Origin: Curvularia clavata
Lineage: Eukaryota
Direction of reading: 5' to 3'
Assembly: GCA_023920165.1 (NCBI GenBank)
Contig: CP089280.1
Span: 806,001 to 870,000, forward strand
DNA length: 64,000 nucleotides
The translations under genes and the position numbers were made by a program. Below the pieces are notes generated by a model. That model was not told the DNA's origin. It was given only the letters and a program-made list of their open reading frames with translations, and did not search any database. Numbering within the stretch: the stretch's first letter is position 1; every line of letters begins with the position of its first letter. Below, piece after piece: positions 1 through 64,000 of the stretch.

Positions 1-3000
1 GAGACCGATCGGGTAGTACCAGCAGAAGAAGATGAGCACAGCCATCAGAGAGTTCCAGGGAAGTTCGACGACAATGTTGGCAATCATGAAGGCTTTCCAT
101 GAATAAGCCTTGCTAGGTCGCTCACGAACTTCATACAAGGCACGCTGGGTGACAAAGTGCGGCATAATCTGCTGGACCAATTGACCGAAGATGGTCAACA
201 ACATGAAGATACCGAACATCTGATTCTGGAGACCAGTCTGAGTGTTGGGCATTTGGAAGAGCGAGAAACCGATGAAGAGGGCCGAGAGAACGCAGAGGAA
301 AGTCTTGGAGTAGATGTATGAAGGCGTGCGCCAGTACTGTTGGAAGACACGAACCAAGGTCTCACGGAGCTGTACCACGAAGGGTGCAGCAAACTCGCGG
401 TAGGCAGCCTTGTCCTCTCGCTTCTGGGCAGACAGGGTACGTTGAAGAGCTTCAGCCTGACCACGTTCAGACTTGAGTTCAGCGAGATGGCGCTTGACCT
501 CTCTATACTCGGCGGACTGTCGCCAAGTCTGATGCCAGTCAATATCAGTATGCGAACCAGGAGCAGCGCCGATGACTTCCAACATCCATTCAGCTGGATT
601 AGCATCAGGAGGGCATGGAGGGCCACCGTTGCGAACAAAGTAGTCGACAAGAATTTGCGAGTTTTCACCGATATCTCCATAGTAGACAGTGCGTCCACCG
701 CGGGCCAAGAACAGAAGACGATCGAAGCGCTGGAACAACATGGCGCTAGGCTGATGGATAGTGCAGAGAATAGCCTGTCCGTTCTTCTTCAACTTGTCGA
801 GAAGATCGAGGATAGCCCATGAGGTTTGAGAATCAAGTCCAGAGGTAGGTTCGTCCAAGAAGAGAAGGAGCGCGGGCTTAGCAGCCAACTCCACACCGAT
901 AGTAAGACGCTTTCGTTGTTCGACGTTGAGACCCTCACCAGGTACACCGACGACTGCATCAGCGTACTCTGTCATTTCGAGAAGCTTGATGACTTCCTCA
1001 ACGTATTCGACCTTTTCTTGACGAGAGACGTGAGCAGGTTGACGTAGGACAGCAGAGAAGATGAGGGCTTCGCGAACGGTCGAGGTGGAAAGATGAAGAT
1101 CCTGCTGTTGGGCATAACCTGTCTTGCGCTGGAAAGATTCGTCACGAGGCTTGCCGTCAACCAGCATCTGACCGGTAATCACGCCCATTGTTGTACGTGT
1201 AGCCAAGCAGTCCAGAAGTGTGGTTTTACCGGCACCCGAAACACCCATGAGCGCAGTCAGAGTACCCGGCTTGACCCATCCATCAACGTGGTCGAGAATG
1301 CGACGAGGCTCCTTCTTGATCGTGATGTCGTAGCACACGTCCTCCCACTGGAAGATGGCGGTTTGGCGTTCGATGATGGCGATGTTGTCCGAGTTGTCGT
1401 TTTGCACAGTAACGTTGCGTCCAGGGTCAGCAGCTTCTAGGTCTTCCTGTGACTTGCTCTTGGGAGTGGCGAGCTTGTGACCGCGACGGAAAACAAGGAC
1501 TTCACCCTTGGATTTCTTTGCGGTAATGTACTCTGTACCAGCGAGGTAGACAAACATGAGACCGAACATGAATACCCACATGATTCCGAAGTTGCGCCAC
1601 TTGTGACTGGCGTAGTAGTTGAAGGAGGAGTTGATGTAAGCATCGCCTTCAACGTACGTCTGTCCAGGAACAGATCCGATAGCGCGGCAAGCTCGTTGGG
1701 AACCAGAGACGTTGTCATATACGCTGAGAGCCGGAAGAGAGCCACTGGTAGGAATGTAGTCGGTGCATTCAAATCGCCTGTTGTGGAATTCATTGACCAT
1801 GAGCGCTTCAAATCCATAGCTGACGGGGTTGATGTAGCGAATCCAACTGGACCAGCCCAACATGTAGCTTGGAGGAATGGCGAAACCAGTGTACATGACC
1901 AGACCCAGGATAAGAATGGCAGCTGGAGCCAATGCCTGTACTAGAGAGCGAGACAAAGCGGCAATGGACCGGAAGAACATGGACATGACCAGCGTAAGCG
2001 TAAAAGAGATGAGGACAAAGAAGAAGAAGTTGCCCGGTTCTCTTCGCAGGTTCGTCATGAAGTACAGGACCAGATTGAATGTGATGGCGTTTAAAATCTT
2101 ATAGGGCATATCTGTCAACATACTGGCAAAGGCCTCGGCAGACGGGTGATATAGGGCGTAGCGTGAGTGCTTCTCGACAATGGGACGTTGAGCGTAGAGC
2201 GTCAGGATCTCAAGAGCGGAACCGAAGGCGTTCATCAGGATGGCGAAGAAGAGTAGAGCGGATCGAGAGTAGAAACTTGATGTCGTAGGCTGGAGGTTAT
2301 AGAAGACGGATGAGATGATGAGAGCCATGATGGAGTTTGCGATGAGTTGAGTAAGAGTGATACTAGGGTCCGCCTTTAATCGGACAAAGCCTCGCCATAA
2401 GCAGAGCTTGACCTGATCTGTGTAAGAGAGAGTGTAGGGCGATGTCTCCCGCTGCCCTTTTGCCTTCTGAAGCTGGCGAGACTCCTTGAAGCGCTGGCTG
2501 GCCTCGCCACCAATGGGGTACTTTTGCTCATAAGCTTCAATTTCTTGAAGCAGAGCTGCGCGTTCAGGGGAATCCAGCCAGCGCTGCCCAAACTCATCGG
2601 GAGTGCGGGGAACGCGGCCCTCAAAGCCCTCGCGAACGATACGCTCCAAGGGGCTAGTCATGGATGTTAAGAAATCGGCATCCGTTTGACGGTCAGGGCA
2701 GTGGAAACCCATGTTGACGAAGTAGGCCTTTGCATCCGTCGTCTTGCCAAAGAAAATTTGCCGACCCTCGTAGAGAACAAGCGCCTTGTCAAAGAGATCG
2801 TAGGCCGCCTGGGGTGCTTGGTAAATGGCGACAAGGGCAGTGCTGCCATTGATCTCAGTCTCCATACGGAGGGTTTTGCAAAACTCGATGGCGTTTGCAG
2901 AGTCGAGACCTCTGGTCGAGTTGTCCCACGCCTGCAGGGGTGCTCTGCTGAGAGATGCTTCGGCAATGGTGACACGCTTTCGCTCTCCACCAGAGACACC

Positions 3001-4040
3001 ACGGAGGAAGTCGTTTCCAACACGAGTGTTGAGGGTGTGAGAGATACCGTACAATGCCATGATGACATCGCGCTGGTGTTCGGCATATTGTTGTACGCTG
3101 ACGCCGCCTGGAATGTGCCTTGGGCGACGAGCTTGAGCAGCAAAGTAGAGGGTTTCTCCAACTGTCATCATAGGGAAGTGGACATCGACCTCGGCGGTGT
3201 AGATGGCCTCTCCGCGGTAGTTCTTGTTCATGAGCTCTGGGCTAATACCTGTATGTAGTGAGTAAAATGGAATCCATTGAGGCATGATTGAGAAATGGAA
3301 GACGTACCCTGGTAGTTAATGTTTGAGTTCTGATCGACGAAGAAGCCGTGTGTTTCGCCAGTCATGGTCTTCAAGAAGGTCGAGCAACCGGATCCAGGGG
3401 GTCCTAGAACAACCAGCATCTCACCAGCCTCAACGAGACCATCACAGTTTTGCAGAATGTTGATCTTGCGGCCCTTGTCGCCCATGAGCTTCTTGACGAG
3501 ACTGGGGCCCTCGAGCCAAACGTTGCCAACACTCTTCTGGTAATCTGCGTCGCTACCGAAACCGTGGACGTTTAGGTTGCGGAAAGCAACACCGGCCGTT
3601 CGGACGGGTGGTGCATTCTCGTCTTGAAGTTGCAGATTGAGCATAGCCTTCGTCCAGGCACGGGCGTTGAAGTTCTCGCCATTGGGATCCAGAGCCGAGT
3701 TAGGGGGTGCGTTGAAAGGGTTCCCTTGTGCCGAAGATTGATGGCTCTGTGCGGTTAGGCGTCTAGCAAGTTGGTGGACTGCATCTTCTCTCCTCATGGT
3801 CTCGGCAATCTCGTCTTCGTCACGTGTGTTGTGAGAAGCATTCTTGTGGTCAGAGCGGTTGTGGTGACTTGGCGGCGAGCCCTCGCCGGCTGCTATGGTG
3901 GAAGCATCTGACTCGGCAGTCTGAGGATCCCGCTCGTCGTAGTGTTGGCGTTGTTGTTCGGCCATCATCTCTGGCGATGGAGCGCCGCCGGAGACAGCCT
4001 CTCGGTCAAAGTTGGAGGTGAAATTACCGACTAGGCTCAT
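1..4040 (-). CDS. Pleiotropic drug resistance (PDR/ABCG, full-size NBD-TMD x2) ABC transporter; 3' end lies beyond the left edge of the window
   Basis: ATG at 4040 ([14 protein letters not shown]); intron 3249-3307 (GTACGT...CAG). NBD1 has the PDR-type Walker [14 protein letters not shown] and signature [16 protein letters not shown]2 has [13 protein letters not shown] and [14 protein letters not shown]. The frame appears to stay open to position 1. Confidence 0.95.
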
Positions 4041-7000
4041 GGCGGCCAATGTATCGCCACTCAATGGCCAAGGGCTGTCGGTGAGAAGTACAGTACAAGG
4101 CAGGCGAAGAAGTAGGTACTAAAAAAATAGTAAGAGAAGGCGGAATGATAAGAAGGGAAAAAAACACGCGATGTCAGGGGACATATGTATAATGACCCAA
4201 AGTAGGAGGAGCAGCAGCTAATGAGGACAGCCTAGGCCGCACCCCAGTAACGGATAGGATTTGGCCCAGCGGGCAACGGAGGCTCGCTTGCAGCATGGTG
4301 GCCCGGAAACGATACGACGCATACGCTCGCCCGCCCAGTCGTCCGGCCAATCAGAAGCGCTTCGCTACGGCAACATGGCTTTCTCGAATGTTGCCTGGCA
4401 CGCCTGGGTCACCGTTTCGCCATCAACGTGGTGTGGGTCCGGACAAAATGCGCGTGGCGCTGGGCCATGGGCATGGCCTTGGGCATGCACGCCCTGCGTA
4501 CTGCTGACGCTGCGTCCGATTTCCTCGCTGGGCTTACGTCGCAATGCATGCACGTACTCCCCGATAATTACCATCGTGCTGGTACTGTAGGTGCAGTGTA
4601 GTGGTGGTGTATAGTGCACTCCTCCGGTCCTATTTGTCCGGCCATACGCCAAGTGCAATACGCCCTTTTGTGGCTTAGCCAAGTCCTCGTTTGGCCCGCG
4701 CATTTGCCCTACTCAGCTAGGCGGGCAGAATGCGAATGCGCAACAACCTACCGAACGCCCAAGGGGAGAAAACCAAGTGCCTCACAGACTGTAGTGCTCA
4801 CAACCCAGCATTGCGAACCTGAGAGGCTGCATCAGTCGGCCTAGTGAGCTTGGCTAGCAGAACCTGACGTCGTCCATCTCTTTCGTATCTTTCTTTTCCT
4901 TCCTCAGTGATCGACATGTTTCCCCTTCATCTGTGTCCGCTTCCCGCACGGAGCGACAGCGCTAGAACAATTGCCACGGACGAACTTCGCAGCGATTCAG
5001 GGTGAAGTTGGTACTAGGTGGACACGGCCGCCGAATCTCAGTGTGGAGTGGAATTTGCTTAACCGGTGTTGAGTCCCGTTTTCGGTTGGGCGAGCCGTAG
5101 GATTTTCGGATGCCATTGCTAGCGCAGCACGGGAGCGGATGCTCGTCACTCCGAGACATGTGTCTTGCGTATGCAAAACAACTGCCTCAGCCTCATCGAG
5201 TCCCGGCAACCTGTTCAAAGACTTCCGGCTCCACTCATAATTACGACGTTTCGTGCAATGTTTCCCAGTCAACAAATGCCGCGACTGGGACAAGAGAACG
5301 GAAACTCGGTGAACCTCTTCCGGGGCTGAGTGCATATGCCTTGATAGTCAACATTGTAGAAGCTGACACCACCGTATATCTCACCCACTGCCCTCTTGCA
5401 GGCGGGCCAGCTGCTTACTTCCCTTGGTGCGAGTTGCTGCCCGCCTGAATGCTGAGTTATCTCACTGCATATTACAAAATCTCTACCCTGTTGCTCGGCA
5501 AAGGCGTCGGATCCTGTACAAAGCTGCGCAAAATCATTGGCGCTTGCAATACCACTCACCTCGCCAATCTTGGCTGGTCTGCGATATCCAGTATACGACG
5601 AGAAACAAACAAAAAGAAGATACTGACTCTTCATCGTTCCAAGGGCAGACGTGGTTTAAATACAATGCTTATCTCCGTGCCCGACAAACTCTACACCCCG
5701 AACCCCCGACTCCACCGATCCTCCGGCAGCGAGGCTCAGCTTACGAGCTTATTGCAACGGCGAGCAAACTACCATTAGACTCTCCTTTTCCATGCCCTTT
5801 TCCGGAGTTCAACCGCTTGAGATACATGATCCCTACCATCTTGCGGGAGTAGCGGCAGTCAGATTAGAACGCCTGCCAAGACATAACAGCGTGAAAGCGT
5901 GCATTTTATATGAAGACAACCTCTAAGGATAGGTAAACCGCTCGGGAACGCGCTCGGAAACAGCCGCTCCCTCTCACGTGGCATCGCGTTCCCGGTATGA
6001 AAAAGAAAAACTACTGGGTCGGGAACTACGCACGGGTCAACCCACGTTCTGCCAGGCTGATCATAAACGTTCGAGCCTGGCCTCACCCTTGTCATAATGA
6101 CTAAGGTATTAGTACGAAAACGTGCTGCTCCGAATGTGAAGGCTTGGATAACACGCTATTCAGCCAAAGGGTGCTAAATTGAACCATAGGAATGAAGCAC
6201 CGCTCCACTTGCTACAACTAGTAACAAGAATTTCATCAGCCGCTGGACCCATCCATTTTCATCCGTCCAAACGCGCCCTACGCCTCGCACCTTACAATCC
6301 GACGCCCTACAAACATGAAAATCTCACGTAATACACACACACCCCGACAAGCTTCTCGCCAACCAACATTCCCCAGCACCATTCCCAACCGCTCTTACGG
6401 CTCTCCATCCTCCCCACCTCACACGTTAAAAAAATTAGTAAAAAAAACCAATCGTTGGGCCTTCAAGGCAGCGGCAGTCCGCCCGTCCTCCCACCCACAG
6501 TAACTGCTCACGCGCATCTTCCCAACTCAACACAAATCCACAAAACGCCCTTCCCTATTTGCGTCACCAAATCCTATTCTCACTCCAACTGCTCGTGTAC
6601 CCGGCAACCCCGTAGCACCAAGAACGACTCACTCGCCCAATGAGACCACTATCGACATAAAATATACATTCACAACGACACACGCCGTGAATCATACATA
6701 CATTCCAAATCTCAAGTCTCGTGTACTCGTCTGACCCGGGATCTCAGCTATCCACAATGTGATAGTACACCGCCCGTTTCCCCATTTCTTCCGTTTTGCA
6801 TTGTTGTATGACAGGGGAAAAAGTGAAAGCACGGAGGATTGAAGAGCGTCTCGGTTCGGAGAAAGCACTCTCTAGCAGCGTCGTGTAGACTTGATGAAGC
6901 AACTTCACTATTGAGCTTGACGGGATTGAGATTTCTGTTGTGTATGAGGGAGCTTACCCCTTTTTTTGTCTTGTGAGCGAGAAGGGCACTGGAGAAGAAG

Positions 7001-7370
7001 GAAAGCTGTTGGCCTAGCGATAGGTAGAAACAGGGAAGGGGGTAAATAGGCGATATGTCAGTAAGGTAAGTAGAAATAGGTGCTATAGGACAGATGCAGA
7101 TGATACAAGATAAAAGCAAGATATACATTTTGTTCTTCCATGACTGGTATTCGTGAAAACCCAACAGCTACGTAATGTCACAAAAGAAAAAAGTGGGATA
7201 TTGACGTGAAAGAGGAGAGGCACATGATAGCAATCTAGTTTTTTTCAAAGCGATGAAGATGAATCTAGACTATCCCGAGTCAAGAGCTATCAATCAATCT
7301 AAAACAAGTCTTCAACCTCTACAACCTACACCCCTCTAAGGGAAAAAGCCATAACAAGGCAACACCCACA

Positions 7371-10320
7371 CTACCAAATCCTCTTCGCCACCATCGCATA
7401 CCGACTCACATGCCCGAAACTCGTCCCTCTCTCCCTCTCCTCGGCCTCCTTCCTCCTGCCCTTCTCATCCCTCTCCCTCAGCCTCTTCAGCGCCTCCGGA
7501 TCATCCTCGTATATAATCTTCCTCTTCTCCTCATCCACATCGACGACACCCCAGCCACCAATCCTCTTTCCACCCGTCTCGACATTCATTTTCTCGCGCT
7601 CCTGCATACCACGGTACCGGTTTCGGCTAACGGATAAAAGCATCATGCCGAGCAGGAGTTTGAAAGCGAGGAGGATGAGATAGATGACGAGGAAGACGAG
7701 GAGCATAGTTGAGGCGGCGATGACGTCGTCGAGTGTGTAGGAGAAAGGGTGGTACCAAGGTTTGGAGGCGAGGCCTGCGCCAAACGAGGAGCGGCCGAGG
7801 GCCCGACGGAAGACGTGGTCGATGTGAGCGAGAGCGGCGGTGGTGGCGGGTGAGGAACTGGCGTCTTCGGTGAGGGAGGTTGTAGTGGCGTGAAGAGGGG
7901 CTGGCATGTGTAGGGCGATGAACATATGGTAGGTTTGGATTGCGGCACGTATGAAGAGGCAGGAGAGTGGTATGACGGGAAGGCCCAGTCGGCGTGTTAG
8001 GTCTGCGTCAGCGAAGGCCTGTGTATTGTTAGTCAATTCAGACATTTCAAAAGTAGCTGCGCTTTGTAGGGCTTCTTACGTTTGAATAATAGTCCTTTGC
8101 TAAGACATCAAGGAACTTGCTGTACACTTCAGGCTTATACTGGTTGAACTTTGTGATGTATGCATGTTTCAGCCAGTCGACAAACATCTCACTGCCTAGC
8201 ACCAACAAGAACGGGTTGAGCACTTGAGCAATATACTTGGGAAAGATGGTGAAGCTCATAGGAATGATGCTCGAGGCTTTGAACGCAGTCCCAGTCGAAG
8301 CGTTGGCAGATCCCGTGAACATGGCTGTCCAGGACGTTTCGCTGCTCTGGATACTAAGACCACCCACTTCGACGACATTGCGCATGGCAATGATGAGGAG
8401 CATGAGCCACAGCTGGAAGCGCTCTACTATGTCTGCGCAGGTGATTTGGAACAAATTCTCCTTCTCAAACTTCTTGAACACAGTACCTTTGATCTCCACA
8501 AACTGGTTGGACATTAACAGCGTCAGCAGAGCGTTCGAGTACGAATTGACTGCCACATTCAATGTAATGACCTGGTAGAAGAGGGCGGTCGCATGGGCCA
8601 CGGTATACACAAGAGCGAGCGAGAACATGGCGAGTGGACGAAGGACTTTGCTTCTGCCATCGGGGTTTCGATCAAGTGTCTCCCGAGAGAAAAGGCATTC
8701 GAGGACGTCCTGGCCCATGGCAGACAAAAGGCGGTCACAAACTTCGAGAACATTGTAGATGACATAGAGCTTGATAGCCGACTGTCCACGAATACCGTGA
8801 TACATGCGGCTCGCATCAAATCGCATCAAGACAAAGCAGCTTGCAATCACCAGCAAACCTTTCAGCATATCTGCCTTGTGACTTGGCTGGAGCGTAGACG
8901 GCGTGGACTTGGTACGGCGATGACGAAATCGCGAGTTCCGAGGTCGCCGTGCTTTCAGCTCTTTCAATTCTTTCAGGTCTGGAAACGTGAAGCTCGTTGA
9001 TGCGCGAGGATCTTGCCTGGCTGTCGAGGTGGCAGAAGGCACTGCCGATGAAGATGTCTTCCGTGACATGGATGGAGGGTCCTCCTCAGCTGGCGTAGCA
9101 AGAGGAGTCGGCGCATCAGCGTGCTTTCTCCGTTGCCATACGCGTGGCAGACCATTATAGACGAAAGCCCAGAGATCCCGAAATTCTTTTACAATCACTG
9201 AGCCCCACCACTTGATCAAAATGGCAATGGCAAGTAGGAAACGCAACGGAAGGATGGTCAGGACGTGCATCCAGGCATCCAGGCAAGCAAAGGCACCGAA
9301 CCCCAGTATGATTTCAATCTTCAAAGGTATCTTCAAGAAGTTGAGCAGGCGTTCGTACTTGATCTCAGAGGATTCATAAGGAAACTCGGTAGTAGCAGGG
9401 CGGTAAATATACAGCGGAGAAGGACGGCTCGCAGAAAGCTCGAGCGACAAAAAAGTGGGCATTGACATTGGAGGCAAGGGAAGAGCAATTGGCGAGACAT
9501 GGTCACGCATGTCGCGCGACTCCCGGTGTCGTTCAGTACCTTTGGATGCCTCCTCCTTGTGTTGCATGTCCAGCGGTGGGGGCACATGCCTATTTTGCCG
9601 CCGTCCCTCTGCTTCTTTCGTATGTGTGTGTGCTCTTGAGCGTGAGCGTGACGTAGTTCTCTGCACGAGCGCAGGTGTGGTAACGGATCGCGACAGAGCC
9701 ATTGGCCGGCCATTACGCAATTCAGTAGAAGGTGTCTTGATGACAAGTGTCTCTTTCTCTTGGTTCGACTCGCGGCCTCTGGAACCCCGGTCCTTTTTCG
9801 AATCGCGCTTTGTATCGTTGAACTCTATCGGCGGCTCCAGGACCGCGCTCTGTGACTTGCTGTTGCTCTGATCGTCCATGGCTTCCAGCGGTGTTGCGTC
9901 CTCGAGCTCGTCCTCGATAATGGGTGTCGCCGCCCGAACTGGGATGCTCGCAGGCTCGCTGGTGAGCTCGTGTATTTGCCTCGGGCTGAGTTTGAGCATT
10001 TTGTCGTGGTCTGATACACTGCTCCTCCTCCGCCCATCTCCAGGACGCTTGATGGGTCTGATCTTCTCGCTGGTGTCGGACAGAATTGCCTCTTCGTGGG
10101 CGCTGGGTCTCCTGCTCGTCACATTCGAGCCAACAGCGCTACCGGTCTCATCTTTGGTCCCGTTTGCTATGCTTTGCAAGGCTTCGTCCTGCGCTTCGTC
10201 ATGGTTGCGGCGACCGCTCGGGGGTGCTGCATCGTCGGGTTCTGGTGACGTTGTCGGTGTGGGCAGTGGCTGTTCCTTCGTGTTCAATTCACCAGGGGTC
10301 CGTGTGTCTGCTCCGTTCAT
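7371..10320 (-). CDS. TAPT1/Emp65 (DUF747) family ER membrane protein, ~962 aa
   Basis: The 757-aa and 224-aa ORFs join in frame via intron 8019-8079 (GTAAGA...GACTAAC...CAG). Conserved motifs DASRMYHGIRGQSAIKLYVIYNVLEV, LLTLLMSNQFVEIKGTVFKKF, VDWLKHAYITKFN and RRLGLPVIPL. Confidence 0.93.
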
Positions 10321-11407
10321 GGCGCACAGAGCTGGCGTCTCTTTGCGAGTGCATCGTGTCCTGTTCGTTATGACGCTGGGTTGGACCGACGTTCTGGAGC
10401 TCGGGCGGTCTTAGCGTACCTGCCGAACCGAGGGGCCCTAAACCAGCGACGATTGACCATCACCCGTTGCAGGTGCTTCCAGTCATGTAGGACGGCCAGG
10501 CGACTCGCACCATGACATTTGCATGGCCGGTCATGTTGGATTCAGTGGTGGAATTATGTCAAGCTCATTTCCGGCAATTCTTGAGATTCTAGCAACACAC
10601 GCGTTCACCAGGTTGTTCTGGATCATGGGATGGACAGTACGAGTCAGCGATATTGCCGGAAGTTATTCGTTTGCTGTGCATGAATCAATACAAACGTTGT
10701 TCACAACGGTCGGTCATTTACAAACAACTCTAGCGAGTCCTTATCTAGTCTGGTTCGGACGGATTTCTCCATGCTCAATTCAAGGTAGCGTACCTAAGAC
10801 GTTTCCTATCTTTGAATCTTGTGCATTGGAATCATTCCACTTTCCCTGCCTTGTAGGCAGTGTGAGTCAAGACGAAGAAGATAAAACTAGGAACTAGGAA
10901 ATATGCAATGTGATGTTGAGCCAATCAATTCATGCTCTGACGCACACAAAGCATTACCGATTTGAATTGCCGCGCTCCTGGCCAGACGTCAAGTGGAGGA
11001 TATACTGACGATCTCCATTGAGGAGCACAGGGCACTATCAAGGAGTAGACAGGACAGAAGGTCTAGGCATCAATGGACCACCACTACTCCATTGTTTTTT
11101 CTTTTTATGCTTCTTTGTGGCGACTACGTCTTCCCTCGGAGAAGCATACCAAGTTGTCCTGACATGTGATTTGATAAGACGAAAATGGAATATGTGTTTG
11201 CTCTTGTTTTTTTTAAGAAAGTGCGTTCAGAGTATTCAGAGTATAAAAGAGAAAAACGTCAGTGCGGTTTGATTGTTACTAGTGCATACAAGCCAGGCTA
11301 TTTCATTCACAACATCCTGACCAAGTGAATAGAACAATCAAGGACTACGAGAGTTAGTTGAATATCTCATGCTGTAATTCTTACGGTAAAATGATATTCT
11401 GATTCAG

Positions 11408-11450
11408 TGACGATATCGACTGACGATATCGACTGACGATATCGACTGAC
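11408..11450. repeat. Tandem repeat, 3.3 copies of the 13-mer TGACGATATCGAC
   Basis: Units at 11408-11420, 11421-11433 and 11434-11446 plus TGAC; each unit contains the palindrome CGATATCG. Confidence 0.95.
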
Positions 11451-13890
11451 TTCAATTCTCCTCTTAGCTACAAAACAGGCTCAGATCAGCAACTCTACTA
11501 ACTAGCTTCAGACAGTTGTACGTATATGCAATAAACACACTCACACGTCTTTATACCCGGTAGTTTGTTGTGTGACTGTTAGATGGATGCCCAACCAACG
11601 CCTTTACCATTGCTGCCAAGCTGGGCAAATATCAGCGCCTACCCATGCCATATCCTAGCACGGCACTGGATGGGATTGCATCACGACACACACACACCGC
11701 TTTTCACTATCCCATGTGGTTGGACAGAACTTAGCGTGGGGGCGCTCTTCCAATGGTGTGTAGACGATATGTTGCTCGCTCGTGGCACACCAGGATTGCA
11801 CTCCTGCTATGCTCCGTGGAACGCGTGTTTTCCCGGGGATATTTAGGCCGCCATCTTACATGCATCCAGGCAGAGGCGTGGTTTAAAGCAGGGGTCCAAT
11901 CTCACGTGGATCGGCAGTCACCAGGGATAATACCTTCGTATCTTACTATGTGCTACCACCCTTGATAACAGGTTCGGCTGTTGGCATCCGTTCAGCTCTC
12001 GATTGCGGCCATGGTGATAACCACGGAAATCAATGGACCATGTTGCGCACAGAAAACCTCTCGGAGCCACTATTCCCGATGGCTTGCGGCTTACGGCTTG
12101 CGGGTTAGGCTCTCGCGTACAAAAGGCTTCTGTGGGTGTCGTTCCGAGGACGCTAACTATAGACTGCATGGTGGGGACTGAGCCTGGGGGTTAGCGACAG
12201 GCGTCTCAGGTGGGAAAGAAGGTCTCGAGATGCAACAAGGGGCGTTAATAGCGTATAGTCGCCCATGGATCTACGTTTACATGTTGGCCACTGAGATACT
12301 GTGCAATATCGGTATCAGAGCAAGGCTGCGATGCAAGCTGCAGGTGAGGGAACCATTATGGCCAATCAAGAGACAGGCAGCAAGCCGGGGATCACCAATA
12401 TCACACCGTTGCGGATTGAAGGCTCTACAGAGTTTGAATAACGGGGTTGCAAACACGCGTTGGACGGAGACATTGCTAAGACTGGCGGCAGGCAGTGCTC
12501 GTTTGACGCAGCAGATGCAGATGAGGCCGTATCCAGGGGATCGGGTCGAAGCGAACGATAGCCACTGGGGCACCACAACACCGGAAAGCAACCCGCAGAG
12601 TAGTATCCTCGTGGCTGTAACATGGAGAGAGTGAGCAGCCGAGGTTGCCATGTGCTTGGTGGCTGATTCCTTTACAGTGCAGTCTGTGGCGCAATTGGTA
12701 TAGGGGGCGTTGGAGTAGTAGCTCCGCGGAACCAGATGGCGGGTTCCGGTAGGCAGTTAGTTTTGTAGTGGATACATCTAGTGCACCTAGGGTCGATCCT
12801 GAACATCGTATGTAGTATTAAAGTTAGCAGCACGGGCGACGGACAAGAGGCTGAACAGGTACAAGTCCATGGCTGCACACGCGGCCAGTAGTCGTACTGC
12901 ATGCAGTGTGTTGTGATTGCGGTCTGCAGGCGAAAAGGGGATGCATTCTAGAAGGTGTCAGAGAAGTGTCCCAGCTCCGGTGGGATCGGGCGGAGTTCGG
13001 TCAAACGGAGGCGCAAAGAGAACGTGTGTAACGAGCAAAACATATGGCGTACGTCATGCACAAAAAGGTGTTTCTGGCGGGTTTGAGGCAGGGAGCACGT
13101 AGAGATGGGGTGCACGTTGGGGGTTGGATCTGCTTAGCCGAAACAGGCAAGAAGGCATCCAGGTGTCAGTTGAAGTGGATTCACGGACCGAGAGGCGTGG
13201 ACGCAGAGTTTTTGCAGAGGGAGAAAAAAAATGTTCGGCGGTGGCGACTTTTCCGGCGAGGGTAGAGCAGTATTAGCGTTGAGACAAGACAACAGTGCAG
13301 AGCAGCGATGGGCTGAAGGGGCCGGGGGCCACCGACTAGCGCAGGTCCTTGCGGAGAAGGCGTGCGGAAGGCAAGGCGAGCCAAGACGACATGTTCTGGA
13401 GCGTCTGAAGCTTGACAGGTCAGCTACGCTGTCTTGATGTGGTCTGCTGTCATCAAGAGAGAGGACAGAGGGGCGGCACGGCGAAAGAGCCGTGCCCTGG
13501 GTACATGGTCCGACGCAGCCGTGGGCCAAGAGCTTACGGGAGGGGACCTCGTGACGAGACTTGGTTGAGCTGACCAGACGGCCTGGTGGCGCGCAACCTT
13601 AAGCTGTGAGTATGGTACGTCTGTGGAGATGGAGGAGAAGAAGGCATATGGAAGGAGTTTGGAAGCTTTACAGGCGTCCAATCGGGCCTTACTCCACTCA
13701 GCCCTAGATGGGACGGAGGGAGAGGGGAGGGGACAATATCGGCGAGACGTATGGGAGCCGGCGTCAGAAGTTGGGGATAGGCTGGTTTTGCAAGAGGGCG
13801 TTGGCAATGCGCGGCTGCAGGCGGTCGGGGCTAGCCACAGGGCCCGGAGCCATGTCTCGTCTTGTCCAGGCCGTCTGTGGTGGAAGAGAG

Positions 13891-13915
13891 GAGATGAGAT
13901 GAGATGAGATGAAAT
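13891..13915. repeat. (GAGAT)n microsatellite
   Basis: gagatgagatgagatgagatgaaat read directly. Confidence 0.85.
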
Positions 13916-14776
13916 GATGAGGATGATATCCAGAGGAAGGGATGCGGCAGCTGTCTTGTCTCAGGGCCTGCAGGCGCATGCAGATCGGGACGGGAGCGTG
14001 GCAGGTAGTCGTGGCACCGGCCTCGCAGGCTGGGTAGAGCGACGTCGTGTGTGCCGTTGTCGTGGATGCATAGGGGTTTGTGCGGTCCCGTGACGTGCCA
14101 GGGGACATTAGCATTCACCTTCTTGGCGCGGCGCACGACGACGACGACGGCGGCCGTGGCATGCAGGCAGTCTAGACGCCGCCACGGCGAGGGTGCTGGT
14201 GGCCGGCGATTTGGTCTTGTAGCCACGGGCTGCGTTTATGCGTGCGTACGAGGATGCGCGAGGGCGACGACGCCATGACTGACGAGAGAGAGAGAGCCAT
14301 GATACAAAGTAGAGGTCGGTGTTGTGGCCGTCGACGCCCATGACTAAGGGGAGCAGCAGCCGCGCTTGCCATTTCTGCAGACAAGCAAGGATGCGATTCA
14401 AAACGTGTAACCCATGCGTGCCTGTGCTCTTGCCCTAGTGCTGCCGACACTAATCTGCCTTGGGCCACGACCTGCGTCTTCAAACCTGTCGGGCCTCCTT
14501 TCAACTTCTTGCTCAAGCTGCGACTCGCCCTCTGTCTGCTATTGCTTGTGCCTTAATAATCCCCGACGCTCCGCAACACCTGGCCGCGGACCTTCCTTGC
14601 CCTCCTCCCGTGCCTGCCGACTACATCCCTCACCCTCCCCCCCGCCTAGTCCTTCCCACACCCCCACTGCGACGCCGCCCCAGCCTGCGCCGACATCTTC
14701 GCCCGACGCCTGATGCATCTCTAGACATCCGTTGCCATCGCTCTGTCCCTTTGCCTGTCTGCCATTGTAGCCCCTC

Positions 14777-16802
14777 ATGGGTCAGAACAACGGCAAGCCC
14801 GTCGTTTTCACCGACCAAGGTGCGTAAAACATATCACACACACATACACACACGCACGCACAAGAGAAAAGAGCCGCGTCAACAAAGCAGACTCGCCAGC
14901 TGTCTGCACATCGACTGCTGCCCGCCCGACGCCCGCCGAGCATACACATTCGCAGCTTGTAAAAGTCGAGACTGACCCGTCCCCCCAGTGAACCTCAACC
15001 ACTTCCGTCTGCTGCGAGTCGTGGGCAAGGGCGCATTCGGAAAGGTGCGCATCGTCGAGCGAAAAGACACGGGACTCACGTTTGCGCTCAAGTACATACG
15101 AAAAGATGAAGGTTCGTCCATGCCCGTCATGCACTAGCGGCCACCCGAGCCATGCTGACCTGGTGTCACAGTCGTACGCTCGGAAAGCGTCCGCAACATC
15201 ATCCGCGAGCGCCGCATGCTCGAGCATCTGAATCACCCGTTTCTGTGCAATCTGCGCTACAGTTTCCAGGACATTGAATACCTGTATGGCCTCGGACCCT
15301 CTTTCTGGTGCCAAGACATTGAGCTGACAATGGCAGATACATTGTTGTCGATCTCATGAACGGCGGCGATTTGCGCTTCCACATCTCACGAAAGACCTTC
15401 ACAGAAGAAGCAGTCCGCTTCTGGATAGCAGAGCTCGGCTGCGCAGTCCGCTACATACACCAGCAGGGCATCGTGCACCGAGATATCAAGCCAGATAACG
15501 TGCTGTTGGATTCCGAAGGACATGTCCATCTAGCAGATTTTGTAAGCTCAGCTGCAGTGCACCCTCCCCTTTGATTCGTGCTGACGCTGGCAGAACGTCG
15601 CCTCCGATTTCGTACCACACAAGCCACTAACCAGCAAGTCGGGCACGCTCGCCTATCTGGCTCCCGAGGTGTACGAAGGCAAGGGCTATTCATGTGAAGT
15701 CGATTGGTGGTCGCTGGGCGTGCTCTTCTACGAGTGCATATACAACAAGCGACCCTTCGAGGCCAGCAGCCACGACTCCCTCGCCGCCAAAATCTCAAAA
15801 GGAGAACCCACCTATCCCGTGACCAGCCCTCCCGTCTCCATGCCCTGTTTACACGCCATCAGCTCCCTGCTGGAGAAGGATCGGTCAAGACGCATAGGCG
15901 CCATTGGGTTCGAGTCATTTACTGACAATCCCTTCTTCCGGCCTATAGATTTTTATGCGCTGGAGCGCAAGGAGATTGAGCCCATCTTCATTCCCTCGAG
16001 CGACAAGACCAATTTCGATGCCACATATGACCTCGAGGAGCTGCTCCTGGAGGAAGCGCCACTTGAAGCACGCGCACGCAGACAAAAGCCCAGAGAAGCC
16101 CTCAAGGAAGATGCCACCGAGCAGGAGATTCGCGCCGATGAGCTGCACAAGATGATTGAGACGCTATTCGAGCCCTTCAACTACACCACAGCTGGCGATC
16201 AGCGAGCCCCAGCCGCTGTATCCGTCATTGATCCCCAAGACTCTGGAGCTGGCTCGCGAACTAGCAACCACAGCCAAAACGACCACGGCCCTACCTCTGT
16301 GCCGTCTCACGTTGATTCGTATGGACGCTCGCATACCAACACAAAGTCCCAAGACACCGACCTGCACCCCACTCGTTCCACCACCACCGCACGATCGACA
16401 CAATCACCCAATGGCAGTCCCCCTCTTCCCACGAGCGTACTGCAGCACACCGCAAACAACAACTCGCCCACATCGCAACGCGGGGAGCACGCCGACTTTT
16501 TCCCCACCGATGGCTCCGAAGTCCCGACCCCCTCGTTCTCCCGCCCCATGAACAGCCGCCAGCGAGGCTCACAACGCAGTACAAGCATGGGCGGAGGCGT
16601 ACAGGTAGTTCTCAACGAGACTGGTTCATGGACCGAGATGGCTAACCAGAGCTCCGCGCTTGTACAGAACGCCCAAACTGAGAAACCGTCTGGCATGCTC
16701 GGATTCCTCAGCCGCAAGAAGGGCCGGGACAGGAGCCCCAAGGCCAAAGAGCGTGGTGTCCTGGGCAAAGAGGGCGCCCGAGTCATCATCAGCAACACAT
16801 GA
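14777..16802 (+). CDS. AGC-group Ser/Thr protein kinase, YANK/STK32-like, ~563 aa
   Basis: Exons 14777-14819, 14989-15111, 15172-15283, 15337-15541 and 15594-16802 splice in frame. Motifs GKGAFGKV, ALKYIRK, HRDIKPDN, DFN (replacing DFG, typical of YANK) and GTLAYLAPE. The MGQ start suggests possible myristoylation. Confidence 0.93.
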
Positions 16803-17909
16803 ACGACCTATTTTGTTTTTTTTCCCTTGTTCTTCTAATTGCGCGCATATTACCCACATCCGGCTCTCCACCTCCCTCCCCTTTACGCTCAACGAAGTCC
16901 ACTTGCATCAATCTCGTTTTGATTCAAGCCGACGTTTTGTTTTTGGTGGGCACGGCGTGCTGGTGTCTTCCGCGCGCATGATTACTTTTTTTTCGCTATG
17001 CCCATTTTCTCTCATATCAACGACTTTGCGACGCCTCGGGGCTTTTCACTAGGCCCTCTAACTTTTTATTGCATCAACACATTTTTTGCATATTCCCCAC
17101 CCCAACCCGGTCCTTGGGGGTTAAGAGAGAAAGGTGTGTGAGATAATCGGGGCGTTGTGGGGGGTTTATAGTTTTTCCCTCTACTTCTGGTTCCTCTATT
17201 TTGTGTGTGTGTTTCTCATACCTTTTGTTGTATTGACGCGAGGAGGGTTTTTTTTTATGCTAGAGATTTTGGACACATGAGGAGGAAGCAACACGGTAGC
17301 TTGGAGAGTTACTCACATGCATACATGGCCTCTGAGACGAATGAAACGGCAGATATATAGGAGAGAGTCGAGGAGATGGGAGGACAACAGGGAAGCATAT
17401 GTGGTGGGCTGGACCATGTAGTGATTGATGGTCTGTGTCGGACTACTAACAACTATTTACCACCATTGTTGATGGCTGCTGTTGTTTTCGAGTCTCTTTT
17501 GTGAAGTATATATACGATGGTCATGTCTGGGAGGACTCTCTTTTCTCTTGGTTGGAACAGTGTATCACGTAGACTGAGTAAATACCCATTTTCTTTTTGG
17601 AATCCTTGGTCCTTGTTTTCCTAAGCTTGCGTTCATAAGCCAGCTATATCCATACCGCTCTACGTCAAACCCAACACAAGTCTAGATGGATCAAGGACAA
17701 GAGGAGGGGAGGAAAAAGTGGATATTTCGGGTATCGAGTATATAAACGCCATCTTTTTTTACCATCACCCTCTCTCTGTCTTTGTCTCTCTTTCTGGCTT
17801 AACTCATCCACTCTCCCTTGTCGCTTTGAGTTATTCATGCACCTCAAAAACCCAATACAAAAGCTAAACTTAACAACAACTAAAAAATATTGTACACAAT
17901 CCAGACCGC

Positions 17910-19647
17910 TCACCTTGGCTTCATATTCGCCCTCGCCAGCCACAAAGCCACACTCTCCTTGGCAACATCGCTTCCCCAAACACCATCGGCACCGCCTCGT
18001 CTCCACTCTTCGCCCGACGCGTCTTCGCCTCCTCCGCGGGTGGCTTCGCCAAGCAGCACCTCGAGATCGCGCTTTTGGCTCGAGAGCCAGCGCTTGAAGA
18101 AGGCAACGGGGTCCTTGGACATGCTAGTGAAGAAGGCGTGCTTGGCTTTGGATTGGCCGATGGCGCCCATGAGGAGGACGAGTTGTTCGTCGATTTTTTG
18201 GATTTCTTGCAGCGTTTGGATGCTGTCGGGGCGGCGGAGGATGTCCTGGAATAAGGGCTGCATGGGGTCTTCGAGGGCTACCTGGACGTCGTATACGCTT
18301 GGTTGCGAGGCGGGCTTGCCGGAATCGGCGGGGGGAGAGATGTAGTCTTTGTCTACACGAATGGTGTATTGCAGCTGGATGGGTGGAAGCGTCGTGAGGT
18401 GCGGCTTAATCAGCTGAGGCAGGTTGGGGAAGAAGAAATGGTCCTGGCCGCCAAACAGCGCCTTCAACCTGGCGTCACACGCAAACTTGCGCTCGTCGTC
18501 TTCCTGCTGGAGATGTTGCGACCTTGCATACTCCCAAATGCCCATGAGCACACCTGCGCGATCCTCCTCATCGGTGTCGAGCAGCTCAGCCAGAGGTTTG
18601 CTCAGGCGAAAGACTTCGGGATTCTGGTATCGCTGGAGGTTGATTGTGATGTTGATGTTCTCGTCGCCCTTGCGCTCAAACTCGAGCTCGCTGAAATTGG
18701 CTTCCTTGGCGGTAGGGTTCTCGGGTCGCTTCCACTCGATTTGCGTAAAGTTGTCGGGTTGTAAACTCTTGGCGCGGTCAAAGTCGATGTTGATGGATGT
18801 GAAGTAGTGCGAAAAGAGCTTTGGTTTCGCGGCTGGCTTGCGCTCCGCCTGGGCGCCGTCCTCGTCCCTAGTTGTTTGTTAGCTGTGTGATCTGTGCGGC
18901 AGGTGTTTTGCGCGCCGCTCCAGAGGCGCAAGCTCGACTGCACGTACATGGCATCAGCATCCTTGTCCTCGCTATCGTCATCATCCTCTAGACCGTCGTC
19001 GCCTTGCTCATCCAGCAGGCGACCCTGAATCTTGACGCGGTACGTGGCGTTGTTCTCGCTCTCAAAGTCAAAGGCGTCGGCGTCGATGCCGCTGCTCTGC
19101 CAAGGCTGGTTTTCGGCCGTGTTGGATATCCATATGCGCATAGTTCCGTAGCGCGAGGCTCGCGAGTGGTGCTTTGAGTCCATGACGTCGAGCTTCTTGC
19201 GCATCATGGTCGCATCCAGCGTGCGCTCGACCTGGCGCAACTCCTTGTAGCGAGCGACGCCATCGCCAATGCACACGTCCTCGACGCCCTCGGGGATGTT
19301 CTTGTCGGTGGGATTCTTTGCGATGCGGCGCATCTTCTCGCGGCGCTCGGCTTCGGCGCGCTGCGAGGCCTGCATGCTGGCGTTGGTGTTGTACTGGGGC
19401 TGGACGGGCGGGTGCTGCGGGTGTACTATGGGGCCTGGGTTGCGAAACAAGTGAGCGAGGTCGTTTCTGCTAATCATCGTCTTGTACGGCTTGGGAGCGC
19501 AGAGGCGGGCGTGGGCGGCAAGGGCAATTGGGGGCGTGGTGTAGGAACTGTGGTTGGCACTCTGGACTTACCTGGCCGGCGCGAGGGCGTAGCTGCATTG
19601 TGCTGTTGCGGATAATTATATCCCCGTGCCTGATAGTTCGGTTGCAT
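17910..19647 (-). CDS. SWI/SNF / RSC complex 60-kDa subunit (BAF60/Snf12/Rsc6/Ssr3 family, SWIB domain), ~506 aa
   Basis: Introns 19435-19571 and 18868-18947. Motifs PTDKNIPEGVE, ERTLDATMMRKKLD, LMGIWEYAR...CDARLKALFG (SWIB) and FFTSMSKDPVAFFKRWLSSQKRDL. Confidence 0.93.
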
Positions 19648-20145
19648 GTTGGAGAGGGTGCAAAAAATGAACGGCAGCAAAAAATGGCGGATGAGGGCGC
19701 GTCCGTGGAGATGGAAGGGGGATAGGATGGGTCACGTCCTTGCAGACGCGTCGAGGTTGGTTTGGCTGGGTACGTTACCACATGCTGCACGGATACACAC
19801 CATTAGCCCCCCCTATAGCCATGCGGGGCATCGTCCCCCCACCCAGCCAGAAAGCTGGTACGTCTGTTTGCTGCCAGCCTCATCCAGCCCATATACTTTC
19901 GCCCGCCAGTCGTCTGCAGCTAGGCTTCGGGTGGTCTGCCGTGCTGCTGCTGGCTCCCGTCTTCATTCACTGCCCGTGCATTGTGCTTGGCATCCTATAC
20001 ACCCGCCTCGTGAAGCCATCGGAAGCATGCTCTTAGCCTGTCTAGACGTCATCGTACTGGGTCTTTCTCTCTCTTGTCGTCTTACGGCCTGTCAAACCTA
20101 GTCCACTCGTTCAGACCACCTCCCTCCAGTGGATAGACGGGAAAC

Positions 20146-21580
20146 ATGCACACACGAACAGTGGGCAGCCCACTGAGGAAGGTCACCAATGTCCGCATAC
20201 CAGACAAGCCGCCGTCTTCGCTCTGGGATATTGTCATCCAAGATGGGAGGATTGTCTCCGTGGATGCTCACAATAGTGGCCCATTGCACGAAGAGAGCGA
20301 GGATGTTCTGGACGGGCACAACTGCCTGCTAGCACCATCGCTATGCCATGCCCATATTCATCTCGACAAGTGCTTTCTTCTACAGGATCCCAAGTTCAGC
20401 GACTTGCAGATTGAAAGTGGTGACTTCAACGAGGCTATGAGCATGACGGGTGAAGCCAAGTCTCGGTTCGAAGAGGAAGATCTGTTGAGGAGGGGCACAC
20501 GGCTCATTGAGGAGAGCATCCAGCACGGCGTTACTGCTATGCGAGCTTTTGTCGAGGTCGACGCCATAGTGCAAATGAAGTGTCTTGAAGCTGGTCTGAA
20601 ACTAAAAGAAGCTTTTCAGAACCAGTGTGAGGTACAAATATGCGCATTCGCTCAGCTCCCACTCTTCTCTGGCCAAGATGAGGGAGCACAAGTGAGGAAG
20701 TTGATGAGCACTGCTGCCTCCCATGAGAAAGTAGACGTGCTTGGTAGCACGCCGTATGTTGAAGATGATGAGCGCAAGTCCAAGGAAAACGTGCGATGGA
20801 TCACCCAGATAGCTTTGGAACATGGTAAACACCTGGATCTCCATCTTGATTACTTCCTCGAGGAAGAGAAACAGCCTTTAGTCTGGAGCACACTAGAGAT
20901 AGTCAAACAACTTGGATGGGACAAGAAGGGACGCAGCAAACAAATAACCCTAGGGCACTGCACCCGACTAACCAAGTTCCGGAACGACGAGTGGACACAC
21001 CTGAGACAAGAAGTGGACAACCTCCCTGTCGCTTTTGTTGGTCTTCCGACCTCTGACCTGTTCATGATGCGGACGCCGGAGAATGTGCGTGGAACACTGC
21101 CAGTTACAGATCTCATCAAAGAGTATGGCTTTAACGCTGCAATTGCCATTAATAACGTCGGCAATGCCTTTACTCCCCAGGGCAACTGTGATCCTCTGGT
21201 GAGAAGTCATGTCACCATAGTGTTCAAGTCCAAAGCTGATCTCTTCTTCCAGGCCATCGCTTCTATGGGGGTTGGCCTTTATCAGGCCGGAACCAAGAAA
21301 GACGCTGAACTGCTATATGTAAGTAACCTGCTTCTTCCTCACACGCTGCCACTGACCGTCTGCGCCTATGCAGGAAACCGTCTCAGCGCGTGCGAAGGCT
21401 GCCATTGGATGCGAAACGACCGATCTGACTTTGAAGCCTGGACAACCTGCCGACTTTCTCATGTTTGACAGAATGGACAGCGGCTGGCGCAGCAGGAAGA
21501 GCATAGCAGAAGTGGTGTATGATGCGGGAAACACTCGTAAGACTATTTACAGGGGTCGGCTGACGGCATCGCAAGGCTGA
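20146..21580 (+). CDS. Metal-dependent amidohydrolase superfamily protein (bacterial cytosine deaminase-like), ~441 aa
   Basis: Introns 21199-21252 and 21319-21373. Metal-binding motif SLCHAHIHLDKCF, plus HLDLHLDY, LGHCTRL, INNVGNAFTPQG and a C-terminal LKPGQPADF. Confidence 0.88.
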
Positions 21581-22033
21581 GCCTGAGCTCCAGATCTAGT
21601 AACTATAGTATATCGCCGAGTTTTTCCCCTCATTCTTGATCTTCATTATGAAAGTATTGAGTGCTCGAGCATTTGTTCTCACTTGCCTTTCCCTTTTGGC
21701 ACTAGCTGCCATATCGACCGCCTTCCTCTTCACTCATCGTGACTGCCTTCTATCCTTGAGTGAGGCCGATCCCGTGACACGCGATGCAAACAATTCGCTC
21801 ATCCTCGCCTGCATATACCCGTCTTCAAACCCAACACCGAGCGGTATCACTGTCTTTCTGTGATGAAAGGTGGTGAGAGTGAAGGCTCATTTGCCCTTCA
21901 TCTTCGCCTCACCACACTACGCCGTTTGCGCTCGCCTGTATATAAAACTAGCGGTGTCAACCGAATCAAATAACCTCAACCTCACACAAATAGTCGCAAC
22001 CGATAGTCAACCGCGGCGCCTAGTTGAGTCAAC

Positions 22034-23849
22034 ATGGATGCACCGCATCCCAACGAGGCATACCACCCTGCACCCCAACCGTCCGCTCAAGAAGTCATGC
22101 TTCATCCTACCACAGCCAGCGCTGAGCCAGGCCAAACGCATAGTTCACACCAAGCTCCCACTATCAGGCAGACGGCCTACACATTCTTGGACAAAGTCAA
22201 GGTAAGCTCTTGCTGCTAGTAGGCACTGCAGCGCTTTCACCACTGCCCCATGCTAAATTGAATCATCTATGCAGTCTCGATTCGGGGAGGGCTCGGTCCA
22301 AGTGACGTCGATTTGGAATGTACTCGGCGCATTTGGAGCCGGAATAGTATCCAAGAAAGAAACAGTTACTGCTATCAAGCTTGTACTCAGCCACCACCAT
22401 GACCTTAAGCAAGCCCTGATGGATGTTTTGTATCATCCAGAAGCCGATTGGGATGTAGGTGACTTTGATTTTGGGTCTCCTCAACCCAATCACTTGGCCA
22501 TTCCAAGCCTCTTGCAGCCGGCTCATCAGCCCCGGTTCCACCCTTCTCCGATCCATTGGCACGAAGACCAACAGGCCCATACATCACAGCGCCTCAGTTA
22601 CAACCAAACTTGGTCTTCTACACCAACCGAGTCAGTTGGGAATCATGAACAATCTCTGGCGGTTGATTATCCTGATATCTATCCTCGTCATCCCGAAAGT
22701 CATTCGCCTCAACCAGCTTTTCAGGAGACACTGGCCTCGGAGACAACCCTACCGTATTCTCTTAGTGCCCCAATGCTATTGAGTAATGGCCAGAGCGTCA
22801 AAAATATGTCAATACCTTCGAAGAAGCGTCGTTGTGACACTTTTGAAGACCAAATCTCGCAGCATGCGATGGACCAAGAGCCTCAGAGTGCTGAGCAGAC
22901 TGGCTTGCCAACTACAAACACAGTTCGGCCTATTGCTCCATCTCGACGGCAGAGCCAGACCAAAGGACAGAGATCACAGAATGAAGACCGTCCAAAGCAA
23001 TTTATTCATGGTCTTTGCGGGAAAGGCTTCGTCGCTCGCTGCAAGGTCAAGAAACACCACTGGGGAAATGTGCTTAACGATCTAGAGGCGACGACTGGCT
23101 GTTGGGCAAAACACGGTAAGCCGAATGTCAGCTGGGACGACCACCCGAGTTGCAAAAAAACGGCAAAAGTACCAGACCGTGCTTGGACTACGAGCCCGAT
23201 TACTCAGACAGACGGTGAATCTCAAGAAAAGTCCCAGATTATATCGCCCGCCGCACCCGCCGCATCCACCGCACCCACCGCATCCAGCGTTTATCAACCA
23301 CCTGGAGGCATCGAGTACACTCCCAATATGCACGAACACTACCGGGACGATCCCCGAGGCACAAACCCTTATCACATGTACCGGCTTCCTCACCGATCTA
23401 GTTTCGACACCTTGCTAGAAGCTGCAAATATGATCTCCCAAGTTGACGCAGCACAACTACAAGTACGCACCGACTCTTTGGCGACCCAGCTCAGTGCACA
23501 GGCTACTGCTGCCAAGCATAGCGGACAATACGTAACGGATTGGCAAAACACTTTGGGAGGTTATCATAGTCAAGCCGTCGTCGCTCGTGGCTACCTCCAG
23601 CCATATACCACGGCCGGATCCAATTTCCTCTACCCACCGAGGGGTCATCAAGTGCCATTGGAAGTTGCCTTGCCCTTTTATGGAAGGCCTCAGGCGCATA
23701 CTCCGCATATGTATCCTACTACAAGTGGCAACTCGATCGACGATCCCACGTCCATGTTGAACGATGCACATACTACCAGCAGCCGCGCGCTTCTGTCACC
23801 GTTCTCCCCTGACCCGCGCGTAAGGAGCCGAAAAATGCAGGAGGAATGA
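22034..23849 (+). CDS. Hypothetical protein, ~580 aa, with an N-terminal PAH-like helical domain and an atypical zinc-finger-like motif
   Basis: Exon 22034-22201, intron 22202-22274 (GTAAGC...GCTAAA...CAG), then the 526-aa ORF in frame. A TATA-like TATATAAAA lies near 21939. Confidence 0.75.
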
Positions 23850-25017
23850 CTGTCGCCGGGTACCTGGAGCATGTGTTCGAAAGGGCCGACATATATGAGT
23901 TGCCCCATTTCCGGGTAGCCGGCCCCACTGATGGTTAACACTACAGCCCGGGTACATTCAAGCATATATGGGGGAAATGACGACCGGAGATTTGTCAAAA
24001 TATGTTTTGGACGGCAACTCTTGTAACTCGGGAAACGGAGCAGACAGAGGACTTGAGGCTGGACGACTGCATCTTGCGGTCGATCAACGTTGTAAAACCA
24101 CCAAACCATGTCCATTTTATGTCATACTGTAATGCAATACTACAATGTAAAAATGTTTAAAAACGCATGCAGATGTTGCAATGTGGTGGTGAATGAACAA
24201 GACGGCAAGTGGCAGCAGCGTGCGGCACGGTTTCTATTCGCAGTATGCCATCCAGCCGTTGTGTACTAAGTAACCGTGTGGCGTGGTCAAGCTTCTGCGC
24301 AAGCCGGGTAAGCTCATAGACATGGGGGCACTGCAAGGCCTGGGGCCCCAACAATTCCCCACAAGATTAACCTGACTGCTAGCCAGTTCCCCATGTTCTC
24401 CGCTGCCTGTCGTCGCGCACGCATCTAGGTTTTTCCGCGATTTCCCGCCAATGGTGACTTTTGCCGGTGCCTTTTACGCTGCTGATCCCTGTGTAGTGAG
24501 ATTATACAAGAGCGGGTTTTTTGGAGCTATGACCCCCCAGGCATAGAGCCTGAAAGTGAGGTAAACACGAACGCAATGCTATGGGGGCTGGGAGAGCGTG
24601 CCATTGAGGGCGACATTGAGGGGAAGGGAACCATTGTATGGGATTCAATGGCATTTTAATGAATTCTAAAAAGCAATTGCAAGCTGGCGTAAGCTGATTT
24701 CGTCATATGCTGGCATCCTGCGAAGAGTGTCATGGACATCCTTCCTGCGGGGAAACGCACGTTCGCTACCGGTATCCTTGAGTGGTGGCCCGCCCTAGGT
24801 GCAGTGTAACCCCGTTGGTGCTATTACCTGGAGGCCGGAAAGGTGAAAGAGAGCGGGAGAGATCCTAATTACGAGCTCGTGACCAGGACAAACGCGCCGG
24901 TGGCCTGGCCTATGACGAGGTATATAAACACCTTCACCCCCTCTGTCTTGGTGCTCGTCCCCACACCACATCACATCAACTCCACTTTTCAACTCTCTCG
25001 AGATTGACAAAGTCACG

Positions 25018-26310
25018 ATGCGGTTCTCGACGGTTGCTCCTCTCTTTGCTGCCACTGCTCTTGCGCAGTACAGCACATCGCCATCCAACTCGTCTTGGAC
25101 GCCCGGCCCTGACAAGGATGGCAAGTACGAGATCTCGTCAGAGGGCATCCGTGCGCGCTTCATCCCCTACGGCGCGTCCATTTCCAACCTCTTCGTCCCC
25201 GGCAAGGGTGGTGTAGAGCGCGATATTGTGCTCGGCTTCGACAATGCGACTGCGTACGAGGGCGAGGTGCACCCTCATCTTGGCGGTGTACCCGGCCGTT
25301 ATGCCAACCGCATTAAGAACTCGACCTTCACCATTGACGGCCAGGACTACCACATTACGCCAAACGAGAACAATGGTGCCGACACTCTCCACGGCGGATT
25401 GGACGGATGGGACTGGCGCAACTTTACCGTTGTTGCCCACACTCAGGATTCCATTACCTTTTCCATTGTCGACCCCGATGGCAAGGAGGGTTTCCCGGGT
25501 GAGGTTGTCAGCTACGTAACCTACACCTTGACGCCAAACACCTGGCACATCAAGATTGTGGCGCTTGCTACCACCAAGAAGACGCCCATTATGCTGACTT
25601 CCCACGTAAGTTGGAACGAATTCCGTGTATTTCCCAAAAAAAAAGCTAATTAAACTAGACCTACTGGAACCTGGACGGTTTCGCCAACCCCGATGACCTG
25701 ACTACTTTCAACCACACTTTCCACATCCCCTACTCTGGCCAGCGTGTCGGTGTCGACAACATCCTCATTCCCGACGGCACCATTCTGCCCAACGAGCAGT
25801 ACTCCGTCAACGACTTCTGGTCCGCACCCAAGCACATCGGCGCCAACCACACCGCGCCCGAGCTCCTTGGAAACTGCGGTTTCAACTGCACTGGCTACGA
25901 CAACTGCTACCTCGTCAACCGCAGCCCTGCTGAGGCACTTGACTGGCGCAACTCTGGCCCTGTTGCTTCGCTCGCTAGCGAGTGGTCTGGCATCAAGCTC
26001 GATATCTACTCTGACCAACCTGCTTTCCAGATGTACAGCTGCCCAGGACAGGATGGTACGTAACATGACCTTACTATATAGATTCCTAAATAATAACAGC
26101 AAACCAGGTACCCTTCCCATTAAGTCCACCCAAGGAGCCGAGGGCGGCAGCCGCTTCGTCCCTAAGTACGGCTGCGTCGTCATGGAGGTCCAGGACTGGA
26201 TCGATGCTATTAACCACCCCGAGTGGCAGCGCGAACAGTACCAGATTTTTGGTCCTGCTAGCAAGCCTTATACGCTCGAGGCCGCCTATGTCTTCTCGGC
26301 TACGGAGTAG
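25018..26310 (+). CDS. Secreted aldose 1-epimerase (galactose mutarotase), ~395 aa
   Basis: Introns 25606-25658 and 26056-26107. Signal peptide MRFSTVAPLFAATALA; motifs GRYANRI, LHGG, EGFPG, HTYWNLDG and EVQDWIDAINHPEW. TATA (TATATAAA) at 24921. Confidence 0.94.
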
Positions 26311-27255
26311 ACTCTTAGAGTATTGAGGAGTTGGGAGAGGATGATACCACGAATTGATAATGTAATCCGCACATGTTTAGACGTGTGATAATTGGTAATA
26401 GAAGCTTTTGGGGCTTGAAACTTGAGTGTAACTTATGCGTTGTGAAAAGATGCCTACGACGTCAAGTCATGTTCACGTTCCACACCAGACGACGATAGAT
26501 CCGTGAGGCAAAGACGGCGAAACTAAGCGCTGTTGCGTATACTCAGCCAATAGCAAGCATCCATCTCTAGACCCTGTTTGAACTTTCAACCACGACAAGG
26601 TCTGACTATGTGTTTTGTTCGCGTACCCAGTTCACACTCATCACCGCATACCGAGGTGACACCAAATACACCTTCCAACAACTTATTCGGGATGTTGAGC
26701 GCGTGTTTTCATCAAGCAACGCACAAGTGTGTACGATGTACAGCAGTAAAATGTCAACAACAAAAATGTTGCTGTGCTAGCATGGCATGGCATTGCCCGC
26801 TTATTATGGATACCTTTGCTTGTTCCAGGTTATGTTATCCGATCTTGATGTTGTTTCACCAACGCCGCTTTGCTCAGCTACTTGCAGTCTGCTATGTAGC
26901 CATCCGAGTGTTTCGTCCCTTTGTATAATATATTCGGTTCGTAGGGAAGAGTGACAGTGTGTGTGTTCGGAGCTATCACTTCACGATGGGACTGGACCTA
27001 CACAGGGAGAATGCTCAGGAATGCTGTGTGTGACTGTCAATTTTGCAAAGCTGGAGAATTTGTTGTTAGTGGACGAACATAGAGCTAATATAAGCATGCT
27101 CAGGATGTGTTTGGATACTCGAAGGGCGAGGCGATTGATGATTGTTTGCTTGGAGTAGCTTGGGGCTGCCTCTGGTCCCCGAGTATGAGAGCATGCGTGA
27201 TATCAGCCCGTTTGCTCTCATGCCACACACTGTACCATTTTTTTTACACTTCGTC

Positions 27256-27264
27256 TATATATAA
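27256..27264 (+). promoter_or_regulatory. TATA box about 30 nt upstream of the putative Pol III ncRNA
   Basis: TATATATAA at 27256-27264, upstream of the 5' strand of the terminal helix at 27287. Confidence 0.6.
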
Positions 27265-27286
27265 CCCAATATCCATTCCCCATTCC

Positions 27287-27600
27287 ATCAACCAGTCTAC
27301 TTACCTCAGCGGTCGGGTGGGCTCCTAGCAACGAAAGACGACACTGGGTTCCCGATCGAGCAAAATAATTCCCCAATCACTTTGGGATGCCCTAAGGAGA
27401 CAGGATGCCCTGACCACCGCAGGAAGGCAAGATTGCAACATGTAATAGACTGCTGACAGGCATAGGAAAGTCTCGAATAACCCAGTGTTGTCGTCACCAA
27501 CATTGGGTTGCTAAGCTAGGAGGGCGGCCGTCTGGAGTTCGAATCCCGGGACGGCCGTTGGAGCAACAGAAGTTGAGCTGAGTGGATTGGTTGATTTTTT
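27287..27600 (+). ncRNA. Unassigned ~310-nt structured RNA with RNA polymerase III signals
   Basis: A-box-like TACCTCAGCGG (27302-27312), perfect B box GTTCGAATCC (27537-27546), T6 at 27595-27600. Nested complementary segments: 27287-27302 with 27580-27595; 27322-27329 with 27515-27522; 27337-27350 with 27479-27495; hairpin 27524-27558. Confidence 0.8.
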
Positions 27601-27611
27601 GTATTTTTTTT
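27595..27611 (+). terminator. Oligo-T Pol III terminator
   Basis: TTTTTT followed by GTATTTTTTTT immediately after the 3' strand of the closing helix. Confidence 0.65.
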
Positions 27612-28613
27612 ACTCTCTTTTTGCACTTTTTTTTACGCCTTACCCTAATAAATAGAGCGTGTGTAGATACTTTAGAATATATTACTTACTGCTAAGAGCT
27701 ATAGCGACTGGACAGCTATATGTACTGTACAACCCTAATTGCTAGAATAAGCTAACTACTGCGAGTCTCGTATACGGGCTGCAGAATTGATCTGTCTATG
27801 CATGCTCTCTTTCGATAAGGGCGTGGTGTTGCTTACACAGACGGCACGTGATACACGACTATACATTCTAGGAATACCAGTTAACTACGGCTCAGCTTAT
27901 TATATCATCTATCCACCCATGCAACATAAAACACGTATCGAGCTCTGTTGGAAACCCGCTGTCTTTGCTTGGTTCTGACTCGCTTTGCAGGCCAAGTGCA
28001 TCGCAGTCCTTCTATTGTCAAGGATATTGCCGGTTCGCTGATCGATGTTTTCCTTGCACCATGGAATGAGTCCCTGCACGGATGTTGTTTTGCCGCCCAC
28101 CGAGTTGCCATGATCCTCATGCTGGCAACATGATTCCATTGACCACGTCTTCAACCTGCTGCTCGAACTAATACCGCGGCGCTTGTATGGGTGTTTTAAT
28201 GTTGAGGTTGTCGCCTGCCTAGTTCCTTTGGGCTACGCGCGAAACGGCCGGCGGCTACGTACGCCGTCAGGCAGCCTCATCACCCCACTCTTTAATACTT
28301 CAACGTCCCACACAGCCTGCCTGACCGGAGAATATACAACTCCTACACCCAATCAGCGCTACATGCGAGGCGTCCCGTCCCGCCAAGTCTGCGATGCGAG
28401 GCTTCCGCTTTTCCTCCGTAACAGAGAATGTGGCGTAGCGCAATGCAGAATGCCCATCTTGCCTAGTCTCAGACATTCCGAGACGGGGGCCAATTCGTTA
28501 GGCCGGGCGCCTAAATGCTGTACACCTTGTATCTTTTTTTAAGTATATCACGTTATATCCTCGAAGTAGCCTGTGCTTTCTCTTCCATCCGCCAGTCCCC
28601 CGGGTTTGCAACA

Positions 28614-30698
28614 ATGGCCTACGAACCTGTCGGCCGCTCCCAGGGCCCACGCATCTCCACCAGCGACGACATGGAGCCAAGAACACGATACGACGCCGGC
28701 TCGTACAACAGTGAACCTTCAGCAACCGATTCCCAGTACTGTAGAACGGAAGATGGCGGCAAAGGTGCGACTTGGTCCTCAAGGGAGACCATCAAAGACC
28801 AATGGCCTTTGCAGTCGCAAAAATTGGCGCCCATGACTCCCATGCGAGGGTTCATCATGGTTTTCGACGTAATTCTAGCATCGATGCCTATAATGTTTAT
28901 TGGTAGGTCCTGCATTGCCTCGCCTCATTATTGCCTATTGATTTGGTGCAGCTCTTGCCATCGTGGCTGCCAGACTGAACGGCCAAGAAGTTTCTGATTA
29001 CGGTACCAAACTAAAAGAGACGCTGCTTATATCGCCAACCCTCTTCCCACTCCTCTTCGCAGCCTTGATGGGAAGATTCTTTCGCCATTTTGGCCTCTGG
29101 CTCGCCCAGCGAGGAACAACTCTCGGTCGCCTGGAACAGCTAGTCGGCTGTCAATCCGTCTTCTCTGCGCTTGAGCGTCAGATTAGTCTGGGTACATGGT
29201 CCGTTGTCGGGGTGGCATCAATCCTGATCTGGCTCCTCTCTCCAGTCGGAGGTCAATCGGCACTGCGTCTGCTAGACCAGGAAACTGGCGTAATCCGTTC
29301 GACTCACCAGCTGCGTTACTTGAACCCCATGACATTCATGGACAGCATTATGAGCTCGTCAAGTTTCATCAACGAAGGTCGGATTAGCTTCACGTCCATC
29401 ACCCTTGCAGCTTTACTCAGTAGTTCCCGATACCAGAACACGTCCATGGACATGTGGTGGGTTTCTCTGCGTTGTTGCCGAACAATATTAGGTTAACATG
29501 ATCCAGGGGAAACGTCAAACTCCCTCTATACCGCTCCATTGAGAACAGCACTTCAGACGAATGGAAAATCGTCCCGCAATTGACCAGCCAAAACGTTACA
29601 TATGCTTCTTTGATAGGCATTCCGGTACTTGGTCTATCCAATGGCGTCAGCAATTTTACTGTCCGAGCCCGCCAATGGGATGTAACGTGCTCGAGCAATA
29701 AAGAAGTTGATAAAAAACCATCAAATTTCGGAGATGAATACCCATGGCAAGTAAGCATCATGACGAACGCTACGGTGGCATGCATGAATGGGAAGCAATG
29801 CGTGAAGACGATGTGCGCACGCTATCCTTGTCCAATTCAAAGTATTAGTCTTGGCAAGAAAAATCCAGATGTATTCACCATCTCTAACTGCGACCTGTCA
29901 TTTGGAAATTTTGAAGCGGCGGTGAAATGCACAGGGAAAGCATGTGCTGTGGAAAAGATGAGGAAAGTCCCCTTGTTGGACGATAAATACCCGATCGGTT
30001 ATGATATTGCAATTCGCAGCACATTCGTCACCAATCAAATGATGCACATGCCTATCATGGACGTTTATAAGGTCTCAATGCCACAAGCTCGAGGCTCGAC
30101 GACCCTGGAGAGGTGGATAAAAGACCCTTCCAACTTCATTGGTCAATGGGCTGGCAATGTCGGTCTCTGGACACTATCGCCAGCTGAGTTTGGGGATCGA
30201 TTTACGATCCTATATAACACCTTCTGGCAGTCCACATACGCAATGCCCGCTTTGGCTGGCAATGTTCCAGCATCGACGCTTGAAACTGGATGGATGAACG
30301 ATACAACTACGACTTTCAATACATCGTTTGTTCCGACGGAAGCATTCCTAACCACGGACACTAAGTCAGCGTACAAGACCAACTGGAAGTGGTTCACAGC
30401 GCTCCTGGTCTGTTCCGTCATACTTCTGATCGCATCATACACTGCTCTTGTTCTGAAATACATTACCATAGCCCCGGACATCATTGGCTACGCATCTTCG
30501 CTGACAATTCTGAACCCGTACGTTCCGACACCAACTGGAGGCACAACATTGAACGGTTTGGAGAGAGCCGCCTTACTGCGGGATATGCCGGTGCGGATAG
30601 GCGATGTTACTCCAAACGAGCCTGTAGGCGTGATTGCTTTGGCAAAGGCCGACACGGGGCAAGTAGCAAGATTGGACAGGCAACGATCGTACATTTGA
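28614..30698 (+). CDS. Hypothetical multi-pass membrane protein, ~661 aa
   Basis: Introns 28903-28951 and 29457-29506 splice in frame. Several hydrophobic segments; motifs WLLSPVGGQSALR, DMWGNVKLP and PDIIGYASSLTILNPY...GLERAALLRD. Confidence 0.85.
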
Positions 30699-31447
30699 GG
30701 GTTTCGAGACGGGTTGCTCGAAGAAATACGGAGCACTAGACGCCAAGACTAAGCGAGTCGACCGACGGCGCCTTGTGCGATGCGCAAACTATTTCAGCTT
30801 CAATTAAGGACATTCTCAATGAGTGCATTGTATCACGTCGTCAGCTCGTGGGGTATGATCGCCGTGCCAAGTTTAATGACATTCGGAGGTATTCTCACCA
30901 GAATCCGGGCCAGCGGTTACGTGACAGGACGGTACTGATTCACTTCGCTGTAAGCACCTGTCATTATCCACCGGACTTGCGCTCCACGGGTTCTGTGGCG
31001 CTTCTCTACACGGATCTACTGGAACATCTGTTTTGGCGGCATAGTCGGTGAAGAAGCAATGATGCAGTTACTGTGTCGTCTGTGGTTTCAGGTACCTGAG
31101 GCGCGAACGCGTCTGCTTACCGGATTCGGTATCACGGTAAAGCCGAAGAATGATACACCATGCTGCAGAAGGCTGCTTACAGGCGGTACAGAGTAAGACG
31201 GGAGCGTATATATATCTCGAGTGCAAGTCCATCTCAAATCATCAAGCACAGCTCAAACAACATTCACTTTTTCGCATCACATTCTTTTCTCCAGTAGCGC
31301 TAGCCGCACTATCCGTCCATTTCTTAGATAACGACTCTTTAACACTTTACACATATACCCACTTTTTCTTGTTTGATTTTCTCAGAACATTTTATCTTGT
31401 CCCACGACCCGAGCCAAGGAGCCAAGAAAAAGCTTAACTATCTGAAA

Positions 31448-32014
31448 ATGAAGTTCACTACCAGCACTATCCTCGCTCTCAACATCGCGGCGCTGTCCAA
31501 TGCGCTCGCCATCTCCCCCCGCCAGAACAACCTGCAGACCTTCACTGGCAATCTCGGTGTGGCTGCTACACCCGTCCTCAACTCTGGCGACGCCAAACGC
31601 CCCTTTAGCGTCAAGGGCGATACTTTCGGTTTGTATTTTCCATTGCGCTGTTGCTCCACGTATACTAACAATGGCTAGTGAATCTCGCGGCTGCACTGCA
31701 GCGATCCTGCGACCAGCAGTTTAACGGATGCGCTACCAAGGCCAACAGTGGAGACAAGACCCTTTCTGTATCAGCATGCCAGGACCAGAAGAGTAAGTGG
31801 TGTTGTGATTGATATTTGCTACGACAATACTAACGATTTGATAGCTCAGTGTAGTGCTGCGAGCCAAGGTGCGGCCGCTGGGGGTCAACAGGCCGCTGGA
31901 GCTCAACAGGCTGGTCAAGGTCAGCAGGCGGCTAAGGGCCAGAAGGCTGGTCAAGGCCAAGCAGCTCAGAACCAGGCCGCCCAGGGTCAGAGTTGTCAGG
32001 GTCAGAAGGCTTAG
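31448..32014 (+). CDS. Small secreted cysteine-containing protein with a G/Q/A-rich tail, ~154 aa
   Basis: Introns 31629-31678 and 31793-31844. Signal peptide MKFTTSTILALNIAALSNA, an SPRQ processing-like site, and core RSCDQQFNGCATKAN...SACQDQKTQC. Confidence 0.85.
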
Positions 32015-32260
32015 AAGATCGAAACGACCAAGAAAGTAGCCACAACTGAAACTGTTTCTCGGTAGGAAACTGCTTACAAACGGGTTGTACTATGAAACCC
32101 TGTGCGTGTTACGCTACCGTGGGATCACGGAAATGCAATGATAGCTCAATGCCTCGCTAGGCCAAATAGCACACGGGGCGCAATCTTCCGGGCGCACTTT
32201 ACAAGATTACAAATTTCTCAAGAACATGTCGTGGCTCACTACTCATTTTGTCTGCTTTTC

Positions 32261-33693
32261 TTATTGTGACGTGGATGTATTTGCAGTGACTCTCTTCTCC
32301 TCTTCCGCCGCATCTTTCGCAGCTCCATCTTTCCTTGGCAGGTTCTTCAGACATGGCGCATAAAACAGCTGGCCGTTCCATGCACCTCTGACTGTGCCCA
32401 CGAAGACGACGCACCAGAGGATGATGACAGCGACGGAGAAAATCGTGCCCAGTACCCGGAAGAACAGGCTCGGAATGATGTGACCGAGTTGAATGGTACT
32501 CAGTGCGAATACTCCTAGGGGAAACGTGAAACCCCACCATCCCATGGAAAATGGAATAGGACGCGATTTGTATATGGAAGCCAGGGCGAAACAGAGCCAG
32601 GTTATTCCAAAAGACCACATGATGAGAGCTGTGAAGATGCCAATGACGTAGAAGATATCTCCAGCAATAGGAATGTCGGAGAAGGATTCAGTCTGTGGAA
32701 AGACACGGCGACAGGTTGAACCGAGATGTAAGACGGCATAGCCACCCAAACCCAAAGGACCCAGCGGCAGGAAAGACGACACGATAATCTCACGAGGTGG
32801 CAGTTTGTGCAGTGCCAGGCGCGTATAGTACATGACTATTACCGTCATGGATAGAGGAACGGCCATGCCCCACATGATGTAAGATGCCAGTATCGTTCCA
32901 AGAGCATGCTCTGGATTTGTCAAACTCTCCGCAACTCGGGCGCCCGCACCAGAAGCTACCACAGACGCCGAAATGGGCAGCAGCTGTGCCGCTGTAATTT
33001 TGTCCAGAGCCTGGCGACGACTTGCCGATATCAAAAGGACGGTCAGAGAAATGGTGACTGTAACAGCCGCCACAGAGTCAATCATCCAGCAGACCCATGC
33101 AAATTGCACAGCCCAGTGTCCCCAGTAGGGAATACAAATCGAGCACCAAGCTGATATGAGCGTCGAAAAGCCCATTGGAACCGTACCCAGAAACAGCGAA
33201 TTGGCACTGTCGGCAATCATGACGGGCCATATCTCCGGATACGCGACATACCGGAAGACGGAAATGGCTAAGGCGCATGAGAAGAGAATAGCATTGAAGC
33301 CGAAGAAAAAGACGGAGAGCCAGTAGAGCCAATCTGCAGGGAACGGGATGGAAACGAGAAGCAGAGACACGACGCCTGTGCCTGTTGTTACGGAGAACCA
33401 GGAGGGAGAGAAGTTGCGGACAATCCTACGCCAGCCACGCTATTGGCAGAAACAGAGAATGTTAGCTCAACAAGGTAAGTTTGCATGATGCAAGTAGTGA
33501 GAAAACGTACGTCGTATTTCGTCGTGTAGTCCTCTGGTTCGACGCTCTCCTGTGACCCACTCGACTCGGGTGCAGTGGTCGTTCCTCTAGTAGCCCCTCG
33601 CGACCTGTGGCGTTGCACGGAAGTATCTTGCGTCGTGGGCGGCCACAGCGCAGGGTTGTTCGTTGCTACACGGTCTAATTCGTACTCATCCAT
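32261..33693 (-). CDS. SSU1: Sulfite efflux pump / C4-dicarboxylate transporter (TDT/SLAC1 family), ~453 aa
   Basis: Intron 33440-33510. Motifs GWRRIVRNFSPSWFSVTTGTG, SLFLGTVPMG, HKLPPREIIVSSFLPLGPLG, FSMGWWGFTFPLG and LFYAPCL. Confidence 0.88.
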
Positions 33694-34284
33694 CTTCGCA
33701 ATGAGGCAATTGTTAGAGCAATGAAGCTGAGCTTGAACTTTTCATATTCATGAACTTTTTTTTCTGGTCCAGGCAGCTTACGAACGATGATTGATGGGTC
33801 CGTTTCCACCCGGGTTAACTACGTCAGTTTAGGACATGGGTTAGCAAAAAGGTCTAATCCAATCACGTGGCGAGGGAGCACGGACCGGATTGGTGAGTTT
33901 CACAAGGCTTGCAACTTGCGAACAGATCCTCAACTTCCCGCAAACTAGACACTCTAACAACACGAATATTTGATCCATCTTGTTCGTCGCTCTGGATCCC
34001 CGCTTTCTGGCTGTGTTTCCCGGACCAGACTGGAGTCTTGCGTGTGTAGTTGTTACGAAAGAGGGGGGACGGAGGAGGAACAAAAAAACAAGATTATCTA
34101 TCGCATTCCGCACGTCCTTAGAAGAGCCGAAAAGGTCGCTTTTTTCCCGATCTCGACGTCCCAACATTTCCGTGGTGAACATCACTGGACCCTGAAGTCT
34201 TTTGCAATCGGAGAATTTGGACGCATCGCGCACCCTCCATCAGAGTAGAATCCTGCGATAATTGCTTTGCGCGCATGCACAGCA

Positions 34285-35121
34285 ATGCCCGGGTTCCTGG
34301 ACCTGCCGTTGGAGCTGCGCAACCACGTGTACGAGACGCTGCTTAATGAGGACCTGGAGCCAAGTTTCCGTGGGGTCATGGTAGTATCTGAACACTATGT
34401 TCGCAACGACCTGCCGCTTTGCTGTTACCGGGGCCTCCTGCGCGTATGTCGACAGACGTATCGAGAGTTCAAGCAAGCAATACAGCACCAAGTTGCATCC
34501 AAGCGCTTAAGATACGAATTCGATATAACTTTTTCCCATGGCCGCCCGTACTTTTCCCTCACGTGGATCCGCTTTGCGGCGCTCTCGCCCACGATAAACC
34601 AGTTGTGCATCAATGTCGATTTAAGGACGAGAGAGCCGCTGCGAGATGGACCGAGAGAATCCTTTGTCCCGCATGAACATGAACTGGCGCATTTGCTGGA
34701 ACACTCACCGACGTGCTTTGCAAAACAGCTCTTCGATTATATTGCGATATTCCTAAAGACACTGGCAAATTTACTGTTTCAGGGCGACCCGCATTTCAGT
34801 GTCTTGTATACAGAATGCATGACACTGAATCTGCGTACCCCGACGAAAGTTGTCGCGCTGGGAGGCGGCGGCCATAATCCTATTGCGCTATCCCGCCGTC
34901 TTCGTGTGGATCAGACAGAGGCACGCAAGCTGCACGACACCATGCGCGACACGCTGCGGGCCACGTCGAAGCATTTTCAGGCTTTCAATGCGAACGAGTG
35001 TAATCGTCTGTTTCCGCTCATACAGATTGGTTGTCTGCGGTTTGCGACGGAAGGTGAGGTTTGGGGTGAGGGACATAATTTAGTCCTTGCTCATGACGAT
35101 TTTCAGTGGCTTAGGTATTAA
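34285..35121 (+). CDS. Hypothetical protein with an N-terminal F-box-like motif, 278 aa
   Basis: Single exon; begins MPGFLDLPLELRNHVYETLL, with LLRVCRQTYRE further on. Confidence 0.75.
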   Translation: MPGFLDLPLELRNHVYETLLNEDLEPSFRGVMVVSEHYVRNDLPLCCYRGLLRVCRQTYREFKQAIQHQVASKRLRYEFDITFSHGRPYFSLTWIRFAALSPTINQLCINVDLRTREPLRDGPRESFVPHEHELAHLLEHSPTCFAKQLFDYIAIFLKTLANLLFQGDPHFSVLYTECMTLNLRTPTKVVALGGGGHNPIALSRRLRVDQTEARKLHDTMRDTLRATSKHFQAFNANECNRLFPLIQIGCLRFATEGEVWGEGHNLVLAHDDFQWLRY

Positions 35122-35654
35122 GTCACTTCTTGTTTCTGCTTCTTTTCCTTTCAGCCAGCGGTACATGGATGATATGAGTTACGAATTTGAATCATGAGCG
35201 TAGAGATATATACATAGACGGTGGATTTTTCGTGAACATATTTAGTTGCGTTTTCTTTTGTTTCGTGGAGGCGTTTTGTGCTGTTAGCGTGGGAGGAGTA
35301 TCTGGTACTTATTTGATATGCGCACATGTGTTCGTATACCTCTGCAATTTCGGTCATGACTTTTTGAGCGATATCATGCAACATCTTATTTTCTTCCTCC
35401 CTTATATTACGTAGATACCTCTAAGTGCTGATCTAGTCACGCCACTTAGCTAAGAATGCAAACAAATCACGGCAGCTGTAACTGCCTTTTTCCCCAATTT
35501 CTAATGAGAAAACAAAAACCCCAGTGATTCTTTTCCATGCGCCTCTCTTATGTGCAAAGGATGATGAAGAAATGGCATGAAAAGTCTTGAACGCGCTGCG
35601 CAACCCGCAAAAGAAAGGATAAGACGAGCAGAGAAATACGAACCCTCAAAAATC

Positions 35655-37628
35655 TCAATCGCTAAATCCCTCAAACTCATCTTCCTCGTCCTGTGCCTCC
35701 TTCTCCGCTACCTTCTTCCTCACCTGAGCAATCATACTCTTCAATCTCTCCTCCTCCTTACGCTCCTCCTCTGTCATAGCCGCGACACGCTCATGCTCGC
35801 GTCTCGCCGTCTTCTTCTCTCTCCTCAGTTCCTTGAGTGCCTTCATATCCTTCTGTTGCGTCCAGGCTGATGCCTTCTTGTCCTCAGGGACGTATCGCTT
35901 CTTCTTTCCGTCAGTCTTGTTGGCCTCGTACTCGGCCTGCTCGGCCTGACGTTGCTGCTCGCGCGCCTTGTCCTTGTATGCGTAGGTGCTAAAGTCTATT
36001 TCAACGCCGAGACTGCGGTCGCCGTCCCATTTCTTGAGCTCGGGCATGCTAGGGAGTTTGAGGAGGCCCCAGGCATGGCCTTGTTCGGTCCAGTCTAGAT
36101 CCGGGATGCGAAAGATGGAACTAGCTGTATGTTTGCTGTAGGCGCGGACCCATGAGACGAAGCCTCGTTGGGCCTTGTCGAAGAGGGCTCGGTCAGACTT
36201 GACTACTTTTCTTATCTTGTTACTTGTTGCTTGTGCTTCTTCCTCTGAGACTTCGATCTTCGGGTTGGTCAGCGGTGATATTGGCGTCTGTCGGACCCGG
36301 AGAAACTCGACGTAATCTTCTTCGCGACCTGGATTGAGGAATGTCACAGCCAGTCCTTTGCGGCCGGCTCGACCTGCACGGCCGCAACGGTGGATGAAGG
36401 TTTTAGGGTCACTGGGTGCGTCGAGCTGCAAAACTAAATCGACTGAAGGTATGTCAAGACCTCGAGCTGCAACGTCGGTGGTTAAGAGAATGGTGGGGGT
36501 TACGCTGTCAACAAACTTGTTGAAGTTTCTTCGGCGGACCTTGTCCGGGTGCTTTCCGTGCATAGGAATAATGGCGTAACCCTTGAGCACTTCCGGTAGA
36601 ACGTGTTGGAAGTAGTCGACTGAATAGCAGGTTGCCAGGTACATTATCGACTTCTGAGGCTGAGGTTGCAGGGATGCCAGTAGTTTCTTGACGGCAGGGA
36701 GCTTGTGTGATGCGGGCATGACAAGGTATGACATCTGCAGACTTGCAGGCGTCCTCTTGTCCTCGATAGCCCCCGCCTCGCCTGTTGCACTAGGCGCAGC
36801 GCGTGCCTTGACCTTGACAGCGATACGAACTGGATTTCGGAGACCAACGCGAATGAGCTGGTCAACTGCCTCACTCACACTTGCACTGAAGAGGCCTGTC
36901 CGACGCTGCTTGGGTAAACGAGAAAGGATCTTCTGTAGATCATCTTTGAAACCAAGATCCAGGAGGCGATCGGCTTCGTCGAGCACAAGAGCATCGAAAG
37001 AGGACTGTGAGCAATGGACATGCGGAGAAGAAAGGAGTTCGAGAAGGCGACCGGGGGTGCCGATGAGAACATTGGTGGATGATTTGAGGAATCTGCTGAG
37101 ATCTTGGGCTGGTGTCACTGAGCCGCCGAGGAGCAACTGGGGAACAACCCTGAGGGTTCCTGGTGGAAACGTCTGCTTTGGTGGCGCGTCAGCGTCCTCC
37201 ATATCGGTGTCCTCATCTTCCGGATCCAGTAAGGCTGCAGAGGGAGCGTGAAATCTGAGAAGCGAGGCCAAGACGTTGTAAATCTGTGTTGCCAGTTCTC
37301 TGGTTGGCGATATGATGATGGCTCCCACGTGATTCTTCTTTATAGGCGCATCTAATCGAAGCAAGCGCTCAACAATAGGTATGAGGAAGCTGGATGTATG
37401 TTAGCAGAAGCATTTTAGGAGTGTTTATGAGCATTACGCAAGAGTTTTCCCACTTCCAGTAACGGCCTCAACTACGACATCTGAGTTCTTCATGAACATG
37501 GGAATCGCCGCATGTTGCACCGGCGTAGTCTTGACAAAACCCATGGAATCGACCGCTTCAAGGATCCATTCCGACAAGGCTGGCGTTAAGGCGCCGAAAG
37601 AGCGATCCATCTTTGCCTGGGGCGCCAT
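35655..37628 (-). CDS. SPB4: ATP-dependent rRNA DEAD-box helicase Spb4 (DDX55), ~641 aa
   Basis: Intron 37390-37437. Motifs [46 protein letters not shown]-like (LIRVGLRNP), [19 protein letters not shown] and [11 protein letters not shown]. Confidence 0.95.
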
Positions 37629-38410
37629 GGCGGAATTCACGTTTCGAAAAGGGACTTTTGGTGCCGCTGGCAAAGTCGCGATGTTGGTTCAGAAAAAAGT
37701 TACGCCTCGCGCACGGACCATATATGGTTGGTCGGGAACTATTTCCAGCCTGCATACACCAACCTGCACGCGCCGATGTTTGTCTGTCATGGAAGTGCGT
37801 GTATTGAAGACATCAGCATGACACGGCCCGAGAAGAGAAATGCCCGCTTCCGAGCCGTGCAGGGCATGCAAGATACTGTCGCGACACACTCTGATGGCAT
37901 CGCCAAGACGGTCCGCCGCTACGCTTGAGGATCGGCACAGGCGTGAACCAGTCGACACCATCCGCAGGCGGCGCTGCTGTCAAATTTCCCAGGCTGTCAT
38001 GCGACGAAATTGCATCGCCATTGTTGCCGCCGTCGCTGTTGGTCTGACCCGTCATCCCCTGTTCACCCGCCATAGCCATATAATCAAGACGGCTGCCGCT
38101 GTCGCCTGCAAAAATTGTGGCCTCTCCCGTCGTCGTCAACCATGCGCGCTGCCCGGACGAATCTGCGGGCTGCGAGTGTCCAGTAATATCTGATCCTGAC
38201 ATCAATCCTGAGGTCGCCCTACTAAAGGCCACCATTCCGCGTGACAGGCGTGACGCGCCCGCTCAGCCTCATCCCCTCTACCCGGCATCTCCAGGCCCGC
38301 AGTCCTTGCTTGTGAACCTCGCCTTCCTCTGCTCTACGGCCCGCTCCACCCTCTCCGGCGTCATCCGCCCTCCGACTTTCCCTCACTTTCCACTCTGCTG
38401 GCGTGTTGCC

Positions 38411-39622
38411 ATGGAGTCCTCGCGCCAATATCAAGTCCCGCACACGCCGCGCGTGATATCGCCCTCGCCCACGCCTTCAGAGTCTGGCAGCACAAAAGAT
38501 GGCTACTTTGGGCCCGTAACGCGCTCGGCGGCGCGCAAACAGCGCCTTACGTCACCGCCAGCGATTGATGAAGACTCGTCAGGCTCTGATCCTGACAAGA
38601 GAGCGCGAACCAGAAGCCGGAGTCCTGTTGTGCAAAAAGTGGGAGGAAGGCGGCGGATGAGCGCCCTGGCAAGCCGCAGACAGATGAATGGAACTGCGAA
38701 GAAGGACCTCGCATTGCCAGGCGACACAACAAATGGACACTTGTCGCCGGCAGCTGCCAACAAGAATTACTGGAGGGAAATGAGCAGAAGTCCAAGTCCT
38801 CTCGGCCTGATTCCCATCCACCAAAAGTGGCGGTCATTTGTGAGTGTCACATGCTAATTTCTTTTTTCTGAGGCCTCTGCCTAACAGTCACAGATCCACC
38901 GGCATGAGATACCCCGCAAGATTCTTCATGTCTCCATCGGGTTCATTACCATCTTTCTCTACTGCACCGGCACGCAAACCTCGCAGATACACAATGTCCT
39001 CCTCACGATGCTGATTCCCATTGCCCTCACTGACGTCATCCGACATCGCTACTGGCAAGTGAACCGCCTATACATTCGCTGCCTCGGCGCATTGATGCGC
39101 GAATCCGAAGTCGATGGCTACAACGGTGTCATTTCATACCTCCTCGGTGCTTGGATTGTAATGCGCTTCTGTCCCAAGGACATTGCGGTCATGAGCATCT
39201 TGCTACTGAGTTGGTGCGACACTGCGGCTTCGACGTTTGGCAGGCTCTGGGGCCATCTCACGCCTAGGGTCCGGAAAGGCAAGAGTCTGGCAGGATCCAT
39301 CGCAGCCTGTGCGACGGGCGTCATTACAGCCGCAGTGTGGTGGGGCTGGCTTGGTCCTGCATACTCAGAGTACAACCACGATGAGCACGCGTTCGCCTTC
39401 CAAGGCGCTCTCGCCCTACCTCTGCAAGTACGAGAGGCATTCGGCTTGTCCATCAGCCAGGCTTCGGTTACAGGGCACGTGGCTTTGGGCGTCATGTCTC
39501 TGGCAGCCGGCATCATTGCCAGTGCCAGCGAAGCTATCGACGTCTTTGGCTGGGACGACAATCTTACTATCCCCGTGCTTTGTGGTGCCGGCCTATGGAG
39601 CTTCGTTAAGATGTTCGGGTGA
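38411..39622 (+). CDS. DGK1: CTP-dependent diacylglycerol kinase (cytidylyltransferase family), ~385 aa
   Basis: Intron 38840-38893. Motifs HEIPRKILHVSIGF, GALMRESEVDGYNGV, LSWCDTAASTFGR, KSLAGS and WDDNLTIPV. Confidence 0.92.
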
Positions 39623-40575
39623 AGAAGTTTGCGTGGTTTGACGCCGTACTTTTTTTCTTTCTTTCTCCTCTGCTCCTGTAACACCACCTCATGTCCCTTG
39701 GATGAATAGATACCCTAGACAGCCCTCTGGTAATGGCATTACATGCAACGTTCGGACGGCGTTAATGGATACATGTACTATACGCAATAATGGGACAAGA
39801 AGGAAACCAGACTGTCGAGCTCATATTGAATCAATCTGCCTACACGAGCAAATAACGTTCTGCTTGCAGCCACACAGCTGCTTTTGTGCAATGGCGCTAC
39901 AAATTTATCGACTTTCAAGCCGAGGCCCCCAAAAAATGTCGTGCTGATTGACCGTCGAGCGCCCAATGCAGCGCTCTTTCACGCCCCCGAGAACGCATCT
40001 CGACCATGACCGCGTTTCGCCATGCAAAGGCGATGCAAAAGGGAAAGCCTGAATACCGTATGGGACCCTTGCCATGGGCGATTCGGCTTGGCGCATACCG
40101 CCACATGCGCAACCCAGCGATTGGAGCCTCTCTTCCTCATGACCACGGCCGGCCGTGCTTCTTCATAGGCCCTTAGGCCGTCCAGCCCCAAGTGTGTTTG
40201 GCTGACAGCAGTGCAGGACATGTATCTGCCATGATGATCGCTTACAAGTTCTAGAAAGCACTAATAGCTCCCATTGTCTGGCCCACCTGTCGCTCTTCTG
40301 CCGAGGCGCCCGCAATCTGACTTCTGACTTTGTTGCCCCGCCATTCCCGCCTCACATCTCCCCACCTCAAACGCGCCTCTGGACCCTCGACAAAGCTTCT
40401 TTTCTGCAGTCCTGCCCGACGCGTAAACCTTGGCTTGTACACTCTTCCTGGTTCATACGACACACCCGTTTCCTTCGTCTGTGAGCGTTTACGTCTCTCG
40501 TCGCATCTGTCGCTCTTTCGCATACGTAGATTCACCTTCGCACGCCGCTTGCTCGTATCCGAAGAACCAGACACC

Positions 40576-41210
40576 ATGGCATCGTCGTCGGCGGCAGCAG
40601 GGCTGTTGGCTCGGCAGCTCAAGCAAATGCAAAACGACAAGAGCATATCGGGTATCAGCTGCGGGCTCGTCGACAACAACGTCTTTGAGTGGGAAGTCAT
40701 GCTCATGATTGACGACGACACAAAGTTCTACGGAGGTATGGGCAGTCAGGTTCAGAAGACGAGCATATAACTGACATAGTCACGTAGGAGGTTTCTTCCG
40801 CGCGCGCCTTACGTTCCCCAGCGAATACCCTCTCCTACCACCTAAAATGCGCTTCGAGACACCCATCTTTCACCCAAACAGTGAGTCTCCTTTGCCTGCC
40901 TCCCTCCCTCCCTCCTTCGCCTTACATCCTTCTTTATTAACAACAGTGGACAGTCTACCCAAACGGCGATGTCTGCATCTCTATTCTACATCCCCCAGAA
41001 GAAGACAAATACGGCTACGAATCCGCCGCCGAGCGCTGGTCCCCCGTCCAAACCCCAGAGACTATTCTCCTCTCTGTCATTTCCATGCTTTCGAGCCCCA
41101 ACGACGAATCGCCGGCGAATGTAGAGGCAGCCAGCTTGTGGAGAGATAATCCCGCCGAGTTTAAGAAGAGAGTGAGGAAGTGTGTGAGGGACAGTTTGGA
41201 GTTTGAGTGA
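40576..41210 (+). CDS. Ubiquitin-conjugating enzyme E2 (UBE2G/Ubc7/Cdc34-type, with acidic loop insertion), 169 aa
   Basis: Introns 40736-40787 and 40881-40953. Catalytic region [37 protein letters not shown]. Confidence 0.95.
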
Positions 41211-41497
41211 GAGATGCTGGGGTACTTGGAGTTTGGAAGTCGTGCGGTTAATTATACAATAGCATAAGCGTGGTGGAATCCCATTTTTTTGACAACCCCA
41301 AGGGCGAAGTTTTGTTCGGTCGTGGCGCAATGAGGCGTCACGCTTCTTTTCTTTTACATTTTGTTTTTGTTTTACCAGGGGATTAAACTGCGTCATATGT
41401 GTAACCAGCATGGTACACAACAACGATTTTATGCATTCCTTGTTTCTCTCTCTTTGTCTAAGGTGGTGGTAGGAAACGTTATATTGAGTAAGCTACT

Positions 41498-42022
41498 CTA
41501 CGTATCGAAGTGCTGTGGAATGAAAAAGAGCGGCCAGCACTTGGACCGACTGTGGCTGATCCACCAATGTGATTTATGCGGTTCATGCCATTTGGTCGCA
41601 TGCACGCAGCCCACGGGGTTGTCTTGGTCGAAACTTAAACAACACAGTGCTGTAGCATCGCCAAATGTCTTGCACTGCTCCTGGAACAGCTCGAATGTTG
41701 GTCCTCGGTTGGCTGGGGGAATAGTGGGTGAAGGGGGAGGGAAGGAAGCTGCAGGAGAGTTTAGAGCGCTTAAGAAGGAGATTGAGAAAAGTTACATACG
41801 AGGTTGACACTTCATGCTTTTCTTGTCTACTTCAAGTTTGCAGCATCCAGGCAATGTATTGCCGGGGCAGAGTGGCTTCTTCCGGTCTTTTTCTTTGATT
41901 TTGTCATTATCTTCGTTTTTGAGCAGGATGTGTTGTTTGTGAAACTCCGTCTTTTGTTTTCCGCCGGCGGCGGTGAGACCTAGGATGGTAGTTAGGGCGA
42001 AGAGAAAGAGAATAATGTGCAT
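41498..42022 (-). CDS. Secreted protein with class II hydrophobin-like Cys pattern (copy A), ~157 aa
   Basis: Intron 41749-41799 (GTATGT...CTAAA...CAG). Signal peptide MHIILFLFALTTILGLTAA; pattern C-x7-CC-x10-C-x27-C-x9-CC-x10-C. Confidence 0.8.
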
Positions 42023-42534
42023 TAGCGCGGTATTGTGAGTTCTGTTGAAAAAGCGAGAAGGGCGAGTTAGGAAATTTGCTAAGGAATCTGGTTGATATAT
42101 ATCCTTTTTGTGTTACTTTTGGCATAGAGTACATGACGGCACTTATTTCCGCCTCCATTCCTGATTTATATGAGTCTGTCTGATTTCCGTTGTCTGAATT
42201 GCGATTGTGGTGGCTTCTACTGGCCTGAAGACATTGGTAAGACCTTGATATGTGATGTCACCAAACTTTGAACCAAAGTCAGAACCAACACCCGCCTCTC
42301 AACCAATCAAAGATTGCCACGGACTTTTCAGTGCTATTACGGTGCTGTATTTGAGTTTTATTTCATGTAATTGAATTATGGTTAAGACGGGAAACGCGAA
42401 ACGAAAGCGGTCTTGAGGTTTATATTCATTTATACTGTCTATTCTATCGGCATCAAGTCTTCACCAAATCTATTCCCGATCCAACACCCATGAAAAGGAA
42501 GACTGCATGTAAGGTCTCATCCATCATCGCATAT

Positions 42535-42876
42535 TTACATTTCCGTCGTCTCCTGGTTTCTCGCATACCGCCCGTCTAGCCCTAAGTGTCCTCGCAACGC
42601 TCCTTTGGGCTCCCTATCCAACTTTTCACAAGCCTCCTCAAACCCTTCAATGGAGCCGACTCGCCCAGCTGGAGTAGTACTGATTGATATGAGTTGGTTT
42701 GGCAGATATCACGTACAATATTCACAGACTACAACTTTGTAATCACCTCTCGTATTGCAGCACAATTCGTTGTGATCGTCAGGGCAGACGTCGGTCTCGA
42801 TTTCGTCATGTTTGGGTAAGGTAAAAGTGACGATGAGGTCTAGAGGGGCAGTGATGGTGAAATTGGTAACGCACAT
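42535..42876 (-). pseudogene. Frameshifted paralog of the hydrophobin-like genes (copy B)
   Basis: Same phase-1 intron (42669-42716). C-x7-CC-x10-C-x15-C is intact, then the second CC and last C survive only in shifted frames (RCEDT*, VCEKP). The signal peptide is degraded. Confidence 0.65.
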
Positions 42877-42897
42877 GACTATCGTTGTTGCTGTGAT

Positions 42898-42927
42898 GGT
42901 GGTGGTGGTGGTGGTGGTGGTGGTGGT
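42898..42927. repeat. (GGT)10 microsatellite
   Basis: Ten perfect GGT units just upstream of the copy B start codon. Confidence 0.95.
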
Positions 42928-43617
42928 GTTCGCTTTGTTAGTTTTTCTTGTTGTGTCGTATTAGTAGAAGAATTCTTTGGGGAGAGAGGCGATAGTTTGC
43001 ATAAATGTCTTCACATTACTACAGAATATTGTCTACATACTCCCATTTAACAGCTAAAAGCCAATGGTCAGCATTCAGCGGTCGAAAGTTGGCCATTACG
43101 ACGCTGCGCTCAGCATTCTACAGGCCTTTTTTTTTCAACAGCTGGCATCTGATCGTTAGCGTTGAGTTAGCATCCAGGATTTAGTATTCAGTTGCCATTT
43201 GATGTTTAGTGTTTAGCTAGTATTAAACAGTCAATATTTAGTATTCAGCTAGCAAACAGCAGCTTTTATTCGGCATTTAATAACCACCAGTCATTTTCAC
43301 TAGCTAGTACTTGACAAACAACACCTCTTGCCTCTCATAGGCCTGTTCAGTTCCGCGATCTAGAGTCTAATTGAGATCATTGGATTACTTAGTACACGTT
43401 GTTTGACTCTAATGAATACCATCAAGTCTTTGATCAAAATTCAGTCCTTATGCCGTACCCTCTATCCCAGTCCTCTCTAAAGTCAGTCACCAGCCACTAC
43501 CATGTTTTGGTTGTTGACGCGGCACTCATATTGAGCCCTATTTAGGCAACTTGATCGTAAGGAAAAGTAAAGCGCGAAACTCAAACAATCTCAAAACTTG
43601 AATTCGTCCTATCTATG

Positions 43618-44058
43618 CTACACTAGAAGCAAAATTTCGTTCCTTTTCTCAGCATTGAGATGATTTTGCTCGTCCAGATACGTGCAATTCTTCAAATCGA
43701 CAGAAGAAAAATCCTTTTTGCAGCATCTTTGTGCGCTATACGAAGGACACTTTGCTTTGAATCCCTCCACAGTAGGACCAAACACCTTGGCTATAATTTT
43801 ATTAGTATATTTCCATAATATCATAGTTGAGGAGGTACGGTAGTGGTACATTAAAGAAAACAAAAAAGGAAACAAAAATGGAAGTTACGTACCTTTGTCA
43901 CAATCAAGTTTCTCTGATTTCGGAGAGCAGCATCTCAGTGCACGATCATCATCGCAGACTCCTTCAATTTCGTTATCAAGGAGCTTGTTGGCTTGGGGTA
44001 CAGTAGCGGCGGTGGTGAAAGCCAGAAAGACGGTAAGCGTGAAGAAGTTGAAGTGCAT
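43618..44058 (-). CDS. Secreted protein with class II hydrophobin-like Cys pattern (copy C), 112 aa
   Basis: Intron 43791-43892 (GTACGT...CTAAT...TAG). Signal peptide MHFNFFTLTVFLAFTTAA; pattern C-x7-CC-x8-C-x16-C-x7-CC-x11-C. Confidence 0.85.
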
Positions 44059-44899
44059 TGTTGCGGTACTGATGAAAAGGAAGAATGTGTCGGTTTGGTT
44101 TGGGGAGATGATAAGTGAGTGGATGGTTGTGAGGATTGAAAAGAAGGATTCCTTATAGAAGGTAGGCTACATATATGTCCTATGTGCGACTGTTCAACAT
44201 AGAGAATAATGCTAACAGCTCTTTGATCACAGTCAACATGAAAAACAACCCGCAAGTCTTGGGTCAATTAGCGGGCACGCTCAGATTGTTGAGCAGCCTG
44301 ACCGGAATCTCAAGTCGCAAAACCAAGAACGATCTTAATCTGTATGTATCTTAATGCTTGTAGAAGAACAAATCAAGTGTGGGGCTTTTGCCTCATGCCT
44401 CAGCTCAAGCGTAGGCCATAGTGACTGCTTTTGCTGATATCCTTGCCACATCCCTTCATGTGGATATTTCATGCCATCGTGTCACTCTGGATTCGCTGTA
44501 TGGCTTTGCCTCCTCAAGTAGAACTCTAGCCTTGCGGTATACGCATCACCCATTACTCAACCTCCTGTAGGACCAATCCACGCACAAGTTAGGAGAGGCT
44601 GCCAGAGTGGGTCTGCTATGGTACCAGTACAGCAAAAGCCCTCTATTGTAGGGGTCTGCCCCTGCGTCAAGACGGACTAGCCCTGCTTCTCTCATTAGGC
44701 TATTCACAGGGAGCATGATCTTATAGGTGCCAAGGAAAGACCCGCACGTGGCTCTCGCAAAGGGGGGTGACAAGGCTGATAAGCCGTAATCATGGGAAAC
44801 TAACGCCAAAAAGGAGGAATTTGCACAATTACCATGTGCTCTTGCGCCATCTACGTCACTTGAATCTTCTTTTTCTTTCAATGTAACCCCTAACTAGCC

Positions 44900-45287
44900 C
44901 TCCAGCACAGCCCTGCAGTCAAAATACTACTTAAAAATACTAACAAGAATGAGAAAGCACTCTTCCGTGCTGTGAGTCCTAACACACCGCGCTGGTTAAG
45001 AATTGCATTTGTTGTTGGTTACATGCTTGTACGATGTGTCTCGGTGGTGTTGAAATAAACGAATGTAAAGAAAGAAAAGAAAATAGCAAATCCTCACTTC
45101 TAAGATAGTGGTGAACGTTGGCGAATATCTCTGATTTGCGGTGTGTCGGCATAGCAGGCCGCCAAATAAGAATAGGGGCCGCATTAGGGAGTTAATCCTC
45201 AGGACCATCACAGATATCATATCGGTATTCGGCGGCAGTAGCGAAGCCCAGAAGATCAGTGAGGACAGAGATGGTGTGGAAGTGTAT
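44900..45287 (-). pseudogene. Probable decayed fourth paralog of the hydrophobin-like family (copy D remnant)
   Basis: An ATA codon (instead of ATG) starts IHFHTISVLTDLLGFATAAEYRYDICDGPED followed by TAA, resembling the signal peptides of copies A and C. After an intron-like segment comes RGVLGLT, similar to AKVFGPT in copy C. The 3' boundary is approximate. Confidence 0.45.
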
Positions 45288-46946
45288 GGATGTAATTTTG
45301 TCGATATTGGGAGGTGAAGGATTGACACAAAACCCCCAAATAGGAACAAAGTGATCCATATCCTGTACTTGACTACTGAGTATACGATTTACAACAGATG
45401 CAACTACTAGTAGAAATCGTCTGATCTTGTAAAAGAAATTAGTGCAGAGCATCGAAAATAAAGCAAATAACAATGCGTGACATACGTCGCAAAAGAAACC
45501 ATCTGAACCACCATCCACCCCTCACCTTCGATGCGACTCCTCACACCGCCCGTTTCTAGAAGCAAGTTATGATGCGTGAAGCAATGCAGGGCTGCGTTGA
45601 TTCTTTCTTTTTTACTTCCTCCTTCGCTGCTTATTTCATCGGTAAAAAAGATTCCTTGGTGACCTGGTCCACCAGTCACATCTACAAAGGGGTCTAGACA
45701 AGAAGCGTAGCAAAAGCATCAACATCACAAAAGTCACGTGCGATTGACACATGAGTGAATTACTCTGAGTGACACTCGGTAGGATTTACAGGTACAACGA
45801 GTTTCATAACGTAAGCTACAGTTGTTTACCTAGCTAAGCTTCACTCCTAGATAACCAAGCACTGAGACGCGTAGGTTGTCTTTCAATTTCATATAAGAAG
45901 GAAGAACTTTGCAACTTTGTACGAGCACGCATAAGTCTGACTCTACAATTAAGACAAACTTGTTTTTACCGATGTCTCTGTTCTATCCCATAGGAAAAGG
46001 AAATAGAAAATGCTATAGAAAAGTACACGAAGGGGGAAAGCCAGCGTAGAAGAAGCATACGTACCACATTTCAATCGTACTCTTCCTCCATACAAAGAAC
46101 CACTTCTTCCTAAATTCCATACTGGGAACTTCCAAGAGCGCCCCGCCCTCCCCCTTTCCTATTCACACATATGTCTAGCCCACCAACCAAACCAGCCCGT
46201 AGTGTCCTACGCCACGTAATCATACACTAATACATACACCTTTCGACAAGCAACAATCTTCTTCTGGAAAATGTGTAGCATGAAGTCATGCCAAATAACA
46301 CATGCAACTACTTTGACATCAAAAGCCAGTATGAAAAGCAAGTCCCAAACTCGAGAATGCATCCAATGCGCCCTTCAGAAGAAGCCACAGAGATCAAGCC
46401 AGACCAACGATAAAAGAAGAAAGGGAGAAAAGGCGTATGACCGGCATACACTTTACGTTGATCTATCTATCTCCATCTATCTGATGTCACTGTTCCCAAC
46501 AAACGCATTCGCTCATTACACCAAACATCATCATTCATTCCCCTTTTACTTTTTCTCTTCCTACAATGTGTGATCTTGCACTTCATTTCCATCATCAAAA
46601 CCTCGTTAAACATCCAAACAACAACTAGCACAAGAAACCAAAAAAGGGAGTGAAGGGCCCCAACTACCTAGTAGAACGAAGAAGCGAACGAAAAAAAAGA
46701 GACAACTCCCATAAAGCCAGGGGTAGAATAGACATATTGCTGCAGCTGGAGGTGACGTTAAAGAAAAACTCTCATCCAAGGGGGTATCAGGCGCCCAAAT
46801 AAAATAAAAAGGAAACTCCCAAATCACACACACTCTCTCATCAAGTCCATGAACCGAACCAAAAAAAAAACATCTTTGCGCCAAAAGTACCCGATATCGC
46901 GGTAAAACTCTGCTGTACGAACCCGCCTCTTAACTCTCTTCGCTCG

Positions 46947-48486
46947 TTAAACATCATCCCACGGAAAATCCTGTGGATCGATTCTTGTGCACGTGAGATA
47001 CGGGAGACCTCCCTCACGCAAGTCGAGCTCGAGAAAGTTGCGCATGAGGGGCTTTACGACCTCTTTTGCTTTATTCTTGATTTCATCGATGCGGCGTTCG
47101 AGGCGCTTGAGGTTGTCGCGGTTGTAGTGTTCGGGGTTGAGGCGGAGAAAGCGTTTGCATTCGTCGTGGTTGAGGTAGCTGGAGCCGGCTTGGCCTAGGA
47201 CGCGGAAGATGCGGCCAGTGTTGAAGACGGGTGGTGGGGGTACGGGGGCGACTTCGCCTCGTGGGCCTTGGGGTCGTGGAGATTTGAGAATGGGTGCTGG
47301 TGGTGGGGTCGTGTTCTCTGCGAGCCATTGTCGGAAGAGAGAAACTGCTATCCAGTCGAGCCAATTGCTGGAGGGACTGACACGCTCGCCGCGGCTGGTT
47401 GTAAGTGAAAGTCGGAACAGCTTGACTTCGATCTTGGCTTTTAGCTCGTCCATCTCGTCCACCTTGTCTTCTATCAATTCAATAACAGGCTCGGCAATCT
47501 GGCCGCGTAGCTGATTGACACCCTGTGGCCATTGTCCAACTACATGCACCATGGCCTCTGCAAAAATCGCCTTGCTACGCGCCATGTAGCCGAGCTTCAG
47601 ATAACTGGGCGGGTACTTTGCGATTTGTTTCCATAGCCGCCCCTGGAAGCGGAGCAGGTGGTGGTCAACACGCGGTCCAATTACACCAAGTGCATCGTAC
47701 ATGTCAGCGAGCTGCAGGAGCGATTTGCATTCGACATAGGCAGTTGCAATGTTGATGGTGTCGAGCGAGGGCGGGTAGTTGTAGAAGATGCGGAAGAGAT
47801 TGTCGTAGTCTCGGAAAGTATCGTCGTCGGGATCGCTCTCGGGAGGTCCTGTAGGCACGTTGACGCTCGAGAAATTGGCTACACTGCGGAAGAAGCCTGA
47901 ATGCGGGGCTGCAGGCTTGTTGTTTCGCGCCGCTGGGGGCTGCGCAGGTGGGGTTGGGTCGCCTCCAAAAACGGTGGTGGGCTGGTTCCTCTGGGGGACA
48001 GGTAAGCGTGTGCGTGGGTGCATCATGTGTGAAATCACGTACCTTTTGCACCAACATGGGCACGTCATCCTCGCCGTTGCCCCAATCCATCTCATACCTC
48101 CATTTTCTCTTTTGTTCTGGTCGCGAGCCGGATGGTATTCTCGCCAGGGCGGTACCGTTGGTCGGGCCTGCGCTGGTCACGTCTCCAGCGGTGGCCCACT
48201 CATCGCTGGTACCAGCCTCAAAGAAGCCGGAGCACTGGGTGAGAATCAACTTGTGCAGCAAATAACGCTGTTCCTTGCGGCCGTTGCTGATGATGATTTC
48301 GACGTCGCCGGTATGGGTAAAGATGGGGAACTCATTTTGCGACACAAACGACGAGCCTCCGAAGTTGGACCGTGTCTGGCGATGTCTGCGAACGGTGGAC
48401 GCGCGCGACGAATGCGATGCGACGGATGACGGGCGCCGGATGGGCAATGAGCGCTCGGCACTCGCAGAGTCTGGATAGGAAACCAT
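46947..48486 (-). CDS. Fungal BTB/POZ-like domain protein, ~495 aa
   Basis: Intron 47991-48042 joins the 260-aa and 382-aa ORFs (QK|RNQPTT). BTB-like GDVEIII...YLLHKLILTQCSGFFEA and YDNLFRIFYN...LLQLADMYDAL. Confidence 0.85.
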
Positions 48487-49353
48487 GCGCCGCGACGTGT
48501 GCTGTGTTTGTGCTGTTCAGGTCGCGGGTTGCTCGGGTGTGTGGTTGGGGAGCGGTCGAAGGGGGTGGTGGATTGACAGTATATTGCGGTCTGGCCAAGG
48601 GTGCAGCAGCGGACTTTTGGGTGGCTGGACACGGTCACGCTGACGGCGCAGAGGCGGGCGTGGCAAAGACAACGGCAACAGCGCGGGTTGCGTTGTTTGC
48701 ACGCAAAGGTGCAGCGGTGCAGCGCGAGGTGCAGGCGGGCGGGAGGGCTGGTTAGATTGTTGATGGCAGCGAGGCTGGAGGCTGCGCAGAGCAAAGGCCC
48801 GCTAAAAGCACCCCACCTCGAAAGGCGATGGCGCACAGGGGAGAGGGTGGCTAGGGAACGGCTTCAGCTCGACCAGGGCAGCGCTGCGGGTCCCACGACG
48901 GTGTTGAGAGAATGTTTCAGGCAGCGTGCAGCAGAGCAGAGAACAGTCTTCACCGTGGCCGTGGCAACTGTTCACATGGCCGCCATGCTCGTGCCGTCGG
49001 CCCCATGTCCTGGCACAGAGCAGGTTGGACGACTGTGCGCCAATCGCCGCCCATAGCCGGGCCAAGCGCAGAATCAGCCTCGACGGCGACCAGCTGGGAT
49101 ACCGCGGTAGATGCAGGGGATAGACAGGATTTCATGTCTGCAATGCAGGGGGCACCAGGGTCATGGGGAGTTGTGTGGACCATTCATCGACGAGCCGCCT
49201 CTGGACGAGCGCCGCCGTGCTGGTTGCGACGTCCAATCGTCCAGGCTGAGAGTATGGTATATAGTACAGTACATGCAGCGATAACAAACAGGTGCCGCAT
49301 CAAGACGCTGTCCTGACGGCGCCGGCCATGGCTAGTTGGAAACTTACCCACCC

Positions 49354-50874
49354 TTAGGGCTGTGCTTCAATCTTCGCTTGACCGCCCATGAAAGGTCGCA
49401 GGACCTGCGGTATGGTCACACTGCGGTCTTGTTCATTCCAGTGGTTCTCCAGGATTGCAGCCAGCACCCGAGGCACAGCAAGCGCCGTTCCATTGAGCGT
49501 GTGAGGAAATTCTAGTTTGCCGGCCTTGACGCGCATGCGTGTGTGCAGCCTCCGGCTCTGGTAATCCGTGCACATTGAAGTTGACGTCACTTCTCCCCAG
49601 CCTTGGTCCATTTCTCGTCGTGAGGGGAAGAAGGCTTCAATGTCAATCTTCCTCGTGGCACTGGCCCCGAGATCTGTAGTGGGCATTTCTAGGATGCGGC
49701 ACTGTAGCCCGAGGCCTTCCAAAATCTCTTTTTGTATCGACAGCATTTCGTCAAAGATTGCTTCTGAACTCGATGCTGGTTGTGCGGCAAAGTAGTCCTC
49801 GCCCAAGTTGTCCGGCAGGGTCCAGGCAAACATCTCAACCTTTGTAAACTCATGGACTCGGTACAGGCCCTTTGTATTTGCGCCTCTTGCACCAGCTTCA
49901 GCACGATAGCACCGGCTGACACCGACGGTTTTCAGTGGCAGCTCTGTTTCTTCAAACGTATGGTTTGCCTTCATACCCGCTAGTGGTATCTCGGCTGTGC
50001 CAGCCAGAGACAACTGAGGCTTGGCACTGTCCTTTTCTGCCTGCTCAATGGCGTAGATCTGCTGTTCTCCGTTCTGGTCTCGCGGCTGGAATCCGCATGC
50101 GGCTGCAATGTGCGAGTACACAACCGACGGAGGTGCAACGGCTTTCCATCCTTTGTTCCTGGCAACGCTAAGAGCATACTGCACCAGAGCCTGTTCCAAC
50201 ATGGCCCCGTCTCCAACCAGAAAGTACCAGCCCCATCCTGACGTTTGCGACGAGCCCGAAAAGTCGATGATGCCCAGTTCTTGTCCAATGTCTACGTGTG
50301 ATTTCCTAGACGAGGACTGCAGTGGGTCGCTTTCGGATTGTGCGTTGATATACCCGAGCACCTCGAACTCTGTGCCGACTGGAGTGTGTGTGCTGCTCAA
50401 GTTGGGCAGATCCTGGGCCAGGCTCTCAATCTCTTCTTGCAGTTGGGTTTCCTGTGCTTCAAAGGCACTGAGCTCAGCCTTTAGAGCTTTTGCCTCTGCA
50501 ATCATTCCTTGGCGCAAGCTGAGGCCCTGTCCATCAGTACTCTTGATGCGCGATGCTGTCCTTGCCAGTTCAGCCCGCAATTTGTTGTTGCGCTCACGAA
50601 GATTGCGACTGCTCAGCTGCACCTTGAGCCATTGGTCGTGTAGCTCCTTTATGCGCCATGATGATTTGCTGTGTGCGGCATAGTTGCGGTCTATGCAGTT
50701 CTGCTCGTAGAGGCCTGGGTTTTGTCGGATGTGCTTCAGGTCGATGGTGGGCTTGGGTGCAAATGCGGGACGAGTGTAGGTTCGGTGGGAGAGGAGAGAC
50801 GGTCGACGCAATACCACGGGTGGTATTGCTGGCTTGCCTGGACGGCCAGCTAGTGACTGTCGGAAGGCTTTCAT
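49354..50874 (-). CDS. DIA4: Mitochondrial seryl-tRNA synthetase, ~506 aa
   Basis: Single exon with an Arg-rich presequence. Class II SerRS motifs LAGTAEIPL, SRCYRAEAGARG, GLYRVHEFTKVEMF, EVTSTSMCTDYQSRRL and HTLNGTALAVPRVLAAILEN. Confidence 0.94.
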   Translation of the reverse strand: MKAFRQSLAGRPGKPAIPPVVLRRPSLLSHRTYTRPAFAPKPTIDLKHIRQNPGLYEQNCIDRNYAAHSKSSWRIKELHDQWLKVQLSSRNLRERNNKLRAELARTASRIKSTDGQGLSLRQGMIAEAKALKAELSAFEAQETQLQEEIESLAQDLPNLSSTHTPVGTEFEVLGYINAQSESDPLQSSSRKSHVDIGQELGIIDFSGSSQTSGWGWYFLVGDGAMLEQALVQYALSVARNKGWKAVAPPSVVYSHIAAACGFQPRDQNGEQQIYAIEQAEKDSAKPQLSLAGTAEIPLAGMKANHTFEETELPLKTVGVSRCYRAEAGARGANTKGLYRVHEFTKVEMFAWTLPDNLGEDYFAAQPASSSEAIFDEMLSIQKEILEGLGLQCRILEMPTTDLGASATRKIDIEAFFPSRREMDQGWGEVTSTSMCTDYQSRRLHTRMRVKAGKLEFPHTLNGTALAVPRVLAAILENHWNEQDRSVTIPQVLRPFMGGQAKIEAQP

Positions 50875-51813
50875 TGTTGTAGCATAGGGAGGGTTGAGTT
50901 GGGCTGTCCATCCCACCCTTGGCGTGCGGGAACTTTTGAAGCCCATGATCCCTGCATCGTCGCGTACGTCGCGTTCCCCGCAATCCGTCGTCAGTCTTGA
51001 CTTTACCTACGTACCTTTACGAAGGAAAGCAAATGTAGTGTCTATATACATGCATGATTTGATGTTTGGCTGAACTTGCAGCACCACGAGCGTCGTTATC
51101 CGGATCTACATCGGCCTTGGATGGTATTGGCAGGGCATACCTCAAAGCAGACAGAGCACATGGTTTGACTAGTCTTCTTTATTGGACGTATACTCAAACA
51201 CGACATCACCTGATTGCGCGTTTGCGGCGTCGACTGTGCTAGGATACAAAGACTCCGGATCGCTGTAGGCAGCAAGTTCCATGAAGGTTCTGTCCTCGTT
51301 ATACGCCCAGGTGTCGCTGATCTGATGGGCTCCCGACGGCTTACCCTCGGCAGCTCCAGGCGGCGGTGGCATTACATATTCGTATATCCATATGGCCGTG
51401 CACCGCGTATACAGAGATATGGAACAGGGTTGGGAATGACGTGGTCCCGTGGCTGCGTCTTCTTCCTTTTCCACAAAGTCGGCGCCTACACAAGACGTGT
51501 CGTGTGCTTCTGGCGCAGCGTGAGCAGCCCTCGGCCGGCTCGCTAGCCGCAGCTCGGCCTAGGACCTTGGAACAACGCCCTTGTGCCTTGCGCCGTCGTC
51601 ATTCGCATCCTTGGGCACGCTCCCGCAAGGCGACAACACCACTCTGACTGTGCCTGACGGTATAAAGACGACATTGGTACCCCGCCACGCTCGTGGCTTC
51701 CTGCTCTCTCTTGGCCTCCATTGCTCCTGCCCTGCGCGCCCACCAGCGGCCTTGCATCACTCCTCACCTCCACCTCCACCTCCACGCACGCTCCACCCTA
51801 CACCACCACCACC

Positions 51814-53039
51814 ATGCACGATCCGTTCCCTATCCCGCGGCCTGAAGGCCTTGTCAAGTACGTCGAGCCCGTGGCCGAATACCTCTCGCTCAAGACGCTA
51901 CCTCTGCACTTCCACGAAGTCGCCATCGCCTATGCCTTCTACGACATCACCTACCGCGTCATCGCCCCGGCCTTCTCCCGCATCTTCTTTCCCCGCGTCT
52001 ACTCGTCCTTCAATGCGCGCACAAAGCTCAACTGGGATGTCCACATCGTGTCCTTTGTCCAGAGTACCCTCATCTGCGCTCTGGCACTGTGGGTCATGTG
52101 GACAGATAGCGAGTTGAGTCACATGGACAGCCTGGAGCGCGTGCATGGATATACCGGTGCGTCTGGTTTGATCCAGGCATTTGCTGGAGGCTACTTCCTG
52201 TGGGACTTGGTCATTACCGTTCAGAATGTCCACATCTTTGGAATCGGCATGCTGTTCCATGCCATCTCTGCCCTCTGTGTCTTTGCCCTAGGCTTCGTAA
52301 GTGTTTGTCTGAACACCTTGCAACACATTACTCATTTCTTATGTAGCGCCCATTTGTTAACTACTATGCCTGTGCCTTTATCCTCTACGAACTCTCCTCG
52401 CCCTTCCTCAACATCCACTGGTTCTGTGACAAGCTCAACATGACCGGCGGCACCATCCAGTTTGTCAACGGCATCATCCTCCTTTTTACCTTTTTCTCCT
52501 GCCGTCTCGTCTGGGGAACCTACCAGTCGTTCCGTGTCTTCTCCGACGTCTATCATTCATACAGAGCTGGCACAGTCCCACACCCCGACCCTGAGGTTGG
52601 CAAGCTGTCAGACGACACTTTGGTCAACAACGCAGCCTTCAAGAACGACCTTCTTCAATTCTCCGCCGGCCAGACCATTCCCTTCTGGTTGATTTCCGCC
52701 TACCTAGCCTCCAACCTCATCCTCAATGGCCTCAACTGGTTCTGGTTCAGCAAGATGATTGAAACGCTTCGCAAGCGCTTCGACCCCCCAATTGGCACAA
52801 GGAAGGCACAGCCCAAGATCAACGCCACTCTGGATATTCCGGAGAACGAAAAGATCCTGATCGAGGGTACCCATGTCTCTACTCCTGGTGTCATTGAGAA
52901 GGAAAATGGTGATTACATCAACGTCTCGTCACCCAAGTCGCTTCAATTTCAGAAGAACAAGAGCGGAACGCACCTGGAAGTTACCCAGAGCGAGGTTCGC
53001 AGCCGCACCACAGCGCAAAGAGCTGCTCATGCGGCGTAG
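51814..53039 (+). CDS. TLC (TRAM/LAG1/CLN8) domain membrane protein, DUF887/TMEM56-like, ~391 aa
   Basis: Intron 52297-52346. Motifs NWDVHIVSFVQS, GYFLWDL, MLFHAI, YELSSPFLNIHW, FFSCRLVWG and LNWFWFSKMI. Confidence 0.9.
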
Positions 53040-53666
53040 GGCTCTCTTTATCTTCATCAAGGTTGGTTAGGGCAGTAAGTATAGAGCAAAGCCCCTTGGG
53101 CTTGGATCGTGCATCGCAATCGGGTTTTCTTGTGGTCTATCTTTATAAGCATCAGTTTTGCGTACTGATATCTCTAGAGTCTCGTCTCCATTTCTTGACT
53201 TTGTCTAATACACGACCTATATTCCATTCTCCCTCTCCTACAACCCATCCACATCTCCCGTTGTGAGTTTCTATTGCAGATGCCTTTGCCAATGGTGCAT
53301 TCGTACATGGTGCTATATACAAACAAGCAACACACCAGTGAACAATACGAGACGTCAAAGCTTTGTAGCTTTTCTGACTAGCTGCGTCTTGCTGTCCACA
53401 AGACGAAAACGCAATGTTATTTTATCTTAGAGAGACTCTGAATACCGACTGTGAGTAAAACTTTGAGCCGTGTTTCTTCCACTGTCAAAGAGGAGGCCAA
53501 AACTCCGTATCTACCACCTTGGTTAATGTGACATCTGTCTCCATACCATTACTCATACATTCCTTTTTACCATCTTTCTCCTTCTCATCATGACTCGACC
53601 TGTGTCGACGAACTATCTCCGCACCGTCTCTCACATCCACATCCCGTCTCTTATGCACACGCCCTC

Positions 53667-54748
53667 TTACGCACCACTCTCCGCCTTCCTCGCCGCCCTC
53701 CCCTTCGCCCTCTTCCTCGTCTTCTTGCCCGCCGTCAACTTAACCGGCACAATACCCGCCCTCTCATACACAATCTCAATTGCGTTACCAACATCATCCT
53801 CCCTGAGTCCCATCTCCTTCTCCTGATCCTTCCTCTCCAACCGCATCGCCACCGCCTCACTCAGTACCTCCCCCACCAGCTTCGCCTGCCCGTGCGAAAA
53901 AGACGCCAGAGCGGCCAGTGCAGCGATAGTCGCGGGCGTCAAGGATGATGCAGTGACGGCAGCCGAGGAAGATGAACCCGTGCATGGGGCCTTTGTGCCG
54001 TACGAGGGGTACTTCATGGCAGGGGGAATGTTCACCTGGCGGAGAAAGTGCTCGAGCGGTATGCCCCAGCGGTCTTGGATCAAGTCTTCATGCTGGGCAG
54101 TCGATAGCGTGGTAGTCTTGTTTTCGGTACTGAGATCAGACTGCTGGATCGAAAGTAGGTCGGCGCGTACGGCGGCGTACTCGCGTGTGATGCGGAGTTT
54201 ATTCCGGGTTGTGGGTTTCAACGTCGAGAGGAAGGTGATGTGCAAGCGTTTTTCCGTGTCGGTGAGGTCCTGTTGGGGAAGAAGGGATGAGGGTGAGTAT
54301 TTGGCGGCTTTGTTTGGGGGATGGTGCTAAAGGGGGAAAGGAAGAAAGGTGCAAACGAAGTACGAAACGAATGCAATTGTAACGCTCAAAGCAAGGAAGC
54401 AAGAAAACTAAAAGGAACGTAGGGGAGATGTACCTGCCAATCAAGTCCATAACCTTCCAGATCTGGATCGATATCCCCCATCTCTTCGCCGTCGTAGCGC
54501 ACATAGCCGTACGGTGCATCCGGCAGCATAATCTCGTCCTTGCTAGTAGCAACAAGCACACGCTGGTCTTCCTGCAGGCTGTGCGGATCGGAAATCGGCT
54601 TTGCTTCAATGGTGTACAGCGCTGCATGCTTGATGTCGAGGGCGAGACGCACGCCTTGCAGCACTTGCCCTGGGCTCTGGTACGCGCCGATGACAAAGTC
54701 ATCGATAGTCTTGTTGGTGCTCGGACAATAGAGTTGTACGCGGCCCAT
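53667..54748 (-). CDS. Hypothetical protein, ~305 aa; the N-terminus resembles a doublecortin/KHA ubiquitin-like fold
   Basis: Intron 54270-54433 (GTACAT...CTCAC...CAG) joins the 120-aa and 192-aa ORFs in frame (WQ|DLTDTEKR). Basic C-terminus. Confidence 0.72.
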
Positions 54749-55062
54749 GGTGACAGTCGCTTGCTGTGTCTCAGTGTTTGTTTGGCGGTGGAGAAGCGGC
54801 TGAGGTTGCGTGGGTAAGAGGGGAAAGTGGGTTGGTTAGCTGGGTGCGCAGGCGGATAGGTGCAGGGTTTGTTATGGAAGGAAACAGAACGACCAGAAGC
54901 GATGTGAGGTTGTGTGCTTACTTGTTTGTTAAAAGTCGAACGAAAGTGGTGGGTAAAAGTGAACTTGGAGGTTTCGGCATGTGAGACATGCAAACGAACT
55001 GTACTCTGTTTTGTCTAACACTGACGAAGCTAACCTTGCCATGACGGCCCAACTCGATATCC

Positions 55063-55749
55063 TCACTTGGATTCGGTTACTTCAATCTCAACACCTTCCT
55101 TGAACTCAGCCTCGAGCATCTCCTCGCCACCCTCTGTGGTCGGCCTGCAGACATATCCCGCAATGCTCACATCCCAGTCCTCTTCGGCAAGGAACCAGGT
55201 GACTTCCCTCAATGGACGCCTCTCGACTTCTTGTCCAGCCTCATCTCGCACAATCCAGTAGATCCACAGACTCTTGCCTAGCACGTCACTCTCCCTCCTT
55301 GCTTCAATAGTCGCGCCAGGCTGAGTTCCGTTCTTGAACTCAGGCATGGGCACAAGCGACCAGTCGGACCAGGTATCACAGCCCACAGTCGCTACATACG
55401 GCTTTCCATAGTAAAATTCAATGCCAGTCTTGACCCATTTGGTTTCATTGGCGGGTACCCCAGGCTTGGTGAGGTGGAGCAAGAGACCAGCTTGATCATA
55501 CTGGCGGAGCTGGCCTGATGGTGGAAGGGCAAAGGTAAGCTTTGCTCGTTGAAAGTCCTTGAGCTGGTAAGTCGGGAGCTCGGAGGGATATGTCGAAGCA
55601 CTGAATGCGTTGTGAGATGGGGGCTTGCGCCAGATGTCCGTCCCTGCCGGTGCAGAGAGGTTGAAAGGCTGAATGGTGGTAGTTGTGTTATTCGGCATGG
55701 TGGCAGTGGTGATGTGTGCCAAGAAAGCGAGTACTAGAGAGGCGATCAT
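55063..55749 (-). CDS. DUF1349 (Ree1-like) beta-sandwich protein with a signal-peptide-like N-terminus, 228 aa
   Basis: Motifs TDIWRKPP, YDQAGL, WVKTGIEF, VGCDTWSDWS and LREVTWF...YVCRP. Confidence 0.88.
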   Translation of the reverse strand: MIASLVLAFLAHITTATMPNNTTTTIQPFNLSAPAGTDIWRKPPSHNAFSASTYPSELPTYQLKDFQRAKLTFALPPSGQLRQYDQAGLLLHLTKPGVPANETKWVKTGIEFYYGKPYVATVGCDTWSDWSLVPMPEFKNGTQPGATIEARRESDVLGKSLWIYWIVRDEAGQEVERRPLREVTWFLAEEDWDVSIAGYVCRPTTEGGEEMLEAEFKEGVEIEVTESK

Positions 55750-56449
55750 TGTTGTAGGGCATCGTGGGATAGCAATCGGCTTTTATATTTGATGTTCATA
55801 CACGTGAGACCGGTATGGAGATGGTACACTGCAGTTTGAGCATGCTCTCTGATTGGTAGAAAGTCGGAAGACGACTTGTTTTACGTACGGCCTTGCTCGC
55901 TATACGGGTCGTCCTTGATTCTGTAGCCTTTTCGGCATCCTAGACCGATGTTCCGATGCTCTTGCCTCCTACAAGGTACAGTAGTGGGGATCTATGGCCA
56001 GAAAGCGGGGTATTTTTGGGCGAGAATATGCGAGCTTGGTAAAACGCTAACCGTAACTCACAATAATCCTACACCGCAAACACCTCACTGTGCCATTGAG
56101 AATGACTCGAGAATCAATGCCCACGTTTTTACCATCCGTGGGTTGGGGGCAGCAGAAACCGGGATCCGCTGCGCTTACCAGAACGGGCACAGAATTGCGA
56201 ACTTTGCTTGGCATGATCATTAGGGCCGATGGTAGAACTTTGGAGGCATCCTAGTCCTGGTCGTACAGACAGCATGTGTTGTATGCCAACATGTCCACCG
56301 GATAATTGTTCTGGTCAGCTGGAGTTTCACGTAAGTCTCTTCAAGGATCAGCACCAAGTGGCAATAAGCCACCAATTGAGCAGTAGATATCAGAAGGCGC
56401 ATTGGCACATTCATTCGTAGGTATGTACAACTCAAATAGTTCAAGTCTT

Positions 56450-57471
56450 CTATTTCTTCTCCTCCTCTTTCGGGGGCTCTGGCTTTGGTGTTGGCAGTTT
56501 GAACTAAGTCCATGTCAGAAGCCGGTATAAAGGGTTGGATTGGGCTATAACTTACAGACTCCGGCTTGAGGTCGTCACCTGGGCCAACCTGCTCCCATGC
56601 TGATGATCCACCACGGAAGTTCCTGAACGCCTGCGTCATCTCAAGTGGCTCCACAACAATTCGCTTCTTTTCCTCGTCGTATCGGATCTCAGTGTATCCA
56701 GTCATAGGGAAGTCCTTTCGCAGCGGGTGACCATCAAAGCCGTAATCGGTCATGATTCGCCTCAGATCAGGGTGTCCTACGAAGAAGACACCAAAAAGAT
56801 CGTAGACCTCACGCTCGTACCAGTTGGCACCGTCATAGAGATCGCACAGACTGGGTACTGGGGTCGCCTCGTCGGCATATGTCTTGACTCGGATGCGCGA
56901 GTTGTGGCGGATGCTAAGCATGTTGTACACGACCTCGAAACGCTGGTCCTTGGTGGGGTAATCGACGGCAGTGATGTCGGAGATCTGGGTGAATTCGGCA
57001 GCAGTGTGGTACTTGAGGAAGGTGAATGTAGGGATGATGCCCGAGGGAGCGACATAGATGGTCAATTCATCTTTCCAGACAGAGAATCTGCTCAACTGTC
57101 AAATACGGCTCTCCCGCCAATGGTTTTGTGACATACTGCTGGACAAACTTGGGCAGGCATGACATGATGTACTGTCCATACTTGTGCAGCGCCTCGCCCT
57201 TCTCTTTGTAGTGGTCTGCCGGGTTTACAATGGGGGCCTTGAGCTTGCCAGCCTCGTCGCGGGGAGCAAACTGCACATGCTGTTAGAAGAGATTCTCCAG
57301 CTTCGACTGTCTGCTGGTGCGTACCCGCATGTTTGGTGTCTCGGAAGCGGGTCCCGCGACTTCCTTGGGCCGGAGGGCCGTCGAGGCAAAGGTGCGCACT
57401 GCATTGCGGGAGCAACCCGAGGCGCGGACGGCGGCGCCCAATGGCCGGCCTACAGCTAGCCGCATAGCCAT
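56450..57471 (-). CDS. NDUFS3: Mitochondrial NADH:ubiquinone oxidoreductase 30-kDa subunit (NDUFS3/NuoC), ~288 aa
   Basis: Introns 57271-57324, 57088-57136 and 56504-56555. Motifs [18 protein letters not shown] and [41 protein letters not shown]. Confidence 0.96.
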
Positions 57472-57849
57472 GGTTTACAAAGGTGGTGGTGAGAGGCTAC
57501 GCGATGCAGCGGGGAGGGACGACTTGGGATGGTGATATCGACGACGTCGTGAAGTTCGCAGCTCAACCCGCTCGATGCATGCTTATGTAAGTAGCGTGGA
57601 GCGGAACCTGGTGTCCCATCACGCAGCTGCAGCCTCTTAACCCCCATCACCTTCCGTGGATCTCTCTTACAGCGACAGCGACAACCCGGCCGGCGTTTAT
57701 TTGTCCTTCAGCGATTCCCTTCTGGCCCTCACGTACAAACCACTTCACCTCTCAACCCCTCCCCGCACTCAACCATCGACTGCCCTCGGGCGCCACCCTT
57801 TACGCTTTACACCACATCTCCACCGCACACCCACCGCACACCGCCCACC

Positions 57850-60582
57850 ATGTCTCGGATGCAGCAAGACCAGTTCGTCGATGATGACGAGGAGGAGTGC
57901 TGCCCCCTCTGCGTCGAGGAGTTCGATCTGTCAGATAGGAACTTCCGGCCCTGCCCTTGTGGCTACCAAGTGCGCTTCCCTCGCCAAAACTCGGTGAAGC
58001 TGCCCCAGGCCGCCATGCTAACAATCTTCCACAGATATGTCAGTTCTGCTACAACAACATCAAGACGACCATGAACGGCTTATGCCCCGCCTGCCGCCGA
58101 CCCTACGATGACTCCACAATCGAGTGGAAGACCATCTCTCCCGAAGAGTGGGTCCCTTGCTCCCTCCATGTATGAACACTCTCTGACCTTGGGCAGGATG
58201 GCACAGCACAAGCAGCAGATTGCGCAAAAGGCCAAGAAGAATGCGCAGATGCGGCAAAAAGAGGCCCAAAAGGCCGAAGCTGACTCGCTCAGCCGCAAGC
58301 ACCTTTCCGGTCTTCGTGTCGTCCAGAAAAACCTCGTGTACGTCACTGGCCTTCAACCGACAGTACGAGAAGACGAGCTGCTCAAGACGCTGCGCGGCGA
58401 CGACTACTTTGGTCAATATGGCAAGATCTTGAAGATTGTTGTGAGTAAGGCCAAGGAGAACGCACAGCATCAACAGTCGGTTGGTGTCTATGTAACGTTT
58501 GCTCGCAAGGAGGATGCCGAGAGGTGCATCGCTGCTGTCGACGGTTCGCACAATGGCGACAGAGTACTGAGGTACGCAACAGCTCCTTCATGACATGTGT
58601 CATCTAGCAAGCTGACATCATACAGAGCACAATTCGGCACGACCAAATACTGTTCGGCCTATCTTCGCGGCGAGACATGCAATAATCGCAATTGCATGTT
58701 CCTACACGAGCCCGGTGAAGACAACGACAGCTTCACGCGCCAAGACCTTTCTATGATGAACTCGATTCAAACGCAACAGCCGTCCCAGTCGTCGACGTCC
58801 CGACCTGCCCCTCCTGCTCATCAAGGGCCTCCTGTCGCCGCCGCAACCCCGATGCACCGGCAGGATAGTACGGATACGTCTAGCTCAATACACGACGCAC
58901 CTGGTCTACCCGCCACAGCGAACTGGGGCAGCAAAGCTCTGCTAGAACGCCGTGCAAGTCGGTCAACAACCGCTTCGAATAATGCTAGTCCTATGGTCAC
59001 GAACGCGGTTCCCGCCCAAGCGTCGAAAGCACCCAAGCCAGCAGAAGCTCCGAAAAAGAAAGGAAAGGAAAAGGAAAAGGAAAAGGAAAAAGAGAAGGAG
59101 AAGGAGAAAGAAAAGGAGAAAGATAAAGACAAGGAGAAGGAGAAGGAAAAAGAGAAAGAGAAAGACAAGCAGAAGGAGAAAGAAAAAGACAAGGATAAGG
59201 ACACGGAAAAGTCTCCGCAAGCATCAAAGTCTACGACCTCACAGTCTACCTCCTCTTCCACGCCGGCGTCCACTACGCGCCCTTCCAAGCCCCGCAACAA
59301 GGACTTCCCGGACCTGCTGAAGATTATCTGCTCGCCTGATTTCAAGTTTGTGTTCTCTAGTGCGGTTCTTTCCGAGGAAGAGTTGAAAGCTGTGACCGAA
59401 TTCCCTCAGTTGCTTGATCCAAATGGCGGTGCAAAGCGTCGTGCTATGAAAGAAAAGGAGAAAGAACTTGCTGCGTTACGTGAGGCTGAAGCCGAAGCGA
59501 AGGCAGCCTCCCAGCAACAAGCACCGGCTGCTGAACGAGAGGACACCGAGGCAACTGCAGGTGGCAGCCTACAGTTGGGCGGAGAACCCGAGGACGGACC
59601 TGAAACGAGCAGCAACCACCTCAATCAACATGCAATCGCACCGCCCAGTCAGCAGGGTTTTGGTGGAAGCCTCTTCGGCCAAAACACGCCTCTGGCTGAG
59701 GACTTCAGCACCTTGGGACTGAGCAACAGAGGTTTGACGCCCCAACAGCAACAGCAAATTCTGCTTTCCAACTTCAAGTCTGGCACTCAGTCTACTGGTC
59801 TGCTGAGCAACATGCAAAATACGCAGGCACAGCAGCATGGAATGACTGGAAATGCTTCGGGACATAACAGGCACACATCTCGCTTCAGCTTCGCCAACGA
59901 CAGTGCTTCGGCTTCCGCAAATGTGCAACCTGTTGCGAATCAGAAATTGATGAACCAGCAAAACTCGATGATGCCAAAGAACGCAAATCAGTTCAACCCA
60001 ATGTCCCAGCACCAGCCTCTGGGTGGACAATTTTTCACCAACGTACAAGGACCGCCTCCAGGACTGAAGCCAACTGGCACGCCTCCTGTCAGCGGGACTG
60101 GTATGTTTGGTCAAGGTCACGGCTTTGCTACTGGTGGTCTACCCTATGGGTCAGGCGCCAATGCAAGGAACAACAGTGATGCAATGTATCAGGATCTGCT
60201 TCGCAGCCGTAACATGGACGGTGGTGCTAGGCTAGCTGATGCTGGAAAGCGTGAGTCAATGTTTCCTTCCTTCCTTAATCAACATCCCACTACCTCTACA
60301 CCTGCCCCAGCCCCTGGTCTCCTAAGCTTCCCTTATGGGCCTTCGCCTGGCGCTTACCAGGAATCTGGTTCGCAGAAATCCAAGAAAAAGGGAAAGAAGC
60401 ATAGGCACGCAAACACTTCCTCCTCTGGAGGAGGTGGCCTTGCTGATGTCCAAGACCCAAGTATCTTGCAGGCAAGGTTGCATCAAGGTGGCATGGCTGG
60501 CCAGGGCCTGTATGGGCAAGGTCAGAGTGGGTTTTCTTCGCTTTATTCCAACAACAACTACGGCGGCGCTGGACGATGGTAG
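57850..60582 (+). CDS. NOT4: CCR4-NOT E3 ubiquitin ligase Not4 (C4C4 RING, RRM, CCCH); short isoform, ~854 aa
   Basis: Introns 57970-58034, 58148-58196 and 58572-58625. RING CPLCVEE...PCPCGYQICQFC...CPACRRPY; RRM RVVQKNLVYVTGL...YFGQYGKI; GTTKYCSAYLRGETCNNRNCMFLHE. Confidence 0.95.
59053..59211 (+). repeat. Purine-rich coding repeat encoding an alternating (KE/KD)n tract in Not4
   Basis: KKKGKEKEKEKEKEKEKEKEKDKDKEKEKEKEKEKDKQKEKEKDKDKDTEK. Confidence 0.9.
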
Positions 60583-61135
60583 TAGTTTCTTTTCTTTCTT
60601 CTACATTTTGGTCGGTCTATTGGCCAGATATTGTGTCTTAGTACTTGTTGCAACGGTGGCTGCATGGCGTTTCGGTTTTTATGGCGACTGCATCGGCAAA
60701 TATTCGGTGCTCTGACACTGAGATGCCTGGCGTTATGATCGGACTATACTGCCACATCCCCACGGCATTTTGACGCTTTACATCTTTTTCTTTCTTATTT
60801 TTATTTATGCCTGGGTGGTTTGCACTGTCCTGCCGATGCAAAGGTCAGCTTCTCTCGTCGTCTTCGTCATGGTCATCGCATGTACGTAACTACCCCTTCT
60901 GCCGCGATCAAGTCGGCATGCTTACTTTCTAATAGAGAGATGGCTGCCTTATTTTTATCTGCCCTCTATGTGACGAAGATGCTCGAGAGACTACCTTTGC
61001 GGCTTGATGTACATTAAATGTTTTGCCAGCACTTCTTTGACCATCGTCGAGTGGCCGCCGTGGTCACCAAGCCCATTCCCACTCTTGCGAACGTTTTGAT
61101 TCATGCAGAAGGACTATACTGACATCTCCTTGTAG

Positions 61136-63759
61136 ATGATGTGCCTCTTAATGCAGAAGAGCAAGCGTCCATCAATGTCGATGCTCTCGTGAACGACAGC
61201 GACAGTGAGCTCATTCGAGGCATGCCAATGACCGCAATGAGCAGCCATTTTCTCGGATATCCTCGTCGATCCACTCCAACTATTCCACCTGGCTTCACAG
61301 CGCCAGTTGTACCGAAGCCATTTGCTGAAGATTCTCGTGCTCAACCTGCATCTCGATCAATGTCCCGGACTACATCTTCGAACATTACACCAGCTGTACC
61401 TGTTGTACCTGTTACGCCAATCCGAACATCGACTCCTAGTAAAGCTGCCAAAGGCAAGCAAAAGGGTGATGCTACTGAGACAACGACTCCTGCGGCGACC
61501 CCTGCGGCAGCCCCTGTACCTAATTCTCAACCCACAACGCCCTCAAGAGTTTCAGCGCCCAAGGAAGCTGTGGTCGTCCCGCAGACTCCCACAGAGCCAA
61601 CACCCAGAGAGGCTTCTCGGAAAGTCAAGGGAGAAACAGAAACGCCCGTGGCTACACCGGGGGCAAGAAAGTCAACCTCGGAGACGGCTTCGAAAGATGC
61701 ACCAAAAACGAAGAATGTTTCCAAGAAGAATCAATCTCAGGTACAGACGACTCCTAAGAAAGAAGTGCCGAAGGAACCTGTACAAACGCCAGGCGCTGTT
61801 GTAACTCCGGTATCCTCAACCAAGCGACAACCCCCCGGCAAGCTTGACATCGTGGCAGCAACCAAAGTACCGACAGATGGAGGTTCTCCAGGTGTAGGAC
61901 CAGGAAAAGCAGATACTCAGACGAAGAATGATCGCGCGGCTCAAGCTCCAGCAAGCAGTTCCGTACCCCCAAGTCCTGCTGCAGTAGCAACCGGATCACC
62001 AATCAAGCGTGCGGGACCGCCAAGGACTCTACGTGTCGTTGCGACTCCAAAGACTGAAGTCCCGCCACCCTTGTCTGCGACTTCAGCACCGTCTCTGCCT
62101 CAGATACCGACTGTTGATAAGCTCAGGTCCAGGCAGGCAAGCATCGCCTCTGTCAACCTACCTGGTACCCCTGCGAGTGAATTGATATCAGACACAGCTT
62201 CAATCACATCCACGTCTTTCTCCCGGGCGAACTCACCTCCCCCGGTTGCTGGAAAGGTCGGAACTGCTCCCGTGAGGAAGAAAACCAAATCACAGGCTAA
62301 GAAAGATCGACAAGAACGCAAGAAGCAAATAGAAGAGGAGCAGATGGAGGACAAATCAGATGTTGAGGTTGTGCAAGCTCCCATTATTGGTCGCAAGAAG
62401 AAGGCAAAGAAGCCATCGAACAATCCTAAGCCCGTCCCGGCAGCTGCTAAGAGTCGGCCAGCTTCACCAAAGCCTGCTACGGTTGAGGACGAGCATAGTG
62501 AAGTGCCAGTCGCCACTGCTCAGAAGACGTCTTCAGTGAAAGCCTCGGCTGCAGTTACGCCTGAACCAGAGCCAGATCGTGAAGACGCTAAGGAAAAGCG
62601 CGATTATAGTGCACAGGCTATAATGGCTGATCTGCAACGTACGGGTGAACTGATTGCATCGAACCTGGAATTTTTCAAACCTCTATCGTCTTCGCTTGCC
62701 CACACATCTCGCAACACCCAAAGTGGCAGTGCGGTTGCGCCGCCAGACTTGAAACTACACTTCTCGGAAGCTGACCTTGAAACCTTGGCCAAGAAGAAAC
62801 CATTGCGTCTCAACAGTCAAGACGGAAAATCTGACTCTAGGACCCTCATCACACCTGGCGGGAAATTCTTCTGGGGACTTAGTGAAGAGTTGGAGGCGAA
62901 GGCACTTGAGCTTGAGAAGCGTATTGATGAACTCAAGGGCCATGCTCGCTTCCATGCTCGGAAGCAAACACCCCACGGCCACGGGCTGGCTGGGCAGACC
63001 AATGACGTCCTTCCCGCTATTGCTACGGCACTGAAGGAGGCAGGCAAGAAGCTAAACACCAATGATGGTCAGCAGATGCCCAGGCTCGATGGTTCATCTG
63101 GACTACTAGGCTCGACAAGCCTTCCTTTACCACCAGTACAGGGACAGGATGCATCGGTTCCACAGGTTCCGGCGTCACAGCAACAGCAGACACCAGCAGA
63201 TGCCGGTGGTTATCTGAACCAATACGTCCTTCCCCGCACAGACAACCCCCCGCCAAACCAGCCACGTCCTGAGATGGCTGCGGTAGGTGGACCGCCGGGC
63301 GCGGGCACAGCAAACATCTCTGTCAACGCAAACAAATTTGCCAAGGCAGCAAAGGCAGTTGTCGAGGGCGGTGCGGTGGGAAGCACAGAGATAGATGGCA
63401 TGGGATTCATGGCCGCTGACAAACTGGGCGGCGTCTTCGTCCAGGGTCTTGAAGCACTTGTTGGAGCCGGCCTGGGCTACCAGTCGACACACGAGTTTGG
63501 TCTTGACAGCAATGGCAACATTACGCTTGGCCACGGTGGAGGGGGCCTAGACATGCAGGGTTTGATGAATGCAATCGAAACCACGGCCGGCATGGGTGGC
63601 TATAGTGGCAATGCGAGGAGGGGACGAGGCAGTGTGCTGACTATGGAGGAGGCGGAGCAGGCAATGCAGGCGGCACGAAAAGAGCATGATGTCTTGGAGA
63701 AGAAGCTATCAGCCCTGATTAAGAAGAACAGGAAACTGGCTCTGGGTGCCGCGAGATGA
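61136..63759 (+). CDS. NOT4: Alternative terminal exon of NOT4 (long isoform); P/T/S/K-rich, with a C-terminal coiled coil
   Basis: The 872-codon frame has no ATG at its 5' end (first in-frame ATG at 61222). It is preceded by branch point ACTGAC and acceptor TGTAG (61131-61135), and the phase matches NOT4 donors at 60251, 60521 and 60527. Confidence 0.8.
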
Positions 63760-64000
63760 GGAGATTGGCACTGGTCTGCATCTGGATGAGAAAAGTTGGC
63801 TTAGCAAGCAGCTTGACAAGCACACGCATTCTATGTAGCAAAAAGCAGTGATGAAGGTGCCTACGGTATTACTGTATCAAGTATAGTCAAAACCTTATGT
63901 TCAGTACACTCTGTGATTGTGTCCCAGCGTTCACCGCAGTCAGGACTTGTTAGAATGATGCAGTAAAAGCCACGCAAAATCCTGCAGTGTTATGCGCTAA

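Follow-up and report, generated by a model that had tools for sequence, protein, structure and literature searches.

The window, the 64-kb stretch of a Curvularia clavata contig analysed here, carries in the intergenic space between two genes a unit of about 310-315 nt on the + strand, which shows the sequence features of a type 2-like Pol III gene, namely an upstream TATA box, an A box, a B box and an oligo-T run. The TATA box TATATATAA (27256-27264) lies 23-31 nt 5' of the base that opens the terminal stem described below; followed by ATCAACC 15-30 nt further on, it occurs a single time in the window and in none of 100 shuffled sequences. The A-box-like element TACCTCAGCGG (27302-27312) starts at +16 from the first paired base, 27287, and agrees at 7 of 9 specified positions with the A-box consensus TRGCNNAGTGG. 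The B box GTTCGAATCC (27537-27546) is located 235 nt from the A box, in the loop of a GC-rich hairpin, and AGTTCGAATCC (27536-27546) fits the B-box consensus GGTTCGANTCC with one mismatch. The terminator (27595-27611) consists of T6 (27595-27600), GTA and T8 (27604-27611). The predicted transcript, whose exact ends are provisional, would run over about 310-315 nt from an A after a pyrimidine run to T6 (27287-27601). When the sequence was re-read, the TATA box, the A-box-like element, the B box within a hairpin and the T6 run listed in the original prediction were all found in place.

These signals stand in the order and with the spacing expected for a Pol III gene. Taken alone, the B box is not above chance, as the window contains 3 occurrences of GGTTCGANTCC at up to one mismatch where 4.4 would be expected. 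The case for a putative Pol III-type gene rests on the conjunction of the signals and on the B box being kept in a paralogue. A further stretch located upstream (26960-27246), with a TATA-like start and a T8 end, gave a fold z of only -1.44.

Folding of the + strand of the unit with ViennaRNA returned an MFE of -126.7 kcal/mol (z -5.69), a value equalled by none of 100 shuffles, while the minus strand reached -106.8 kcal/mol (z -3.04), so that the + strand folds better by 20 kcal/mol. When 20 overlapping 315-nt segments covering 25712-29351 were compared, the unit was the sole strong outlier, with a z of -5.4 against -2.5 for the next segment. G-U pairs accounted for 10 of the 105 pairs in the + strand MFE structure and, together with the preference for this strand, they point to selection on RNA and not on a DNA palindrome. 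The strong, strand-specific fold agrees with the earlier claim of a real structured unit with a Pol III-type layout.

The two ends of the unit, which had been proposed to pair, do so in two outputs. The repeat search recovered a 22-nt inverted repeat with 82% complementarity (27287-27308 / 27574-27595), and the MFE structure contains a terminal stem whose 5' strand (27287-27310) and 3' strand (27572-27595) form 17 bp and 6 bp separated by a C/C mismatch, with four G-U pairs and a mean pair probability of 0.97-1.00. Inside this stem, a 14-bp helix pairs 27337-27350 with 27479-27492 at a probability of 0.99, the same segments being returned by the repeat search as a 14-nt inverted repeat with 93% complementarity. 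Beyond it lies a variable multibranch tip (27356-27476, pair probabilities 0.32-0.95 in the MFE structure), where a 5-bp helix (27356-60/27472-76) closes the hairpins 27372-86, 27388-429, 27432-46 and 27451-62. The GC-rich B-box hairpin (27523-27559) comprises 11 bp, a bulge and 3 bp, with GTTCGAATCC in the loop, and its segments 27525-32 and 27550-57 are complementary at 8 of 8 positions in the repeat search; a purine-rich 3' junction strand (27560-27571) links it to the terminal stem.

With one exception, the internal helices previously listed were recovered: the MFE structure contains the helices of 14 and 5 bp, the hairpin with the B box and the four tip hairpins, whereas the helix between CTCCTAGC and GCTAGGAG is replaced there. 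CTCCTAGC (27322-27329) would form the 5' side of the helix closing the long arm and is complementary to GCTAGGAG (27515-27522) at 8/8 positions; the MFE of the window copy instead pairs 27321-32 with 27560-64 and 27507-13, and the helix, when forced, lies 3.1 kcal above it. The same helix is the MFE choice in the sequence variant from run X15 described below, in which a CG insertion breaks the competing helix. A third arrangement is offered by CAACATTGGGTT (27498-27509), which duplicates 27341-50 and can pair with 27479-27490 in a local 12-bp hairpin, with -122.4 against -126.7 kcal/mol when forced. The middle part has three alternative folds, about 4 kcal apart at most, which counts against the reading of the unit as a gene for a structured RNA.

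Read assemblies were then considered. The RNA-Seq run X15 contained one 284-nt contig covering 27305-27586 and nothing outside the unit, its ends lying no more than 18 and 15 nt from those predicted for the transcript, assembled contigs as such carrying no information on transcript starts, ends or strand. This contig differs from the window copy by five substitutions and four indels (+2, +1, +1, -3). Four of the five substitutions fall in unpaired bases and the other, A27338>G, turns an A-U into a G-U pair, so that pairing is kept; three inserted bases extend the 14-bp helix to 17 bp, and the 3-nt deletion sits in a hairpin loop. Once rebuilt, the variant folded at -129.7 kcal/mol (z -5.7), with 88 of 105 pairs common to the window copy. 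Since the indels would shift any reading frame, the unit is non-coding, and it is probably transcribed. An identical contig from run X11 (27259-27497) starts upstream of the predicted start, which counts against the gene reading; this run also gave a T-run match, and neither match is informative on transcription. Run X18 covered 27621-27771 alone, outside the unit.

Run X14 bears the species label of the window, while its RNA label is a guess, and its coverage was confined to 27304-27572 of the 701 bases considered. It contained the window copy (151 nt, identical) and at least three diverged copies. With these copies the unit is not a lone gene, a point on which the original prediction is not supported as worded, and they touch on the many dispersed copies with target-site duplications that it had named as the mark of a SINE. 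One paralogue shares with the window copy the A-box block (27304-27328) and the helix/B-box block (27505-27531) around a different core, of 138 nt as against 176 nt. It has a shorter B-box hairpin and yet an intact GTTCGAATCC, and three transitions opposite G in the 3' strand of this hairpin keep the pairing in 3/3 cases. The contig of this paralogue measured 1233 nt and had a mean depth of 319, compared with 2.4-3.5 for the other copies. Two observations count against the gene reading, namely that at least one other copy has its B box destroyed and that the copies differ by indels, as decaying repeats do. Finally, a C-G to G-C swap was found at matching terminal-stem positions, in the 5' end of the paralogue and in the 3' end of another copy; as the two halves come from different contigs, the swap is only suggestive.

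The occurrence of diverged copies brings in the main rival explanation, a live one that is not the verdict and that we regard as somewhat unlikely, namely that the unit is a SINE-like Pol III-transcribed retroposon or a short dispersed repeat. The copies would then be insertions, the window copy would simply happen to be intact, and the structure would either serve mobilisation or be inherited. The finding of at least three further diverged copies in one run, with indels, a difference in core length and one ruined B box, is in line with such an origin, as are the many short internal duplications returned by the repeat search within the unit and a 14-nt direct repeat (13/14 identical; 27237-50 / 27603-16) that brackets the TATA box, the gene and T6. 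This candidate duplication is, however, T-rich and ambiguous; it recurs a third time at a distance of 23 nt, and it would enclose an upstream TATA box that a Pol III transcript does not carry. A perfect TATA box at the right distance is not expected at random retroposon insertion sites. The 64-kb window has no second copy by blastn, a weak match at 58774-58839 being GC-rich and probably coding DNA, and the helices are kept despite the changes between copies.

A comparison can be made with the elements of Aspergillus fumigatus, where tRNA-related SINEs have been described that occur in low copy number, measure 140-493 bp and have A and B boxes in degenerate form (PMC5063351). According to the sections of that paper dealing with AfuSINE2, these are low-copy units with a Pol III promoter and degenerate boxes, in the same size range of 140-493 bp, some of them transcribed and none with a cloverleaf (PMC5063351), all of which resembles the unit studied here. 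In the same sections, both boxes of these elements are placed within one tRNA-related head at the 5' end, and target duplications of 4-14 bp are reported, as is an ACT-repeat tail at the 3' end of one case (PMC5063351). None of these three traits is clear in the window unit: a tRNA-related head is absent, the boxes lying 235 nt apart and not about 40, and the unit ends in a stem and a terminator, with no A-rich, microsatellite or LINE-like tail. It is because this tRNA-like head and a retroposon tail are absent that the SINE-like origin is only a live rival.

The inverted repeats could also suggest that no Pol III gene exists and that the unit is a foldback or MITE-type DNA element, or a piece of a structured Pol II transcript, with its motifs arisen by chance. 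This we consider highly unlikely. The 22-nt terminal inverted repeat, 82% complementary, and the nested inverted repeats do make up a palindromic layout, the B-box match does not by itself exceed chance and the contig from X11 begins 5' of the start predicted here. For a DNA element, however, the much better + strand fold would be unexpected, as would the fact that every imperfect helix pair is a G-U pair on that strand. Another X14 copy has two T runs after the stem in its 3' flank, and T runs past the 3' repeat shared in this way make the unit asymmetric; no short target duplication adjoins the repeat ends. Against a chance assembly of motifs, the TATA box, A box, B box and T6 follow one another in the right order and at the right spacing.

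The unit was then compared with known RNA classes. Covariance-model scans with Rfam 15 at the gathering threshold returned no match in the whole window, the SRP, RNase P/MRP, tRNA, U3 and Afu_* families being included. With E up to 10, the region 27150-27700 gave a single chance match (F6, which scored 14.9 bits where the gathering score is 46), 27345-27485 gave none, and 27495-27605 gave three chance matches, the best of which reached 11.3 bits, its gathering score being 70. Such a scan had been proposed along with the original prediction, and it yielded no real match to a known family, Afu_* included. The statement that the unit is not a tRNA, 5S or U6 also held, since neither ARAGORN nor the Rfam scans gave a match: ARAGORN reported no tRNA gene in the window at its default score, with introns allowed as well, and made two low-score calls at -ps80. 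RNase P/MRP RNA, in which CR-I and CR-V form P4 after P1-P2-P3, was rejected: Rfam gave no match, and P2/P3 are missing from the stretch that separates the end stem from any candidate for CR-I. GGAAAGTC (27465-72) is CR-I-like and ACAGAA (27567-72) CR-V-like by consensus; the topology is wrong for RNase P/MRP and ACAGAA is not retained in the X14 paralogue. By consensus features, U3 and box C/D RNAs (UGAUGA absent), H/ACA RNAs (3' ACA absent), Y RNA (Ro-type stem absent) and telomerase RNA (one CCCTAA only) were set aside.

Sequence searches in other genomes gave similar outcomes. A pattern scan of metagenomes found 23 loci, none of which blastn linked to the unit at E up to 1e-3; all of them lie in apparently bacterial coding regions, and one unrelated tRNA-Ala was noticed near one of these loci. 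The pattern scan of prokaryote genomes had no match, and a protein search using a spurious 65-aa minus-strand ORF as a proxy for homologous DNA returned no candidate. In the metagenome and prokaryote genome scans no homologue was found outside near-identical relatives, which counts against the gene reading. Searches of the literature on SRP RNA of Aspergillus and Neurospora, fungal SINEs with a B box, Aspergillus ncRNA, SINEs or Pol III in Pleosporales, Curvularia and Bipolaris, and SRP families of Dothideomycetes provided no description of such an RNA, one that may nonetheless have been published.

A derivation from SRP (7SL) RNA was examined separately and is considered improbable. Under this explanation the unit would be a diverged SRP paralogue that has lost helix 8, and the X14 copy at a mean depth of 319, against 2.4-3.5 elsewhere, would be the true SRP RNA. 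The unit shares with ascomycete SRP RNA the size class, the presumed Pol III transcription, a UGUNR motif and a rod shape overall, long and with hairpins branching from its 3' strand. According to the relevant parts of PMC4605306, helices 10 and 11 occur widely among the SRP RNAs of fungi and ascomycetes lack helices 3 and 4. The segment 27413-27437 reads ACCA-3-CAGG-3-GCAA-3-TGCA, by consensus the four loop motifs of helix 8 in the register usual for them. This relaxed pattern is single in the window and matched in 0 of 100 shuffles; it was, however, composed after inspecting the sequence. Helix 8 is characterised by symmetric and asymmetric loops and a GNAR tetraloop. The unit has no canonical AGG-3-GNAR-3-AGCA pattern; of the 6 base pairs that should separate the helix 8 motifs only 1 can form, and the motifs are located on the 3' side of another predicted hairpin. 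The earlier statement that the unit is without a working SRP helix 8 is thus confirmed, as the stems cannot form. The UGUAAU (UGUNR) motif (27441-27446) lies in the tip and not in the end (Alu) domain, where the part of PMC4605306 on this motif describes it, and the paired ends of the unit enclose no UGUNR-bearing end domain. Moreover, no Rfam SRP model scored at E up to 10 on the segments of 551, 141 and 111 bases, and alterations of helix 8 are reported in basidiomycetes and not in ascomycetes (PMC4605306).

The variable arm raises a last alternative, that the unit is a Pol III hairpin precursor of milRNA-like small RNAs, in which the A- and B-box parts would act as promoter and processing handle while the arm is diced; we rate it as very improbable. 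The relevant sections of PMC3547838 report that the major milRNAs of Neurospora crassa are made by Pol III and that one of them comes from a transcript that contains a tRNA and is cut by RNase Z. The unit would similarly be a fungal Pol III transcript with hairpins; one N. crassa case is linked to a tRNA-like moiety (PMC3547838). The B-box hairpin of the unit resembles a tRNA acceptor/T-arm minihelix, and from copy to copy the ends that carry the promoter are kept and the long arm changes. The helices of the window unit differ from the N. crassa pri-milRNAs in being short and branched: the longest uninterrupted one has 14 bp in the window copy and 17 bp in the relative, and four hairpins form the junction at the end of the arm, which would make a poor Dicer substrate. 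The X15 contig, furthermore, spans almost the entire unit.

On balance, the explanation that we tentatively place first, at a little short of an even chance, is that the window copy is an intact member of a small, lineage-restricted Pol III-type family in a Curvularia-like fungus of the Pleosporaceae, encoding a stable structured ncRNA that would act as a protein-binding scaffold. A protein encoded in the flank of the unit is 100% identical to that of Curvularia clavata. The fold, the layout, the lack of a known family and the RNA-library contig inside the predicted ends support in part the Pol III-type ncRNA originally proposed, while a lone gene is not supported. We infer the Pol III dependence, the exact ends, the stability and the function of the unit. 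TFIIIB would bind the TATA box at about -27, and TFIIIC would bridge the A box (+16) and the distant B box (+251), as it is known to do at other Pol III genes that encode no tRNA. The polymerase would start near 27287 and stop in the T6/T8 runs. The resulting product of about 310 nt is predicted to be a three-way junction made of a 23-bp terminal stem joining both ends, followed by a short U tail, an arm of about 200 nt whose tip varies between copies, and a 14-bp hairpin carrying the B box. End stem, A-box strand, long arm, B-box hairpin and end stem follow each other in the order of a tRNA gene, which suggests that the family probably grew from a tRNA gene, with the promoter kept and the cloverleaf not.

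Precedents for such an arrangement exist. The S. cerevisiae genes SNR6, SCR1 and RPR1 are non-tRNA Pol III genes with a TATA box, an A box and a distant or adapted B box. The window unit resembles them in its TATA box at about -30, its A box near +16, its faraway B box and its oligo-T terminator, and SCR1 in particular in having tRNA-type promoter blocks inside an RNA that is not a tRNA. It differs from them in resembling neither U6 nor SRP nor RNase P RNA, whether by sequence or by Rfam, and in the position of the B box, in the loop of an intratranscript hairpin 235 nt from the A box. Animal vault RNAs, of about 90-140 nt, are also made by Pol III and carry their A and B boxes in conserved pairing ends, with a centre that differs from one paralogue to the next. 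The unit is like them in layout alone, with A/B boxes in end-stem parts and a variable centre, as vault RNAs are shorter (about 90-140 nt) and the unit shows neither sequence similarity nor an Rfam match to them; vaults are not known from fungi.

Almost nothing is known of Pol III products of filamentous fungi beyond tRNA, 5S, U6, SRP and RNase P RNAs. A bolder possibility, which we hold to be doubtful, is that the unit belongs to an undescribed and abundant class of Dothideomycete Pol III RNAs, derived from a tRNA gene and folded as a three-way junction of about 300 nt in which the conserved end stem and B-box hairpin, both bearing promoter elements, frame a variable arm. Such a class would have the layout of the vault and Y RNA families and would imply an unknown ribonucleoprotein. 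Compact promoters of this kind, which combine a TATA box with A and B boxes, belong to the type that serves to drive guide RNAs in fungi. The unit itself may be a new ribonucleoprotein component or the first short retroposon of this kind described in Pleosporales; alternatively, it may be a case of a tRNA gene promoter recycled for another RNA.

The promoter and terminator signals of the predicted gene (27287-27601, 315 nt, forward strand) are all present. The TATA box (TATATATAA, 27256-27264), the A-box-like element (TACCTCAGCGG, 27302-27312) and the T6 terminator (27595-27600) were read directly from the forward strand and the B box (GTTCGAATCC, 27537-27546) was located within a GC-rich hairpin (27523-27559), in its loop, each at the position assigned to it in the original prediction; a second T run (T8, 27604-27611) follows the T6. 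B boxes with at most one mismatch occurred 3 times in the window against 4.4 expected, while the TATA box followed by the start of the stem was a combination unique in the window and matched by 0 of 100 shuffles. Since a B box of such quality is unremarkable by itself, the case depends on the signals in conjunction.

The unit returned a minimum-free-energy (MFE) fold of -126.7 kcal/mol (z -5.69); among 100 dinucleotide shuffles, 0 were equally good. The opposite strand reached only -106.8 kcal/mol (z -3.04) and 10 of the 105 pairs predicted on the forward strand were G-U, making the structure strand-specific, as for an RNA and unlike a DNA palindrome. When 20 overlapping 315-nt windows were scanned between 25712 and 29351, only the unit stood out strongly (z -5.4, against -2.5 for the next-ranked window). 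A repeat search recovered both the mutual pairing of the ends and the nested inverted repeats originally described. High pair probabilities, 0.91-1.00 in the main runs, were obtained on the forward strand for the terminal stem (27287-27303/27579-27595 and 27305-27310/27572-27577), a 14-bp helix (27337-27350/27479-27492) and the B-box hairpin (27523-27559), whose 3-bp tip showed a value of 0.50. The middle part is less settled, as the MFE joins 27321-27332 to 27560-27564 and 27507-27513, while the helix CTCCTAGC/GCTAGGAG of the original prediction lies 3.1 kcal above it. [quoted passage not shown]

The segment 27479-27490 has two mutually exclusive partners, 27339-27350 in the long-range 14-bp helix or 27498-27509 in a local 12-bp hairpin (27479-27490/27498-27509, 4.3 kcal above the MFE), and these partners are near-duplicates (ACACTGGGTT/ACATTGGGTT); the segment could act as a conformational switch or represent a duplication scar. 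Further repeats, several of them connecting the promoter region with internal segments, include an exact 9-nt duplication, GGATGCCCT, within the tip (27385-27393 and 27403-27411, 18 nt apart), ATAACCCA present both in the promoter region (27261) and in an internal segment (27477), and ATTCCCCATTC in the promoter region (27275) paired as a repeat with the internal ATTCCCCAATC (27368). Small duplications seem to have enlarged the unit.

In the 5'-to-3' direction the unit presents the end stem, the strand bearing the A box, the long arm, the hairpin of the B box and the end stem again, an order matching that of acceptor, D, anticodon arm, T arm and acceptor in a tRNA gene, and by this analogy it probably descended from one. 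The statement that it is not itself a tRNA was borne out, as ARAGORN detected no tRNA gene in the 64-kb window, with nothing credible when introns were allowed, and no Rfam 15 family reached its gathering threshold over the same sequence. The Rfam comparison proposed with the original prediction, extended to E values up to 10 on the flanked unit (27150-27700), the tip and the 3' part, returned chance matches only. Words similar to those of RNase P/MRP RNA (GGAAAGTC and ACAGAA) are present in the wrong topology, and this candidate was rejected. No ATG-initiated ORF of at least 25 aa occurs on the forward strand inside the unit, and a spurious 65-aa minus-strand ORF had no relative among 5.8 billion proteins.

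An origin from SRP RNA was suggested by the segment 27413-27437, which reads ACCA-3-CAGG-3-GCAA-3-TGCA and thus carries, in the usual spacing and register, the four consensus loop motifs of helix 8. No other match to this relaxed pattern occurs in the window and 0 of 100 shuffles contained one, but it was composed after the sequence had been seen. The original claim that the helix 8 motif is lacking holds for the canonical version with AGCA, and only 1 of the 6 loop-separating pairs is possible; loop-like motifs are nonetheless present, in the predicted hairpin but on its wrong side. No Rfam SRP covariance model responded on the unit with its flanks or on the tip at E values up to 10, and we consider this origin very improbable, even if a published account (PMC4605306) describes ascomycete SRP RNAs devoid of helices 3 and 4 and often bearing extra helices 10 and 11, so that a rod with side hairpins would not be foreign to SRP RNA. 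A milRNA precursor (cf. PMC3547838) is an unsupported and improbable alternative.

Just upstream, the stretch 26925-27246 shows a TATAATATA-like start, 300 G/U-rich nt and a T8, and includes a perfect 9-bp hairpin (27185-27193/27213-27221); its overall fold was not significant (z -1.44). An ORF for an SSU1/TehA-type sulfite efflux pump (PF03595) lies on the minus strand at 32264-33370; its product shares 100% identity with a protein of Curvularia clavata and 86% with one from Bipolaris victoriae. The source of the window is accordingly a fungus of the Pleosporaceae (Dothideomycetes) and not Aspergillus, which the checks proposed with the original prediction had presupposed.

Four public runs labelled RNA or possibly RNA were compared with the unit, all as assembled contigs. 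X15, a true RNA-Seq library (oligo-dT metatranscriptome), contained one 284-nt contig lying wholly within the predicted RNA (27305-27586), 18 and 15 nt from its ends. Set against the window copy, this contig, derived from a relative, shows 5 substitutions, 3 insertions (4 bases in total) and one 3-nt deletion; these indels would shift any reading frame, indicating that the unit is non-coding. The variant, rebuilt by applying the edits to the window sequence, folded at -129.7 kcal/mol (z -5.7) and had 88 of the 105 pairs in common with the window copy. Four of the five substitutions fall in unpaired bases and the fifth changes A-U to G-U, the insertions lengthen the 14-bp helix by three pairs, and a CG insertion disrupts the MFE helix 27326-27332/27507-27513 while sparing that of the original prediction. 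X11, whose library type is not on record, contained an identical contig whose start, at 27259, lies upstream of the predicted one.

X14, which shares its species label with the best DNA run and whose RNA label is merely a guess, covered only 27304-27572 of the 701 bases compared. It includes the window copy (151 identical nt, depth 3.5) and three others. A 1233-nt contig (mean depth 319) matches only 27304-27328 and 27505-27531, with 138 nt between these blocks against 176 in the window copy, a core 38 nt shorter. Here GTTCGAATCC is intact in a shorter hairpin (loose ends of the contig), whose 3' strand carries three transitions opposite G with pairing kept at all three. The remaining two are short contigs (depth 2.4 and 3.1) with 80-90% identity and indels, in one of which the B box is gone. 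Between the 5' end of the 1233-nt copy and the 3' end of a further one, the two sides of the end stem carry matching C-G to G-C changes, which are suggestive only as they lie on different contigs. The depth of 319, against 2.4-3.5 for the other three, could mean that this copy is a strongly expressed master gene whose flanks are poorly covered, or that it is embedded in some other abundant transcript or repeat. No second copy was found in the 64-kb window; a three-block pattern returned 23 metagenome loci, all in seemingly bacterial coding regions and none related by blastn, and a stricter pattern had no match in a prokaryote genome collection.

The several decaying copies and numerous internal duplications speak for a SINE-like repeat, the main rival. 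Related 14-mers of the ATTTTTTTTAC type (13/14 and 11/14 identity in a direct-repeat search) lie 5' of the TATA box (27237-27250) and 3' of the gene (27603-27616 and 27626-27639), thus bracketing both, and could be a target-site duplication or merely T-rich terminator and promoter context. This candidate duplication is, however, of low complexity with a third copy nearby, the A and B boxes lie outside any tRNA-like head, a retroposon tail is absent, and a perfect TATA box at -27 is unexpected where insertion is random. The unit contrasts in head, tail and duplication with the Aspergillus fumigatus AfuSINE2 elements, as described in PMC5063351. We regard a SINE-like origin as unlikely and tentatively favour, as the best reading, a member, intact and transcribed, of a small Pol III-type gene family restricted to its lineage. 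The original interpretation as an unclassified Pol III-type RNA gene thus stands in part, with the correction that the unit is one of several copies.

TFIIIC bridges a near A box and a distant B box in yeast SNR6 and SCR1; by analogy, it may connect here the A box with the B box 235 nt away, while TFIIIB would bind the predicted site at the TATA box and termination would occur within the T runs. The product is predicted to be a stable, La-type U-tailed RNA with a three-way junction. In layout alone the unit resembles the vault RNA families, and vaults are not known from fungi. The locus is a real, unclassified and probably transcribed Pol III-type RNA gene belonging to a small family with decaying members, among whose copies the promoter-bearing ends of the RNA would be conserved and the arm would vary.
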